The notes below the pieces were generated by a model that did not search any database, had not been told where the DNA came from, and worked only from the letters and a program-made list of their open reading frames with translations. A stretch of 64,000 nt of DNA, taken from assembly GCA_027923505.1 (NCBI GenBank), contig BROI01000002.1:2480001-2544000 (forward strand). Direction: 5' to 3'. The DNA comes from Mayamaea pseudoterrestris (taxonomy: Eukaryota). Shown here in pieces: positions 1 to 64,000 of this stretch; position 1 is the stretch's first letter, and each line of letters starts with the position of its first letter. The position numbers and the translations under genes were made by a program.

Positions 1-1265
1 AACCGAATTCTTTGAAGATGGGAAATTGCGGAAAGGGTTGAATCGCAGGGATTTTGACTTTGAGCACCAGGAGGTTAAGCCTCGTCGTCCTTCACTTCCA
101 GTGACTTCGGCAGACTTTTTTGCGTCGCTTACCACCGTTGATGGACCGAATGGCAAAAGGTTCATCTTTTCGGGAGTATTAAACGGATGGCCAGCGCTGC
201 GAAACTTTGAAGTCATGGCGATTGAAGAGAGACGGAGTGGCTCAACCTTGGTTCCTACGACTGTTGAACTCATGTCGGACCATATTCAAAGCATGCTATG
301 GCGACGAGTCTGGGACACCACAGGACAAACTGGCCCTCCACGCCTTCCAAAGTCTCATGCTGTCTACAGAGCCAAGCTTCGCGGAGCTCCATGGACCAGT
401 CAAGGATGGTCGAAAGAATCGCCGGGTCTGGCCTTTTGGTATGAGACGTATCCTAAGGAACGTCTTACATTTGGAACGGACATGGTGAAAATTCTTGGCG
501 AAGAGAAGTGCACTCGCGTGCACATGGTTTCGCATCGCTACGCCGTCCAACGAGAGTCGCCAAGGGACCGTCTGACGTACCATTCCATTTGCTTCTTGGA
601 ATGGGAGCACGGACAGTATGGGACTGTCGTCGAAAATGCTTACTTGAATGGGCTGGGTGGCTACAAGGGTTTATGCAACTGGTACGACGACAAGGATGAC
701 CCAGGTCCGACGGGTATTTATAAGGCCATGCCAATGGAAATGATACAGCCATGGATGACGACCCGATCAGAGATTCGAATTATGGATGTCAAGTCAAAAA
801 GTTTGCCTGAGTTGCAGGCATACATCGCTAGGTATACGGGGTGCACGAAACGTTTTGTGGATCCCCAGTACACGTTTTCGCACGATGTACGCCTTACATT
901 CCGATCAAAGCGGCAGCTGTCTCAATACTTTATCAATTACATATCTCGAGACTCGACATACGCCGACCTTAAACGAAATTGTCAGACTTTCTCGGCGGAT
1001 CTCTGCGCCTTTTTGGCCGGCAAGCGTAACATTCCGCCTTTTCACCCAGTCAGCAGAATTGAGTACCAGCCAAAGATTCATTATTTTTTGTACGAGGTGA
1101 GCATATATTGCGCGTTTGCGCAAAAAAACCTTAAGTGATCTTAAAATAAAGGGCTCATACCAGCAACAATTTCATCACGCACAGTTTTCCATGTACCTAT
1201 CCCATGACGAGAAAAGGAAACGGAAGGAGCAGAGAGACCGACAGAAGTCGCGACTAAGTTTGTGA
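1..1265 (+). CDS. 5'-truncated uncharacterised protein, possibly with a permuted papain-like (PPPDE/LRAT-type) C-terminal domain; intron 1097-1184
   Basis: Long ORF 26-1138 whose frame is open from the window start. GAG|GTGAGC donor at 1097 and CAG acceptor at 1184 give an in-frame last exon FSMYLSHDEKRKRKEQRDRQKSRLSL* ending at 1265. Motifs 'TYHSICF' and 'YADLKRNCQTFSADL' resemble the H...NC core of permuted papain-like enzymes. Confidence 0.6.
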
Positions 1266-1368
1266 CGCGTTCGTAAGCAGTATGTTTTTTACGAAGCGTT
1301 TACGAACTAATGCTGCAGCATTTACGTGCAACAACAGCGGCTTACAACCTTTGATAACAATTCAGCTT

Positions 1369-2766
1369 TTACTCATACATTGCATCATCGTCATCATCAT
1401 CGTTGCCGCCACCGCCATTTCCACCGTTGCCATTGTTTCCTCCACCAGACTCACCGCCGCCGCTAAAGAACCCACCGTCTCCCATTGAGTCCATAAGCAA
1501 GTTGGCAGCCAAAGCCTCATTCTTGTCGCATGCCAAGAAGGCTTGCGCAGCTTCCGATCGATCGAAACCCATCTCCGTCAAACGATCAACTGCCGCCATT
1601 TCTTCCTCCGTCAAGTGTAGAACCGTTGCTCCTGCCGGGGCGCCACCGGCACCGCCATTACCACCACCCATCATGGCCATCATCATATCATCCATATCAT
1701 CTCCGCCTGCATCGCCACCCATAGCCTGCATCATGAACCGGTTCAACTGTTCCGGTGGAAGAGATCCAATCATTTGCGCCGTCTGACGAAGCTGTTCCGG
1801 CGAAATGCCCATCATTTGTGCCATCTGCGCAACCTCTTCTGTACCCATGGACTGAATCATTTGCGCCATTTGCGACGGAGCAGCCACGCCACCGGCAGCA
1901 GCATCCATACCCGCAGCTCCGACCCCACCGGATCCGGCCGATGAGCCAGAGGGAGCACCCGTCGCGACAGGTTCATTCATCATTTGCAAAAAGAGCGCCT
2001 GATTCGCATTAATCTCCGTCAAAAGCTCCGGCTGTTGCTGGCCAATTTGCGCGAGAACCTGTTGGAGCATGCCAGGATTATTCTGCACCACAGTGCGAAG
2101 CTGATTAAACTGCGGGTGACTCCGTAACGCTTGCAATGGCTGACCAGTACTCGCAGCCGCAGGTGACGCAACAGCAGGTTCGCCCATGGATGCTTGCTGG
2201 ACTCCCTCCGGAATGCCATTGGTCAAGAATTCCACAGCAACATCAGCATTTCCATCTGCCGCGCGAAGACAATGTCGGACTTCTGCTTCTGGGAACCCCA
2301 TTGCGGTGAGGGAGTCGACAGCTTCCTGTGGAACAGAGTCGCGCGCCGGAGCGGGCGGGGCAGCCGGTGAGGGTTGAGTGGACGCCGCCGGAGCAGGCGT
2401 CTTTGGTTCCTCGGCCGCCGCCGCCGTAGCTGCTGGAGCCTCTGGCACTGTAGCGGCGGCTGGTTTCTTTGTCTTGGCGACCATGACAACGAGAAAATCG
2501 TTAGGTTTAATCCCACACGACGCGATGCTGTCGCCCTCCTTGAGGACTTTGCCACTGTGAATGATCTTCATGCCCGCAGCCGGAAGCTCAGACTTCTCTG
2601 CTTCCTGTAAAAGTTTGAAAAATGTCAGGATGTCAACATACACAAGAAACAAACGAGCACGAAGGAAATAACGTACGATGAGTCCTTTCAATTCCTCAAC
2701 GGATTTACTCTCATCGACTTCAAGCTGGAATTTTTCTCCCTTGAGCGTCTTGATTGTCAACTTCAT
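1369..2766 (-). CDS. RAD23: UV excision repair protein RAD23 (UBL-UBA-STI1/XPC-binding-UBA); 72-nt in-frame intron 2605-2676
   Basis: N-terminal UBL (MKLTIKTLKG...IIHSGKVL), UBA1 (LTAMGFPE), XPC-binding region (LRSHPQFNQLR), UBA2 (RLTEMGFDRSEAAQAFLACDKNEALAANLL). Confidence 0.96.
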   Translation of the reverse strand: MKLTIKTLKGEKFQLEVDESKSVEELKGLIVRYFLRARLFLVYVDILTFFKLLQEAEKSELPAAGMKIIHSGKVLKEGDSIASCGIKPNDFLVVMVAKTKKPAAATVPEAPAATAAAAEEPKTPAPAASTQPSPAAPPAPARDSVPQEAVDSLTAMGFPEAEVRHCLRAADGNADVAVEFLTNGIPEGVQQASMGEPAVASPAAASTGQPLQALRSHPQFNQLRTVVQNNPGMLQQVLAQIGQQQPELLTEINANQALFLQMMNEPVATGAPSGSSAGSGGVGAAGMDAAAGGVAAPSQMAQMIQSMGTEEVAQMAQMMGISPEQLRQTAQMIGSLPPEQLNRFMMQAMGGDAGGDDMDDMMMAMMGGGNGGAGGAPAGATVLHLTEEEMAAVDRLTEMGFDRSEAAQAFLACDKNEALAANLLMDSMGDGGFFSGGGESGGGNNGNGGNGGGGNDDDDDDAMYE

Positions 2767-3095
2767 GATGAAAGTTTAGCTGATACAGACAAGGCTATCA
2801 ACTTCGAATGGAGCGTCGGGAAATAAACGGATCGTAACCGGAAAGCAAGTCTGCTTGTGTGAAGGATCCTTCGGTGGCGAACGATGCGACGAGAAGCCAT
2901 GCGTGGGCGGCGCGGTCAAAAGGATTGTCGCACCAAGACACATTTGGAGTCGCATCATCACTCATCGACAGCAATGAATGGGTCGAGTCGAAGAGAGCAC
3001 AACTTGTTCGGCAATTGATCCCGCTGCCCACCACACAAGGTGGATCTTAGCTATTGCCTAATGCTTCTTGTTGCGTAGTAATTTGAAGCCCACAC

Positions 3096-3437
3096 ATGAG
3101 TCAAGAAGTCCAAGTCGCAGACAACGTGCCAGCAGCACCTTCTCCTGCCGCTCTTTCCAATGAGACCGATAACAAGGTCAAGGTCCACTTTGTTGCAGTG
3201 GGCAGCGCTCCAATCATGAAAAAGACCAAGTTTCAGATAGCCTCGGATCAGCGCTTCTCCTCCGTCACTGCTTTTCTCCAGAAGATGCTCAAGCTGCCAT
3301 CCAGCAGTGCGTTGTTTCTTTACTGCAGTCAAGCATTCGTACCCGGTCCGGAGTCTCTTGTTGGTGATTTACGAGACTGTTTTGCGATAAGAGATGAGCT
3401 TGTAATCCATTATAGTCTACAAGAAGCTTGGGGGTGA
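3096..3437 (+). CDS. ATG12: Ubiquitin-like autophagy protein ATG12
   Basis: KVKVHFVAVGSAPIMKKTKFQI...LFLYC..AFVP...HYSLQEAWG, ending in the characteristic AWG. Confidence 0.95.
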   Translation: MSQEVQVADNVPAAPSPAALSNETDNKVKVHFVAVGSAPIMKKTKFQIASDQRFSSVTAFLQKMLKLPSSSALFLYCSQAFVPGPESLVGDLRDCFAIRDELVIHYSLQEAWG

Positions 3438-3580
3438 TGGGTGGAACTTACCGAAGTGCTCGCAGCGACGAGAACTGTAAGCACACAAGTTTATTCTATA
3501 TATACATAACATGATGCATACAAAATTTTCAAGTGTCCTGAATGACATTTCTCTGTAATCTACTAAGTGCGTCGCTTTTG

Positions 3581-4576
3581 TTACCTTCCACGACTACCAC
3601 CACGGCTCCTGCTGCTCGAGCCCGACGACGATGTCGACGAGTAGGATGCCGACGATGAGGTACTTGATGACGCTGACGATGAATGACTTTGTCGCCTACG
3701 AACATGTCGGTTTCGTCCAGGACTTGAACTGCGGCTCCGATGGCGTCGTCTCGATGCCTCGCCGCGGCGATCATCATGTCGATAGTCTCGTCGACGACGA
3801 TCGCTGTCATCATCACGCCGTCCTTCGCGATGGACGCGACTATCACCGCGACGTCGACTGTCATCGCGATGACTTGACGAGCCACGTGCCTCTGTTCGTA
3901 GTGGTGGTTGCGGCACTGGAATGCTTCGACCAAACTCGTCGCTCTTAGAATGTCCTTGGTCATTGAGTGGTACAGGAGCCTCATGGTGGTGGTCTCGTCC
4001 CACGTCGTCTCGTCGCCAATCGCCATCGTTGTAATGCCGAGGAGGACTGACAGGTCGAACCTGTGGTCGCTGCTGGTTATACTGATTAAATTGCCTCGGA
4101 GGAGCTGCATGCGGCGGACGAATAGGTGGAAGATGAACCTTTGCTGCGTCTGCCAGCTGCTGCTGTAGCTCGAGTTCCTTCTTCTTCTCTTCCACAATTT
4201 TGCGAGGAATACCCATGGCTTGCTCCTGTGCATCAAGCATTAACTGCCAAAGCTCTTCGGCAAAAGTAGCGCTTCCTTCTTCGCTCAAGAAACCTGCCAA
4301 GTCAAGCTGCGCCGTGCGTGGATCCACTGCAGGTTGCATAGATGAATCTTCCGGCGCCACTGGTAGAAACAGGTTGACGGCAGTAGATTGTACAATTTCA
4401 TCTTCAAAACCCAGAAGCTCGTCGATTTTATTCTCAATCCATTGCGTCAAAACTGGTCGATTTATCTTGGCGAGATCGACCCTCTGCGAGAAGCAAGCCG
4501 GAAATTTGGTACGCTTCAACGCCTTCTCCAGCGCTCGAGTTGACGAGACGGATGACGTTCCTTTGATGGATGGCAT
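3581..4576 (-). CDS. PWI-domain RS-rich splicing coactivator (SRRM1/SRm160-like)
   Basis: KFPACFSQRVDLAKINRPVLTQWIENKIDELLGFEDEIV...QLDLAGFL...FAEELWQLMLDAQ...GIP (PWI domain), then an Arg/Ser/Asp-rich tail. Confidence 0.88.
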   Translation of the reverse strand: MPSIKGTSSVSSTRALEKALKRTKFPACFSQRVDLAKINRPVLTQWIENKIDELLGFEDEIVQSTAVNLFLPVAPEDSSMQPAVDPRTAQLDLAGFLSEEGSATFAEELWQLMLDAQEQAMGIPRKIVEEKKKELELQQQLADAAKVHLPPIRPPHAAPPRQFNQYNQQRPQVRPVSPPRHYNDGDWRRDDVGRDHHHEAPVPLNDQGHSKSDEFGRSIPVPQPPLRTEARGSSSHRDDSRRRGDSRVHREGRRDDDSDRRRRDYRHDDRRGEASRRRHRSRSSSPGRNRHVRRRQSHSSSASSSTSSSASYSSTSSSGSSSRSRGGSRGR

Positions 4577-4804
4577 GATTATTCTCTATTAGGTCTGCTC
4601 AAATTGCCCGCATGCCCAACAACTCGGATTGTCGGCTGGCTGCGAGTGCATGAATGTGACGCGCGTCGCGAAAGAACGTCAAATCGATAGGTCATCCATC
4701 CAGTACCGGAGCGATCTCAGCTCATTGTTCCACCGCGCCGGCGCGGCGCCATATTCCATCCATTGCCATTAAAGATTGACCGATTCGCTTGCCATTTCTT
4801 CACC

Positions 4805-5524
4805 ATGGCATCCGAAGCTAACACATCAGCAGACAACGAGCTGCCTCCAGATCTCAAGCTCGAAGACATTTCAGATGGAATGAGCGAACGAGGGATACCA
4901 CGAGCCAAGTTCATTGACGATGTTGCAGCATTCGCCGCGTCCTTCGAGCCAGAAGCTTCAGCGGAACTTCTGATAGGCGCTTTTACGGATCTGCACTCCA
5001 AGTATAAGCAGCGAGAATATGCGTCTACTCAAAAGCGTAAGTCTTGTCAATCACTTTGTGGTCATATTGGGCACAGACTCGCATATTCTGATGTAAATCT
5101 CACCTTTACTAGCAATCGTTATTCATCGACTATAGAAAATCGCCTCAAGGAAAAGCTTCCGGAGCTCGAAAAATCATTGACACTCATAACATCTTTGCTA
5201 CAAAAGAAGAAGGACGGAGAAGTATCGGGTATGACTCGTTATTCCCTCACCGATGGGGTCTACGGTCGCGCACAAATTGACTATACGGTTGGCACGGTCA
5301 ATTTATGGCTGGGTGCCAATGTCATGCTAGAATATACTTACGAAGATGCCCTTGCCTTTTTGGAGAACAAGGTGGCGACGGCGCAGCGCGATCTGCAGGA
5401 TACGCTGGAGGATTTGGCGTTGGTTCGTGATCAAATCGTCACGACCGAAGTAAACATGTCTCGAGTCTACAATTGGGATGTGAAACGAAAGCGCGCTAGT
5501 AAAGACGTAGAATCTATATCATAA
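4805..5524 (+). CDS. PFDN3: Prefoldin subunit 3 (VBP1); 99-nt in-frame intron 5037-5135
   Basis: RGIPRAKFIDDV; VNLWLGANVMLEY; DQIVTTEVNMSRVYNWDVK. Confidence 0.93.
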   Translation: MASEANTSADNELPPDLKLEDISDGMSERGIPRAKFIDDVAAFAASFEPEASAELLIGAFTDLHSKYKQREYASTQKRKSCQSLCGHIGHRLAYSDVNLTFTSNRYSSTIENRLKEKLPELEKSLTLITSLLQKKKDGEVSGMTRYSLTDGVYGRAQIDYTVGTVNLWLGANVMLEYTYEDALAFLENKVATAQRDLQDTLEDLALVRDQIVTTEVNMSRVYNWDVKRKRASKDVESIS

Positions 5525-5577
5525 ATTAGCAATGTCTGGCTGCCCATGCTGTACTGTAAATGTATGTTTGCTCATTA

Positions 5578-6573
5578 TTACGCTAGCGGCTGCGTCAAAT
5601 TGGTGGAAAGCAACTTGTGATGCAACGTGGCCAGGACGAGCTCCGCCGTAAAGTGATGTTGTTCTCTTGATTCGGACTCAATTAACATCGGCTTGCCTCC
5701 CCAATGAAAGTATAGAGTTACAGGTAACTCTTCATCCAGCTTGGCTTGGGAACAAAATTGCAGCATGGCCTTGAACTCGCGAATTGGAAACACTAGCACC
5801 ACTTGTTCATTGACATTGGGAGGGAGCGAGTCATCATCGTCAATCACGCGTCCATCCCGGAAGAAGAACTCGTTAAAGTTGTCACATGTCATGCCCGTCT
5901 CCGTCTTGAGCAAGCTTGCGCTGTTGGCTTGCAGAATGGCATTGTTGTTATTGGCACCTTGCTCCGCGTCTTCGGCAACATTGTCGCAGTGATGAAACGA
6001 TGTGACGGAGACGACTTGACTATTTTTGTTGATAATCATGGCTGCTTCGGATGTTCGCTTGAGCGGCGATAAGAGCTGCGAAAACACCTTGGGCGATGCT
6101 ACAATCTCCGATCCATCCTCCTTGCTCACAACAGCCGTGACGGAATTCGCGTCCGCCGCCTTGATTCTATGAATGACCCGCAGCAAGGCATCTCGATTCT
6201 TTTGAATTTGAAACTCAAAGGTCACGTACAGAGCCGAAGACTCTGTTTCGCTGCATATGCGCAACGAAACAACATCCTTTCGTGGCCGCACAATGGCCGT
6301 CAGAGCCTTGAGAGCGACTCGACAAGAGAATCGTAGATCATCCTGCGTCATGGCAGTTCGCTTGCGTCTCAATGATGGAGGCGCAGTGCACCTTTCAAAG
6401 AATGCAGGCTCGAATCGAATGAGACTGTAGGCCGATTTGGCGTCGTTCAAAGCGCGCACGCTCAAGCCTTCCAGGGCATCGAACTCAAAATAGATTTCGT
6501 TGCCAATCTTGGAAAGACAGACAAGGGAAGCGCAGAAAGTGCGGATTGAGTGTGCGGGAATGACGCAATCCAT
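5578..6573 (-). CDS. RAD9: 9-1-1 checkpoint clamp subunit Rad9
   Basis: LSKIGNEIYFE...LSVRALNDAKSAYSLIRFEPAFF and FPIREFKAML.FC...LYFHWGGKPM...AELVLATL, typical of the Rad9/Ddc1 PCNA-like fold. Confidence 0.88.
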   Translation of the reverse strand: MDCVIPAHSIRTFCASLVCLSKIGNEIYFEFDALEGLSVRALNDAKSAYSLIRFEPAFFERCTAPPSLRRKRTAMTQDDLRFSCRVALKALTAIVRPRKDVVSLRICSETESSALYVTFEFQIQKNRDALLRVIHRIKAADANSVTAVVSKEDGSEIVASPKVFSQLLSPLKRTSEAAMIINKNSQVVSVTSFHHCDNVAEDAEQGANNNNAILQANSASLLKTETGMTCDNFNEFFFRDGRVIDDDDSLPPNVNEQVVLVFPIREFKAMLQFCSQAKLDEELPVTLYFHWGGKPMLIESESREQHHFTAELVLATLHHKLLSTNLTQPLA

Positions 6574-6859
6574 CGTGTTACTGCCAGTCAATGTAGCGAG
6601 GGTCTTGGCACAAGGCTGCAAAACGAACAACGAGTGGTGAAAGTGTCATGCGTTTTCGGATCCGTCATTGTCAAACAAGAATGAAGAAATGAATTCCCGT
6701 GTGACGCCATTCATCCGTTGACCATGAATTTCAACAATAGCCCCCCTTGTCGAGACGATGATCGACCATGGCGTCGCTAAAATAACGTGGCAGTTTCTTT
6801 CATTGACCTTCTCGCCGCATGATCCCACTGCTCCTACAAAATCGCCGTCCCTGTCAGAT

Positions 6860-9430
6860 ATGAAGTACCGACGAACAGGACCATATCATTGTCGAGCTGG
6901 GAAGGCGAAAGCATGCAGACTGTTATTCCTGCTGCTCGCACTTTCGTTTTGCTGGCATTTACATTTGACGCTGGCTGCCGCTGACGACGAAACAGCGGCT
7001 TTTGATTATGATGAAACCATCGTCGAGGATGAGGACGGCGAAGGTGAAGACTATTGGACAGCAACGGAGCTTCTTCGATACGAAGTCGGCATCGACTACA
7101 TGGCAATCCACGACGACGAATCACCCACGACTCCACTCCACCTCAATTCGAACGATGCTCATGAAGCAGCTCGACAAGTCATTAATATCATGACCACAAA
7201 TTTTCAAGAACGAATAGCCCGACTATTCACAAAAGCGAAGACACCAGAATGTCGCGCAAAGATTGCGGAACATTTCACATATTTTGTCAACGCCATTGGC
7301 AAGGAACAAGCACTACCATTTTCAGACGTTACCTTCCCAAACACTTGTCCAGAACCAGTCTATGACTGGGATAATCTACCAGAAGGCATGCATATTGGAA
7401 TGGTACAGAACCGATCCTATCAGCCACCCCGAAACAATGAAACGGAACACTTGTACATTGGCAACCCAAATGAATTGAAGTTACTATACGCAATCCTCAC
7501 ACACGACAGCCCAGAGTCCACCATTCGACTCATTGGGCAACTGTACGAACCGGGACATGTCTTTGTAATACACGTGGATGGGAAGGAAGGTAGCGATGAT
7601 ACATATCGTCGCCTGGTTGAGTATGCATCGACGCGCGAGTACGTGCACGTGTTAGGCGAGGAACGGAGGGTCCGGATCAACTGGGGAGGCTTCAGCATGG
7701 TAAATGCGACACTTCAAGTTTTAAAGTATGCCTTTGCAGTCGATGAGCCAGATCGAAAAGCTCTAGAATTTGACAAATTTTATCACGTGGCGTCGACGAG
7801 CTACCCACTTGCGTCCAACTCTGAGATTCGGCGCAAGCTAGCCTCCTTTCCACTTGACGCCAACTTTGTCTACACCATAATGAAGCAAACGAGACCTGCT
7901 CCATCCGTGTGGCACTACTTTGTGGAATGCGACGACGCACTCCACCGCATTCATCGACTGCCACCATTACAGAATGCAACACATGGTGTTGAAATGTACA
8001 CGTCTAGTCAGTGGTTCATTATAAGTCGAGAGTTTGCCGAACACTTGGCCAAGCCACCTCCAGGTAGCTTTGCTTATGAATATCTTGATTACATTGAGCA
8101 TGTGGTCGTGGCGGACGAAACATTCTTTGGAACGGTTCTTCGCCATTCAGAGTATTGTACCAAGCACCATAATAACAACTTTTTGCACCTGCAGTTCGAC
8201 AGATGGGAGAGTGATCTTCCAGCTGGTCAACGCGATGAACGAAAATGCATGATGCTCGATCCCAACCATTGTGGACGGTCGCCAACGACAATGACGATTG
8301 ATTATGTTGACATTTTGGAACTTAGTGATGAGCTGTTTGCTCGCAAGGTGAGTCGTAGTCGCAGTGTGCTCTTTCCGCTCGTTATTGGCAGTGGTGTTGG
8401 ACATGCTCTTACTCGGTGGATCGATAAATCCCGTTCCATGCCTTAGTTTGATGACTCTGCTCCAGACAATGCCAAAGTCAAGGACATCATTGATGAATGG
8501 CGATCCCGACACGATCAAGCGGCAACAAAGACAGCTAATTTTGACCGGTCACTGCACCAAGTACATGTAAATTTCGCCGGTCATGGCGTGTTGATAGTAG
8601 CAAAGGAAACGGTGAATGATGCGGTTCCACTTTGTCTCGGACTTGGATCCACTGGAAACAGACCAAAGCTAGTTCCTTGTTTTCACGATGCGGTCATTCC
8701 TTCGCTGGAAGAAGAGTGGGAGACTGGTGCGGTAATTCTGGAAGAAACTCCTTGGCACAACCGATGGAGCGTTGGTCCATGCACATCCGACGGATCATTG
8801 GAGCGACTGTCGAAACAGGCGATAATGAATGTTACAGCCGGCCTCTACAGCGCAACTGGGCCTCGCTGTCAGCTGAAGCAGGTGGACGGGCAGCGTAGTG
8901 GCCGCTGTTTCGACGCTGAATCTGGAAAGAGCCAGCCTGGCGGAAAGACGCAGGTCTTTCCATGTACCGACAAGTGGTATCAGTTTGTGGCATTTGGCGA
9001 CGGGGTTCGAGCGCCAGTGGGGAGCATGTACACGAAGGTTCCCTCGCACATTGTCAAGCAAATTAATAACTTGGGTAAACAGCAACACCAGTTTTTGTGC
9101 TTGGGTGTCGCTGGACGTGGTGCTCAGGACGAAGCTGACTGGGAGGCTATTGTCGATGGTGCTCAAACGGAAACAGTTGCAGCATCAGAAACGAATTCAT
9201 CAAGCGAACTTAAGCCACTCTCGGAGTGGCATGAGCGAGAAGTAATCACGACCCAGTGTACAAATACTGGAGCTGTGATCGAGTGGCTGTTTGTTCCGTT
9301 TATTGTTGAGGAGGAAGAAAGATTGGAAGCATCGCCGAGTGAAGGCGATGCTGACCTGATCAATGACTCGGAAAGCAACGGTGACGACACTACTTCAGTT
9401 TCAACCTTTGCAGGCTTGAATGAGCTATAG
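6860..9430 (+). CDS. Secretory-pathway GT14 glycosyltransferase (xylosyltransferase / core-2 I-branching family) with Cys-rich C-terminal extension; intron 8348-8446
   Basis: N-terminal hydrophobic segment; YAILTH, FVIHVDGK, WGGFSMVNATL, YPL, SSQWFIISREF, VADETFFGT. Splicing restores LFARK|FDD, and the frame continues through the 8588-9430 ORF. Confidence 0.88.
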
Positions 9431-9447
9431 TAGCTTTACAGTTGAGT

Positions 9448-10325
9448 CTAGCGCAACTGCCCAGAGTCTGCAATCTCAACTGGCACTCGTGTTTTTCCTG
9501 CATTACTTCCAACCTGCTCGATGGCGTTTAGAACGTCTTGACCGGAACACACCTTACCGAATCTGTCATATACGAACATATATACGTTAGAAAAATTAGA
9601 CTAATAACCCTTTAGACGTATAGATTGCTGGTGAATGTGCATTGCACTTACACGACATGTTTGTTGTCCAACCATCCAGCTTTTGCAAAGCATAAGAAGA
9701 ACTGCGAGGAGTTGGTGCCAGGGCCCGAGTTCGCCATGCTTAAAATGCCAGGGCCAGAATGCTTTAGCTTAAAGTTTTCGTCAGCGAACGCATCTCCATA
9801 TATCGATTCACCGCCAGTGCCGTCGCCTGTGAAAGAATGACGAGGGTAAGCGAAGCATAGAAGCGTGATTTGTTGAATGAATTCCCACTGCATCATTGAA
9901 TTTATCATCGACTCACCTCGCGTAATATCTCCGCCCTGGAAGCAAAAAGCACATGGTAAGCGAAGGATGTAATGCATCTTCTACGAAGATTGAGCATCAT
10001 TTAATTCGATCATTTAACAAGTCGGTCGTGTACCTGAGCCATAAAGCCTGGAATGACACGATGCATAATGGATCCCTTGTAATGCAAGAGCTTCCCGGAC
10101 TTGCCGATGCCCTGTTCGCCTGTGCATAAGCATCGAAAGTTCTGGATGATCAAATGGTTAGCAACAAGTGCAATAGATACTCTGAGCTTTGAGAACGACA
10201 TCAGAAACGTGGATACAAACCTCGGCAGTCTTTGGCACGACGTCTTGAAACAGCTCCATCTCAATCCGGCCTTTCGGACTGCCTCCAATTTTGATGTCAA
10301 AGAAGACAACAGGATTCTCACTCAT
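9448..10325 (-). CDS. Cyclophilin-type peptidyl-prolyl isomerase; 5 exons (introns 10142-10220, 9936-10033, 9827-9916, 9563-9651)
   Basis: Spliced product [15 protein letters not shown]...[15 protein letters not shown]...[35 protein letters not shown]...[15 protein letters not shown]...LDNKHVVFGKV. Confidence 0.95.
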
Positions 10326-10430
10326 GACGAGATTGCAGAGTTGAGCGAGACGAGGTGATTGTGAAGTCGCAAACGAAAAGAAAAATCTTCGCGTGTGACA
10401 AAGAGCAAGTACCGGTACGATATTTTTGAA

Positions 10431-10565
10431 AATCAAAGTTTTTGGCAGTACACTTTGGCGTACAGTGCCAATAACTGTGAAAATCAAAGTTTTTGGCAGT
10501 ACACTGTGGATCACAGTGTCAATAATCAAAGTTTTTGGCAGTACACTTTGGCGTACAGTGCCAAT
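10431..10565. repeat. Three near-tandem copies of a 42-bp unit (AATCAAAGTTTTTGGCAGTACACTTTGGCGTACAGTGCCAAT)
   Basis: Copies start at 10431, 10482 and 10524. Copies 1 and 3 are identical; copy 2 has the variant CACTGTGGATCACAGTG. Confidence 0.92.
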
Positions 10566-10696
10566 ATCCTTCGGTCGAGCCATGGCTTCTCAGCTACTTT
10601 AGACCTGGCCGATGCCGATGATGCAGTGTTAATCAGCTACTACGACCAACGATTGGCCTCCCAGGTCAAGGCGACGATCGAGCCCTTACCGTTGCA

Positions 10697-11178
10697 ATGA
10701 CTGTCAATGACGAAAATGGTGACTTGATGAATGCACAAGATGAGTTGGAGCCAGGCAAGATGCGAGTGGCTGAGATCAAGGTCGAAATGGAACTCCGAGA
10801 AATTGACTTTACGGATTGCTTTGACAAGGGATCACACATGACCCGCCTCGCAGAAGCGAGGGCAAATGGTAAGGCTAACAGACATACTTGAGAAGTTCAA
10901 CAAACAAAAGTTGGAAGAGACTTTCAAAGAAAAAATGATGCAAAAGCGACGAGGCGACGAACGAATAGTAGCTCGTGATGGAACCTTACCAGGTGGATTG
11001 ACGCCGGAAAAGGTAAAAAGTTTTCTTTTAATCGAGAAGTCATGGCCATGCTACAATCGACAAAGTTGCAGAAGGCAATGAAACTCATGGAACAAATGGA
11101 ACTGAAAGTGAAGGACGACCCAGAATTGCAAATGACGATTGAACAGCTTACAGTTAATGCAGTCTTAAAATCTCGCAA
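10697..11178 (+). pseudogene. Frameshifted remnant of a small helical protein (SAP-like segment plus STI1/HOP-like segment)
   Basis: Protein-like text is split over three frames: MRVAEIKVEMELREIDFTDCFDK...RLAEARANG / ILEKFNKQKLEETF...DGTLPGGLTPEK / EVMAMLQSTKLQKAMKLM...DPELQ. No usable GT-AG introns at the breaks (~10880, ~11025). Confidence 0.6.
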
Positions 11179-11243
11179 TTGTATGAGTTGGTGTTTTTCA
11201 ACGCTATATACTCTTTAAGCTCCAACTCGCAAAGAATTTGGGT

Positions 11244-13108
11244 TTATCGTACCGAACGCGATGTCGATTTCTTAATCCAGGCGCCAACTACCTCCACGTT
11301 TGGGTCGTCCACGCGACGATGCCCATCCAGAAACTCATCCGATAACTGGGCGTTTCCCCATATCTGTACCTTGCTTAGCTGGTTGCCGCACTTGTCCACC
11401 AAATATCCCAGTCCCTTGTCTGTTACAGTTGTACAAAAACTGAAGTTCACCTCCACTAGGCTATCTCCACATGCGTGCACCAGGTGCTCCAATCCAATGT
11501 CAGTCAAGCGAGTCGATCCCTGAATATTCAGAAAAACAAGACCACCAAGCATGTTGGCAACATGCACGTCAGTGTCTCCTTGACGTCGAATAGCGGCCTG
11601 CGTTGCCAATTGAATCACTTCATCCGATACTGCCTCGTGATCACAATTGGCAAGATTCAGTCGCCTCAACATTGGCGGCAAGGCCATTCCAGGAACATGC
11701 AAAAAGAGAGCCTCCAAACCTTCGGACGACAGCTGCTTCAACCCTTCCAAGCTGAGCGACCGCAAGCCGGAACAATTTTGGCGGATGCTCGACAGAATCG
11801 AATCGGTCAGCTGGTGATTGCCGCTTAAATCAAGTGCCTCTAGTGTCGGTCCTGACATTCGCAGAATCTCGTCAACATTTTGATCTGTCAACCCATCTAC
11901 GAACCTGAGTCCCAAACTTTGAATGTTCTGAAAGGCTGCTGGAATGGCAGTGAGAGAAGCGATACTCTCAGCGTCTAACGGAAGATCTTCCAACGTCAAC
12001 TCCAACAGCTTTGCGGAGGTGGCGGAGGAGTAAGATTCGCTAATGGCGCTCGCCGTTTCTTTCCCGAGCATAGGGCATGCCTTAAATTCAATTGACGAGA
12101 GCGTCGACGAGAGCGTCCGGACGAGGGACGCTGCGTCGGCATCACTCAGGACATACGCTCCACCTATCGCCAAAGCAAACAGGTTCTTCACACGTGCTTT
12201 CACAATCAAGTTCGCAGCCTGTGGACCAAAACATCGTCCACACTGGTCAAGGACAAGGAAACGGAGTCCTGAGGGAAGCAACTTCTCGAGACTGTCACAC
12301 AAGTCTTCCTGCGTAATGCTGGAGCAATCCACCAGCTCCAACGCTTCAATTCCAACTTCGGCAATGGCATGAAACGCTTGAGCGTCCAGCTTGTTGGAAC
12401 CGACCAGTTCCTTGGCAATCGCAGCCCGAATGGAACTGTCCACATTGCCAAGTGCGTCGACGCAATCGAAATTGTCCACGAGGAATCGTGTGCAGAGTTG
12501 AAACAGTGATGGAATCTTTTGCTCGTTAAGTTTGACATCTTGACGTTTTTGTCGTTTGGCGTAGATGGAATCTCCATTTGTAAGATTAGGTCGACTCTTC
12601 CACTGCAGGGCGGGGTGTGCCTTGCGCTTTTGTTCGTTCGCCAGGTCAAGCATGACTTGATCGAGAGGATGGTTTCCCTGTGCCTCGTCCAACTCGGCCT
12701 CTCGCTCTAGTCGAGCTTCCTCTCGCTTGGCAATCATTTGTCGGGCGACACTAAACGGGCCACACCATTCTTGCGAAAGGTGATTGGATCCCGCACCTTT
12801 CTTGATGAGCATTCCACGCGGGGTTGTCGACACGCCAGAGAGTTTGCGATTGGCGTGGTCTGTATTCATAAGAGCAAGAAACATATTGAGTAAAGGATCC
12901 ATCTTACAACAAAGTATCGATCATAATTGCAGCCAAGACACGTACCTAGGTTGGCCTGGGGTTGCTCTTCGGGACGGGCGAGTCGATTAGCTTCTCGCTC
13001 CGCCACGAAGCGCTGACGCTCACGTACATGTTCCGCGACGCTTCGCTCCGGCTCGGCCACATTGCCTCTCGCTTGTCGCCTTCCTCCATTTCCTCTTTCT
13101 CGAGCCAT
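11244..13108 (-). CDS. RAD7-like leucine-rich-repeat protein; intron 12860-12945
   Basis: EWCGPFSVARQM motif, IPSLFQLC motif and many cysteine-containing-type LRRs (LDLSGNHQLTD, VNFSFCTTVTDKGLGYL). Splicing CTAG|ACCAC joins the upstream exon starting MARERG in frame. Confidence 0.75.
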
Positions 13109-13385
13109 TATGGTAAAGAAGGTGTCTTTGATATCTCTCGTTTTGTGAAATGAACGTCTGAAAAATTGTGGTGCATGTATGGTTGCAATAGCGTTGATGG
13201 CGGTCGCGGCGCGCTGCGGAGAAAAAATTGTGGCCCCCAAAACCGCTGCGACAAAGCGTGACAGAAATGCGACGACGACGATGACTCGTCGCGGCGCTAA
13301 TACGAGCGTCGCGTCAAACCTCATCATCGTCAATGATCCTGCCGAAGCGAGCAATTTTAGGGGTGATACGGTTGACCCATAGAGA

Positions 13386-14234
13386 ATGCCCCAAGTGGAA
13401 GAAGAATGGAAGACTGTGAAAAAGACAGACAGGAAGAGGGTCATGAGGAGGCGTGGACGAGGAAACGGACATCATTCAGCCATGGGTCACAGCTCCGTCA
13501 CTTCCCCGCTAATAGAAGATTACCTTCAACTAGAGCAAGTGATTGAACGATGCATGACAGATGTTCAACAAACAAGAATCTATCAGGATGTGTTATTGCG
13601 ACTAAAGGAGGAGAATTTGCGTTTGCAGCACCTTGTTTGCTACGGCATTGGCAGCTTTTCCGCATCGTCTACCACGCATTATTCGGCTTCCATGTGGCAA
13701 ATTGCATTTGCTCTCAGTCTTGTAATGGACTCGACGACGGTAAAGAACAAAGAAATCACTTTATCATACTTCGATCCATGCATGTCTACGATCGAAGAAC
13801 GTTTTCTATGCGAGCGCCACATTAATGTTCTGACAACCAATGAACGAGGGAAGCATTTCTTTCAACAAGACGGACCAGTTCTCTTTTTCATGCCTCACTG
13901 TCCCAAACTTTTGTATGAAAATGTGGCATGGTCGCATTGGCTTCGTCTCCGGCAAATCGCGATCATTGGCAACTCCCTCATTAATCACGCGGAAGCATTG
14001 CTCTCCGGGGGCGGCGGCGGCGATGACCGTCAGCCGTGTCCTTGTCTAAAGCATCTTGTACCATTTATCGAGGAAGTCAAGCTAGAAGCGTCCAAACTTG
14101 ACGTACAGGAAGCTGCTGGCAACTTTAACGGGGCGTTCAACGACACATACCTTACGACGTTTGCGAGAAATGACGCTTGGCCCGATAGACCTGAAGCAAG
14201 CGATTGCAGCGATGGCGACGGTGAATTAATATGA
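13386..14234 (+). CDS. SRR1 (sensitivity to red light reduced)-domain protein
   Basis: LVCYGIGSF...WQIAF; YFDP; LFFMPHCPKLLYEN; IIGNS; GAFNDT. Confidence 0.88.
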   Translation: MPQVEEEWKTVKKTDRKRVMRRRGRGNGHHSAMGHSSVTSPLIEDYLQLEQVIERCMTDVQQTRIYQDVLLRLKEENLRLQHLVCYGIGSFSASSTTHYSASMWQIAFALSLVMDSTTVKNKEITLSYFDPCMSTIEERFLCERHINVLTTNERGKHFFQQDGPVLFFMPHCPKLLYENVAWSHWLRLRQIAIIGNSLINHAEALLSGGGGGDDRQPCPCLKHLVPFIEEVKLEASKLDVQEAAGNFNGAFNDTYLTTFARNDAWPDRPEASDCSDGDGELI

Positions 14235-14291
14235 TAAAGAAGTTTGAAATGACTGTCATAAAATACCAATGATTGAATCTTATCATTACAA

Positions 14292-15777
14292 TTATGCCGT
14301 TCCGACGGTTTCCCTCATGGTCACACTCACGCGTCGGTCTGAGAGTATATCCGACGCTTCAATCCCATGCGTCCACTCGTAGCGCGCCTTTCCGGTCAGA
14401 ACCTGTAGGGTGCGCCTTTTCAACAAAATCTTTTTAGCCACTGAAGCATCACGCTCCTTTGCAAACACCATGTAGCAGTCACCCGCTAGCGACAGGTTGA
14501 CAATGGGTTCCTTATACTTGACGCGGTCATCCATATGTGCTTTGAGGTGATCGCCACGCGAGCTTCGATAGTCAATCACATTCATTTCGTTTGGGACACA
14601 GTTTTGCAGGAGAAAAGCGACTTGTTGTAGTTTTGACGAAACGATTCCATGAAACCAGCGAGGCATTGGATGCACGGGAGGCCGCAAATGCTTGCTCCAT
14701 AAATCGTGATCAATTCCAAATCGCTTCTCAAAATGTGAGCCAGTATGTTTCTCGCGTACCCATGCTTGTTGGGCGTTAGATTGATCCAGGTCAGAAAGAA
14801 TCAACAATTCCTCCTCCTGCGACAGGAAATTCTCAATCAGATATAAACCAGGAAGTGGTTGCGATGACTGTCGGCCAACATCAACAGCTGACAGTAGTTT
14901 CGGCTTTTGCCACCATGATATTGAGGACTCCGATGCCACCATTGGCGTTGACTGTTGCATTGAAGGTGGCGCCGTGGCCCGGCGCATTGTTACGCTGACT
15001 CTCCTCGGCGACAGCAAATCGGCATGATGGATTGCGTGGGTGAAGTCGTAGCGAGCCTTACCCGTCATTATTTGAAGACAGCGCCGTTTCAGCAAGACAC
15101 GGTACTCCGAAACTGCATTGTTTCGATTGGCAGCAATGTTGCTGAACGTCATGACGCAATCGCCCGCCAAGGAAATGTTGGCAATCGGTTCTTCCGCCAG
15201 TTTCCTGTCATCAACGTGAGCTTTCAAGTAATGCCCGTCATCTTTTATATACTCAATAGCATTCGCCTCATCTGGAACCATGCCTTTCATGGGAGCCAAT
15301 CTTTTTAGTTTGGGGAGTAATAGCGACCTCACGAAGCGAGGCAAAGGATTCTTTTTATGACTTGACTTGAGACCAAATGTCGTACAATGAGCTCCCCAAC
15401 GCTTGCCCGTGTGAGTTCCATTGATATTCGATGGTATCCAAGGCAAATGCTCGTCCCTGTGTTTGTCGCCCGTCCCATCAAGCTGCGCCAATATCAAAAC
15501 TTCCTCCTCGATATATTAGACGACTTGCAACAGGTGACTGGTTTACTTTAGCCGTATTTAGTTCTCCGCAACAATCAGAAGCATGCGCTTCCAGCCTATG
15601 CAGGGGGAATGACACTCCACAGAGGGGACATGGTTGGAAGCAGCTGCTGCTGCCAGTGGAAAGTCGGCGGAGTCGCTTATGCGTGGCAACGTTTGCGTGG
15701 ACTCCCGCATCCCTCGACTCCAATCGCTTATTAGAATCTTGAAGAAATGTCGTAATGGACAATTGCTGCTTTTTCAT
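14292..15777 (-). CDS. UBZ-type zinc finger plus two tandem AlkB-like 2OG-Fe(II) dioxygenase domains; frame break near 15500-15545
   Basis: CPLCGVSFPLHRLEAHASDC in ORF 15478-15798. Two domains in ORF 14292-15497, each with HxD (HVD, HMD), ISL/LSL, RY...H and RRVSVTMR. Confidence 0.8.
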
Positions 15778-15959
15778 CGTCTCTATATCGGCGAACAAGA
15801 CAAAAGAGGAACTAAAAAATAACGGAGAGAGGTGCGAGCAAGCTGGTGTCGGCGAGAATTGCGGTGCGACAGTCTATTCCTAGCACTCTGCTACACTGAT
15901 TTAATCTATATAGAAAGAGCAACTCATACAGCAGTCTTGTAGTCTGATGGGCCATAACT

Positions 15960-18000
15960 CATGGAACAAGACTATTGGGGTTGTCTTGAAAGCCACACAC
16001 TGTAGCACCATGGAGCTGGTTACTGTGTGGACCTCTGCCCTCCCAAACAACTGATGCTACATGTGAGCTGGGAATGATTGTTATCACTGCATACGTGTCT
16101 TCAAGCATAGCCAGAACAGAATTCATGGAAAAGAATACTGAGGGAGCCTTTGAAGGCCACACACTGTAGAACCATGGAGCTTGCTACTGTGTGGATCTTT
16201 GCCCTCCCAAACATGGAACAAGACTATTGAGGTTGTCTTGAAAGCCACACACTGTAGCACCATGGAGCTGGTTACTGTGTGGACCTCTGCCCTCCCAAAC
16301 AACTGATGCTACATGTGAGCTGGGAATGATTGTTATCACTGCATACGTGTCTTCAAGCATAGCCAGAACAGAATTCATGGAAAAGAATACTGAGGGAGCC
16401 TTTGAAGGCCACACACTGTAGAACCATGGAGCTTGCTACTGTGTGGATCTTTGCCCTCCCAAACCACTGATGCTACATGTGAGCTGGGAATGACTGTTAT
16501 GCACCAATCCCACCGCATACAAGTCCCCAAGGATAGCCAGAACAGAATTCATGGAAAAAGATTGCTGAGGGAGCCCTTGAAGGCCACACACTGTAGCACC
16601 ATGCAGCTTGCTACTGTTGGATGTTTGCCCTCCCAAACAACTGATGCTACATGTGAGCTGGGAATGTTGTTATGCACCAATCTCACCACATACGTGTCTT
16701 CAAGCATAGCCAGAACAGAAGTCATGGAACAAGACTATTGGTGGTAGTCTTTGAAGGCCACACACTGTAGCACCATGGAGCTTGCTACTGTCGGATGTTT
16801 GCCCTCCCAAACAACTGATGCAACACATGAGCTGGGAATGATTGTTATGCACCAATCTCACCACATATGTGTCCCTAAGCATAGCCAGAACAGGATTCAT
16901 GGAAAAAGACTACTGAGGGAGCCTTTGAAGGCCACACACTGTAGCACCATGGAGCTGGTTACTGTGTGGACCTCTGCCCTCCCAAACAACTGATGCAACA
17001 CGTGAGCTGGGAATGATTGTTACGCACCAATCTCACCACATACGTGTCCCCAAGCATAGCCAGAACAGAATTCATGGAAAATGACTATTGGTGGTAGTCT
17101 TTGAAGGCCACACACTGTAGCACCATGGAGCTTGCTACTGTCGGATGTTTGCCCTCCCAAACAACTGATGCAACACGTGAGCTGGGAATGATTGTTATGC
17201 ACCAATCCCACCACATACAAGTCCCCAAGGATAGCCAGAACAGGATTCATGGAACAAGACTACTGAGGGAGCCTTTGAAGGCCACACTGTAGCACCATGC
17301 AGCTTGCTACTGTTGGATGTTTGCCCGCCCAAACAACTGATGCTACATGTGAGCTGGGAATGATTGTTATGCACCAATCCCACTGCGTACAAGTCCCCAA
17401 GGATAGCCAGAACAGGATTCATGGAACAAGACTACTGAGGGAGCCTTTGAAGGCCACACTGTAGCACCATGCAGCTTGCTACTGTTGGATGTTTGCCCTC
17501 CCAAACAACTGATGCTACATGTGAGCTGGAAATGTTGTTATGCACCAATCTCACCTTATAAGTGTCACCAAGGATAGCCAGAACAGAATTTATGGAACAA
17601 GACTACTGAGGGAGCCTTTGAAGGCCACACACGGTAGCACCATGGAGCTTGCTACTGTGTGGATGTTTGCCCTCCCAAACAACTGATGCTATATGTGAGC
17701 TGCAAAAGATTGTTGTGCACCAATCTCACCACATATGTGTCCCCAAGCATAGCTTAAACAGAATTCATGGAACAAGACTATTGAGAGTAGTCTCTGAAGG
17801 CCACACACTGTAGCATCATGGAGCTGGTTACTGTGTGGACCTCTGCCCTCCCAAACAACTGATGCAACACGTGAGCTGGGAATGATTGTTACGCACCAAT
17901 CTCACCACATACGTGTCCCCAAGCATAGTCAAAACAGAACTTATGGAACAAGACTATTGGGGGTAGTCTCTGAAGGCCACACTGTAGCACCATGGAGCTG
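15960..18000. repeat. Tandem satellite-like array A, ~175-bp monomer, ~12 copies, with higher-order structure
   Basis: TGAAGGCCACAC recurs at ~16150, 16402, 16578, 16752, 16926, 17102, 17276, 17447, 17619, 17795 and 17971. Near-identical spurious ORFs are offset by 252 bp (16162/16414) and 350 bp (16751/17101). Confidence 0.97.
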
Positions 18001-18381
18001 GTTGTGGTAGGATATATCTTAACATGCTTCACAACATTATTTGGAATACTGCGTTGTTACGTAGATGATGTCATGGTTTGGCGCATGCAATGGCCCCTTA
18101 CGATGATCGTGTTATCTAGCCCAAGCACAATGCTTTACTTTAGGAGTATGCTCTCAGAGAGCCATCAATTACCTATCAACTACTGCAACCCCAGCCTCTC
18201 CATCTGTTCCATATAGACTAAAATCGTTAACACCAACCCATTAAATCGTTGCTTTGAAGGCCAGTGTTGTTCTGACTGTGTCTACTGTTTGACATTTTTG
18301 TGTGTGCGGAGCGCGCAAAAGTCTTCGCAGGCTTTGTGAAACCATTGTTCCTACCACCTCCCCACCCCACAAGTGTGTTTT

Positions 18382-19773
18382 CTATATGACATAGTCCTGC
18401 ACAACACGTTTTTTTAGAAAAGTGACAAATCGAATAGGTGTGTGGACAACCTTCAATCGGAAGGAATTGCACAGTCCCACCGACTCGCCGGAATGCTGGA
18501 GTGGATATCCAGATGTGCGCTCGCTGTTCGTCCTTTGAAGCGATAGCTGCTCGGGTTGCACGGTAATTTCAAAATCATCGCCGAGAAAGTCTAAACACTG
18601 GAATGTATCATCACCCAAGTCTCGATAGGAACCAGAAAAAATTCCAGGAATGTTGATAAAGCCCAGCAGCGGATGTATCCTGCCCAGTCGAAGGTGCATT
18701 TTACTTGGAGACAGTCGAGCGAACGGAAACAGCCGCAGTCCACCGCCATAGAAAGGGCTTGTACCAGCAGCAACAATCCCCGCCGTTCCATTGTACACGA
18801 GGGCGTCACGTAGCGGTTGCACTACGTCCCCTCGGCGATGGTCCACCCAAAGCGTTTCTGGGTCATTCGAGACAATGGTCACTTGGACGCGATGCGCGTT
18901 GCGCCGAACGCATTTCGGTAAAGTCCGACTCACAAGTGCAACGCAGTAACCAGCCACGCTGCCGAACAATTGTGGTAAAATCTTGTTGCGAACGCTCCAA
19001 GCCTTCAAATCTTTAAAGTCCTGCAGGAGCAACGAGTCAAACCCGACGCCGGCAAAGAAACACAAATCACCGTGCGTGCGATTAGACTGCGTCGTAAGCT
19101 CCATCATTGGGAGTTCCACTTGATCAACGTTAGCAATGATTGAGTCATAGTCAAGTCCCCTGTCCAAGTCTTGGCCTACCGTCCGCAGCATCTCCAACAC
19201 GTTTGTGAATCGTTCCTGTTGTAGCTTTTTCCGTCGAAAGAGCCGCTTCCATAAAGTGGGGCGTTTGAGCGAATCAGGCGGGGGCGCCCGGCAACCAGCA
19301 ACTGATCCGACACCATTACCGGTACCCATAGGAATGTATCCAACGACTGGCAGGGTTTGCATAGCTTGTTCCATGGTCAAGTTCTGATTGTCGCTTCGAA
19401 CCTGCTTGACCATGTAGTTGACCAAGCTACTCAGAGTGCCATCACCTCCCACTGGAACAACCAGCGAAACATTTCTTTGAATAAGCTGTCGTGCCGCTTC
19501 TCGGGCTTCCTCCGCCGTCGTAGTTGTAAAGACGGCGTCGGAACCAAGGATTCGTTGAGCAATGGGGACCAAATCTTGAGTCACGGAACGAGCATTCTTG
19601 TTGAGTATAATGGCAACAGGACATGAGGACGACAACAACGTTGACTGCCCATATGCACTGGTTGACATAGAAGTCTGCTTGTTTGTGACCCTGACACTCA
19701 AGCAATCGGCATCATTAATTAGCAAGGCGATTGCGACGACAACGGAAAAAGTCGATGCAAGGTTCACAATCAT
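18382..19773 (-). CDS. Diacylglycerol-kinase catalytic-domain lipid kinase (YegS/BmrU-like) with signal peptide
   Basis: ILNKNA, VGGDGTL, IPMGTGN, FAGVGFDS, FYGGG motifs; hydrophobic N-terminus. Confidence 0.87.
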   Translation of the reverse strand: MIVNLASTFSVVVAIALLINDADCLSVRVTNKQTSMSTSAYGQSTLLSSSCPVAIILNKNARSVTQDLVPIAQRILGSDAVFTTTTAEEAREAARQLIQRNVSLVVPVGGDGTLSSLVNYMVKQVRSDNQNLTMEQAMQTLPVVGYIPMGTGNGVGSVAGCRAPPPDSLKRPTLWKRLFRRKKLQQERFTNVLEMLRTVGQDLDRGLDYDSIIANVDQVELPMMELTTQSNRTHGDLCFFAGVGFDSLLLQDFKDLKAWSVRNKILPQLFGSVAGYCVALVSRTLPKCVRRNAHRVQVTIVSNDPETLWVDHRRGDVVQPLRDALVYNGTAGIVAAGTSPFYGGGLRLFPFARLSPSKMHLRLGRIHPLLGFINIPGIFSGSYRDLGDDTFQCLDFLGDDFEITVQPEQLSLQRTNSERTSGYPLQHSGESVGLCNSFRLKVVHTPIRFVTFLKKRVVQDYVI

Positions 19774-20106
19774 GACGGGCAAGAAAGTTCAACGGCCTCG
19801 CCGGATGGGTTATTTCTGAGTCGAGAGTTTCAACTCCAGAGGTAGCGCAACGTATAATAGATAACAATTGCAAGTATGGCGACACGATTCAAGATTGTTT
19901 CGTCGCGTCCATCGAATCCTCTGTTGCGCGTCGACAAAACTTACAGAACGTCTTTCTGTCGTCGACGAAAGCAGTACCGGTGCGAATTGTGCATCAGCAT
20001 CATCCTACGAACCTTCACCATGGAGACGTCGTTGTGAGCGCGTCTGGTCCACCGTCACTGCTTTACATGCATACTTTTGGATCTGATCACGTAGTAAGAA
20101 CTCATC

Positions 20107-23100
20107 ATGGTGAAGCCACCCAAGCGCATGGAACCAGAGTCCGTCGAGCTCTCCAAGGCTGGGCGTTCCACCAGCAAGGCGTTCCAAGAGAATTCGTTTG
20201 CAAACTACATGGCGCGCAAAATTGAAGGTCAGCGCCAGACCAAGGGCTGTGTCCTTCCTCCAGATCCGCGAGAACACGAAAATCATGCAGGAGGAAAAAC
20301 GACAATGGCTAAAGTGAAGGAAGTTCGATTTGCGCCGGACGTTGTCATCAAGGAACGAACCACGTCGTCATCTATGATGAAACGGCAAAGACCCAAGAAT
20401 GCAATTGAAATGATGGACGTTGTCAAACGACTGAAGATGCATCATGGTCATGGATACTCGGAGCGACAAAGAGATGGTAGTCAAGATAGGATTGCGGCCA
20501 TCGCATCAGTCACGGCGAAGAGTTTTGAGCCAGAGCTAGCGAATGCTGCATCGGAGGAGTCAATAAATAATTTTCATCCGACAGCGGCAGGCATCACGGC
20601 AATCCATCGCCCAGATTTATTCTTTCTCGGCGTCGTGGTCCTTGTCAACGGCTACACTAATCCTGACACAGAAACGATCCATCGACTCTTGCACAAGCAT
20701 GGGGGCGACCTGGAAAAGTATGAGACAAGCAGAGTCACACACATTATCGCAGAAAACCTATCGTTTGCCAAGGCTAATGTCTACAAGAAGAACAGAAAAC
20801 CACGACCTGTTTGTAAGCCGGCGTGGATCGTCGATAGTGTAGTCGCACAACGATTACTACCTTTTCGTAACTACCTGCTGGACGATGTTCGCAAAGAAGA
20901 AACTACAGTTCGACCTTTGACGACTTATTTTTCAAAACAACCCGTGGTATTTGAGGCTTCGACTGTTCAGGGCAACGCCAGCGCCGTACAACTAGATTGC
21001 GATGGTGCAAACACCGATTCTGCATCGACAGCGACCGGTGATGACTGCGGCGAGACAATAAAGGCGCAACCGCTGCTTTTGCTAGACGATCATGCAAACG
21101 TCTCGTCTCCTCGAGCGGAAAACCTTGAAATGAAGGATGGAAAAGATTGTGCTGTTGGCGAAATATTGCTTGCGGAGGGAAATTCGCCTTCAGGGCAAAA
21201 CACGTCCCTGAATAGTGGTCGCACCGATGACAAGTATATCAACGGACGCATTCGGACGATTGGCACGGATCCCAAATTCCTTGAGTCGTTTTTCAGTTCA
21301 TCGCGTCTGAGCTTCATTGGAAGTTACAAGCAACGAATGAAGAATACCGGGGGGAGTCCAACGAAAAAGAATGGTTCAGCGGCAAAGCACAAGCAGCGAT
21401 ACGTCATGCATGTCGATATGGATAGCTTCTTTTGCTCAGTTGTTCTTCGTAGCTTTCCGCAGTACAGAGACAAGCCAGTAGTCATATCTCATCACGGGAT
21501 GCGCAAAACAGAGACAGCAGCGAATGTGAGAGACTTGACAATCAGCAACGACTCTACTTCCGAATGCGCGACTTGCAACTATGAAGCCCGGAGGTACGGT
21601 ATAAAGAAAGGAATGTATTTGGGGCAAGCCAAGCAGCTATGCAAGGATTTGGTGGTCCTACATTACGATTTTGAAGGATTTGAAGAAGTATCAGAGCAAG
21701 TGGCTGAAATTCTATTTCGGAACGCGGCCAAGTACGATGGTACAGTCGAACAAGTATCTTGTGACGAAGCATTTCTTGAGCTTTTTCTTGGTATTGATGC
21801 ACAGCAATTGGTGGAAGATGTTGGGCGCAACATTCGGCGTGAGATATATGATGAGACACAATGTACTGCGACGGTTGGTATAAGTTCTAACAAGTTGCTA
21901 GCAAAACTGGCGACCGATAAAGTCAAGCCAAACGGTTTGCTGTACGCCTCTGATTACCGAGAGCTTTTACAAAATTTGAGACTCCGCGATTTGCATGGAA
22001 TTGGCTATCGACTGGAGCAAAAGCTAGCAGCTGAGGGGCTCGAGTTTGTTCAAGATGTCTGGGCTCAAAACAACAAGGACGACCTTGTCCAAATCTTAGG
22101 CAAGGCAACTGGCTCGAGACTTCACGACCTCTGTTTCGGTAAAGATGATCGTCCTGTTGAACCCGCGGAACGCAAATCAATCGGAGCTGAGGTAAGTGGC
22201 ACAGTTTGATGCTGTAAACTGTTTTGCGGTGCGGAGATTCATAGAAATTATTCTTCTTGCAGTGCAATTACGGAATTCGGTTTAATGGGCCGTATGGTCC
22301 GGACTACGCTATTGATTGTCTCGCACAAGAAGTTGAAAAGCGGATGTTTTTGGTCTGTGTGAAAGGGACAAAGATCACTCTCAAATTGAAGCAACGGAAA
22401 GAAGGTATGTCGTCATTGTGATGACATTCTATATACGGAGTATTAATTGCTTATTTTTATCAACTCTTTGCAGGTGCACCGCCTCCACCTAAATTTCTTG
22501 GGCACGGCAGTTGTCACAACCTATCCCGAAGCAGAGACGCGCCTGGTGGATTCAGTACACGGGAACATAGTGTTATTCGCGATGTATGTCGCGATTTATA
22601 CTCAGAAATGGCAGTAAAAGGGGACGATGTGCGAGGTCTCGGCATTGTTATCACCAAGCTGGTGAAGGACCGTGAGAGATACACTGGTAATGCTCGAGAC
22701 TCAGGTTTTGGCATCCAAAAGTTTTTTGCCGACGCTTCGGCAAATCTGGGGAGCTGTACGACACAGGCATATGATGCGGTGGTTATGATGGATGATCAAA
22801 CATCCGGAATGATTCCAGAATCCAGTAATCTTGAAAGACCAAGCCCATTCGTTATAAGAAACGCATTACGAAGACGTGATCATGACTGGGACTTCGAGCT
22901 TCCATCCATGAGCCAAATCCACATGAGTCAAATTGATCAATTACCGAGTCCGATGCGCCGACAAGCTACACGCAGGATTAAAGATGAAAACGCTGCGATG
23001 ACAAAAAAGAAGCTCGCAAAAATGAGCACATCATATGGCGATGTGTCGCGGTGGAAGCAAACGAATGTAAAAAGGCTGTTCCAGTTAGCTGCCGTCAAAA

Positions 23101-23651
23101 CGGGCGAGGCGCCACTTCACAGTGTCGAAGGAGCAGAGGTATCCTTACGTGACTTTGAAAGTCTTCCGCTGGAAATGCAATTACAGCTTGCTAACAATGA
23201 TGTTTGTAGCATTGGCGTCGCCTCGAATGCTCGTAAACGCTTGAAATTTGCTGCCACGGGCCTACTCAACACGAGGCGCGGCACTCCTTCCCCGCGGTCT
23301 CCATGTGATAACGATGCCATAGACGAAGTAAATTATTGTGCAAAACCTCTATTTGAGAACGTTGACCAGGAATTATTCTTTCGAGAAGATCTACTACCAC
23401 TGAATGAATTCCTCGACGAGCATTCGCCCGATGTGGACTCCATTCAAAGCGTACGAGATTTCTTTGGTAAGATTATTTCCGAAGGCCGGCTGCGCGACGC
23501 GTCGGTGCTTTTGCGAAGCGTGCATAATCGTGGGGATGATTGGAGCAGCAGCAGCACATTTGACGATATCTTTGGCGAGGCTGATGGCCAAATTTTCGTG
23601 GAATTCAGAAAGAGGCTCGACAAGGCATGGTTATGCGCTGCCTACCGGTGA
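20107..23651 (+). CDS. REV1: Translesion DNA polymerase REV1 (BRCT + Y-family + UBM-like + C-terminal domain); introns 22192-22262 and 22405-22473
   Basis: YMARKI, BRCT (VNGYTNP...THIIAENL...PAWIVDSV), FFSSSRLSFI, HVDMDSFF, SCDEAF, RKSIGAE|CNYGIRF, KFLGHG.C, VRGLGI. Confidence 0.96.
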
Positions 23652-23792
23652 TAGATTAAATATACTGCCAATCACAATGCTATTGCTATTTACTTTAGAC
23701 CTCTTCGCTCGAAATCGCGATAGTATCCGAATGCCCTGTATTATCATAGCAGCCAAACTAACGTTTCCCCCATAGGCAAGGGTCTAGTTGCC

Positions 23793-25209
23793 CTACAAAA
23801 AGTAGTCTGGCGTCCGTGGACTTTTGTGCCAATTTTCGTCTCGTGGAGCAGGGTCGAACTGAGAGCTGTGCGCGCAAATAACAGGCAAATCAGTATCATG
23901 AGCAAATATACGCCAAAACGTTGGCCAGCGCATGTCGACGAAATCGGACAGACTTACAATTTGCAATGTTCATAAACAGTATCTTTTGTCGTCGTGTCCA
24001 CGGTGTCATCTACCTCCATAATCGCAGCTTGGTTGCCACAACGGTAGCAATAATTGGGAGCACTGAAAACGGTTACGACAGAGCGATTGTGCTGCCACTG
24101 GTAGCCTTCCATGACAAGCTGATGAGCTCGCGCAATAAAATGAAGTTCGTTCATATGCGTAAACTGCTCTGTTATGTCTTGTCCAAAGGTGTATCCGGCA
24201 CCTCGAGGCGAAATGCCCCAACCAGAACGATCGTCGGGGTCAGACCTGGTGTGTAGCGATTAAACAAATAGAGTTATCAGCCGCGTACCAGCGGTGTTAA
24301 TGTCCAACTCGCTAACACACAAGCGAATCTTACCAGACCAAGTCGCACAGAGGTCCTTCGTGGGGAATTTCCTGAGCACGATCAAGATCCCGCGCATTAT
24401 CGAGTGAATCAATCGACGGTGAAAGTCCCCCATGCAAACAAAAGATGCGATCCGCGACAACAGCTGTCATGGGAAGGTAGTCAAACGTATCGGTAAAATG
24501 TTTCCAGACATTAGCATTTCCATACTTTCTCAAGCATTCGTCGTAAAATCCGTACACTTGTGTGATCTGGCGACTCTCGTGGTTTCCGCGGAGAATGGTG
24601 ATGCGGTTGCGGTATCGCACTTTAAGCGCCACCAGCAGCGTTACCGTCTCCAGCGAGTAATAACCTCTATCAACATAATCGCCCATGAAGAGAAAATTGG
24701 TCGCTGGCACCCTGAGTAGTTAGAGATGGAAAGATAAGTAACAGGCCATACACCAACGTCCGTCGGCACTCGGCATGCAAACTTACTCGCCGCCAATACG
24801 AAATAGCTCCGCCAAATCATAAAACTGGCCATGAATGTCTCCACAAACGGTCACAGGCGCGCTCACAGGTTGCACATTCGACTCTTCTCGCAATATTTCT
24901 TTTGCCTGAGTAGTGAATTGAGAACAAAACGCATGAATGAGCAACGATATCCAAAAGTAACGTAATCTTTCTTGTGGCTCATACATGAACCTGCACAAAA
25001 CAGCATAGATACAGTAGCAGACTTGTTCACATTTTTTGGATTGTCTAGCAAAGCTCTTTTTGTTAAACAATCCATAATGTTCCACGAATTCCAATATGCG
25101 CGACGCTCTTTACCTTCTCGCACAGAGCCTTGACTTCGTTTTCAGTGAGTGTATCGCCAACTCTCAACCTCTCAATTTTCTCGTCCAGCGTCGCACTATC
25201 GAGCACCAT
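23793..25209 (-). CDS. PPP2CA: Serine/threonine protein phosphatase 2A catalytic subunit (multi-exon)
   Basis: [61 protein letters not shown] and C-terminal TPDYFL*. Confidence 0.93.
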
Positions 25210-25739
25210 CTCTGTCAAGGATCGAACGGGAAAGACAGAGAGTAGAGTATGTAATGGTTGAGCTCTGTTGCTGTCTCGATCTGGATCGTTTGGCTGCAGT
25301 TGCGTTTCGTCTCCCACGCATGCATTTGGCGCGAAGATTCGAAAACCTATGCGATGTATCAGTACGGATAGGCGACGCGCGACATACACGATACTGTACT
25401 CGACAGTATTAGTAAAATACAGTAGTGTAACAACTCATAATTGCATAGTCTATGAACATACAATGCAGGCGTCATTCAACACGCTAGTAGAAGGAAAGGA
25501 GAGTGCATCTATTTTTAACTCACAACAATTGTAAAACAGCAAGGCTGCTTGGCAAGCTGAGGGCGCTAGCTGCCCGTCGCTTTGTCCTGGCAAAAGATGC
25601 TGAATGATTCAAGGTGTTGGATTGGAATTGTTGGGTGACTGCTCAAATTCAAGTTGTAGACTCTGAAACGGTATTGCCTTGGTTCGCGGCTTCTGTATGG
25701 TCATCATTTGAATTGAGGAACTACAGATTGTGTTTGTGC

Positions 25740-27341
25740 TCAATAACATACGAATGAAACAAGCCATCGGCTTAATTTTTTGTTCAAAGGCTGTTCATGA
25801 TGGGCACAACATCGAAGGCGCGCTTTCGCAAGTAGGTCATCGCTTGGGAGCACGTCGTCAAGGGTTTGGTCGTCGCGGCAGGGAACAAAGCATGCCAACA
25901 TACCGCCGGTCTTTAGCATTGGCATTCCCTTATCACGATCATTGATGATGCACTCAAGTAGACATGCTAATGGGTCCATTTCGAGAGTCGACTCTCGGAT
26001 GCCATAAGGAGGATCCGAAATGATACAGTCGAACGGACCACCTCCAATCACCTTCCGCGCCGCTACACGAACTGACTCATCCGTGCAATCTCCCAGCAAT
26101 AAACCTAGCGGCTCTGATAATTGGCGAATTCGGAAGTCCTGACGAATGTCATCTCGATTTACCAAGCCGTCATGTGCAATTTCAATGCCCACGGAGTGAC
26201 ACGTTGGTTCAATCATAGCTGACGCAAGCAATATGGTTCCTGAACCAGCGTAGGGATCAAGAATTGTAGCATTTTGGCGCAAACAAGCAGCGTTGCACAG
26301 AAGATAAGCAGCCGTCGGAACAAGAGGCGTGTTGGTGACGCAGATGCGCGTGTTGGGATCGATCGAAGCTATCTGCGGCCCATTCGCAAGTCGCCTGGTT
26401 AGCACCATTCGATCACTGTTGTGAAACATTCCGTCAAATATATAAATCTTTACATCCGGTCGCTTTAAATCAACTTTGCCGCCAAACTGGATCAAAAGAG
26501 GCTTCAAAGCGAGACATACTTCTTTTTCCTTTGTGACAGACCGAGTTCGTCCCCCATATCGCAACAGATCTTGTTTGGAGCCCGAAGATTCCCCAAAGTG
26601 TCGAACACGCACGCACCAACTAGCGTCACTGTGATCCATTCCCCGCTTCAAATCGTCAAAGCCATCACTTAGCAAAGCCACGTCCGCAAGTGAGTCGAAT
26701 GCATAGCTTTCGGCGACAACTTCGTACAAAGCATGCGCGAGAGAGCATCGTTCAACAGCTCGAATGTAGGCTCCCCTAGCATATATGGGAGATTTAACAT
26801 ACTGAATGGCGTGATTAAATGACTCAACATTCTTTTGCGGCTTGTTGGCAAGGTTGACGCCGCCATAGTTAAGCGCATTCGTCACGTCAAGGATGACTTC
26901 GCCAAACGGAATACACAGCACACCAGCCAAAGCCCCTTTCAATTCAGTTAAGCGATAGTCAGAGCCGAAGCTGTCTCCATCGTCGCCCCTGCCAAAAAAG
27001 AGTAAAAATTTGTGCAGTATCATTGCAGTTAATAATCATCTGGTGGTCCAAGTCGGTTGGCATGGGCGTAACTCATGTCCATCCCAGCAATCACACGACG
27101 CGATATGTACTCACTTCCAATGTATCAGGAGTGGTTTGGGAATCTTGTCAGCTCTGGCGGTGATCATCTTATTTGTTGCTGCAGGAGCTGATGTCGAGGA
27201 AATAGCAGATTGGCGTCGTTTCTTCGTCATGCCCGAAGCGGATAGTGGGCTAAAGCTTGAAACACACTGGCGATGGAAAAGAAGTATGGTTTTCAAAGCC
27301 AACAGTGACAACGATAACACCTTGATCTTTCGCGGCGACAT
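25740..27341 (-). CDS. TRM11/UPF0020-type tRNA guanine-N2 methyltransferase with N-terminal targeting peptide; intron 26989-27114
   Basis: ILDPYAGSGTIL, FDCIISDPPYGIRE, LSRWL. Splicing TGGAA|GGGCGAC joins ORF 27111-27341 in frame (HWKGDDG). Confidence 0.82.
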
Positions 27342-27739
27342 GCTCGATACCCGATGAACGGGATCAAGAGTATGACTGTCAAAAGGAGCGACGATCGGCC
27401 TATTATGGTTTGGATCCGTCGAAAATTGTTTGAGTACCCATACGACTTTTGAAAAGCAGAAACGTTACCTAACTGTAAGCAATGAGTTAGGACGGCACAG
27501 GTACGGTATGATATACTGTACTGCGATCATGCATCTTTACAGCTACTAGAGCGATGCATATGGTACGAGCAGAGCAACAGTTTTAATGTATGAATGCTAG
27601 ACAGAGGCCAGGCTGCATCCGACGCAACACCTTCACGACGTATGCACCGCTTGCCAGGCAAGTAAAACAGCAAGGCAAGCATCCAACACGTACTCAACCG
27701 CATTATGAATGTATATATGATATAGAAGAACCTGCGTTG

Positions 27740-28120
27740 CTACTTTGCTGTGTGCGAGGCTTCTGGGTGCTCGCCGAGCCACTTGGCACTGTAGTCAATT
27801 TTGACCCTTTCATCAATGGCTCGAGCCAGCGCAAGATCATTCTCCGTAATTCCGTTAAGTTTGTGCGTGTAAATGACAACTTCAACGTGTCTGTAGTTTG
27901 TGAGATGAAAGTCGGGATGATGGTTCGCTTCTTCTGCAATTGCTCCCATGGCATTGATGCAGTCGAGTGCTGCTTGGAAGTTTCTGGCGATAAATGAGCG
28001 TGCAATGGTCAGCACATTATTATTGTTATCTGTCCTAGCTGTCCACAGTGGACTCGATTCCAGTATCCTTTCTTGTACGTGTGCGGTGGAAAGCAGAAAT
28101 GACCTATCAATTGATTCCAT
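27740..28120 (-). CDS. Pterin-4-alpha-carbinolamine dehydratase
   Basis: F..ALDCINAMGAIAEEANHHPDF...YTHKLNGITENDLALA..ID. Confidence 0.93.
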   Translation of the reverse strand: MESIDRSFLLSTAHVQERILESSPLWTARTDNNNNVLTIARSFIARNFQAALDCINAMGAIAEEANHHPDFHLTNYRHVEVVIYTHKLNGITENDLALARAIDERVKIDYSAKWLGEHPEASHTAK

Positions 28121-28433
28121 TTTAACAAATGAATTAAGTGCTGACAGTCATACAAGATGTTAGTTGCTGATGCTTTAGGACGCACTAAAAAGTATAGCAA
28201 TCGCAACGTCTGGGTAAGGGAAGAGGGAAGAGACGTCGCAGCAGAGAATCCATGAGTCGCATGGTCGCGGCGTCGCGAAAGTGTGAAAAGTGCGGGAAAA
28301 AGAAGCATGTAATCATGAAAACTCAATTGTGACGCAAATTCTTAATCCAAGTTCCGCCGCGCCTTTCGACTTCCAGCTCACGACAGCTCATTCATCACAC
28401 ACATGTGCAAGGACCTGCTTCTACCAGAAGGAC

Positions 28434-29636
28434 ATGGTAATGGGTTTTATCGCAGCAATTAATGCAGTCAACTCAACCTGTGTTGCGAAGGAAAAGGATT
28501 GCGATGGTCGCTACAACAATAGTGCCCTCTCCGTCCGCGTTGTTTCCGGCTCCATCGGTTCGATCATTACCGCACTTGTCGTGACTCCACTCGAGGTAGT
28601 CAAGGTGCGCCTGCAGGCCACTGTCACAGACGCAACTCGTTCGCGACATGTAGTTCGGTGCTCACAAGGATGTGGTACTTTTGTACTGACAAACTTTGCC
28701 GGTCAGACGCAGCTGCTACCAAGGAGCCAGCTACCTTTCTTTGACCATCGCTCTGGAAGTTTGACGGAGCGCGCCAAGCGAGCCTGCGATGGGTCCGACG
28801 GCGTCATCAAGACACTCCGGCGCATCTACAGGGCGGAAGGACTTTCTGGAATTTATGCTGGACTCAGACCGACTCTTGTTATGGCTGTCCCAAACACGGT
28901 CATTTACTTTACGTCATACGAAAGTATTTCATGTCGGTTGCACGACCTTGAATTATCGCATTCAGTAGCACCGACTTGGTATCCGACAGGTTCGGCCATT
29001 CCCATTTTAGCTGGTGGCTCTGCTCGTATGCTAGCGTCCTCAGTGACTGCTCCCTTTGAATATATGCGAACGCGGCAAGCCTTGATGGAAGGGACAAATC
29101 AGCCACACCAAGGACTTTGGAAAGACATGACAAAAGTTGTCCGTGACGAAGGATTTGGAGGACTATACAAAGGATTTCGACCCACTCTATGGAGAGATGT
29201 GCCATTTTCGGCCATATACTGGCTTTGCTTGGAGCGCTTGAGAGACGTTTGGAAGGACAAGGGTTATAGGCGGCCAACAACTTTGGAGCAGGCGATGCAA
29301 GCTTTTGTAAATGGTTTCGTATCAGGTGTCATTGCGGCCGCCTGTACGACGCCGTTTGATGTCATCAAATCACGGCAGCAACAAGAAGTTACTGAAATAT
29401 TCAACGAGGGCGTGTCAGAGTCGGCCGCTTTACTGTGCAAGCATGATGGAGCGATCGCCATTAGCAGCACTACCTATCCGCGCTCAGCTGGGATGTTTGC
29501 TCAACTTCGACACATCGCGCTTACTGAAGGAGCGGCTGGATTGTGGCGAGGGAACTGGACCAGGATGCTGAAAGTGGCGCCGTCATGTGCTCTTATGATT
29601 ACGTCTTACGAAGTCGGTAAACGTTTATTAGAATAG
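28434..29636 (+). CDS. Mitochondrial carrier, SLC25A39/40 (Mtm1)-like
   Basis: PLEVVKVRLQ, PTLVMAVPNTVIYFTSY, PFEYMRTR, RDVPFSAIYW, TPFDVIKSR, KVAPSCALMITSYE. Confidence 0.92.
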   Translation: MVMGFIAAINAVNSTCVAKEKDCDGRYNNSALSVRVVSGSIGSIITALVVTPLEVVKVRLQATVTDATRSRHVVRCSQGCGTFVLTNFAGQTQLLPRSQLPFFDHRSGSLTERAKRACDGSDGVIKTLRRIYRAEGLSGIYAGLRPTLVMAVPNTVIYFTSYESISCRLHDLELSHSVAPTWYPTGSAIPILAGGSARMLASSVTAPFEYMRTRQALMEGTNQPHQGLWKDMTKVVRDEGFGGLYKGFRPTLWRDVPFSAIYWLCLERLRDVWKDKGYRRPTTLEQAMQAFVNGFVSGVIAAACTTPFDVIKSRQQQEVTEIFNEGVSESAALLCKHDGAIAISSTTYPRSAGMFAQLRHIALTEGAAGLWRGNWTRMLKVAPSCALMITSYEVGKRLLE

Positions 29637-29677
29637 ACATTTAATTGTGTTAAACTAAGAGGTGTCGTCTAGACTCT

Positions 29678-31093
29678 TTAAATCATCATTGTTCGCAATG
29701 CTTTGGATCGCTCGAACAAAGATGTAACTACCATGTCCATGTTGGCGATAACTTCAAGACCCTTCTCCATGGCCTTGTCTTTCTCGCCTTCCTCAAATAC
29801 AATCAACTGACCTTTGCCCTGGTCTAAAATTCCACAAAACTTTCCGTCCAACACCATTTGCGAAAGCTTGCGCTCAACTACCTCCAAGGGCATTTCAATA
29901 AGTTTGGCAACGTGATGCAGTTCGACACAAGAATACGGCTCAATGATGCGAATCAAGTTTGATTCAAGCAACTGCTCCTGCAGAATATTCAAGTGATGGT
30001 TGATAAGAATGTCCTGCTGCAACTCAACTTTAAACTCCTGCAAGACTGCCTGAAAATCCTTCAAGTTGCGGTTCGACGCCGTCTTGGCGATCGCCGACAT
30101 GGCTTCAATGTCGCGACCGGCGTACTTGACTCCTTGTCTAGCCGTCAACATGCCCGACACGTCTACGACAGAAGACTTGCTGTTGTCAGTTCCGGCTCCA
30201 GTAACTCCTTCACTGGACAGCTTTAAAGCCACCCGCAACGAATGGAGAACCTTGCAAAGCATCATGTACTTGAGCGCAACCACAGCTTCCTCGGTCGCGT
30301 TCATTTGGTCCAACTGTTCAAACGCCTCCAAAAAGTAACTATGCGCCGTATTGTAGTCTCCTTCCTCACAATGCGTGGTTCCGCTCATGGAATCAATCTC
30401 CGCCTGCAGCGTTGGACTGACGTAAATGGCATTGGCCGCCGTCCGACTGGCCGTGAGCGCCGCCTTGCTTTTGGCAATGTTGCGGAGCGCAAAGTATATC
30501 TTGGACTCGAGCAAGTGCGTCTCAACCAAAAGTTGCTTGTCGTCTAGCTTCTTGAGTTCGTCAAGCAGCTTGTCGCAGATGTTCATGGCTTCAATGTAAT
30601 TTTCTTGCTGAAAGAGAATCTTGGCGAGTCGAGCTTCCACACGTTGACGGAGAAATGAACGCTTTGCCTCAACAGTCCAATTCAAAATGGATCTAGCGAC
30701 CGACTCCTGCATGATGAGCTGCGACGGAGCCGCAGTGCATACGATATCGAGAACATGACGAACGACCTTGGCCGTCTTGGCATTGGTGATTTGGCTGAGA
30801 AATGTGCGAGCCGTTTCACCAGTCAGAAAGATGACAACCTGCTCGTACTGCTCCGCATCACAGTAAGCTCTAGTCAAATCGTAAATGGTCCGTTCCTTGA
30901 TTGGGACAATTCGCGCTGATGATGACTCTTCCTGGAGGATCTTGAGCAGCAAAGGAACTTGGTCGGCGCTCTTCTTGGTGAGGGCGATTTGAAGCGCGTC
31001 TTCAAGTTGCTCGGCCAGCGCCTGATCCGCAGCGTCTTGCTCCTCGTCGATGATTTCAAAGGTAGGTTCGTCAATCTCCATCTCGTCAGCCAT
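29678..31093 (-). CDS. RPN6: 26S proteasome lid subunit RPN6/PSMD11
   Basis: AKTAKVVR, LKKLDDKQLLVE, KSKAALTASRTAANAIY, TAHSYFLEAFE, NLIRIIEPYS, ERKLSQMVLD..F.GILDQG. Confidence 0.96.
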   Translation of the reverse strand: MADEMEIDEPTFEIIDEEQDAADQALAEQLEDALQIALTKKSADQVPLLLKILQEESSSARIVPIKERTIYDLTRAYCDAEQYEQVVIFLTGETARTFLSQITNAKTAKVVRHVLDIVCTAAPSQLIMQESVARSILNWTVEAKRSFLRQRVEARLAKILFQQENYIEAMNICDKLLDELKKLDDKQLLVETHLLESKIYFALRNIAKSKAALTASRTAANAIYVSPTLQAEIDSMSGTTHCEEGDYNTAHSYFLEAFEQLDQMNATEEAVVALKYMMLCKVLHSLRVALKLSSEGVTGAGTDNSKSSVVDVSGMLTARQGVKYAGRDIEAMSAIAKTASNRNLKDFQAVLQEFKVELQQDILINHHLNILQEQLLESNLIRIIEPYSCVELHHVAKLIEMPLEVVERKLSQMVLDGKFCGILDQGKGQLIVFEEGEKDKAMEKGLEVIANMDMVVTSLFERSKALRTMMI

Positions 31094-31338
31094 GATAGCA
31101 GTGCTGCTTGTCGTTTATATTGAACTTTGGTAGCACAGAAACTCGCGGTGCAAATGATCTTCATGGTGATCGCTTCGATCGTCAACGATCCTCGCGGATC
31201 CTTCTCCATGTCGTAACGGTTTTACTCAATTTGCGCTGCGACATTTCAATGCTCATCACAACATCTCCGCGACTTTCACCATGGCGCTTCTTCACAATCA
31301 ACTCTATCCACTCGCATTATAAAGCTGTTAAAATCATC

Positions 31339-32488
31339 ATGGCGCTGCAATCAACTCTCTCCACGCGCATAACAAAGCTGCTGAAATGCGACTATCCAAT
31401 TATACTTCCGGGAATGAGCTGGATATCAACGCCTCCTCTTGTGACGGCAGTTTCCAATGCAGGTAAGAGCGACTGACAGTAGATGAAAGATGCAAGGTCT
31501 TGTCTCCTTATCGCTTGCATCGTTGACTTAAAGGCGTAACTTCTCCCATTCTTCGCAGGCGGCTGTGGGATACTAGCAACAGGACCTTTAAACGCCGAAC
31601 AGACACGCGAAAGCATTCGGCAGATTCGACAATCGACAGACAAGCCCTTTGGAATTGGGGCCACCCTCCTCATGCCAGGTGCCAAGGAGAATGCACGAGT
31701 CGCATTAGAGGAGCAAGTTCCACTCATTAACGTGTCTTTAGGCAAGGCTGACTGGATCGCTCAAGCGGCGCACGAGTATGGAGGCATTGTCCTAGCGACT
31801 GTGACCAATGCCAAGCACGCCGAAGCTGCGATACAAGCTGGAGCCGATGCTCTCATGGTGACAGGCCATGAAGCGGCGGCGCATGGAGGAGATGTCACGT
31901 CCTTGGTCTTGGTGCCTTGTCTGGCGGAGCGATTTCCAGACACCCATTGTCGCGGCAGGTGGGTTTGCGAATGGACGAGGGCTGGCGGCTGCCTTGGTTT
32001 TAGGCGCGGATGCAATTGCCATGGGATCTCGTTTGGCAGTCTCGTTGGAAAGTCCGTTGCCGATGAATGTCAAGGAATACATCAGGCAATCGAGTGAGGC
32101 GGATACAATTTATGGTAGCAACTTTGACGGCATACCAGCCAGAGTTTTGAAAACGGCTGCCTCCCAGCAATTAATGAAGAAGCGCCCAAACATGCCAACC
32201 ATCTTTTACCGCGCTCTGCAGGCGGCACAGAGTATGGGCATGCCTCTTTGGAAGGTATTGCCTGGTCTTTTGACTCAGTTTGACAAAATGTTCGTGGTGA
32301 GTCAATTTGGTGCCGCCACCAAGAGCATCATGGCAGCGACCGTCGACGGCGATTTGGAAGAGGGAGTGCAATTTGTTGGGCAGTCGCAAGGCATGATCAA
32401 AGACATTGCTAGCGTGGAGGACATTATGCAAAGGATCGTGGCTGACGCACGATCAATCACATTGGAGAAGGCGCAAAAAATAGCATAG
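31339..32488 (+). CDS. Nitronate monooxygenase / 2-nitropropane dioxygenase (FabK-like FMN enzyme); intron 31463-31558; frameshift near 31940
   Basis: YPIILPGMSWIS...AVSNAG|GCGIL...DKPFGIG; GHEAAAHGG; PIVAAGGFANGRGLAAALVLGA..IAMGSR; GQSQGMI. Confidence 0.85.
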
Positions 32489-32832
32489 CTACAAATGGCC
32501 TAGCAATTTAGATCGTGAGACTACGTAACTCTCAAGTTACTCCTGATTGCTTGCATTACCTCATTTGTGCATACTTTACAGTATATTCTGTAAACTGTTA
32601 GTCCGCCTTTGTGCTCTTACGGCGCTACGTAGCTGTCATTCATAAGCCGAACTCGGAACGTTCGGATCGGCCAAGTTGAAGTGTCAAGCATGCCGCGGCG
32701 TTATTCGTGAAACTGTGGCCATCAGTGGCCAGTGATGTGCGTCCTTCCGCTTTGTCACACCTGTTGCAAGATGCAACGCTGCACCGTTGGAGAGGCACCA
32801 TCCACACACAGCCGTAATCGGAAAACGCAATC

Positions 32833-33894
32833 ATGCCTGGAATCTCTCTCCCGCGCCTCCGCTCGCCATTTCGGAACCGACGCCGCTTCGTTGCGAATGG
32901 AAGCGGCAGCAGTCGGACAGCAGCATCATTTGCAACGACAGCAACACTCCCTTTGCATGTCGAGGAAGCCGAACAAGACACTAGTGAATCGTCGAGCAGT
33001 GGAGCTGTGGATGGTGTTAATATCGAGCAGCTGCGATCAGCTCTTTGTGCCTTTCTCGGTATCGAAGAAGGGCGCGAAAACTCGGCGTTTCTGAATCGCT
33101 ACATAGAAACCTTCTGCGCCGCCTCTGCCATTATGGGCGAGACTCATACGCTGGGTAATATTCTTGGCCAATCGGAGGATGAGTTTCTCAATACCTTGGA
33201 GATTTGTCGTTTCATAAGCGAACAGTTCGAAATGGAGATGAGCAACGTGCACTTACAAGTGCCACCAGACGCCTTGACCGTGCCTGACACGACCAACATT
33301 CCTCCAGCTCGGGATTCCGCTATTGCCAACTTGCCTCATGAACGAATTCTCCCCGCCGATCGACTAAATTTCCAACATGACAAGACTTGCTGTCCAATTT
33401 GTTTCGAGTCGTTAATTGACGGCGTTGTGCTTACAAGGCGTACGTACTTTGCCTAAAGTTGCTTGATTCTTGATGTTGCTTTGTCGCGGAACATATTTAT
33501 GCTCATATCAATCTTTTTTTTACATTTGGTTTGTGCAGTACCATGTGGTCATTTATATCATCAAAACTGCGCCGTCACTTGGTTGTCTCGATCCGGCAGC
33601 TGTCCCGAGTGTCGCTTCGAGTTGCCCACTGCCATGGGAGATGAATATGAGGAGGACCGCAGCGCTCGGATGAAACTACTCAGATACAATGTGGTGCGCT
33701 GCGCCTGTGAACATGCGCGAGTAGGAGTGCATACATGCTTTTTTCGCGACAGGACAAAGTTACTCTGCGAGCAAGTCACCACAAGGGAACGAAGGAAGAA
33801 GCGCAAGCCAAGGAGGAGAAGCAGTAGTCAGACTCGAACACACACTTATAACGACACGATGGATGAATTGGCATGGAGCCGTCACTCGGGGTGA
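32833..33894 (+). CDS. RING-H2 E3 ubiquitin ligase; intron 33440-33538
   Basis: After splicing: PPA..SAIANLP...CPICFE...RLPCGHLYHQNCAVTWL...SCPECRFELPT. Confidence 0.9.
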
Positions 33895-34232
33895 CGATAA
33901 GCAATACTACCGGTAGGTAGTCAGCGCCTACATTATTTTCTCGCGCAGGCGTCAGTGCTCCTGATCGGTCGATGTGCAAACCACTTAAATATCCCTTTCC
34001 GCATCGACATATGATTAGTAATTAGCTTCAATAACTCTCGAACCGGTTGACCTGTCTTATTTGATGTAAGCGATAGCGGTCAAGATGGAGTCAAAGGTAT
34101 CTTTCAGTTGCGGAACGACATCTTCTGTGTCTGTCGCATGACCAATGACGACAAAAGCAACATCACCCATTGCATCTTTTTCTGTGAACAATGGTACTGT
34201 AACGATATGTTATATATGCAATAGCTATTCAA

Positions 34233-35288
34233 ATGCGTTCCAGAAAGGCAATGCCGTGCTGCCAAGTAACGATTCGTAGCACCGAAGTCTTTCCTCTTCA
34301 TCTCCTGGCTATGCTAGCCATCTTGTCGAGGGCATCTGCCAGTTCCTTCCTAAATTTGAATATTAAAAGTCATGCGCTTTCAGAATTCCTAAATATAAAC
34401 AATCAAACAATGTTCATTCGAGAGAGGCTGCAAGATGCATTTGACAAGGTGCTACACGTTGACTTCTCGGGACGCATTCAAACCCAACTGCTCGGACCTT
34501 CCTCGGTTGTTGCATTTCAACAAGGCCATGAAACTTCTTCAACGGAACCCTTGTTCGAATACAGGAATTCAAAAGTTCCTCTACCGAGAGTGTTTCTAGG
34601 TGTTCACTACGACTTCGCTCGCAGACAGTTTGGTGCCACGAGCGTGGACGCAACGCTACGATGGAAGGTAACCCACACGGAGCACTCCAAGCGTCCGTCG
34701 CACATCGAACTGCAGACTCGACGAGGCATTTTAGATACATCAGACGATAATGTTGCTTGTATTTTGCAGTGGGATATTGCTGATAAATCGCCAATTTTCG
34801 TCAAGGCCGCGCATGCTCCCAGCTTGACAGAGTTGTCGTGTCGGGTTCCATTGCATCGTCGGATCGACTACGAACTCCAACTGCAGTCCACCGCCAACAA
34901 TGCAAATTATTCTCCTCGTGACGGCAATACCTATATTAATAATCAATATTGGTGGCTGCCAAGCATATCGATATGGCCGACGGGGACGATGGAATCAATC
35001 AATTCAGCTGTAGTTCGCAATCTCCTGAAGAATAAACGAGGCGCATCTGATCTAAACATACGGTTCATGGTGCGCCGTCAATTGAATTGGAGCGTTTTCA
35101 CAACGAGCGCATCCGATATAAACGACGGCACCCTGGGAACATCACTGACCATAGAATTGCAGGAGCTTGGAGTAAGTCAGGCGTCGTCGTTGAATATTCG
35201 CCTCAATGTGGATTCGGAGCACCCATTCGATTCTTTTCACATGTCCGTAAAACAACAGATACGAGCTAGTTTGTTTGCCAGCGCATAA
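34233..35288 (+). CDS. Hypothetical protein, beta-strand-rich; start may be 34311
   Basis: 351-aa uninterrupted ORF filling an otherwise empty gap; no family motif recognised. Confidence 0.55.
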   Translation: MRSRKAMPCCQVTIRSTEVFPLHLLAMLAILSRASASSFLNLNIKSHALSEFLNINNQTMFIRERLQDAFDKVLHVDFSGRIQTQLLGPSSVVAFQQGHETSSTEPLFEYRNSKVPLPRVFLGVHYDFARRQFGATSVDATLRWKVTHTEHSKRPSHIELQTRRGILDTSDDNVACILQWDIADKSPIFVKAAHAPSLTELSCRVPLHRRIDYELQLQSTANNANYSPRDGNTYINNQYWWLPSISIWPTGTMESINSAVVRNLLKNKRGASDLNIRFMVRRQLNWSVFTTSASDINDGTLGTSLTIELQELGVSQASSLNIRLNVDSEHPFDSFHMSVKQQIRASLFASA

Positions 35289-35336
35289 CCAATGACGATT
35301 ATACTCTATTCTATCTCTTTTTATTATAGTATAAGC

Positions 35337-38300
35337 TTATAAATGTTTCGCGAGCTTGTCCAGGTCAGTTCGCCACAAGTCCTCGGCGGTGAGGGACTGA
35401 ATCTTTTTCAGCTCACTGTCCTTTTTTGAAGCATCGCTGCGAAGCTCCGAGATTCTTTCCGACGTCAGACTAGACAAAGGCATGTTCAGTAGATAGTCAT
35501 AGTCGGATCTTACAGGATCATCTCGCCCCAATTCTTTAACATCGTCGCTTTTGCGACGGCGAAACACATCGTTATCGTTGCGAATGCGCAGCAACTCATC
35601 GGCAGTGGAATATTCTAGTGATTTTAACTCTAGAAAAGTCTCGTCCTTTGTCCTTCGCCCAGCTGTGAGCTGAATCTTTCCGGTCGATACGGCCTCGATG
35701 AAGCGAGCCTTGTTCTGCAGAATAGCAGAGGCATGTTTATACTCTGACTCCAAGACAGAGCGACGGTCCCTGTAGAGGCTTAGACGAACAGGAAAATACT
35801 CATCTACAATGTTTTCTGCAGAGTGAAATTTTCGCAGCCGGTTGACACTGTCAAACGCATTCATGTTGGTTGTCGGCAAACTCCGCTTCAGTTTGAGCAC
35901 ATGTTCTAACCCGCTGTCCATCATTCGATTGAGCTGTACTCGCTTTAACTGTATTTCAAATTTAACTTGTGACGATGTATGCTCTTCCTTAAAATGCTGA
36001 ATCTCACCGCGATCGCGCATTTTTATAAGTTGAGCTTTGTACACGTTCGTCCAGACTCCCAAGGGAAGCTCATTAACGACGACAGTTGTATCTGATGCCT
36101 TCTGAGCTGCCCCGATGGATATAAAGCCACTCCCATTAGGATTCTCTGCTATGGCGCCACGAAAGCCTCTCGCGTACGGTCGCAGCGGCGGCACCTGTTC
36201 CGTCTTGTCCAGTTTCACGCGAACGTAGTCAAGCAAGTCGCGTGGATTGTGCGGAGGAATAAATGTGGACCAGCCTGTTCCAATGCCTTGGCAGCCATTG
36301 ACGAGGAGCAGCGGTATTATAGGGCAGAAAAACTCTGGCTCAATTACCTGCCCATCATCCTCTAGATAAGTGAGAAGTACGTCGTCCTCTTCAGGAAAGA
36401 GGAGGCGCGCTACAGGCGACAATTGCGTGAAGATGTACCGTGGCGAAGCTGCATCAGCGCCGCCTCCAAGCCGTGTCCCAAATTGCCCACGAGGTTCTAA
36501 TAGATTGATGTTGTTTGATCCGACGAAATCTTGAGCCATGCCGATAACTGCAGAAGTTTGGCGAGAGGTGAGTTGTATGGTCTGCACCGTAAATCATTTG
36601 TTAGGGCATACTCACTTGTTGATTGTAAAGACACTTCCCCATGGTGGTAAGCGGTGTGCTCGGCACAGTAGCCTGACAACTGTTTTCGCGTGAGTAGACG
36701 TAACGGATGAGTGTGCGGTATTGGTATAAACAGACGGCTCACGTGTAAACTCACCTGCGCCACTTTCATCTCCGAGTTTAACTTGCGCTTAAAGCACGCG
36801 TAAAGAACCTTCCTTTGAGACGGTTTTAGCCCATCAATGACACTTGGTAGACTGCGCAGGTTGTCTGCATGGGAGAAATGAATCATTTCCTTGTTGATAA
36901 AATCCTCGTAACTCACGGTGTCGCCGTCGACACCGACATCCTCGTCATAAAGGTCAATCATCCAATTCCGTCGTTCAGCGGCGCGCTCTTTGTCGAAAAC
37001 CATATCGAGGGCTTCACCGTCTGCGTCAGAAATCCAACAGAAGGGTCGCATGTGCTTATCAAAGTTGGCGAAGTAATCGCGAGCTTCGACGCTGGTGTTG
37101 GTACCTAAACCTTTGTAATATTTTATAACATACTTCGTCGCATCAGCTGGACTGAGCGAGTCTTTCCAAGCTCGGTATTCGGCCATGGTATAAAACGAAT
37201 GTGTATCTTTCGCGCCCTTCTTGTTGGCTTTTAGCAACGGAGTGATAAAGGACGACAAAAAGTTCTCGTCCGCAGAATCCTGCGGCAGATCAGCGGGAGG
37301 CATTAAGAGCTTTGGCCAGAAATGACGAAAGAAATTAATTACGAGACCTTTGATATGCGATCCATCTAAACCGGATGATGCAGTTTATGGTTAGTCGGTG
37401 TCCTGATGGATGACAAGAAGCAAAAAACGATTCTTTTCTCGTACCATTGTCTTGATCGGTCATGAGCATGACAGAACCGTATCGCAACTGTTTGCGCTCT
37501 TCAATTGTGTCATACTCAAGATGAAAATCGAGCCCGAGAATAGAGCAGAGAGCTTTTACTTCTTGATTGCTAGTAAGTTGGGACACAGTCGCATGCCGAA
37601 CGTTCAAAAACTTGCCGCGCAAGGGAAATACGCCGTACGTGTCTCGACCAATAATTTCAAATCCGGCCACAGCCAATGCCTTCGCCGAGTCTCCCTCCGT
37701 GAGTATTAACGTACACTCTCCTCCTCTTTCAGTTCCAGCTTGGTGTGCGTCTTCAAGCTTGGGAATCGAAAGAAGCTGGCGTCTGGTTTTCTTGACTCCA
37801 ACCTCCTTCAATAAACTCGCTTGCTGCCTCCCTTGAGCCGCTCGCAAAAGCGCCTCTATAACGCCGGGACCCCCATTCTCTTGCGGCTGAAATAAAGCAG
37901 TAAAGAAATTCTCGTTGAATGCATATTTGCAGCCAAAGTTGGCCGGATTCGAAGTAAGCGATTCCTTCATTTGCGAGTCAAAGGTAGGATTCTCAATAAG
38001 CGTATCACATGCAACAAACAAGTGTCGTCGAATCAAGCCACTTGAAACGAGCTCCGCTAGCTCGGGATTGGTTTTTTCGAGCTTGTCTTGTAGACGTTTA
38101 GTGATCTGCTGTAGAATAACATTGACATGAGTTCCTCCGCGTGTCGTGGCCATGCCGTTGACAAACGAGTGCATCTCCAGCGAGCCACTCTCCGACAATC
38201 CAATGCCAACAGCCCATCGATCATTAACTTTCTGATAACAAACGGGTGGAGCGTCGGCGCTGCGATACATGTCGGCATAGTTGCGAAAGCTTTGAAAGGA

Positions 38301-39323
38301 AACGTCCATTCCGTTAAGTGTGACACAAACCTTGCCAGCCGCGCATCCAGCCACGTCCAAAACCCTTCGACACATGACGTCGTAGTCGTCCGGATGAATA
38401 ATTTTAGCTCCTGCATCTCCTGATAATCGAGGCAAATCAGGAATGAACGAGACGCAAGTATAATCATGGGCCTTGAAGTCAGTCACCTCTGTAATGATGG
38501 GTTTCGAAACCAGCATCATGTTCTTCGTCCACACTTGCTGATATAAGAGACCATTCCGACTATCTAGTGTTTCAACAGTAAATTGCTGGCTGAAAATGTT
38601 GGTCAACTTGGCGCCGTATCCATGACGACCGCCCGTAAGTCGCTTTTCGTTATCGTCAAAGTTGGAACCGCTCAGTAGCGTCCCGAAGAGCAATTCAGGA
38701 ACGTAGACGCCTTCATCCGCATGTACTTGCACCGGAATCCCTTTACCGTTGTTCTTAATTTGAATAAAAGGAGGTCGATCGTCAGCGCCAGGATCAATGA
38801 CGACGTCAATGCGTGTGCAGGAGTCGTCGCGCAACCTATTGTCTGAAGCGTTGACCAGTATCTCGTCAAATATTTTGGTGAGAGCGGGAACAATGGCTAA
38901 TTGCCGTTTCGCCATTTTCAAAGATTTTATATTTAAAGTGTAAGACTTCGTTGTTGCGGATGTTATAGGTTGCGGCGACGACTCAAGGACCCAGCAGGTA
39001 GATGGCGGCATGCGCTCATTCGGCCCGACATACATGCCCGGCCGCAGCAGTACATGCTCTATCGGAGTTTTTCTTGTGTACAATTCTTCAATTGATGGTG
39101 ACGAGACTAATTCTTCGTCATCCTTGAGGACGCTACTGGAGAATGTGCGTGTTGTCAGCTGCGACGGTGTTGATTTTGGAAGATGCAGTGTCCAATGACA
39201 GGCTGATGCTATATCTTGGATTCCAGCCACATGTGCAAAGCTCGTCAATATTGGTCCTTTTATCCTTGCTTTATTTGCTAGTCGCGTCGATCGCCTCGCT
39301 GCTAGTCGAGCAATCGTCGCCAT
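35337..39323 (-). CDS. TOP2: Eukaryotic-type DNA topoisomerase II (type IIA), probably organelle-targeted; introns 37366-37444, 36680-36754, 36548-36615
   Basis: EHVLLRPGMYVG, KIFDEILVNASDN, GGRHGYGAKLTNIFS, TEGDSAK, PLRGK, MTDQDN|DGSHIKGL, YYKGLGT, DGLKPSQRK, YHHGE, catalytic ASPRYIFT. Confidence 0.96.
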
Positions 39324-39710
39324 GTTGTTTGTTGGGGTGTCGGCCTTTCGGGATTCTGTTCATGGTCCTCGTTGTTTCAATCGCATCGATTTTCAAGTTA
39401 TGCACGCATGAAAAAGAACAATTGAAAGCCAACACACCAACTATTGCCCCGTATCTCGGACTTCGAAAGTCTCTAAACGAACGGCTACCGAATCCCGTTG
39501 AGAGAAAACACATTTCCGTTGAAGCGTAGAGGGCGCGCCAGCACACATTCATTCGTTGGTGCAAACGAAAGTCGCCTCGACAAGACGTTTGAACGCGCTT
39601 GCTGCGAAGCGTACAGAGAGAAATCCGAGTTTGCACTGTGCGCGAATTCGAACCGACAAGTAAGAGCTTCGACTCAGCAAGTTATACAACTAGGCAAAAC
39701 ATAACTCATC

Positions 39711-41477
39711 ATGGTGCAATATGGTCGAAGTGCACGCAAAAAGAACAATGCATCGGGTCGGAACAACAGCCGAGGTGCGGATGAACCGCAGCTGGTGAAC
39801 AAGGCGTCGAGTTTGATCTCAAGTTCCGTCTCGTTGGATGGACAGTCGCTGCAATTGCCAGAGGAATACATGCAAAGCAATGTTGCTGCCTCTTCGTTGC
39901 TGGGAATTACTCCTAGTCTCGATGGAGAATCGCTAATGCTCCCCGATGAAATGGCCTCAAACTTTGACGACGACGATGATGGAGGTCTTGCTTCCTACAT
40001 GAACATGCTCGGCGATCCGTCTGGCGAAGATAATGCGAGTCTAGACTTTCATGACGATGTTTCCAGCATTAACGACGAGTCTATTGCGCATCCTGATCCA
40101 GCAACTTTGAAGCAAAACAAAAAATACCTCAAGATAATCGGAAGCGGAAGCGGTGAAACGCAAAAGGAGTCGGACAGTGAACTACCTACCAGTACTGGCA
40201 GCGGCCAACACAAGGACGTTAATAGTTTGCAGACACCGTCAAAAATATCTTTTCCGGTGAGCACCAAGTCGAGTAAATCAAAGAATAATATCAATGAGGC
40301 GCAGAAGGTACAGGACGATGCACCCGGGGCTGGTGGATGCTGCTGCTGCCCAGTTTGGATTCGAAAGGCTCCCACTTGGCTCAAGGTTGTCTTTGCAATT
40401 AGTTTAATCCTTCTGTTGGCAGCCATGGCTTTGGTGGGTGTTGGCCTTACCATGGCCATTCGTAACAAGCAAGCTTCGCAGGCGGCGAGTGAAAATGCGA
40501 TTGGATCACCTCCTTCCCCGAGTAGTAAAACGTTTGCACCATCTGCTCTTCCCGTTGATGGTAATAATGCTGGCAATAACACGACGAGGCCAACACCAAA
40601 TAACAATGGCACGATGACCAACACGACTGACATTCCGATCAGTTCCAATAACGGTACCAATCTCACCGTATTTTACGCCACGGGCGGACGATACCCGGAT
40701 GATTTAATGGCGTCTATTCCCGACTTGCTTAGCTCTTTGCCAACGAATAGTACTCCCGGATTCATGGCCCATTTGGGTGATTGGAACGCGCCGTCCGTCT
40801 CAGGGTGCGTCGAGCAAGACTACGAAGAAGTGGGCAATCTATTTGAAAGCTCTTCGATTCCTGTCTATTTTGTGGTCGGTGACAATGAATACAATGACTG
40901 TAGCGACGAACAAAAGGCACTTGATATGTGGAGGGATGATCTGGTCGGTTACGAGACGGAGCATTGGCCAAGTCCGACCTGGGAAATTTTACGACAAGAT
41001 CAACGTGAGGAAAACTACGCCTTTTACAAGCAGCAAGCCATTTTCGTGGGAATCAACTTGGTAGCCGGTTCGGTTGTTTCGGCAGATGAATGGACTGGAC
41101 GACACGAAGACGACTTAGATTGGATTGACGCCAATTACAAGCAGTTTGGTCCGCAAGGAGCCAAGGCACTCGTCATTTTTTGCCACGCATCGCCCGATCA
41201 TGCTCCCAACGCTGATTTCTTCAGTCAACTGTTTGATCGAATTGAAACATCATACGCAGATGTCCACTTTGTGATTGTCCATCGCAACACACCGCAGCAG
41301 ACGTCGGGAATGGTTCGGCAGTATGGCAACATTACGAACCTTGACCTTGTGATTGTCGAAGGTTCAGTATGGCCACCAATGAAGATTGGTTTGGATTTTT
41401 CGGGAGACGCGGTCAAGGTCATGGGCGATCAAGCGCTTTGGTACGATAAGCTTCAAGCCGATGCAGGCAGTCGTTAA
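39711..41477 (+). CDS. Single-pass membrane protein with C-terminal calcineurin-like metallophosphoesterase domain
   Basis: Disordered acidic N-terminus, CCCC cluster, TM helix (VVFAISLILLLAAMALVGVGL), then AHLGDW, VVGDNEYNDC, IFCHA. Confidence 0.78.
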   Translation: MVQYGRSARKKNNASGRNNSRGADEPQLVNKASSLISSSVSLDGQSLQLPEEYMQSNVAASSLLGITPSLDGESLMLPDEMASNFDDDDDGGLASYMNMLGDPSGEDNASLDFHDDVSSINDESIAHPDPATLKQNKKYLKIIGSGSGETQKESDSELPTSTGSGQHKDVNSLQTPSKISFPVSTKSSKSKNNINEAQKVQDDAPGAGGCCCCPVWIRKAPTWLKVVFAISLILLLAAMALVGVGLTMAIRNKQASQAASENAIGSPPSPSSKTFAPSALPVDGNNAGNNTTRPTPNNNGTMTNTTDIPISSNNGTNLTVFYATGGRYPDDLMASIPDLLSSLPTNSTPGFMAHLGDWNAPSVSGCVEQDYEEVGNLFESSSIPVYFVVGDNEYNDCSDEQKALDMWRDDLVGYETEHWPSPTWEILRQDQREENYAFYKQQAIFVGINLVAGSVVSADEWTGRHEDDLDWIDANYKQFGPQGAKALVIFCHASPDHAPNADFFSQLFDRIETSYADVHFVIVHRNTPQQTSGMVRQYGNITNLDLVIVEGSVWPPMKIGLDFSGDAVKVMGDQALWYDKLQADAGSR

Positions 41478-41720
41478 TGAAATATCAAGCTCGAATATGA
41501 AAACAGTACACTAGCCACCAACTCTTATCGCCTTTGTTGCGGCAGTCACTCAACGTGCCGTAGGCTTCGGATCAAACGATATTGATATAAGATCTGACAC
41601 GCAATAAAGTAGCCATTTTCGTTCGTAGATATCTTAGATTTTGAACGTACACAATATATATTAATACACATTGCCCAAGTACGAGTAGGATGCAAAAATT
41701 TGGTACGGAATCAAAACATT

Positions 41721-41794
41721 AGCTTCTTGTCGGATTCGAACCAACGACCTTCTCATTACGAATGAGATGCTCTAACCAACTGAGCCAAAGAAGC
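41721..41794 (-). tRNA. trnT(CGU): tRNA-Thr (anticodon CGT)
   Basis: Reverse complement GCTTCTTTGGCTCAGTTGGTTAGAGCATCTCATTCGTAATGAGAAGGTCGTTGGTTCGAATCCGACAAGAAGCT folds as a cloverleaf: acceptor stem GCTTCTT/AAGAAGC, anticodon stem TCTCA/TGAGA, loop TT-CGT-AA, GTTCGAAT T-loop, downstream TTTT. Confidence 0.96.
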
Positions 41795-41927
41795 AGGACT
41801 GCAAGATTGACCAATTATTGCATGTTGAAGATAAAGAACAATGATGACGGAGTATTGTCGGAGGGGCAGACGATGAACGAGCGCAACAACACCAACTACA
41901 TTGGACAATTCTCCCAGTGTCACAGCC

Positions 41928-42365
41928 ATGACAACCTCTTCTTCCTTTACTGGCGGAGCTCTTTCCTTTAAAGGTGACAAGAAGGCCAAGAAAAAGAAGT
42001 CAAAGTCAAAACATGATCACAGCTCCAATTTCGACGATAAACTGGATGTGCTGCCACCATCCGCATCAGGAGCATTGACTAGTAGCCCAAACAACGAAGA
42101 CGACAACTTGACCGAGGCTGAAAGAAAGGCGTTGCGTAGAAAGAGGAAACGAGAACATCAAGAATTGGAAATTGTGGCCAAGAAGAGTCATCGCGAGCGC
42201 ATAGAAGAGTTCAACCAAGCTCTGGCCTCTGTGACGGAGCATAACGACATTCCTCGCGTACGTTTAGCGACTGTGGGCTTTATTAAAAGGCGAATATTAG
42301 CAATCTGCAACATCTAACACATTCTCTATGTTTTACTGCAGGTGAGCGCCGCTGGAAATGGTTAG
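41928..42365 (+). CDS. FAM32A-like small basic protein; intron 42258-42341
   Basis: GGALSFKG.KK; LTEAERK; KSHRERIEEFNQALASVTEHNDIPR|VSAAGNG*. Confidence 0.85.
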
Positions 42366-42852
42366 TCGATTGTGTTGTGATGCTCGCTGCCGCCCGAATG
42401 TGAGTTTCGCATTGTCACTACTACTTGGCAAATGATGTCGGCAGTGGGCAGTTTATGCTGTTTATTTCTTGCCAGTAAAGATCGGAAAACCTGTTTACAA
42501 GAAGATAGATGAGACGACTGAAAGATCCTGCACAGTAGATGATGGTTTAGATCTCATCAGCCAGCTCAGTACGACTGCGATTCCAAGTAAAGAGTCTGTT
42601 CGATCCGACTCCTATCTCAATCCTGACTGCTGTTTATCTCACTTATAAACATGTGAAGTAGTTATGATAACCGGGTACGGCGCGAAACCAGCTTGTAGTT
42701 GATGTTGTCTCTCACTCCTGGCCGAGGTTGAAAACGGAGTCGCAGCGCGTTTCCTCCGACCATCGATGCCGACTGCGATCGAGCGGCAACCACTATAACA
42801 TTGGATCGGCAAATGCATCTTGCATCTTTGCCACATAAAAACCTTCTTCCTC

Positions 42853-43899
42853 ATGTCTTTCGTCTGGCGCACAGCTAGTCGAGCTGGTGCTCCACTTGCG
42901 ACTGCCCTCGTATCGACGCACTTGACATTCACCAAGTGCGATGCAAGTGCTGCCAGCGATCCAAATAATGTAACCGAAGCTTCTCCCACAAGCACTGCTG
43001 CTAGCGACTATGAAACTCACTTTAAACTTTCTGAAAAGGAAGGAATGCGACCTGACGAAACGGGAGACTTTCATGGTCTATTCCCTCGCCGTCAACTTTG
43101 GCATCCGTTGGTTCCCTACCCGCTCTGGACCAAGAATTGGGACGGCCGCGAACCGGCATCAACCGGTGACAAGGAACTCGATCGAGAGCAGATGCGTCGA
43201 ATCAGAAAGCATGGAGTGACGCGTCATATCATTCTCATTCGGCATGGGCAGTACGATGAGTCTGAGAAGGAAGATGAACTTCGCAAGCTCACGCCGTTGG
43301 GTAAAGAACAAGCGGCCTTGACGGGGAAGCGACTCGCCGACATGATGGCTGGCGCCGAGGACGACTTTGGTCCCTGCAACATTACGCACCTTCGTGTCAG
43401 TAACATGACACGAGCCAAAGAAACGGCAGATATTATCGCCTCATACTTGCCGAATGTACGCTTCGAAGATCCAGATGCGCAGCTGAACGAAGGCCGCCCT
43501 TGTCATCATATTCCTGGAGTAAAGGTATCAAAACGAACGATTGAACTTACGGATGAGAATCATTTTCGCATTGAGGCTGCCTTTCGCCAGTACTTTTATC
43601 GTGAACCGCTTGCCGACAGTCACGATTTACAATGTGTGGCTGAACTTCAAGACAAGCATGATGGAGAGCAGCACGAGTTTGAAGTCATTGTCTGCCATGC
43701 CAATGTCATTCGCTACTTTTTATGCCGCGCCTTGCAGCTACCACCAGAAGCTTGGCTCAGATACTGCCCGTTTAATTGCAGTTTGACTTACATAACCATC
43801 CGTAGCACTGGTTCCGTTTCTTGCCGCATGATGGGAGACATTGGGCATCTATCATACGGGAAGTCAACCTTCAGCAAGCATCATGGTTTTAACTGGTAA
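42853..43899 (+). CDS. PGAM5: Mitochondrial histidine-phosphatase PGAM5
   Basis: WTKNWDGR, RHIILIRHGQY, SNMTRAKETA, RIEAAFRQYF, IVCHANVIRYFLCRALQLPPEAWLR, GDIGHL. Confidence 0.94.
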   Translation: MSFVWRTASRAGAPLATALVSTHLTFTKCDASAASDPNNVTEASPTSTAASDYETHFKLSEKEGMRPDETGDFHGLFPRRQLWHPLVPYPLWTKNWDGREPASTGDKELDREQMRRIRKHGVTRHIILIRHGQYDESEKEDELRKLTPLGKEQAALTGKRLADMMAGAEDDFGPCNITHLRVSNMTRAKETADIIASYLPNVRFEDPDAQLNEGRPCHHIPGVKVSKRTIELTDENHFRIEAAFRQYFYREPLADSHDLQCVAELQDKHDGEQHEFEVIVCHANVIRYFLCRALQLPPEAWLRYCPFNCSLTYITIRSTGSVSCRMMGDIGHLSYGKSTFSKHHGFNW

Positions 43900-44315
43900 T
43901 GCAGATGCTTGTGACCGTACACATGCGATGGGAGCCGCTACTGATTGTTTGCCTCCAAGCTATTCGATTGTCTCATGATAAACACCTCAAAAGCGGCCAA
44001 TAGAGCTCGCGTCAGTATTAACATAATTTAACCTATATCTGCAAGTGTTTGCCTATGATATTGAGCAGATACCGGTTCTTGTATGTACATAACTAATCAG
44101 AGCATTTTTGGTCGTAGTGAACTTGCAGTGGAGTGGCTCGTTACCGATGGGTCATTACAGAAGCCAGTGCGACATTGAGTTAGAAACGGATGCGATGCAC
44201 AAACGCTCCACACCATGGCAATCGCGTGCGTTGCCGGACAAACAGATCCAAGCCAAGCACCCTCTTCGATCAAAGCGTTAAATCGTGTTATATTACAAAC
44301 TGCAGTACTGGCAAA

Positions 44316-47300
44316 ATGAGTCATAATGACGGGGATGATGATGACGACATGGCTGACCTCTTTTCCTTTGGAGCTGAAGGGGGCGAAACGGATCCAGAAA
44401 TCGTTGGCCAGGAGTTTAGTGTCGGCGATGCTGCCACGGCAAGCTCTCGTCCACGACTAAATTCCGATGATAGTCTTATTGACATGATTGAAAATGAGGG
44501 CGTCAAGGGAGTTTTGTCGGGAGTTGGTTTGATCGAGGACCATGATCCAGAAACGCAGGACATTTTAAAGTGGTTGGACAATGAGGATGATACTGCTGCG
44601 ACAGATGTACTGACTGAGCGAACTGTGTCGCAGGATGACGAAGAAGAGCAAAGACAAGAAATTGTTCTGCCTTCAGTGGAACCAACCGTAGTGGCGCTGC
44701 CTCCAATATTTACGAGTTTACAAGAAGCGCTTGACTCGAAAGAATCAACCTCGGAACAGATTCGACAACTCGCTCTGACTGAAGATGTTATAAGAAGGGA
44801 ACAGAGGCCTGAGTTGTATTGTCGGCTAGTTTGCAACAAGACTTTGGAAGAGACACTAAGCTCAAGTCTAGCCGACTCTTTCGAGCACTGGAGCCAAGAG
44901 GCAGCACCCAACGATGACATGACACTTGCAACTTTAGAAGGCTGGACGAATACTCAAGCCCTAGCCTTGTCTGAACAATATACCTGCAATGTCGAAGACC
45001 TGAAGAAGCTTCTTTTATACCGACTTCGCTCTCATGGAAGCGAGCAAGACCTTCTTCTTCCACCCGTTGCAGCAACGTTGCTTTCCACTGGAATGCCGCT
45101 TGCTGCGTGTAGTGTGGTCTTACATCAGATACTTCCCAACTATATGCCTTTGTTAAACTTGCCGCAAAAGGAGCGTTGGGAGGCGTCGTTGAGTATGCAT
45201 TCCGAATTCTACTTGCTCGCCGTATATCACCTTCCGCTGCTAGTTTTTCACCTCGATCAGTACTTGCAAGGCTGGCATTGGCCAAAGCAACATGACACAG
45301 ACGGAAACGGCACAGAATTAGAGCCTACAGAGAAAGGTCGCAACCTGCAATCACTAGGGCAGCTCCCACCTTCCTGGCTGCTAAGCCACTTTGCAGGTGA
45401 ATCGAATGGGACATTCTATTTGGGTCAGGAAGACGTATTAGAAGTTTGGGACAATTCTTTCACGCGACAAGATCCAGCACTTCGGTTCTTTTTGACATTA
45501 GCCTTGCTAGAGCAAGCCTCAGACACACTTATACTATTGACAGGCAACGAGTTAAAGGAACAGTTTGAGTCGTCGCTGACAATCAACAAAAAGGACGGGG
45601 GCACATCAATCGGCCGCTGGGTTGACCGCGCGGAGATCATGCGTGGGGCCACTCCTGACACTGTGGTGCTAAAATTGAGAACAGCCGAAGATTCGGCGGT
45701 GCAACATACAATAAAGCTTCGTCAGGAACGAGCTGAACAAGAACTAAAGTTGAAAATGGAGGCAGAGTCGATCGCTCACAAGATAGCTCATGAGAAGAAA
45801 GCGGATGAAGCACGAGAACGATTGAACAGGGCCAGGCTCGTTGCCTTCTATCGAAAGCATATGCCCGACAAGGAAAACAATGTTGACACAATTCTAGTGA
45901 ACTACGCTGGTCGATTGGACGTATTGGAAAAGAAGTTGAAGGCGAAATACGGCGAAGGATTCAATCCAGCATTTAAATCAAAACAGGAGGTGGATGTTCC
46001 AAATGAGACACTTAAGCGTATTGCAACTTTGAACAAGGGTATTGGGGGCGTTTTTGGTGCCAAGGGACCAAAAGAGGACGAAGTGGTCGAGTGTTGTCTG
46101 CCATCCGAGCATGTATCAGTCCAGGTTTTGGCGTCCGAAGTCTTGCCCGTCTTTTGTTGGTCAAAAGAAGCAGTTGCGGTCCGAGGCGTGAAGTACAAAC
46201 CCGTTCAGAGACGAAAATATCTTAAATTTTGTATAATAGACTGTCGAACCGAAGCGGCCGCCGTTGAGCAGGGACGTTTCCCTACATCAATGAACCTAAG
46301 CCCGGAGATTATGATGGCTCCTGAAAAACTGAATGATGCTGAAGAGAGATTTGAGTCGCTGCGGGGCGCTGCGCATATCGTGATTATGGGTGATGGATTT
46401 TCCGCTTTGCCACAGCTTTACAATTACAAATTGAACCCTCGGACCGAGGAACTCATTTTAGAAGATCAGTCGCGGGTGCAAAATTGTGCCCTTTTCTTTG
46501 TCAAGCGGGGTTTCCCATTTGTGTCAATATTGGAAGGAGGATTTGCGGCATGTCACTCGTGGATCATTCGCGAGGGACCAGCGCATGAGCTTGCTGCATC
46601 TTCAGTGCTGTCAGACTATGTGCCTGATGGTTCTTTATTTGGTCAGCTTGAGGCGTTCCATAACGCGTCCGGGGCGGAAAAGGCGCAGCGAAGAATGCAA
46701 TCGATTCTCGACAAGTCATTGACAGTCGTTGCTAAGCGAGCTCAACAGCTCGAGGATTTTGCGAACGAGCTCGATAATGTAGAGACTACGGCTGCTGGAT
46801 TTCGTAGCTTGTTCGGACGAGGAGCGTCGAGCGCCCAAAAATCTACATCTGGTAGCCGGCCGAGTGTCAGTTTGCAGGAGTCGAAGGATGGTGAGGGCTT
46901 GAAGCAATTTTTTGTTGGGATCGGCAAATCTTTTGATGAAGAGCGCACCTGTCTGCCTGAAGCAGAACCCACGTCGTCGGCGTCTGAACAGCCAACACAA
47001 ATCACTGAAACCTCCGAGCCATCGGAAGACTCGACGAAGGAAAAGGTGGAAGGGTTTGATGCAACAGCTCACACACCCCGAACGGATGATAGTCTAGACC
47101 GAAAGGCCATGGGCCCTGCACCAACTGTAAATGCCTTTGCCAATCTGTGGCGCCGCGGAACATCTGGTGGCAACTCTGGAGCCACAGGCACTATAGTTGC
47201 GGCTGATAACGCTCCGGAAATGGCCGTGGTTGGCACGACAAAGACTGAACCTGCTGGGGGAATTGGCGGCTTTTTGAAGCGAAATCCTTTTGCTCGCCTT

Positions 47301-47558
47301 GGTAGCGGTGGGGCATCGAATCAAACGTCAGCCGAGTCGGGTTTGGCTCCGGCGGGCAAAACAAAAGCTACTGGTACCACAGAATCAGTTCAAGCTGAGG
47401 AAGAAACTTCATCCGTTTTAAACCCAATGTCCGATGGCGAGGAAGAGGTCGTATTCGAAATTGGAGACGCTTCAGTAGCTATCGAAAGTGAACATATGGA
47501 TGAGATAGACACTACCACCGGCGTCAATGCTAGCAAGGCTGAAGTCGAGCAAGTATAA
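44316..47558 (+). CDS. TBC1D23-like protein (degenerate Rab-GAP TBC domain + rhodanese-like domain)
   Basis: RPELY..LV; FYLLAVYHLP.L..HLD; WLLSHFAG; VWD (TBC-like); IIDCR.....GRFPTS and FPFVSILEGGFAACH (rhodanese-like). Confidence 0.75.
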   Translation: MSHNDGDDDDDMADLFSFGAEGGETDPEIVGQEFSVGDAATASSRPRLNSDDSLIDMIENEGVKGVLSGVGLIEDHDPETQDILKWLDNEDDTAATDVLTERTVSQDDEEEQRQEIVLPSVEPTVVALPPIFTSLQEALDSKESTSEQIRQLALTEDVIRREQRPELYCRLVCNKTLEETLSSSLADSFEHWSQEAAPNDDMTLATLEGWTNTQALALSEQYTCNVEDLKKLLLYRLRSHGSEQDLLLPPVAATLLSTGMPLAACSVVLHQILPNYMPLLNLPQKERWEASLSMHSEFYLLAVYHLPLLVFHLDQYLQGWHWPKQHDTDGNGTELEPTEKGRNLQSLGQLPPSWLLSHFAGESNGTFYLGQEDVLEVWDNSFTRQDPALRFFLTLALLEQASDTLILLTGNELKEQFESSLTINKKDGGTSIGRWVDRAEIMRGATPDTVVLKLRTAEDSAVQHTIKLRQERAEQELKLKMEAESIAHKIAHEKKADEARERLNRARLVAFYRKHMPDKENNVDTILVNYAGRLDVLEKKLKAKYGEGFNPAFKSKQEVDVPNETLKRIATLNKGIGGVFGAKGPKEDEVVECCLPSEHVSVQVLASEVLPVFCWSKEAVAVRGVKYKPVQRRKYLKFCIIDCRTEAAAVEQGRFPTSMNLSPEIMMAPEKLNDAEERFESLRGAAHIVIMGDGFSALPQLYNYKLNPRTEELILEDQSRVQNCALFFVKRGFPFVSILEGGFAACHSWIIREGPAHELAASSVLSDYVPDGSLFGQLEAFHNASGAEKAQRRMQSILDKSLTVVAKRAQQLEDFANELDNVETTAAGFRSLFGRGASSAQKSTSGSRPSVSLQESKDGEGLKQFFVGIGKSFDEERTCLPEAEPTSSASEQPTQITETSEPSEDSTKEKVEGFDATAHTPRTDDSLDRKAMGPAPTVNAFANLWRRGTSGGNSGATGTIVAADNAPEMAVVGTTKTEPAGGIGGFLKRNPFARLGSGGASNQTSAESGLAPAGKTKATGTTESVQAEEETSSVLNPMSDGEEEVVFEIGDASVAIESEHMDEIDTTTGVNASKAEVEQV

Positions 47559-47587
47559 TCTATACATAATTAGCTTGTTAGCAGACA

Positions 47588-48580
47588 CTACAAATATCTC
47601 ACTTGCACACTTTCGCCAGCGAGATTGGCTTCGTTCATCGTCAAGCTCTGCAAGTCAGCCATGTCTTTTAGCGGAAATCCATACTTTAAGTCAATGGATC
47701 GATCGCCCCCAGTTAGTTGGTGACAAACTGCATATACTTGCATGACCGAGTCTGTCGCCAAGAAGCGTCTCACGACGCGCTTGCCGTCCGGTAGTTTCAA
47801 CTGTAGCCGTAAGCATCCCGGCGCGTCAGCTGGCGGCTCGGGCGTCACAGGCGGCATAATTGTAGTCTCCTGTACGCTGAGTAGCAAAGCACGCTGCAAG
47901 TCCTTCTCTTCTTGGCTGCAAGTGTTTCCGTTGGTCGGTGACGCTTGTAGTTTCATGCCGCTTCCTGTCAAACTCTCCCATGGATCTCTTGGAGTGGCCC
48001 TGCCTTTCAGCAAGTCTTCCATACAATGATACACTCCATGGGTCGTCACAGAGGAGTGCGGCTTTGCTCCAGCCGGAGGCAAGCCCCGTTCAATAGCAAA
48101 AATGGTGTAACCATCATTGTGCATCCATGCATCCATTTCTGTCGCCAAACGGAAGTGTGAAATAGCAATCGGAAGTTCCAGCATGCTGTTTAAATTCCAG
48201 AACCTGTCTCCAACCTTCCTAATAGTGAACCAGTGGCTGGATTTATGGAGGACGAATCCTTCGAGTGTAGTAATGTCAATGCTCTTGTCAATGGTCGACA
48301 AATGCGGAAGCTGTAAACCAAACATGTTTTGAAGGGCTGCCTTGAGAACCTGAATCGAAAAGTTTCCTTGCGGGTCGACGTTAGCCGATGGTGCGTATGC
48401 AGCCGATGAGTCCATGACCTTTCGTTCCATGGCGTCAAGCGTCATGGCAATGTCGGCTAGCATGCCAGCGTCAAAGACGGGACTTTGCACAAGGTTGTTC
48501 AAAGCATGCTGTCCACAGAGGAGCGCTTGCTGGCGCTCGTGGTAGATCCAAATATCCTTGGCAGATTGGGATTCAACCAT
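47588..48580 (-). CDS. Ataxin-3-like deubiquitinase: Josephin domain + UIM + C-terminal UBX domain
   Basis: IYHERQQALLCGQHALNNLVQ, GNFSIQVL, HWFTIRKV...WNLNS (C-H-N triad); EEKDLQRALLLS (UIM); LQLKLPDGKRVVRRF...GFP...TMNEANL (UBX). Confidence 0.92.
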   Translation of the reverse strand: MVESQSAKDIWIYHERQQALLCGQHALNNLVQSPVFDAGMLADIAMTLDAMERKVMDSSAAYAPSANVDPQGNFSIQVLKAALQNMFGLQLPHLSTIDKSIDITTLEGFVLHKSSHWFTIRKVGDRFWNLNSMLELPIAISHFRLATEMDAWMHNDGYTIFAIERGLPPAGAKPHSSVTTHGVYHCMEDLLKGRATPRDPWESLTGSGMKLQASPTNGNTCSQEEKDLQRALLLSVQETTIMPPVTPEPPADAPGCLRLQLKLPDGKRVVRRFLATDSVMQVYAVCHQLTGGDRSIDLKYGFPLKDMADLQSLTMNEANLAGESVQVRYL

Positions 48581-48847
48581 AATTGGTTTCTAAATTCAAA
48601 GTAAGTTTCACTACCAATCGCCGATGTCCATCAAAGAATTTTGTCGGCCATAGGCAGTGAATCCCATGGTCAACATCCGACGCCGATCGACGGTTAACGA
48701 CGCGCACCGTTGTAGTGTCGTACCGGTTAAAAATTTCAAAATTTATATCGCACTGGTTCTCAGCAGTTCCATCCATCTCGAATTGAAATACGTCCTCGCG
48801 CGCAATCGATCACACTGTCAATAGAGTATAGCTACCGTAGAAGCTTC

Positions 48848-50368
48848 ATGGAATTCGAAGGAGACCTTGTCAAAGTCGTCTTTGTCGCGAAGAAGGACGC
48901 TAAAAGGGTCAAGGATTGGCTTAAAGTGAAAGATGGAATGCTCTCCGACCAACATCGCATGTGCTCGTCGACGGACGAACAGTTTCCAGACTGCATAGCC
49001 ATACCAGTCATTAGCAGCCACTTGGATATGAATGTTCACGAAAATAATGATATTCTTGGAGGGGGATTACAGCAATGTCCGCTAAAGTCAAAGTCGAGCC
49101 AGTTCGGAAGCCAAAGTAAACAATATCACGCTGAATTGCAGTCGAAAGAACATACACAAGACATTGATACACGCTACAAGTTTAATAAGATACAAGAGAC
49201 ACTTCTTTACGTCTTAGACTCGATGTCTATAAAGAAAATTTTCGGTGCTGGAGAGTCAGAAACACTCATGTTGAACATTGACAAACTGTGCGAAGCGGAA
49301 TGTCCATCCAAACTTCAATTCTTTGGCGACGACCGCACTCTAGTGCTATCCGAAAAGGCGCTCGACTATACTGACGAAACTAGCTCATTTGCCCGCTTCC
49401 TCGCTTCGATAGTTGATGATCAACAATACGACCAATTCATGGATCAAGTATATGCCAAACTGGCTAACGACTGCCGCTCGTTTCGCATCATTCGACGATG
49501 TCGCATTGACGCCAACTCGGGCATTCGCGAAAGTAACTTTGCCATTCTTTGGCCAAGACAAGATAGTATAGCCAGCCTTCCCAGGTGTGGTCCAAAATCG
49601 TTAAAGTGGATAACTGTTACGGAGAATGGCATTCGACAATCATTCAACTTGACTCGAGTCATGTTTTGCCGAGGCAACTACTCGGAAAAGCTGCGGTTCG
49701 GTACCAAGCTGGTGCAGCCAGATGAAGTGGTGTTGGACATGTACGCGGGGATTGGATATTTTACGCTTCCCGCTCTGGTGCATGGCAAGGCAAGGCACGT
49801 TGTGGCATGTGAATGGAACGACCATGCGGCAGAGGCGCTGCGATACAATTTGGTCGACAATGGCGTCCAGGCTCGAGCAACAGTTTACGTGGGTGACTGC
49901 CGCATTGTTGCCAAGGAACAAGGGCTGGTGAACATGTTTGACCGCGTGAGTTTGGGTCTGCTGCCTAGCAGCGAAGGCGGATGGGCTACTGCGGTGCGGG
50001 CGCTGAAGCGCGCTACTGGAGGCTGGCTCCATGTGCATGGTAATGTTCCGGTGAAGGAAGCCAATAGTTGGTTAGAGTGGCTTTGTATTCGCGTGCTTGA
50101 CTGTGCGCGAAAGGAGGGACTGGTAAATTGGGTTGTACTTGGTTCGCACTTGGAGAAGGTCAAGTCGTTTGCGCCAACAGTGAATCACTACGTTGCTGAT
50201 GTATGGCTTGGTCCTGCATCGCAAACGGTAGCCGGAGCTGCTGAAATGTCTTCGGGGACGGCGGCAGTCGTTGTAGACGGTCGAGTGGTAATTTTAAATG
50301 CCACTGTCGCTGCTCCGAGCTGCGCCTTATCTGATGAAGGGGCCCTTTGTCAAGCATGGATGAGATGA
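48848..50368 (+). CDS. TYW2: tRNA wybutosine-synthesising protein 2 (TYW2/TRM12, Met-10+ family)
   Basis: ENGI...FNLTRVMFCRGN.SEKLR, VLDMYAGIGYFTLP, ACEWN, DRVSLGLLPSSEGGW, LHVHGN, KVKSFAP.V.HYVAD. Confidence 0.92.
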   Translation: MEFEGDLVKVVFVAKKDAKRVKDWLKVKDGMLSDQHRMCSSTDEQFPDCIAIPVISSHLDMNVHENNDILGGGLQQCPLKSKSSQFGSQSKQYHAELQSKEHTQDIDTRYKFNKIQETLLYVLDSMSIKKIFGAGESETLMLNIDKLCEAECPSKLQFFGDDRTLVLSEKALDYTDETSSFARFLASIVDDQQYDQFMDQVYAKLANDCRSFRIIRRCRIDANSGIRESNFAILWPRQDSIASLPRCGPKSLKWITVTENGIRQSFNLTRVMFCRGNYSEKLRFGTKLVQPDEVVLDMYAGIGYFTLPALVHGKARHVVACEWNDHAAEALRYNLVDNGVQARATVYVGDCRIVAKEQGLVNMFDRVSLGLLPSSEGGWATAVRALKRATGGWLHVHGNVPVKEANSWLEWLCIRVLDCARKEGLVNWVVLGSHLEKVKSFAPTVNHYVADVWLGPASQTVAGAAEMSSGTAAVVVDGRVVILNATVAAPSCALSDEGALCQAWMR

Positions 50369-50572
50369 TAGCATAAAGTATTTCATGTTATATGAGATAG
50401 CTGTAATATAATCGCACTTGGCGTGTACGTCGGATTTCGGTAGCTTGGACATTACATTCTACGATACCGGTAGCTAAAATATCGACCGACCCGGAAGCGA
50501 AGGCAAGCGACATCGACTCACGTCCGTTTCTGTTCGCGTCATTTTTGTTCTGTTCGAATTCTGAAGCACACC

Positions 50573-53500
50573 ATGGCGGCTCTTGCGAGACATCTACAGG
50601 TATGCTTGATTCTACTCAGTACCCCATTGACCTTTGGTTTGTCAGTGAAATCGTCAAGCTTTTTGGGTCAGTCGCTGGTGTCTACAAGTCGGACTGCTGC
50701 CGATGCCATGGATGACGATGGTCGCTTTGGCAGCCATGCCTCTCTGTTCATGCGAAAGCAAAAGGCGTCAGACAAACGCACCAGACGAAAGCAGCGAGGA
50801 ATACTGACAAACGATGAAATTATAGGGCCCATCACCGTCACTGAATCGCCCATGGAAGTGACAGGCCCATGGAGAGGCAAGACAATTCAACCAAAACACT
50901 TCCGTGGTGTCGCACCTTCAATCAAGGCAGTTACAAAGATTGGAGGCAGAGGAAGGTCCAGAAAACGGAGCACCCTTTATAGCAGTCTTTCTTTCTACCA
51001 TAATTATTTCCTTAAATTGCTGACTCTAGAATATCAAGTTGAGGTGAGTCTTGACGTCTTGACAAGGTGGCTCGACAAGGATGCTGCATTCGACGAATCT
51101 GTCAACGAATCTCCAGAGAAGAAGGGTATTGAAGGCCACTTTGGCATTGAAACGCAGCCATCTCATTCCCGTGGCTCTCTATTACAGGAAGAAGAAGTTC
51201 TGAGTCGAATCAAAGCGAGTCTTGACAGTCCGTTATCTTTGGAGCTCAGTGGGTATGCACTCTTTGATATGTTTCCTTCGAGACGCGGCAATCTCTTTTC
51301 GGATGAGGTCTATCGGCTTATAAAGGCATTCGATGCTGCATCTGTATACCATCGAGACGCAGATTATGATGTTTTGCCAGCGTCTGCTGCGACAAACGAA
51401 ACGAATCTCCCTTCAAACCATCGATTTTCCAAGAATGATGTGATTATGCTCACTCTACAACCTAGCGGGAGTGGGGACTATTACAATCAAGCATCTCTGC
51501 CCACGAGTGATACTGCCGTGACCTTGGAAGCCCGGGTTCTGAACACAGGACCCACCTATGTCGACATTGCCGTGCCGGCTGGTAAATTTGAGGCAGCATT
51601 TGGGCCGGCACCGAACGACCGATATAACAAGGGCGATTCCTCAATGCGACTACGAATGGATCGATTCTTTTCCAAAGTCCCGTACGAAAGGATGGTGCAA
51701 GCTCTGGGACAGCTCACGAGCATTTCAACTCGACGCAAGGCTGAGGATTTGCCGAGCGATTCTAAGGTGCAGCCTTCGGACGACAAGCCAAACTATCTCG
51801 ACTCAATTGTCATGGACGAAGTGATACGAGAAACAATTTTAAAAACTCATGCGTACGCGAACTCAGAGAGTCCGCTTTATGGAGATGCGGATGCTTGCGA
51901 CCTTGAAGAACTTGTAAGTGTCACTTCTGGGTGGCCAACGCTGTACTTTAAAGTCCTTGGCCTCAACCATTTTTATTCACTGTCAATCTAGGCAAACAAA
52001 ATAGCAAAGCCTCCAATGCGCACTTCGCACAAGCTGGCCACTGGCGCTCTGGCATTTATCGATACTAGACCAGACATATTCACAAAGTTTAATGCTCCTC
52101 AACGGGCTGCGATTGAAGCTGCACTGACGCGTCGCTTGACCATGATTCAAGGTCCTCCTGGCTCGGTAAAATTTTGTTGCATTTTTCGTTATCCTAATGC
52201 TCAAGAAACTGGGTCCGCTCACATTGTCACTAACATTTTCCTCCTATGTTAATAGGGCAAAACAACAGTTGCTGCGGCCATTGCCTTTGGTTATGCCAAG
52301 CAATGCCGAGCAATTTCGCCACACACGAAGGTACTGGCGTGTGCATTTAGCAATGTTGGAGCGGACAACCTCGCAGAGGCCATACAGGGTCTTGGCTTGC
52401 GAGTCATCCGAGTCGGCAAGGCGTCAGCTATTGCTGAGTCACTTTGGAACATAACGCTTGACGCTGCAATTGACCGCGATAACGACGCTATTTCAGCGTT
52501 ACGGGTCGCGAGTCGGGCAACCACTGCCGCAGCAAAATTGGGCGCGAGCACGACCTATGGACTTGGTGAACGATCTGTGAAAGACGCAGCAACTAACGCC
52601 GTGAAAGAGGCCAATCGCGCGTGCAACATCGCTGCCACGAAAGCTTTGCGGGAAGCGGATATAATCATATCTACTTCTAGCGGCGCCGCCGATCCAAGAC
52701 TGCTCGCGGCTTGCGGTATCACTGAAAAAGAATCGGATGAATTTGCGCCGTCTCAGTTCGCTGCCGTCAAGGATGAACAGCGGACTGTGCGAGAGCTAGC
52801 TCCAGACGCCAAACCTCCCTTGTCACTACCGTTTGTCCTTATAGACGAAGCTTGCCAAAGCGTGGAACCGGCGACGATCATCCCCGTGTTATCATCCAAC
52901 AGTTGTCGATCTCTTGTGTTGCTAGGAGATCCTTGCCAGTTGCCACCAACAGTCCGCAGCCATGATGCGAGCTCTCTCTCGCTTTCCCTCATGGAACGCT
53001 TGTCAATTGTGATGCCTAAACCTACTGTTATCTCATCTCGAGTGGACACGACAATAAGCGATACATCATACATGGACACACTGGCTGTTAAACAATCCAA
53101 GTCACTTATGCGCTCAATGGAGTCAAGCCCGAATAACATATCCTACCGCAAGCGCTTTGGTGGAGCGATGTTGCTGTCAGTGCAATACCGCATGCATCCG
53201 AGCATCTCTGCCTTCCCTTCAGCAGTGTTTTATGATGGACTCTTAGCAACACCTGCTTTTTTGTCGCCGCTCCGGCCTTTCCCAGCAGTATTAAAATCCT
53301 TAATGCCGAACGGCAATTTTCTTGTGCAAAACATCAGGATAATAAATGTTGGTGGACGCGGCAATGAGCGCCAGGGATTGTTGAAGGACTCTTCGTTGGC
53401 GCCATCGTCGATGGAACAGACAAGTTACTGGAATGAACGCGAAGGGTTGCGTGTGGTGTCGCTGCTCAAGAAACTACTTCAAGGAGAGATTAAAAACATC

Positions 53501-53851
53501 GAGACTGTTGGGATCATCTCGCCATACAATGGTCAGGTTCAGCTGATCAAATCTATTATGGCTGATGATAAGGATTTGCGTGATCTTCTTGATGAGGTGT
53601 CCATCTCGGTCGAGGTCAACAGTGTCGATGGGTACCAAGGAAGGGAGCGAGATGTCATCATCTTCTCGTCGGTCCGAAGCAACCGACATGGTCGCATTGG
53701 CTTTCTTCATGATTGGCGTCGCATGAATGTTGCCATGACCCGCGCCAAATCGGCGTTTCTATTCGTTGGCGACCTCGAGACGCTGTCAATTGACAAGCAT
53801 TGGGCTGCATTCGCCAAATACGCGCGTGGACTAGACATTGTGTTCTTTTGA
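50573..53851 (+). CDS. UPF1/NAM7-like superfamily-1 helicase with N-terminal signal + transit-like peptide; introns 51044-51187, 51914-51991, 52166-52255
   Basis: FNAPQRAAI...IQGPPGS|GKTT, AFSNVGADNL, IDEACQSVEP, LGDPCQLPP, QYRMHPSI, IISPYNGQV, VDGYQGRERD, RRMNVAMTRAK. Confidence 0.92.
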
Positions 53852-54339
53852 TAACCTCTCGTAATGTAGTAGTTCAGTGCTGCTCTTTATTCGACTATGT
53901 GAATACAAGCTGACCTGACGGTCTGTGGCACTTCCCCGCCCCTTGACTATCACTGCTGTAGTGTGTACCAGTAGAATGCTGCTGCTGCTAATTCTCCAGA
54001 TGCAACTATTATAGGTAGTAGGGATGTGCAGTATAATATAGAGCAGATCAGAGTCAATTTGTGTTGCAAGGATTGGCTCCGTGGATGTGTGTACTACTTT
54101 CACATTGTAACACATTCCTTGCTCAGTAGGCAAAAGTGGACCAATGGTAAATAAATGCTTGATACATACTGGACAAATTGCTAGCCCAGTCTCACTTTAG
54201 GGCCTTTTCTTTGGCACTTGGCAAGGTACTGTACTGGGCACCTTTGGCTTCGTAACCTCCACGCTGGACAAGCTATATAACACTGGTTGCGCAGGCTCCA
54301 TACTGGAACTGAAAAAGATTGAGCTGACTCCCTTACCAG

Positions 54340-54635
54340 TCACAGCCCACAGATGCGTAGACATTCCATTGCCCATATAACATGCCATGTATACACCCAA
54401 ATCACACCAGAATGGTGCCAACATCATTATTCAGTCTGCGCTACAAGTTGGTATGCCTGGTGGGTGTCTCAGTAGACTGCATTGTCTCAGCCCACAGATG
54501 CCTTGACATTCCATTGCCCATATAACATGCCATGTATACACCCAAATCACACCAGAATGATGCCAACATCATTATTCTGTCTGCGCTACAAGATGGTATA
54601 CCTGGCGGGTGTCCTTGTAGACTGCAATGTGACTG
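54340..54635. repeat. Two tandem ~145-bp copies of a unit (type C) on the left flank of array B
   Basis: GCCATGTATACACCCAAATCACACCAGAATG(G/A)TGCCAACATCATTATTC at 54384 and 54529. Confidence 0.92.
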
Positions 54636-54654
54636 TGACAAGTTGTCACCAGTC

Positions 54655-57600
54655 TCAGCCGAGTCTCACCTTGACATACATGGTTGTGGAGTCTGGAATG
54701 GGTGGGTGCAACTGACCTACGCATTAGCCCACCATGGCTCCAAACATGAATTGGAAAGAATTGGAGGGCTCAACAGGCAACAATGATGGTTTGTGTAGCC
54801 ATAAAGGGTGCACGGCTGGCACATTCAACCAATGGTTGGCTGTGCGGAGTGTCATGGTAAAGGTATGGGTTTCACCCCCAAGGTGACAAGCCTTTGCGTA
54901 ATTATCACTTAAAAATGTATGTTCCTTGTAATCCAGAACAGGCAGGCCATTCTGGCAGTCTGAAGTGCCACTTGAGGTGCGCTGCTGGCAGAACCTACAA
55001 GTTGTTGGGTCTGCCGAGTCTCATCATGACATACATGGTGGTGGAGACTGGAATGGGTGGGTGCAACTGACCTAAGCATTGGTCCATCATGGCTCCAAAC
55101 ATGAATTGGAGGGCTCAACTGGCAACAATGATGGTTCGTGTAGCCATAACGGCTGGCACATTCAACCAATGGTTGAATGTGCGGAGTGTCATGGCAAAGG
55201 TATGGGTTTCACACCCAAGGTGACACACCTTTGTGCTCTAATCACTTAAAAATGTATGTTCCTTGTAATCCAGAAATGGCAGGCCATTCTGGCAGTCTGA
55301 AGTGCCACTTGAGGTGCGCTGCTGGCAGATCCTACAAGTTGTTGGGTCTGCCGAGTCTCACCGTGACATACATGGTGGTGGAGACTGGAATGGGTGGGTG
55401 CAACTGACCTAAGCATTGGCCCATCATGGCTCCAAACATGAATTGGAAAGAATTGGAGGGCTCAACAGGCAAAAATGATGGTTCGTGTAGCCATAAAGGG
55501 TGCACGGCTGGCACATTCAACCAATGGTTGAATGTGCGGAGTCTCATGGCAAAGGGATGGGTTTCACACCCAAAGTGACAAGCCTTTGCGCTCTAATCAC
55601 TTAAGAAATGTATTTGCTTTGTATTCCGGAACTGGCAGGCCATTCTAGCAGTCTGAAGTGCCACTTGAGGTGCGCTGCTAGCAGATCCAACAAATTGTTG
55701 GGTCTGCCGAGTCTCACCATGACATACATGGTGGTGGAGACTGGAATGGGGGGGGTGCAACTCCAAACATGAATTGGAGGGCTCAACAGGCAAAAATGAT
55801 GGTTCGTGTAGCCATAAAGGGTGCACGGCTGGCACATTCAACCAATGGTTGAATGTGCGGAGTGTCATGGCAAAGGTATGGGTTTCACACCCAAGGTGGC
55901 ATGCCTTTGCACTCTAATCACTTAAGAAATGTATGTTCTTTGTATTCCGGAACTGTCAGGCCATTCTGGCAGTCTGAAGTGCCACTTGAGGTGCGCTGCT
56001 GGCAGATCCTACAAGTTGTTGGGTCTGCCGAGTCTCACCATGACATACAGACTGGAATGGGTGGGTGCAACTGACCTAAGCATTGACCTATCATGGCTCC
56101 AAACATGAATTGGAAAGAATTGGAGGGCTCAACAGGCAACAATGATGGTTTGTGTAGCCATAAAGGGTGCACGGCTGGCACATTCAACCAATGGTTGAAT
56201 GTGCGGAATCTCATGGCAAAGGGATGGGTTTCACACCCAAGGTGACAAGCCTTTGCGCTCTAATCACTTAAGAAATGTATTTGCTTTGTATTCCGGAACT
56301 GGCAGGCCATTCTAGCAGTCTGAAGTGCCACTTGAGGTGCGCTGCTAGCAGATCCAACAAGTTGTTGGGTCTGCCGAGTCTCACCATGACATACATGGTG
56401 GTGGAGACTGGAATGGGTGGGTGCAACTCCAAACATGAATTGGAGGGCTCAACTGGCAACAATGATGGTTTGTGTAGCCATAAAGGATGCACGGCTGGCA
56501 CATTCAACCAATGGTTGAATGTGCGGAGTGTCATGGCAAAGGTATGGGTTTCACACCCAAGGTGACACACCTTTGTGCTCTAATCACTTAAAAATGTATG
56601 TTCCTTGTAATCCAGAAATGGCAGGCCATTCTGGCAGTCTGAAGTGCCACTTGAGGTGCGCTGCTGGCAGATCCTACAAGTTGTTGGGTCTGCCGAGTCT
56701 CACCGTGACATACATGGTGGTGGAGACTGGAATGGGTGGGTGCAACTGACCTAAGCATTGACCCATCATGGCTCCAAACATGAATTGGAGGGCTCAACAG
56801 GCAACAATGATGGTTCGTGTAGCCATAAAGGGTGCACGGCTGGCACATTCAACCAATGGTTGAATGTGCGGAGTGTCATGGCAAAGGTATGGGTTTCACA
56901 CCCAAGGTGACACACCTTTGCACTCTAATCACTTAAGAAATGTATGTTCTTTGTATTCCAGAACTGGCAGGCCATTCTAGCAGTCTGAAGTGCCACTTGA
57001 GGTGTGCTCCTGGCAGATCCTACAAGATGTTGGGTCTGCCGAGTCTCACCATGCCATACAGACTGGAATGGGTGGGTGCAACTGACCTAAGCATTGACCT
57101 ATCATGGCTCCAAACATGAATTGGAAAGAATTGGAGGGCTCAACAGGCAACAATGATGGTTCGTGTAGCCATAAAGGGTGCACGGCTGGCACATTCAACC
57201 AATGGTTGAATGTGCGGAGTGTCATGGCAAAGGTATGGGTTTCACACCCAAGGTGACAAGCCTTTGCGCTCTAATCACTTAAGAAATGTATGTTCTTTGT
57301 ATTCCAGAACTGGCAGGCCATTCTGGCAGTCTGAAGTGCCACTTGAGGTGTGCTGCTGGCAGATCCTACAAGATGTTGGGTCTGCCGAGTCTCACCATGA
57401 CATACAGACTGGAATGGGTGGGTGCAACTGACCTAAGCATTGACCCATCATGGCTCCAAACATGAATTGGAGGGCTAAACAGGCAAAAATGATGGTTCGT
57501 GTAGCCATAAAGGGAGCACAGCTGGCACATTCAATTAAGGGTTGAATGTGCGGAGTGTCATGGCAAAGGTATGGATTTCACACCCAAGGTGACATGCCTT

Positions 57601-58240
57601 TGCACTCTAATCACTTAAGAGATGTTTTCGCTTTGTATTCCAGAACTGGCAGGCCATTCTGGCAGTCTGAAGTGCCACTTGAGGTGCGCTGCTAGCAGAT
57701 CCAACAAGTTGTTGGGTCTGCCAAGTCTCACCATGACATACATGGTGGTGGAGACTGGAATGGGTGGGTGCAACTGACCTAAGCATTGGCCCATCATGGC
57801 TCCAAACATGAATTGGAAAGAATTGGAGGGCGCAACAGGCAACAATGATGGTTCGTGTAGCCATAAAGGGTGCACAGCTGGCACATTCAACCAATGGTTG
57901 AATGTGCGGAGTCTCATGGCAAAGGGATGGGTTTCACACCCAAGGTGACACACCTTTGCACTCTAATCACTTAAGAGATGTTATGTTCTTGTATTCCAGA
58001 AATGGCAGGCCCTTCTGGCAGTCTGAAGTGCCACCTGAGGTGCGCTGCTAGCAGATCCAACACGTTGTTGGGTCTGCCTAGTCTCACCATGGCATACATG
58101 ATAGTGGAGACTGGACTGGGTGGGGGCAACTGACCTAAGCATTGCCATCATAGCTCCAAACATGAATTGGAAAGCATTGGAGGGCTCAACAGGCAACATT
58201 GATGGTTCGTGTAGCCATAAAGGGTGCACAGCTGGCACTG
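54655..58240. repeat. Tandem satellite-like array B, 320-356-bp monomer, ~10.5 copies
   Basis: ATCACTTAA anchor recurs near 54904, 55241, 55596, 55917, 56263, 56583, 56928, 57275, 57610 and 57966. Identical spurious ORFs at 55177 and 56519 are 1342 bp apart. Confidence 0.97.
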
Positions 58241-58263
58241 ACAATCAAATGCCCATGCAGCAA

Positions 58264-58370
58264 GCCATGTATACACCCAAATTACACCAGAATGGTGCCA
58301 ACATCATTATTCAGTCTGCGCTACAAGATGTTATGCATGGCAGGTGTCCTTGTAGACGGCAATGTGACTG
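58264..58370. repeat. Third copy of the type-C unit on the right flank of array B, in direct orientation
   Basis: GCCATGTATACACCCAAATTACACCAGAATGGTGCCAACATCATTATTCAGTCTGCGCTACAAG...GTGTCCTTGTAGAC.GCAATGTGACTG matches 54529-54635. Confidence 0.92.
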
Positions 58371-58805
58371 GTGAAAATATCCCACTACCTAGTCTCAGCC
58401 TGCCAATGCCATGACATCTGGTTGGTAGCTGCAGTTACCTGGGACTTTATCAATTGAAGTGTTCCAGTTGGGCATGACTGTTGCTCTGCTACTCGTGGTG
58501 TAGGGCCAATCTCTATTGAGTATGGTTGGTACATAGCTGCATAGATTGGACCCCAACTATCGTACCGGTACGACTTTGTGTCTTCATCACGGTGCGACAT
58601 GACGTTCACACGAAAGAAGAAGCGCACGATCCCACACGCATGGCAGCTTCGCTTCCTTGGAAGTAAATAAGAGCGAGAGTTGCCCCAGTTAATGCACCTT
58701 TGATCACTGTCAATATAATGTAAGCACAGGACTTGGATAGGCACCACAATGTACTTTCTAGTTCCTAGCTCAGTGGCAACGAGCAACGAAACAAGGATAA
58801 AAATT

Positions 58806-59876
58806 ATGACTGAGCATGTCAGCAGCCTAATTGCCAGCAACAACTGGGATCAGCTCTATGAATTCATAGAATCAAACCCAATTACTGCCATAGGCGAGTT
58901 TCCGCCTTATTGCACACGCCTTCACCAGTTGTGTTCGATTGGCAGTGCGCCCGTCGCGCTGATCGATTTGGTCGCACGAATCGACCCATCTGCCATTATC
59001 CAAACAGAGCGAATGCATGGAGATACGTGCCTTCACATTATTGCAAGGAACAGTCAAATAAGCGCAACGAAATTGAAAAGTCTGCTTGGTCATTTAGAAG
59101 AGAAGAATCGAGATGGAATGTTAATTCGAAATATGTTAGGTGGAACGGCGCTTCACTCGGCCGCCAATCACAATGCTGTGCTTGAAGCCTTCCAGATCCT
59201 TGTTATCAGCAATGTACAAATAATCCGAATGACTACCTTGGATGGCACACATGCTATTTCGACTCTCTGGAACTCGTTCATCCAGACCATTCCTGGGACC
59301 ATGTTGGTGGCACGAATGTTGAAACAAGCTGAAGCTGTACATGATCCGTTATTTGAACGCTTTTGGAGCAAGGCTGAGTTCCTGGCGCTTGAGTATGTCC
59401 GATTTCTCGGTTTGACAGATGTCCAAAATATTTCTGACAGTGGTTCTTGCGTGCTTCATGGTCTTTTGAAATTGAACGCGGTGATCAAATTTTTCGAGGT
59501 GGCGTTGAAAAGGAATCGAGCGTTTGCTCTTGCTCGTGACGTCGAAGGAAATCTCCCAATTCATAGATTACTCGAATACCGTCCCTATCGTTTAAAGGAG
59601 CGCGATGCAATTCGGTCTTTGTTGGAAGCAGCTCCTGAAGCTGCAATGGTGATGAATGACTTCAATGACTGTCCTCTGCTGCTGGCAATACGCAATCGCA
59701 TTCCGTGGGAAAATGGAGTTGACATAGTAGCACAACAGGGCCGTGACGTCATTGCAATTAGGGAGGTCAAGACACGATTGCTACCGTTTCAGTATGCTGC
59801 TTTCATTGGAGGACGAGTTGCGGTGGAGACGACGTTCCAATTACTCATTATGCGACCAGATTTATTGAAATGCTAA
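58806..59876 (+). CDS. Ankyrin-repeat protein
   Basis: HGDTCLHIIA, GGTALHSAA, EGNLPIHRLL, CPLLLAI, TRLLPFQYAA; C-terminal TFQLLIMRPDLL. Confidence 0.85.
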   Translation: MTEHVSSLIASNNWDQLYEFIESNPITAIGEFPPYCTRLHQLCSIGSAPVALIDLVARIDPSAIIQTERMHGDTCLHIIARNSQISATKLKSLLGHLEEKNRDGMLIRNMLGGTALHSAANHNAVLEAFQILVISNVQIIRMTTLDGTHAISTLWNSFIQTIPGTMLVARMLKQAEAVHDPLFERFWSKAEFLALEYVRFLGLTDVQNISDSGSCVLHGLLKLNAVIKFFEVALKRNRAFALARDVEGNLPIHRLLEYRPYRLKERDAIRSLLEAAPEAAMVMNDFNDCPLLLAIRNRIPWENGVDIVAQQGRDVIAIREVKTRLLPFQYAAFIGGRVAVETTFQLLIMRPDLLKC

Positions 59877-60138
59877 GAGATAGTGTGACACAGGGAACAC
59901 GTTATATCGTATGAGTTCTTTAGCAAGTTTTAGTTGACAGAGCAGTACATCAGTAAACAAGGACGATGCCCATCAATTTTGCAAGTATCATTGCTTATCG
60001 TACGTCGCATCGTTACATTAAAGTCTGACCGTTACTGAAATGTGTTTCGTCGCCATTTTCCAACGCTTCGCTGCCATGTATCGATGTTGACCAACATCCT
60101 ATGTACTACTACACATTGATCATCCTATCGAGCTGAAT

Positions 60139-61152
60139 ATGGGAGACGCTATATCATCCCTTTTATTCCAGCCTCCGCCAGCGACCTATTTGCATCCATC
60201 ACGGCACTTTTGGCTCAACACAAGCAACGGCAATCGCATTCCTGCGTTTTTCATTGAACGACCGAACGCTACCGTCACAATTCTTTTTAGCCATGGCAAT
60301 GCGGAAGACTTGGGCATGATCTACGACTGGTTTAGTGACTTGGCACGGGTATTACGCGTGAATATTATGGCGTACGATTATAGCGGATACGGCAAGAGCT
60401 CGGGAAGTCCGTCGGAGGAAAATTGCTACTCGGATATTGAGGCAGCCTATAACTATTTAACAAATGTGCGGCATATTCGACCAGAGCAAATTGTTCTTTA
60501 TGGCCGATCGCTGGGCTCTGGGCCTTCATGTTATCTGGCGCAGAAGACCGTCCAGCAAGGTCGAGGTGTTGGAGGTCTAATTCTGCAATCCCCTTTACTA
60601 AGCGCCTACCGAGTGGCATTCAACTTCCGTTTTACAATGCTTGGAGACAAGTTTGCGAACGTTGATTATGCTCCGCATATAGCTTGCCCGGTGTTCATAG
60701 TTCATGGAACGCAGGACGAGGTCGTTCCGTTTTGGCACGGCGAGAACCTGTTCCTCGCTTTGCCACAGCAGTGGCGCGCTAAACCCTTGTAAGTACCACA
60801 TCGCAAAGTGCAGTTTGCGGTAATTTAAAGTCAATGTGTTGTTAACTAACATATCGACTTGATTGGTACATTTGCAGCTGGGTAATTGGTACGTTGGCTG
60901 CGGCGAACATGGGACGATTGCTCTGTATAGTTATACATTCACTCACTGTCGTTGTCTCGTTCCATTCTTCCAGGAGCCGGGCACAACAATATTGAAGCCA
61001 TGTTACGAGCGACTGGATTATTTGTGAGTAAGCTTGTGGAGTTTCTTGATCTACACATCCCTGCCAGGCGCGGCATCGTGTCAGTCCCTGAAGTGGTTCC
61101 TGAGTGTGTGCCTGGAGCGCTTCGCGATCTCGAGTCGGCTCGAGTCCGGTAG
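60139..61152 (+). CDS. ABHD17-like alpha/beta hydrolase (depalmitoylase family); introns 60789-60877 and 60889-60973 flank an 11-nt exon
   Basis: ILFSHGNAEDLG, YDYSGYG.S.G.PSE, YGRSLGSGP, IVHGTQDEVV; spliced KPFWVIGAGHNNIE supplies the catalytic His. Confidence 0.92.
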
Positions 61153-61287
61153 CTGCTGGTGTAATGTGTACTAATGGTTTTAAATCATACGTTTCTCCGT
61201 TAATACAATGAAAAGAGTTTAAGATGGACTATAACACTTTTAAACCAAATTAAACCAATGAACATCATAAAATCGCTTAATTGATTT

Positions 61288-62086
61288 TCATGGAAGCAGC
61301 ATTTCCAAGAATGCGAGGGCAGGATCGTTTGTTCGAGCTTCCGCTATATCCTCGTAGCGTACAGTGTGCCTTGCCTTGTTCTTGGCATTCTTGAAGCTTT
61401 GATTAGCAAGATTTTTGAGAAAGAGCTCGCTGGCATATGTCAGCATCCTAAGTGACCGCAGATAAGGTGGATACAGTGAGTAGAACGCATATAAAAGCGC
61501 ACGGATGATCAAGTACGTACACAGCAGCTTCATTTTGGACAATTGGCGTATCCGGATCCAGTTTCATCCTGTGTAAAAAAGCAACAGCGACATGATTTTT
61601 TCGCTTCGACTTCCAATTGCGAAACTAAATTACACACAATTCCACGTACGCTTTCTTAATGGTCCGAAAAGGAATGGATAACCCTGAAACAGATGGCGCT
61701 CGTCCTTTCTTGTTTCCGGACAAAGTTTGGGCAGCCTTGTTGGGTTTCGATTTTGGTGTCGTATCGACTTGATGGGAACGAGGGGTGCCTTCGACGTCGT
61801 CTTCGTCGTCGTCATCCTCCTCATCCAGATCTTCTTCTCCTCCTTGCGAAGAATCGTCGCCATTTGTCTTGACAGTGATATCGTCGTCTTCGTCCAAAGC
61901 TATGCTAGCATCATGAGCATCGTTATAGCTCCTTGTTTCGTCCACTTCGTCAACGTCATCATCTGCTTCATCTGCATCGTCGTCATGATCGATTCCTTCC
62001 ATCATTTCGTTCATGTCTCCTACGTCTGATGCATCAACATTTTCAGTCTCTACTCGCTCGTTGTCCTTTTTGCCTTCGAATGACAT
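61288..62086 (-). CDS. Histone-fold protein (CHRAC1/DPB3/NF-YC class) with long acidic N-terminus; introns 61569-61649 and 61448-61520
   Basis: Spliced product: IPFRTIKKAMKLDPDTPIVQNEAAVMLTYASELFLKNLA...RHTVRYEDIA......ALAFL. Confidence 0.87.
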
Positions 62087-62375
62087 TGGAAGTGGCTGGT
62101 CCCGTGGGCGATAGCAGTCATGTACCTGTATGTAGTGAAAGTCATGTGGGTTGTGGGTTGTGAGTTGTGAGACGCTGCCCTCTCCGCGCGGCGCGACAAG
62201 ATTGCGTCGCATCGTTAATCATTACTCGCACTGGCACTCGTTGATACGCAGCAACAACATCCGTTTTCTTGTTGTTCATTCGATTACTCCTACAACTTCA
62301 AGGCATGGCGGACGAGTGATTTACGAGACCCAACACATCATATCCTTCAACAGCAGCTCGTTAGCCAGTCACTCG

Positions 62376-63259
62376 ATGGGAGAAAAGGTTGTAAATGTGA
62401 GCATTGATGCCGTCAACGATGACAGTAGCAGCAGCTACGAACCAGAATACGAGGTCGAAACGGTCACTATCTCGACCGGCAAAATTAAGCTGCAAGTCCT
62501 CTCCGTGGTGCCACCTCCTTTGGAGTACATGTCTGCATTACATTCGCGTAAAGAAGAGATTAGTGGACGACAGGTGTGGGCGGGATCTTTGGTCCTAGCG
62601 AACGTTCTTTGTCAGGGTATGTACAAGGGAATGTTCGACGATAAGCAAATCCTTGAACTTGGCAGTGGCACAGGTAAGCCAACGCGCTGTGTGTTAAACG
62701 CCAATCTGTTCCACATGCAATTAAATTTGGTCACAATTTATAATCAGGCTTACTTGGCATGGCTATTGTCAAAGTTTCGCGCAATTGTCAAGTCACCTTG
62801 ACTGATGGTGATCCCTTGGCCATCGAATTGCTCCAACAAAATTTGCAAAACCCAGACAATGGGCTAGATCCTGCAGCTATACAATCTACGCTTTTGCTTT
62901 GGTCAGAAGCCATTAATCAGGGCCACGAGTTTTGTCGCTGGTGTCGCAAGACGTGGAGCAAGCCCGAGGCTGATGCCATTCGCTTTGATTACATTCTGGC
63001 TGGCGACGTCTTGTACAAGGATGCGCTTCCGTCCCTCTTCTTTGCGACGGTGCGATCACTATTGGCAGACAATGGAGTCTTGTTCCTTTGTCATGTTCCA
63101 AGAGCCAATGTCAATCATGAAGTAGTGCTGAAAGCTGCCATGGTCGCAGGTTTCTCATGCGAGGATGAAGGGTGCTTGGATCTTGCTGCTTTGGGAGAGG
63201 GAGAGTGCTCCATGGACGACCTGAATAGAGCGCGCGTATATAAAATGTCGCTACAGTGA
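62376..63259 (+). CDS. Family-16 (METTL21/EEF1AKMT-like) protein lysine methyltransferase; intron 62674-62747
   Basis: SGRQVWAGSLVLA, ILELGSGTG|LLG, VTLTDG, LLW, FDYILAGDVLY. Confidence 0.9.
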
Positions 63260-63703
63260 CATTTCAAACACTTCTCCATAAAAGGATGTTTTATTGATCT
63301 ACCATGCTTTTGTTGCTCCTTGGTCAACATGACGAAATTGTTTCAAGTGAAAAAGGCATAACGTGGGGTCAAGCTCAAGCCTGATAAGAAATTGTTGGTG
63401 ATGTAAAACCTGCAATCAAATCATGCTTACCTACCGGTTGATCATATTCTTTAGTAGGTGTACAGCACCGGCAGGGCGGGGGTTGCGACAACACTGATGT
63501 CCCCACAGTCGAGGCTGCCACGATCCATTTCAATTGCCAATAGGCAAAATCTTGGTTGTGGCGCATACAGTTGATGTATATATAGCGGTAGTCGTACCAA
63601 GACTGCAACAACGAAAGTGAAGAGGAACAGTAGCTCTTCTTTAAACCCGCTACGACATCAGTAATTTCATTTGTGAATGACGACGAGACGGACCAAATCC
63701 ACC

Positions 63704-64000
63704 ATGAGGATTCATTTCGTCATGGCATGCCTGTGGGCGGTGCGACTGAACGGACTACACCACTCTTCAGTTCTATTTTCCCCAGTAAGTGCTTTGGGTA
63801 TCACTGCTCGAAACAGAATGACTTCGACGAACGAAGATGTATCGGCAGGTCAAGCTGATATTGGTGCCGCGTCCTCGAGCTCGAGCAAACAAGATGTCGC
63901 GGTTGGAAACATGTCGTGGAGAAACATGCTTGAACGCTCCAGCAACCGATCGCGAAAGATTCGCGGGAGCAACTATGTGCAAATTGCCACAGTCGACCCC
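63704..64000 (+). CDS. 5' part of a pyridoxamine 5'-phosphate oxidase-related FMN-binding protein with N-terminal targeting peptide (runs off the window)
   Basis: Not in the ORF track because it has no stop. My translation: MRIHFVMACLWAVRLNG...SWRNMLERSSNRSRKIRGSNYVQIATVDP; W...L......YVQIATV resembles the start of PPOX-like split-barrel proteins. Confidence 0.7.
   Translation, partial: MRIHFVMACLWAVRLNGLHHSSVLFSPVSALGITARNRMTSTNEDVSAGQADIGAASSSSSKQDVAVGNMSWRNMLERSSNRSRKIRGSNYVQIATVDP

What the first reader, a model, noticed from the sequence alone, without database searches (positions are those of the whole stretch)
54340..58420. Composite element: ~345-bp tandem array bracketed by direct repeats of a different unit
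Seen: ~10 copies of a 320-356-bp monomer, with two tandem ~145-bp type-C units on the left (54384, 54529) and one on the right (58264), all in the same orientation. The block sits in ~4.7 kb of CpG-poor, gene-free DNA (53852-58560) between two ordinary genes, in a genome with otherwise tiny intergenic gaps. No transposase, RT or helicase is encoded. Inference: either a non-autonomous mobile element with terminal direct repeats and an internal satellite (TRIM/LARD-like or rolling-circle-derived), or the product of rolling-circle amplification and reinsertion. I do not recognise the family.
Basis: partly seen in the sequence, partly recalled or inferred. Interest (0 to 1): 0.8.

Follow-up and report, generated by a model that had tools for sequence, protein, structure and literature searches.

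The report
Nested satellites behind a Helitron-like end
This is one satellite DNA repeat inserted inside another, sitting behind a short conserved end that probably belongs to a rolling-circle transposon, so it is a probable case of a known way that tandem repeats spread, not a new element with terminal direct repeats.

Summary
The array is real: 10 full copies (319-356 bp) plus a 160-bp part at 54661-58238, in a CpG-poor island (o/e 0.25 against 1.0-1.1 in the flanking genes). The bracketing units are not terminal repeats. They are monomers of a genome-wide 169-bp satellite (C). The 346/356-bp satellite (A) entered a short C array with an 11-bp loss and grew locally. A arrays elsewhere start and end at scattered phases, so C-A-C is not a mobile unit. 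It recurs at about 20 sites with a sharp outer border and faces tandem repeats inward at 14 of 20. Read on the minus strand it ends hairpin-CTTG|T, like a Helitron 3' end. T-family sequence also follows the last C. Best reading: a non-autonomous Helitron-like T-C element later invaded by A. Against: no partner end, no matching transposase, no empty site, and only 1 of 64 other island ends carries T. The closest cases are oyster Cg_HINEs and Drosophila Rsp-like in 1.688. The scan had already noted A, C and patchwork islands on other DNA of this genome; a sequence look-up found no note on the cap.

The parts
52256..53851 (+). Last exon of the host SF1 helicase gene (left flank, not part of the island)
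   Evidence: ORF; Pfam AAA_12/AAA_11
53906..53945 (-). T cap: conserved 40-bp end of the island. On the minus strand it has a 4-bp hairpin (GACC-GTCA-GGTC), then ends CTTG followed by T (53905). Putative Helitron-like 3' terminus
   Evidence: (21 pattern hits, control 1)
53946..54335 (-). T1-subfamily body: CpG-poor non-coding sequence shared in part with about 11 other T copies
54339..54483 (+). C satellite monomer 1, a 145-bp variant lacking 24 bp that include the unit's palindrome
54484..54660 (+). C satellite monomer 2 (full length) plus the first 9 bp of the next monomer, ending in the 3-bp microhomology GCC with A
   Evidence: junction bridged by contigs of runs X1 and X2
54661..58238 (+). 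A satellite block: 10 full monomers (319-356 bp) plus 160 bp. Each monomer carries two related palindromes. The block ends at the start of the second palindrome
58239..58417 (+). C satellite resumes 11 bp downstream of the point where it was interrupted; about one monomer
58418..58555 (-). CpG-poor tail homologous to the body of T2-subfamily elements, in the same orientation as the cap. No recognisable terminus
   Evidence: (78% over 65 bp, E 2e-9; score 74 against a maximum of 41 in 200 shuffles), border
58719..59876 (+). Host ankyrin-like ORF (right flank, not part of the island)

Best explanation
The island was built in layers. (1) A non-autonomous, Helitron-like rolling-circle element of the T family, carrying a short array of the 169-bp C satellite, settled between two host genes. 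Its fixed end is the T cap and its other end is variable or eroded (fixed end shown; rolling-circle identity and insertion inferred). (2) A piece of the 346/356-bp A satellite from the C22/C40 subfamily entered the C array by repair-type template switching or circle reintegration, with 3 bp of microhomology on the left and an 11-bp loss (junctions shown; pathway inferred). (3) A grew locally by unequal exchange (shown by monophyly and duplicated blocks). (4) Long CG methylation and deamination removed CpG (depletion shown; methylation inferred from general knowledge, recalled).
For: T cap: 21 pattern hits against 1 control. The outer border is sharp, and ACAAG, which lies outside the search pattern, is conserved. 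The base outside the cap is A in 18 of 20 by script (19 by eye), so T follows CTTG on the minus strand. CTTG|T is a reported alternative Helitron end (PMC4778049, passages), and right ends are said to be less diverse than left ends (PMC11417382, passages). Tandem arrays lie inward at 14 of 20 caps and outward at 3 of 20, and belong to at least six unit types. Where C is the nearest satellite to a T1-type cap, it has the same orientation in 7 of 7. T-family body also lies beyond the last C. One cap begins both copies of a 573-bp head-to-tail duplication (L179/L180). The genome has four RepHel ORFs and two clear HLE2 mini-families. One of these (K) closes B-satellite islands at 6 of 19 loci examined, with the same B|K junction. 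The C phase continues across A. The 6 of 10 window monomers tested form one clade (support 0.957), 94.9% alike within and at most 92.8% to outside copies. Pairs 2/6, 3/5 and 7/8 are 98-99% alike.
Against: No partner end: all 17 genome hits of the candidate subterminal repeat are T caps themselves. No T cap lies in the ~19-27 kb fetched around any of the four RepHel ORFs (positions). The hairpin is short (4-5 bp), lies 5-6 nt from the end, and shows no significant covariation (169 of 500 shuffles as high). The end is CTTG, not CTRR. No empty site appeared in four runs from two studies. Only 1 of 64 outer island ends found through A or C has a T cap; 10 abut LTRs and 53 have no recognised end, so T does not explain most satellite dispersal. 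The one T2-type cap whose nearest satellite is C has it in the opposite orientation (L112). Some T sites are segmental duplicates (L182/L186), so 20 sites are fewer than 20 events.
Confidence: 0.55

Rival explanations
1. T is only the oldest resident: a small transposon end of any class that became methylated. C and then A arrived afterwards and independently by break repair or gene conversion from other arrays or from circular DNA. The satellites never travelled with T.
For: 53 of 64 island ends have no cap. Islands are patchworks of many families in any order and orientation. A ends are scattered over the monomer. An A array lies inside an LTR retrotransposon on C1 that itself has a 5-bp target duplication in an A array, so A can invade resident repeats. 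The T-to-C junction position differs between T1 copies.
Against: C has the same orientation behind all 7 T1-type caps where it is the nearest satellite, and arrays lie inward at 14 of 20 caps against outward at 3 of 20. T subfamilies tend to carry their own unit types (for example the 141-148-bp unit at L171, L173, L174, L179).
Confidence: 0.3
2. T is the end of a cut-and-paste DNA transposon or MITE family (for example Harbinger-like) with internal tandem repeats, whose second end has decayed.
For: A short open frame that looks by eye like a DDE transposase fragment lies inward of one cap (L168; the resemblance is recalled).
Against: Pfam finds nothing in that 129-aa frame at E 0.1. No inverted copy of the cap lies within 1.5 kb at any site, and none of the cap's inner 13-mer genome-wide. 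The same caps also front copia fragments, so the fragment may be cargo.
Confidence: 0.08
3. One reading: C-[A]n-C is one non-autonomous element with terminal direct repeats (TRIM/LARD-like), or one rolling-circle concatemer of A.
For: Same-strand C units bracket A here. C-A adjacency recurs on C22, C33, C18 and C8.
Against: C is a free-standing 169-bp satellite. The left and right C copies are different variants and different phases of the unit. C-A junctions elsewhere differ in phase and orientation. There are no TG...CA ends (by eye) and no target duplication of 4 bp or more was seen (anchor two bases off; rechecked by eye). A has no fixed terminus, unlike the true head-to-tail concatemer K.
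Confidence: 0.04
4. The island is a functional centromere or another selected chromosomal element.
For: Units are nucleosome-sized (13 of 19 repeat clusters have periods of 162-184 or 331-381 bp) and contain conserved palindromes.
Against: The island is only 4.7 kb, and single contigs carry several such islands (C6 at least five, and positions). Nothing here tests function.
Confidence: 0.03

Closest known systems
Cg_HINE elements of the Pacific oyster (PMC7492417; abstract, introduction, start of results and passages read)
   Same: Short dispersed arrays of ~160-180-bp satellite-like repeats sit behind conserved terminal modules of non-autonomous rolling-circle elements; occasionally two different arrays lie in one element.
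   Different: Cg_HINEs have both modules, subterminal inverted repeats, T-rich targets and a fixed orientation of the repeats. Here T has one fixed end, no subterminal partner, and most islands have no cap and mix many families in either orientation.
Rsp-like insertions into 1.688 satellite clusters, Drosophila simulans clade (PMC7403614; passages read)
   Same: One satellite inserted into an existing short array of a more abundant one, with microhomology at one junction, a small deletion in the interrupted repeat, and local growth by unequal exchange.
   Different: There the same junction type is shared by many clusters. Here A junctions are scattered, and many more families take part.
HLE1 (canonical Helitron) 3' end, incl. 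Helraiser (PMC4778049, PMC11417382; passages read)
   Same: One conserved end with a hairpin, followed by host T; no target duplication seen; captured fragments of other repeats; CTTG reported as an alternative end.
   Different: CTTG rather than CTRR; a 4-5-bp stem 5-6 nt from the end rather than a 19-bp palindrome 11 nt from it; no A|TC 5' end and no matching RepHel identified.
HINE/DINE-1 and Helitron2 (PMC4067079, PMC5148889; passages read)
   Same: The K and M families of this genome fit well: subterminal repeats, a TT target for K, head-to-tail copies and an autonomous partner. K sits at 18004-18380 of this window.
   Different: The T cap of this finding fails the subterminal-repeat test.

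Membership tests
TRIM/LARD (non-autonomous LTR element) | Terminal direct repeats that occur only as element ends, usually TG...CA | tested here: not met
   C forms its own long tandem arrays; left and right copies differ in phase
TRIM/LARD (non-autonomous LTR element) | 4-6-bp target-site duplication | tested here: not met
   C sequence is lost (11 bp), not duplicated, around A; no repeat of 4 bp or more at the island ends (and by eye); the right end is not sharply defined
TRIM/LARD (non-autonomous LTR element) | Primer-binding site and polypurine tract | not tested
   Not run, because the terminal-repeat test had failed
HLE1 Helitron (T family) | 3' end CTRR followed by host T | tested here: inconclusive
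   CTTG followed by T at 18 of 20 by script; not CTRR, but CTTG|T is reported (PMC4778049). The T may belong to the element
HLE1 Helitron (T family) | [quoted passage not shown] | tested here: inconclusive
   A 4-5-bp stem in most copies; 93% of cells paired, no significant covariation, and the copies were chosen by a pattern holding the stem
HLE1 Helitron (T family) | 5' end TC after host A, shared among copies | tested here: inconclusive
   No shared far end recognised; several islands ran beyond what was fetched
HLE1 Helitron (T family) | Autonomous RepHel with the same ends | tested here: not met
   None of 21 cap hits lies near the four RepHel ORFs; two of the four have K or M ends; ends of the other two were not defined
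HLE1 Helitron (T family) | Empty site without target modification | tested here: inconclusive
   No joint skipping the island in four runs; contigs show presence, not absence
HLE2 / HINE (T family) | Subterminal inverted repeats of 11-17 bp at both ends | tested here: not met
   All 17 hits of the candidate repeat are caps; no inverted cap piece within 1.5 kb
HLE2 / HINE (K family, window 18004-18380) | Subterminal inverted repeats, TT target, autonomous partner | tested here: met
   11-bp repeats shared with the C25 RepHel element; TT before the 5' end in 16 of the 17 loci with a 5' match, of 19 examined
Satellite DNA (A and C) | Head-to-tail non-coding repeats in many arrays, copies more alike within than between arrays | tested here: met
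Retrozyme | Hammerhead or other self-cleaving ribozyme in the monomer | tested here: not met
   Rfam scan to E 5 gave only weak hairpin hits far below gathering scores
Centromeric satellite | CENH3 occupancy | not testable with these tools
   No chromatin data

The most novel reading that the evidence does not exclude
In this small, gene-dense, diatom-like genome, rolling-circle ends act as one-ended carriers. A single fixed terminus (T, or the HINE K) copies whatever methylated patchwork lies behind it (satellites of a dozen nucleosome-sized families, retrotransposon scraps) and drops it between genes. T would then be a terminus type that fits neither HLE1 nor HLE2, and heterochromatin islands would be mobile units.
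Probability: 0.25. Interest if true: 0.65.

Novelty: new member of a known kind. Interest (0 to 1): 0.36.

Why it matters
Satellite-in-satellite insertion and satellite carriage by rolling-circle elements are known from flies and oysters. Two full-text searches for diatom satellites or diatom Helitrons with tandem repeats (listings only; open-access library only) showed no paper describing them in diatoms. If T is a true Helitron-type end, it gives a handle of about 20 sites for testing how satellite islands spread in a compact genome: look for empty sites and circles with a T junction. The locus itself is an ordinary, old, silent repeat island.

Tried and rejected
LTR/TRIM reading: rejected. 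A as a head-to-tail concatemer of a mini-element with fixed ends: rejected, since 78 ends are not clustered (KS p 0.19, Rayleigh p about 0.15). There is a mild excess at the second palindrome (12 of 78 against 6.4 expected, p 0.024 uncorrected, one of two windows tested, ends not all independent and some imprecise). A derived from C or B: no similarity above shuffles. Ribozyme or known RNA: none; the monomer folds at z -2.8 and -2.6 on the two strands, so no strand is favoured. A CTAG|T end seen at the C12 island next to a RepHel matched no other of the island ends compared, as far as the cut output shows. The C12 RepHel has its own ends (M family) and does not include the A array. Subterminal-repeat partner for T: none. 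Transposase-like frame at L168: no Pfam hit. The A palindrome in metagenome contigs gave one hit in an AT-rich, bacterial-looking contig with no further similarity. Sequencing runs: no RNA holder listed, which says nothing on expression. C-to-C joints come from other C arrays and are not an empty site; summed depths over A and C are very high but are not copy numbers. The far ends of several T and K islands could not be fetched, so they remain unread. The taxon label 'diatom-like' rests on my reading of the genes and on earlier notes, not on a test. Supplements of the papers were not read; the HINE terminus tables in them could bear on classifying T.

Full report
Observation. The array and its brackets are real. 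TRF and the repeat finder give about 10.4 copies of a 346-356-bp unit and three same-strand copies of a shorter unit. The monomers (here called A) measure 319-356 bp, run from 54661 to 58238 and are 93.8% alike on average. CpG o/e is 0.25 in the island against 1.11 and 1.00 in the flanking helicase and ankyrin-like ORFs. It is the largest gap between long ORFs in the window. Public contigs bridge the left border, the C-to-A junction and the right border. Run X2, from a second study, does so at about the depth of the unique flanks. The A-to-C junction was not among the 30 pieces listed, and copy number could not be tested.

The brackets are a satellite. The window lies in a 30.6-Mb, 41-contig genome. 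A gave 298 matches from 26 of 134 candidates scored, on 16 contigs among the 150 rows listed. The bracket unit C gave 186 and 302 matches from 39 of 652 and 37 of 412 candidates. In 661 kb examined, C forms 80 TRF arrays in 41 regions, mostly with period 169 and up to 40-50 copies. The first window copy is a 145-bp deletion variant and the second is full length. C stops at 54660 and resumes at 58239, 11 bp further along its own unit. The left junction shares GCC between C and A. This is an insertion of A into a C array, not a pair of terminal repeats.

A has no ends of its own. The fetched islands are patchworks: 19 repeat clusters, 13 of them with periods of 162-184 or 331-381 bp, joined in any order and orientation. 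The 78 A ends mapped are spread over the monomer (KS p 0.19), with only a mild excess at one palindrome. The 6 of 10 window monomers that my anchor cut form one clade (0.957), closest to arrays on C22 and C40. Pairs of copies at 98-99% point to local block duplication. On C1 an A array lies inside an LTR retrotransposon, so A invades resident repeats.

The left part of the island is repeated: 16 matches from 13 candidates, aligned with a sharp outer border at 53906. A 20-letter pattern from this end gave 21 hits against 1 control; 20 are caps in the expected sense and one is a cap met from the other strand. Tandem arrays lie inward at 14 of 20 and outward at 3 of 20, with units of 45, 141-148, 169, 175, 179, 222 and 505 bp. 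Some caps also front copia fragments. On the minus strand the cap ends with a 4-5-bp hairpin, 5-6 more bases, CTTG, and then T in 18 of 20 by script. CTTG|T is a reported Helitron end (PMC4778049, passages). Where C is the nearest satellite to a T1-type cap it has one orientation in 7 of 7; one T2-type cap has it reversed. The 140 bp after the last C in the window match the body of T2 elements in the same orientation (E 2e-9). So T-family sequence lies on both sides of C-A-C.

Rolling-circle elements exist here. Four RepHel ORFs were found. The one on C25 has 11-bp subterminal inverted repeats and contains a head-to-tail array of its own 381-bp mini-element K. K is dispersed, follows TT in 16 of 17 loci with a 5' match, and closes B-satellite islands with the same junction at 6 of 19 loci examined, two of which are duplicates. 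One is the second island of this window. The C12 RepHel has another mini-family, M. These fit the HINE definition (PMC4067079, passages; PMC5148889, passages).

What speaks against. T has no subterminal partner: all 17 hits of the candidate repeat are caps. No cap lies near a RepHel. The hairpin shows no significant covariation. No empty site was seen. Of 64 outer island ends found through A or C, 1 has T, none has K or M, 10 abut LTRs and 53 have no recognised end. So rolling-circle carriage can explain this island and a minority of others, not the satellite system as a whole.

Mechanism. Most likely (0.55): a non-autonomous Helitron-like T element carrying C inserted between the two genes; A entered its C array by microhomology-type repair or circle reintegration; A grew by unequal exchange; methylation then stripped CpG. 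Shown: the anatomy, the junctions, the shared cap, local growth and CpG loss. Inferred: the class of T, that T and C moved together, the repair pathway, and methylation (recalled knowledge). The main rival (0.3) is that T was merely first and both satellites came later by repair or conversion. The A-into-C step holds under both.

Comparison. It works like oyster Cg_HINEs, where conserved rolling-circle ends carry 160-180-bp repeats (PMC7492417, first part and passages), and like Rsp-like entering 1.688 clusters in Drosophila (PMC7403614, passages). It is not a member of the TRIM/LARD class. T fails the HLE2 test and is inconclusive for HLE1 (definitions from PMC11417382, passages). Two searches showed no paper on such islands in diatoms. 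Earlier notes of this scan describe A, C and patchwork islands elsewhere in this genome; a look-up with the T stretch found no note.

Verdict. A real feature, explained by known processes, with one new and testable detail: the T cap. Interest 0.36.

Noticed in passing
window 15919-18380: Second CpG-poor island: a 175-bp satellite (B, 9.5 copies) closed on the right by a complete 377-bp HINE (K, 18004-18380). The same B|K junction recurs at 5 other loci of 19 examined.
   Followed up: partly
G000 C25:81050-92800 (L069-L070): Helentron/Helitron2-type element with a 2,373-aa RepHel frame, 11-bp subterminal inverted repeats and an internal head-to-tail array of its own 381-bp mini-element.
   Followed up: partly
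G000 C12:207750-213350 (L072-L073) and L155-L167: RepHel element of 1,823 aa with a ~1-kb non-autonomous family (M, 13 further 3' ends found), a 5' hairpin and TTAT-type borders. An A/B/H satellite island lies about 1 kb upstream.
   Followed up: partly
G000 C1:2375270-2377890 (L085): LTR retrotransposon with a 5-bp target duplication inside an A array, whose internal region holds another A array.
   Followed up: partly
L179/L180 (G000 C29:170880-172030): Exact 573-bp head-to-tail duplication that begins precisely at a T cap and ends inside a monomer, with 2 bp of microhomology.
   Followed up: no
A monomer, e.g. window 55156-55182 and 55322-55350: Two related palindromes with 11-12-bp arms and a variable 5-bp centre. 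The one at 55156 stays 93-100% identical between arrays that are otherwise 70-80% alike.
   Followed up: partly
loci: 13 of 19 tandem-repeat clusters, not similar by BLAST, have periods of 162-184 or 331-381 bp, suggesting convergence on a nucleosome repeat length.
   Followed up: no
L168:481-867 (minus strand): 129-aa open frame inward of a T cap that looks by eye like a DDE transposase fragment; no Pfam hit.
   Followed up: partly
L194 (G000 C3:748500-751500): A 1.2-kb near-perfect inverted duplication (99.7%) containing C monomers and short LTR-like repeats with a tRNA-like stretch.
   Followed up: no
window 10427-10566: Short 42-51-bp tandem repeat with a homologue on C23.
   Followed up: no
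G000 C6:982700-984900 and C6:1007000-1009600: Two A arrays share a 98% identical helicase-like flank; one copy has a retrotransposon fragment inserted.
   Followed up: no
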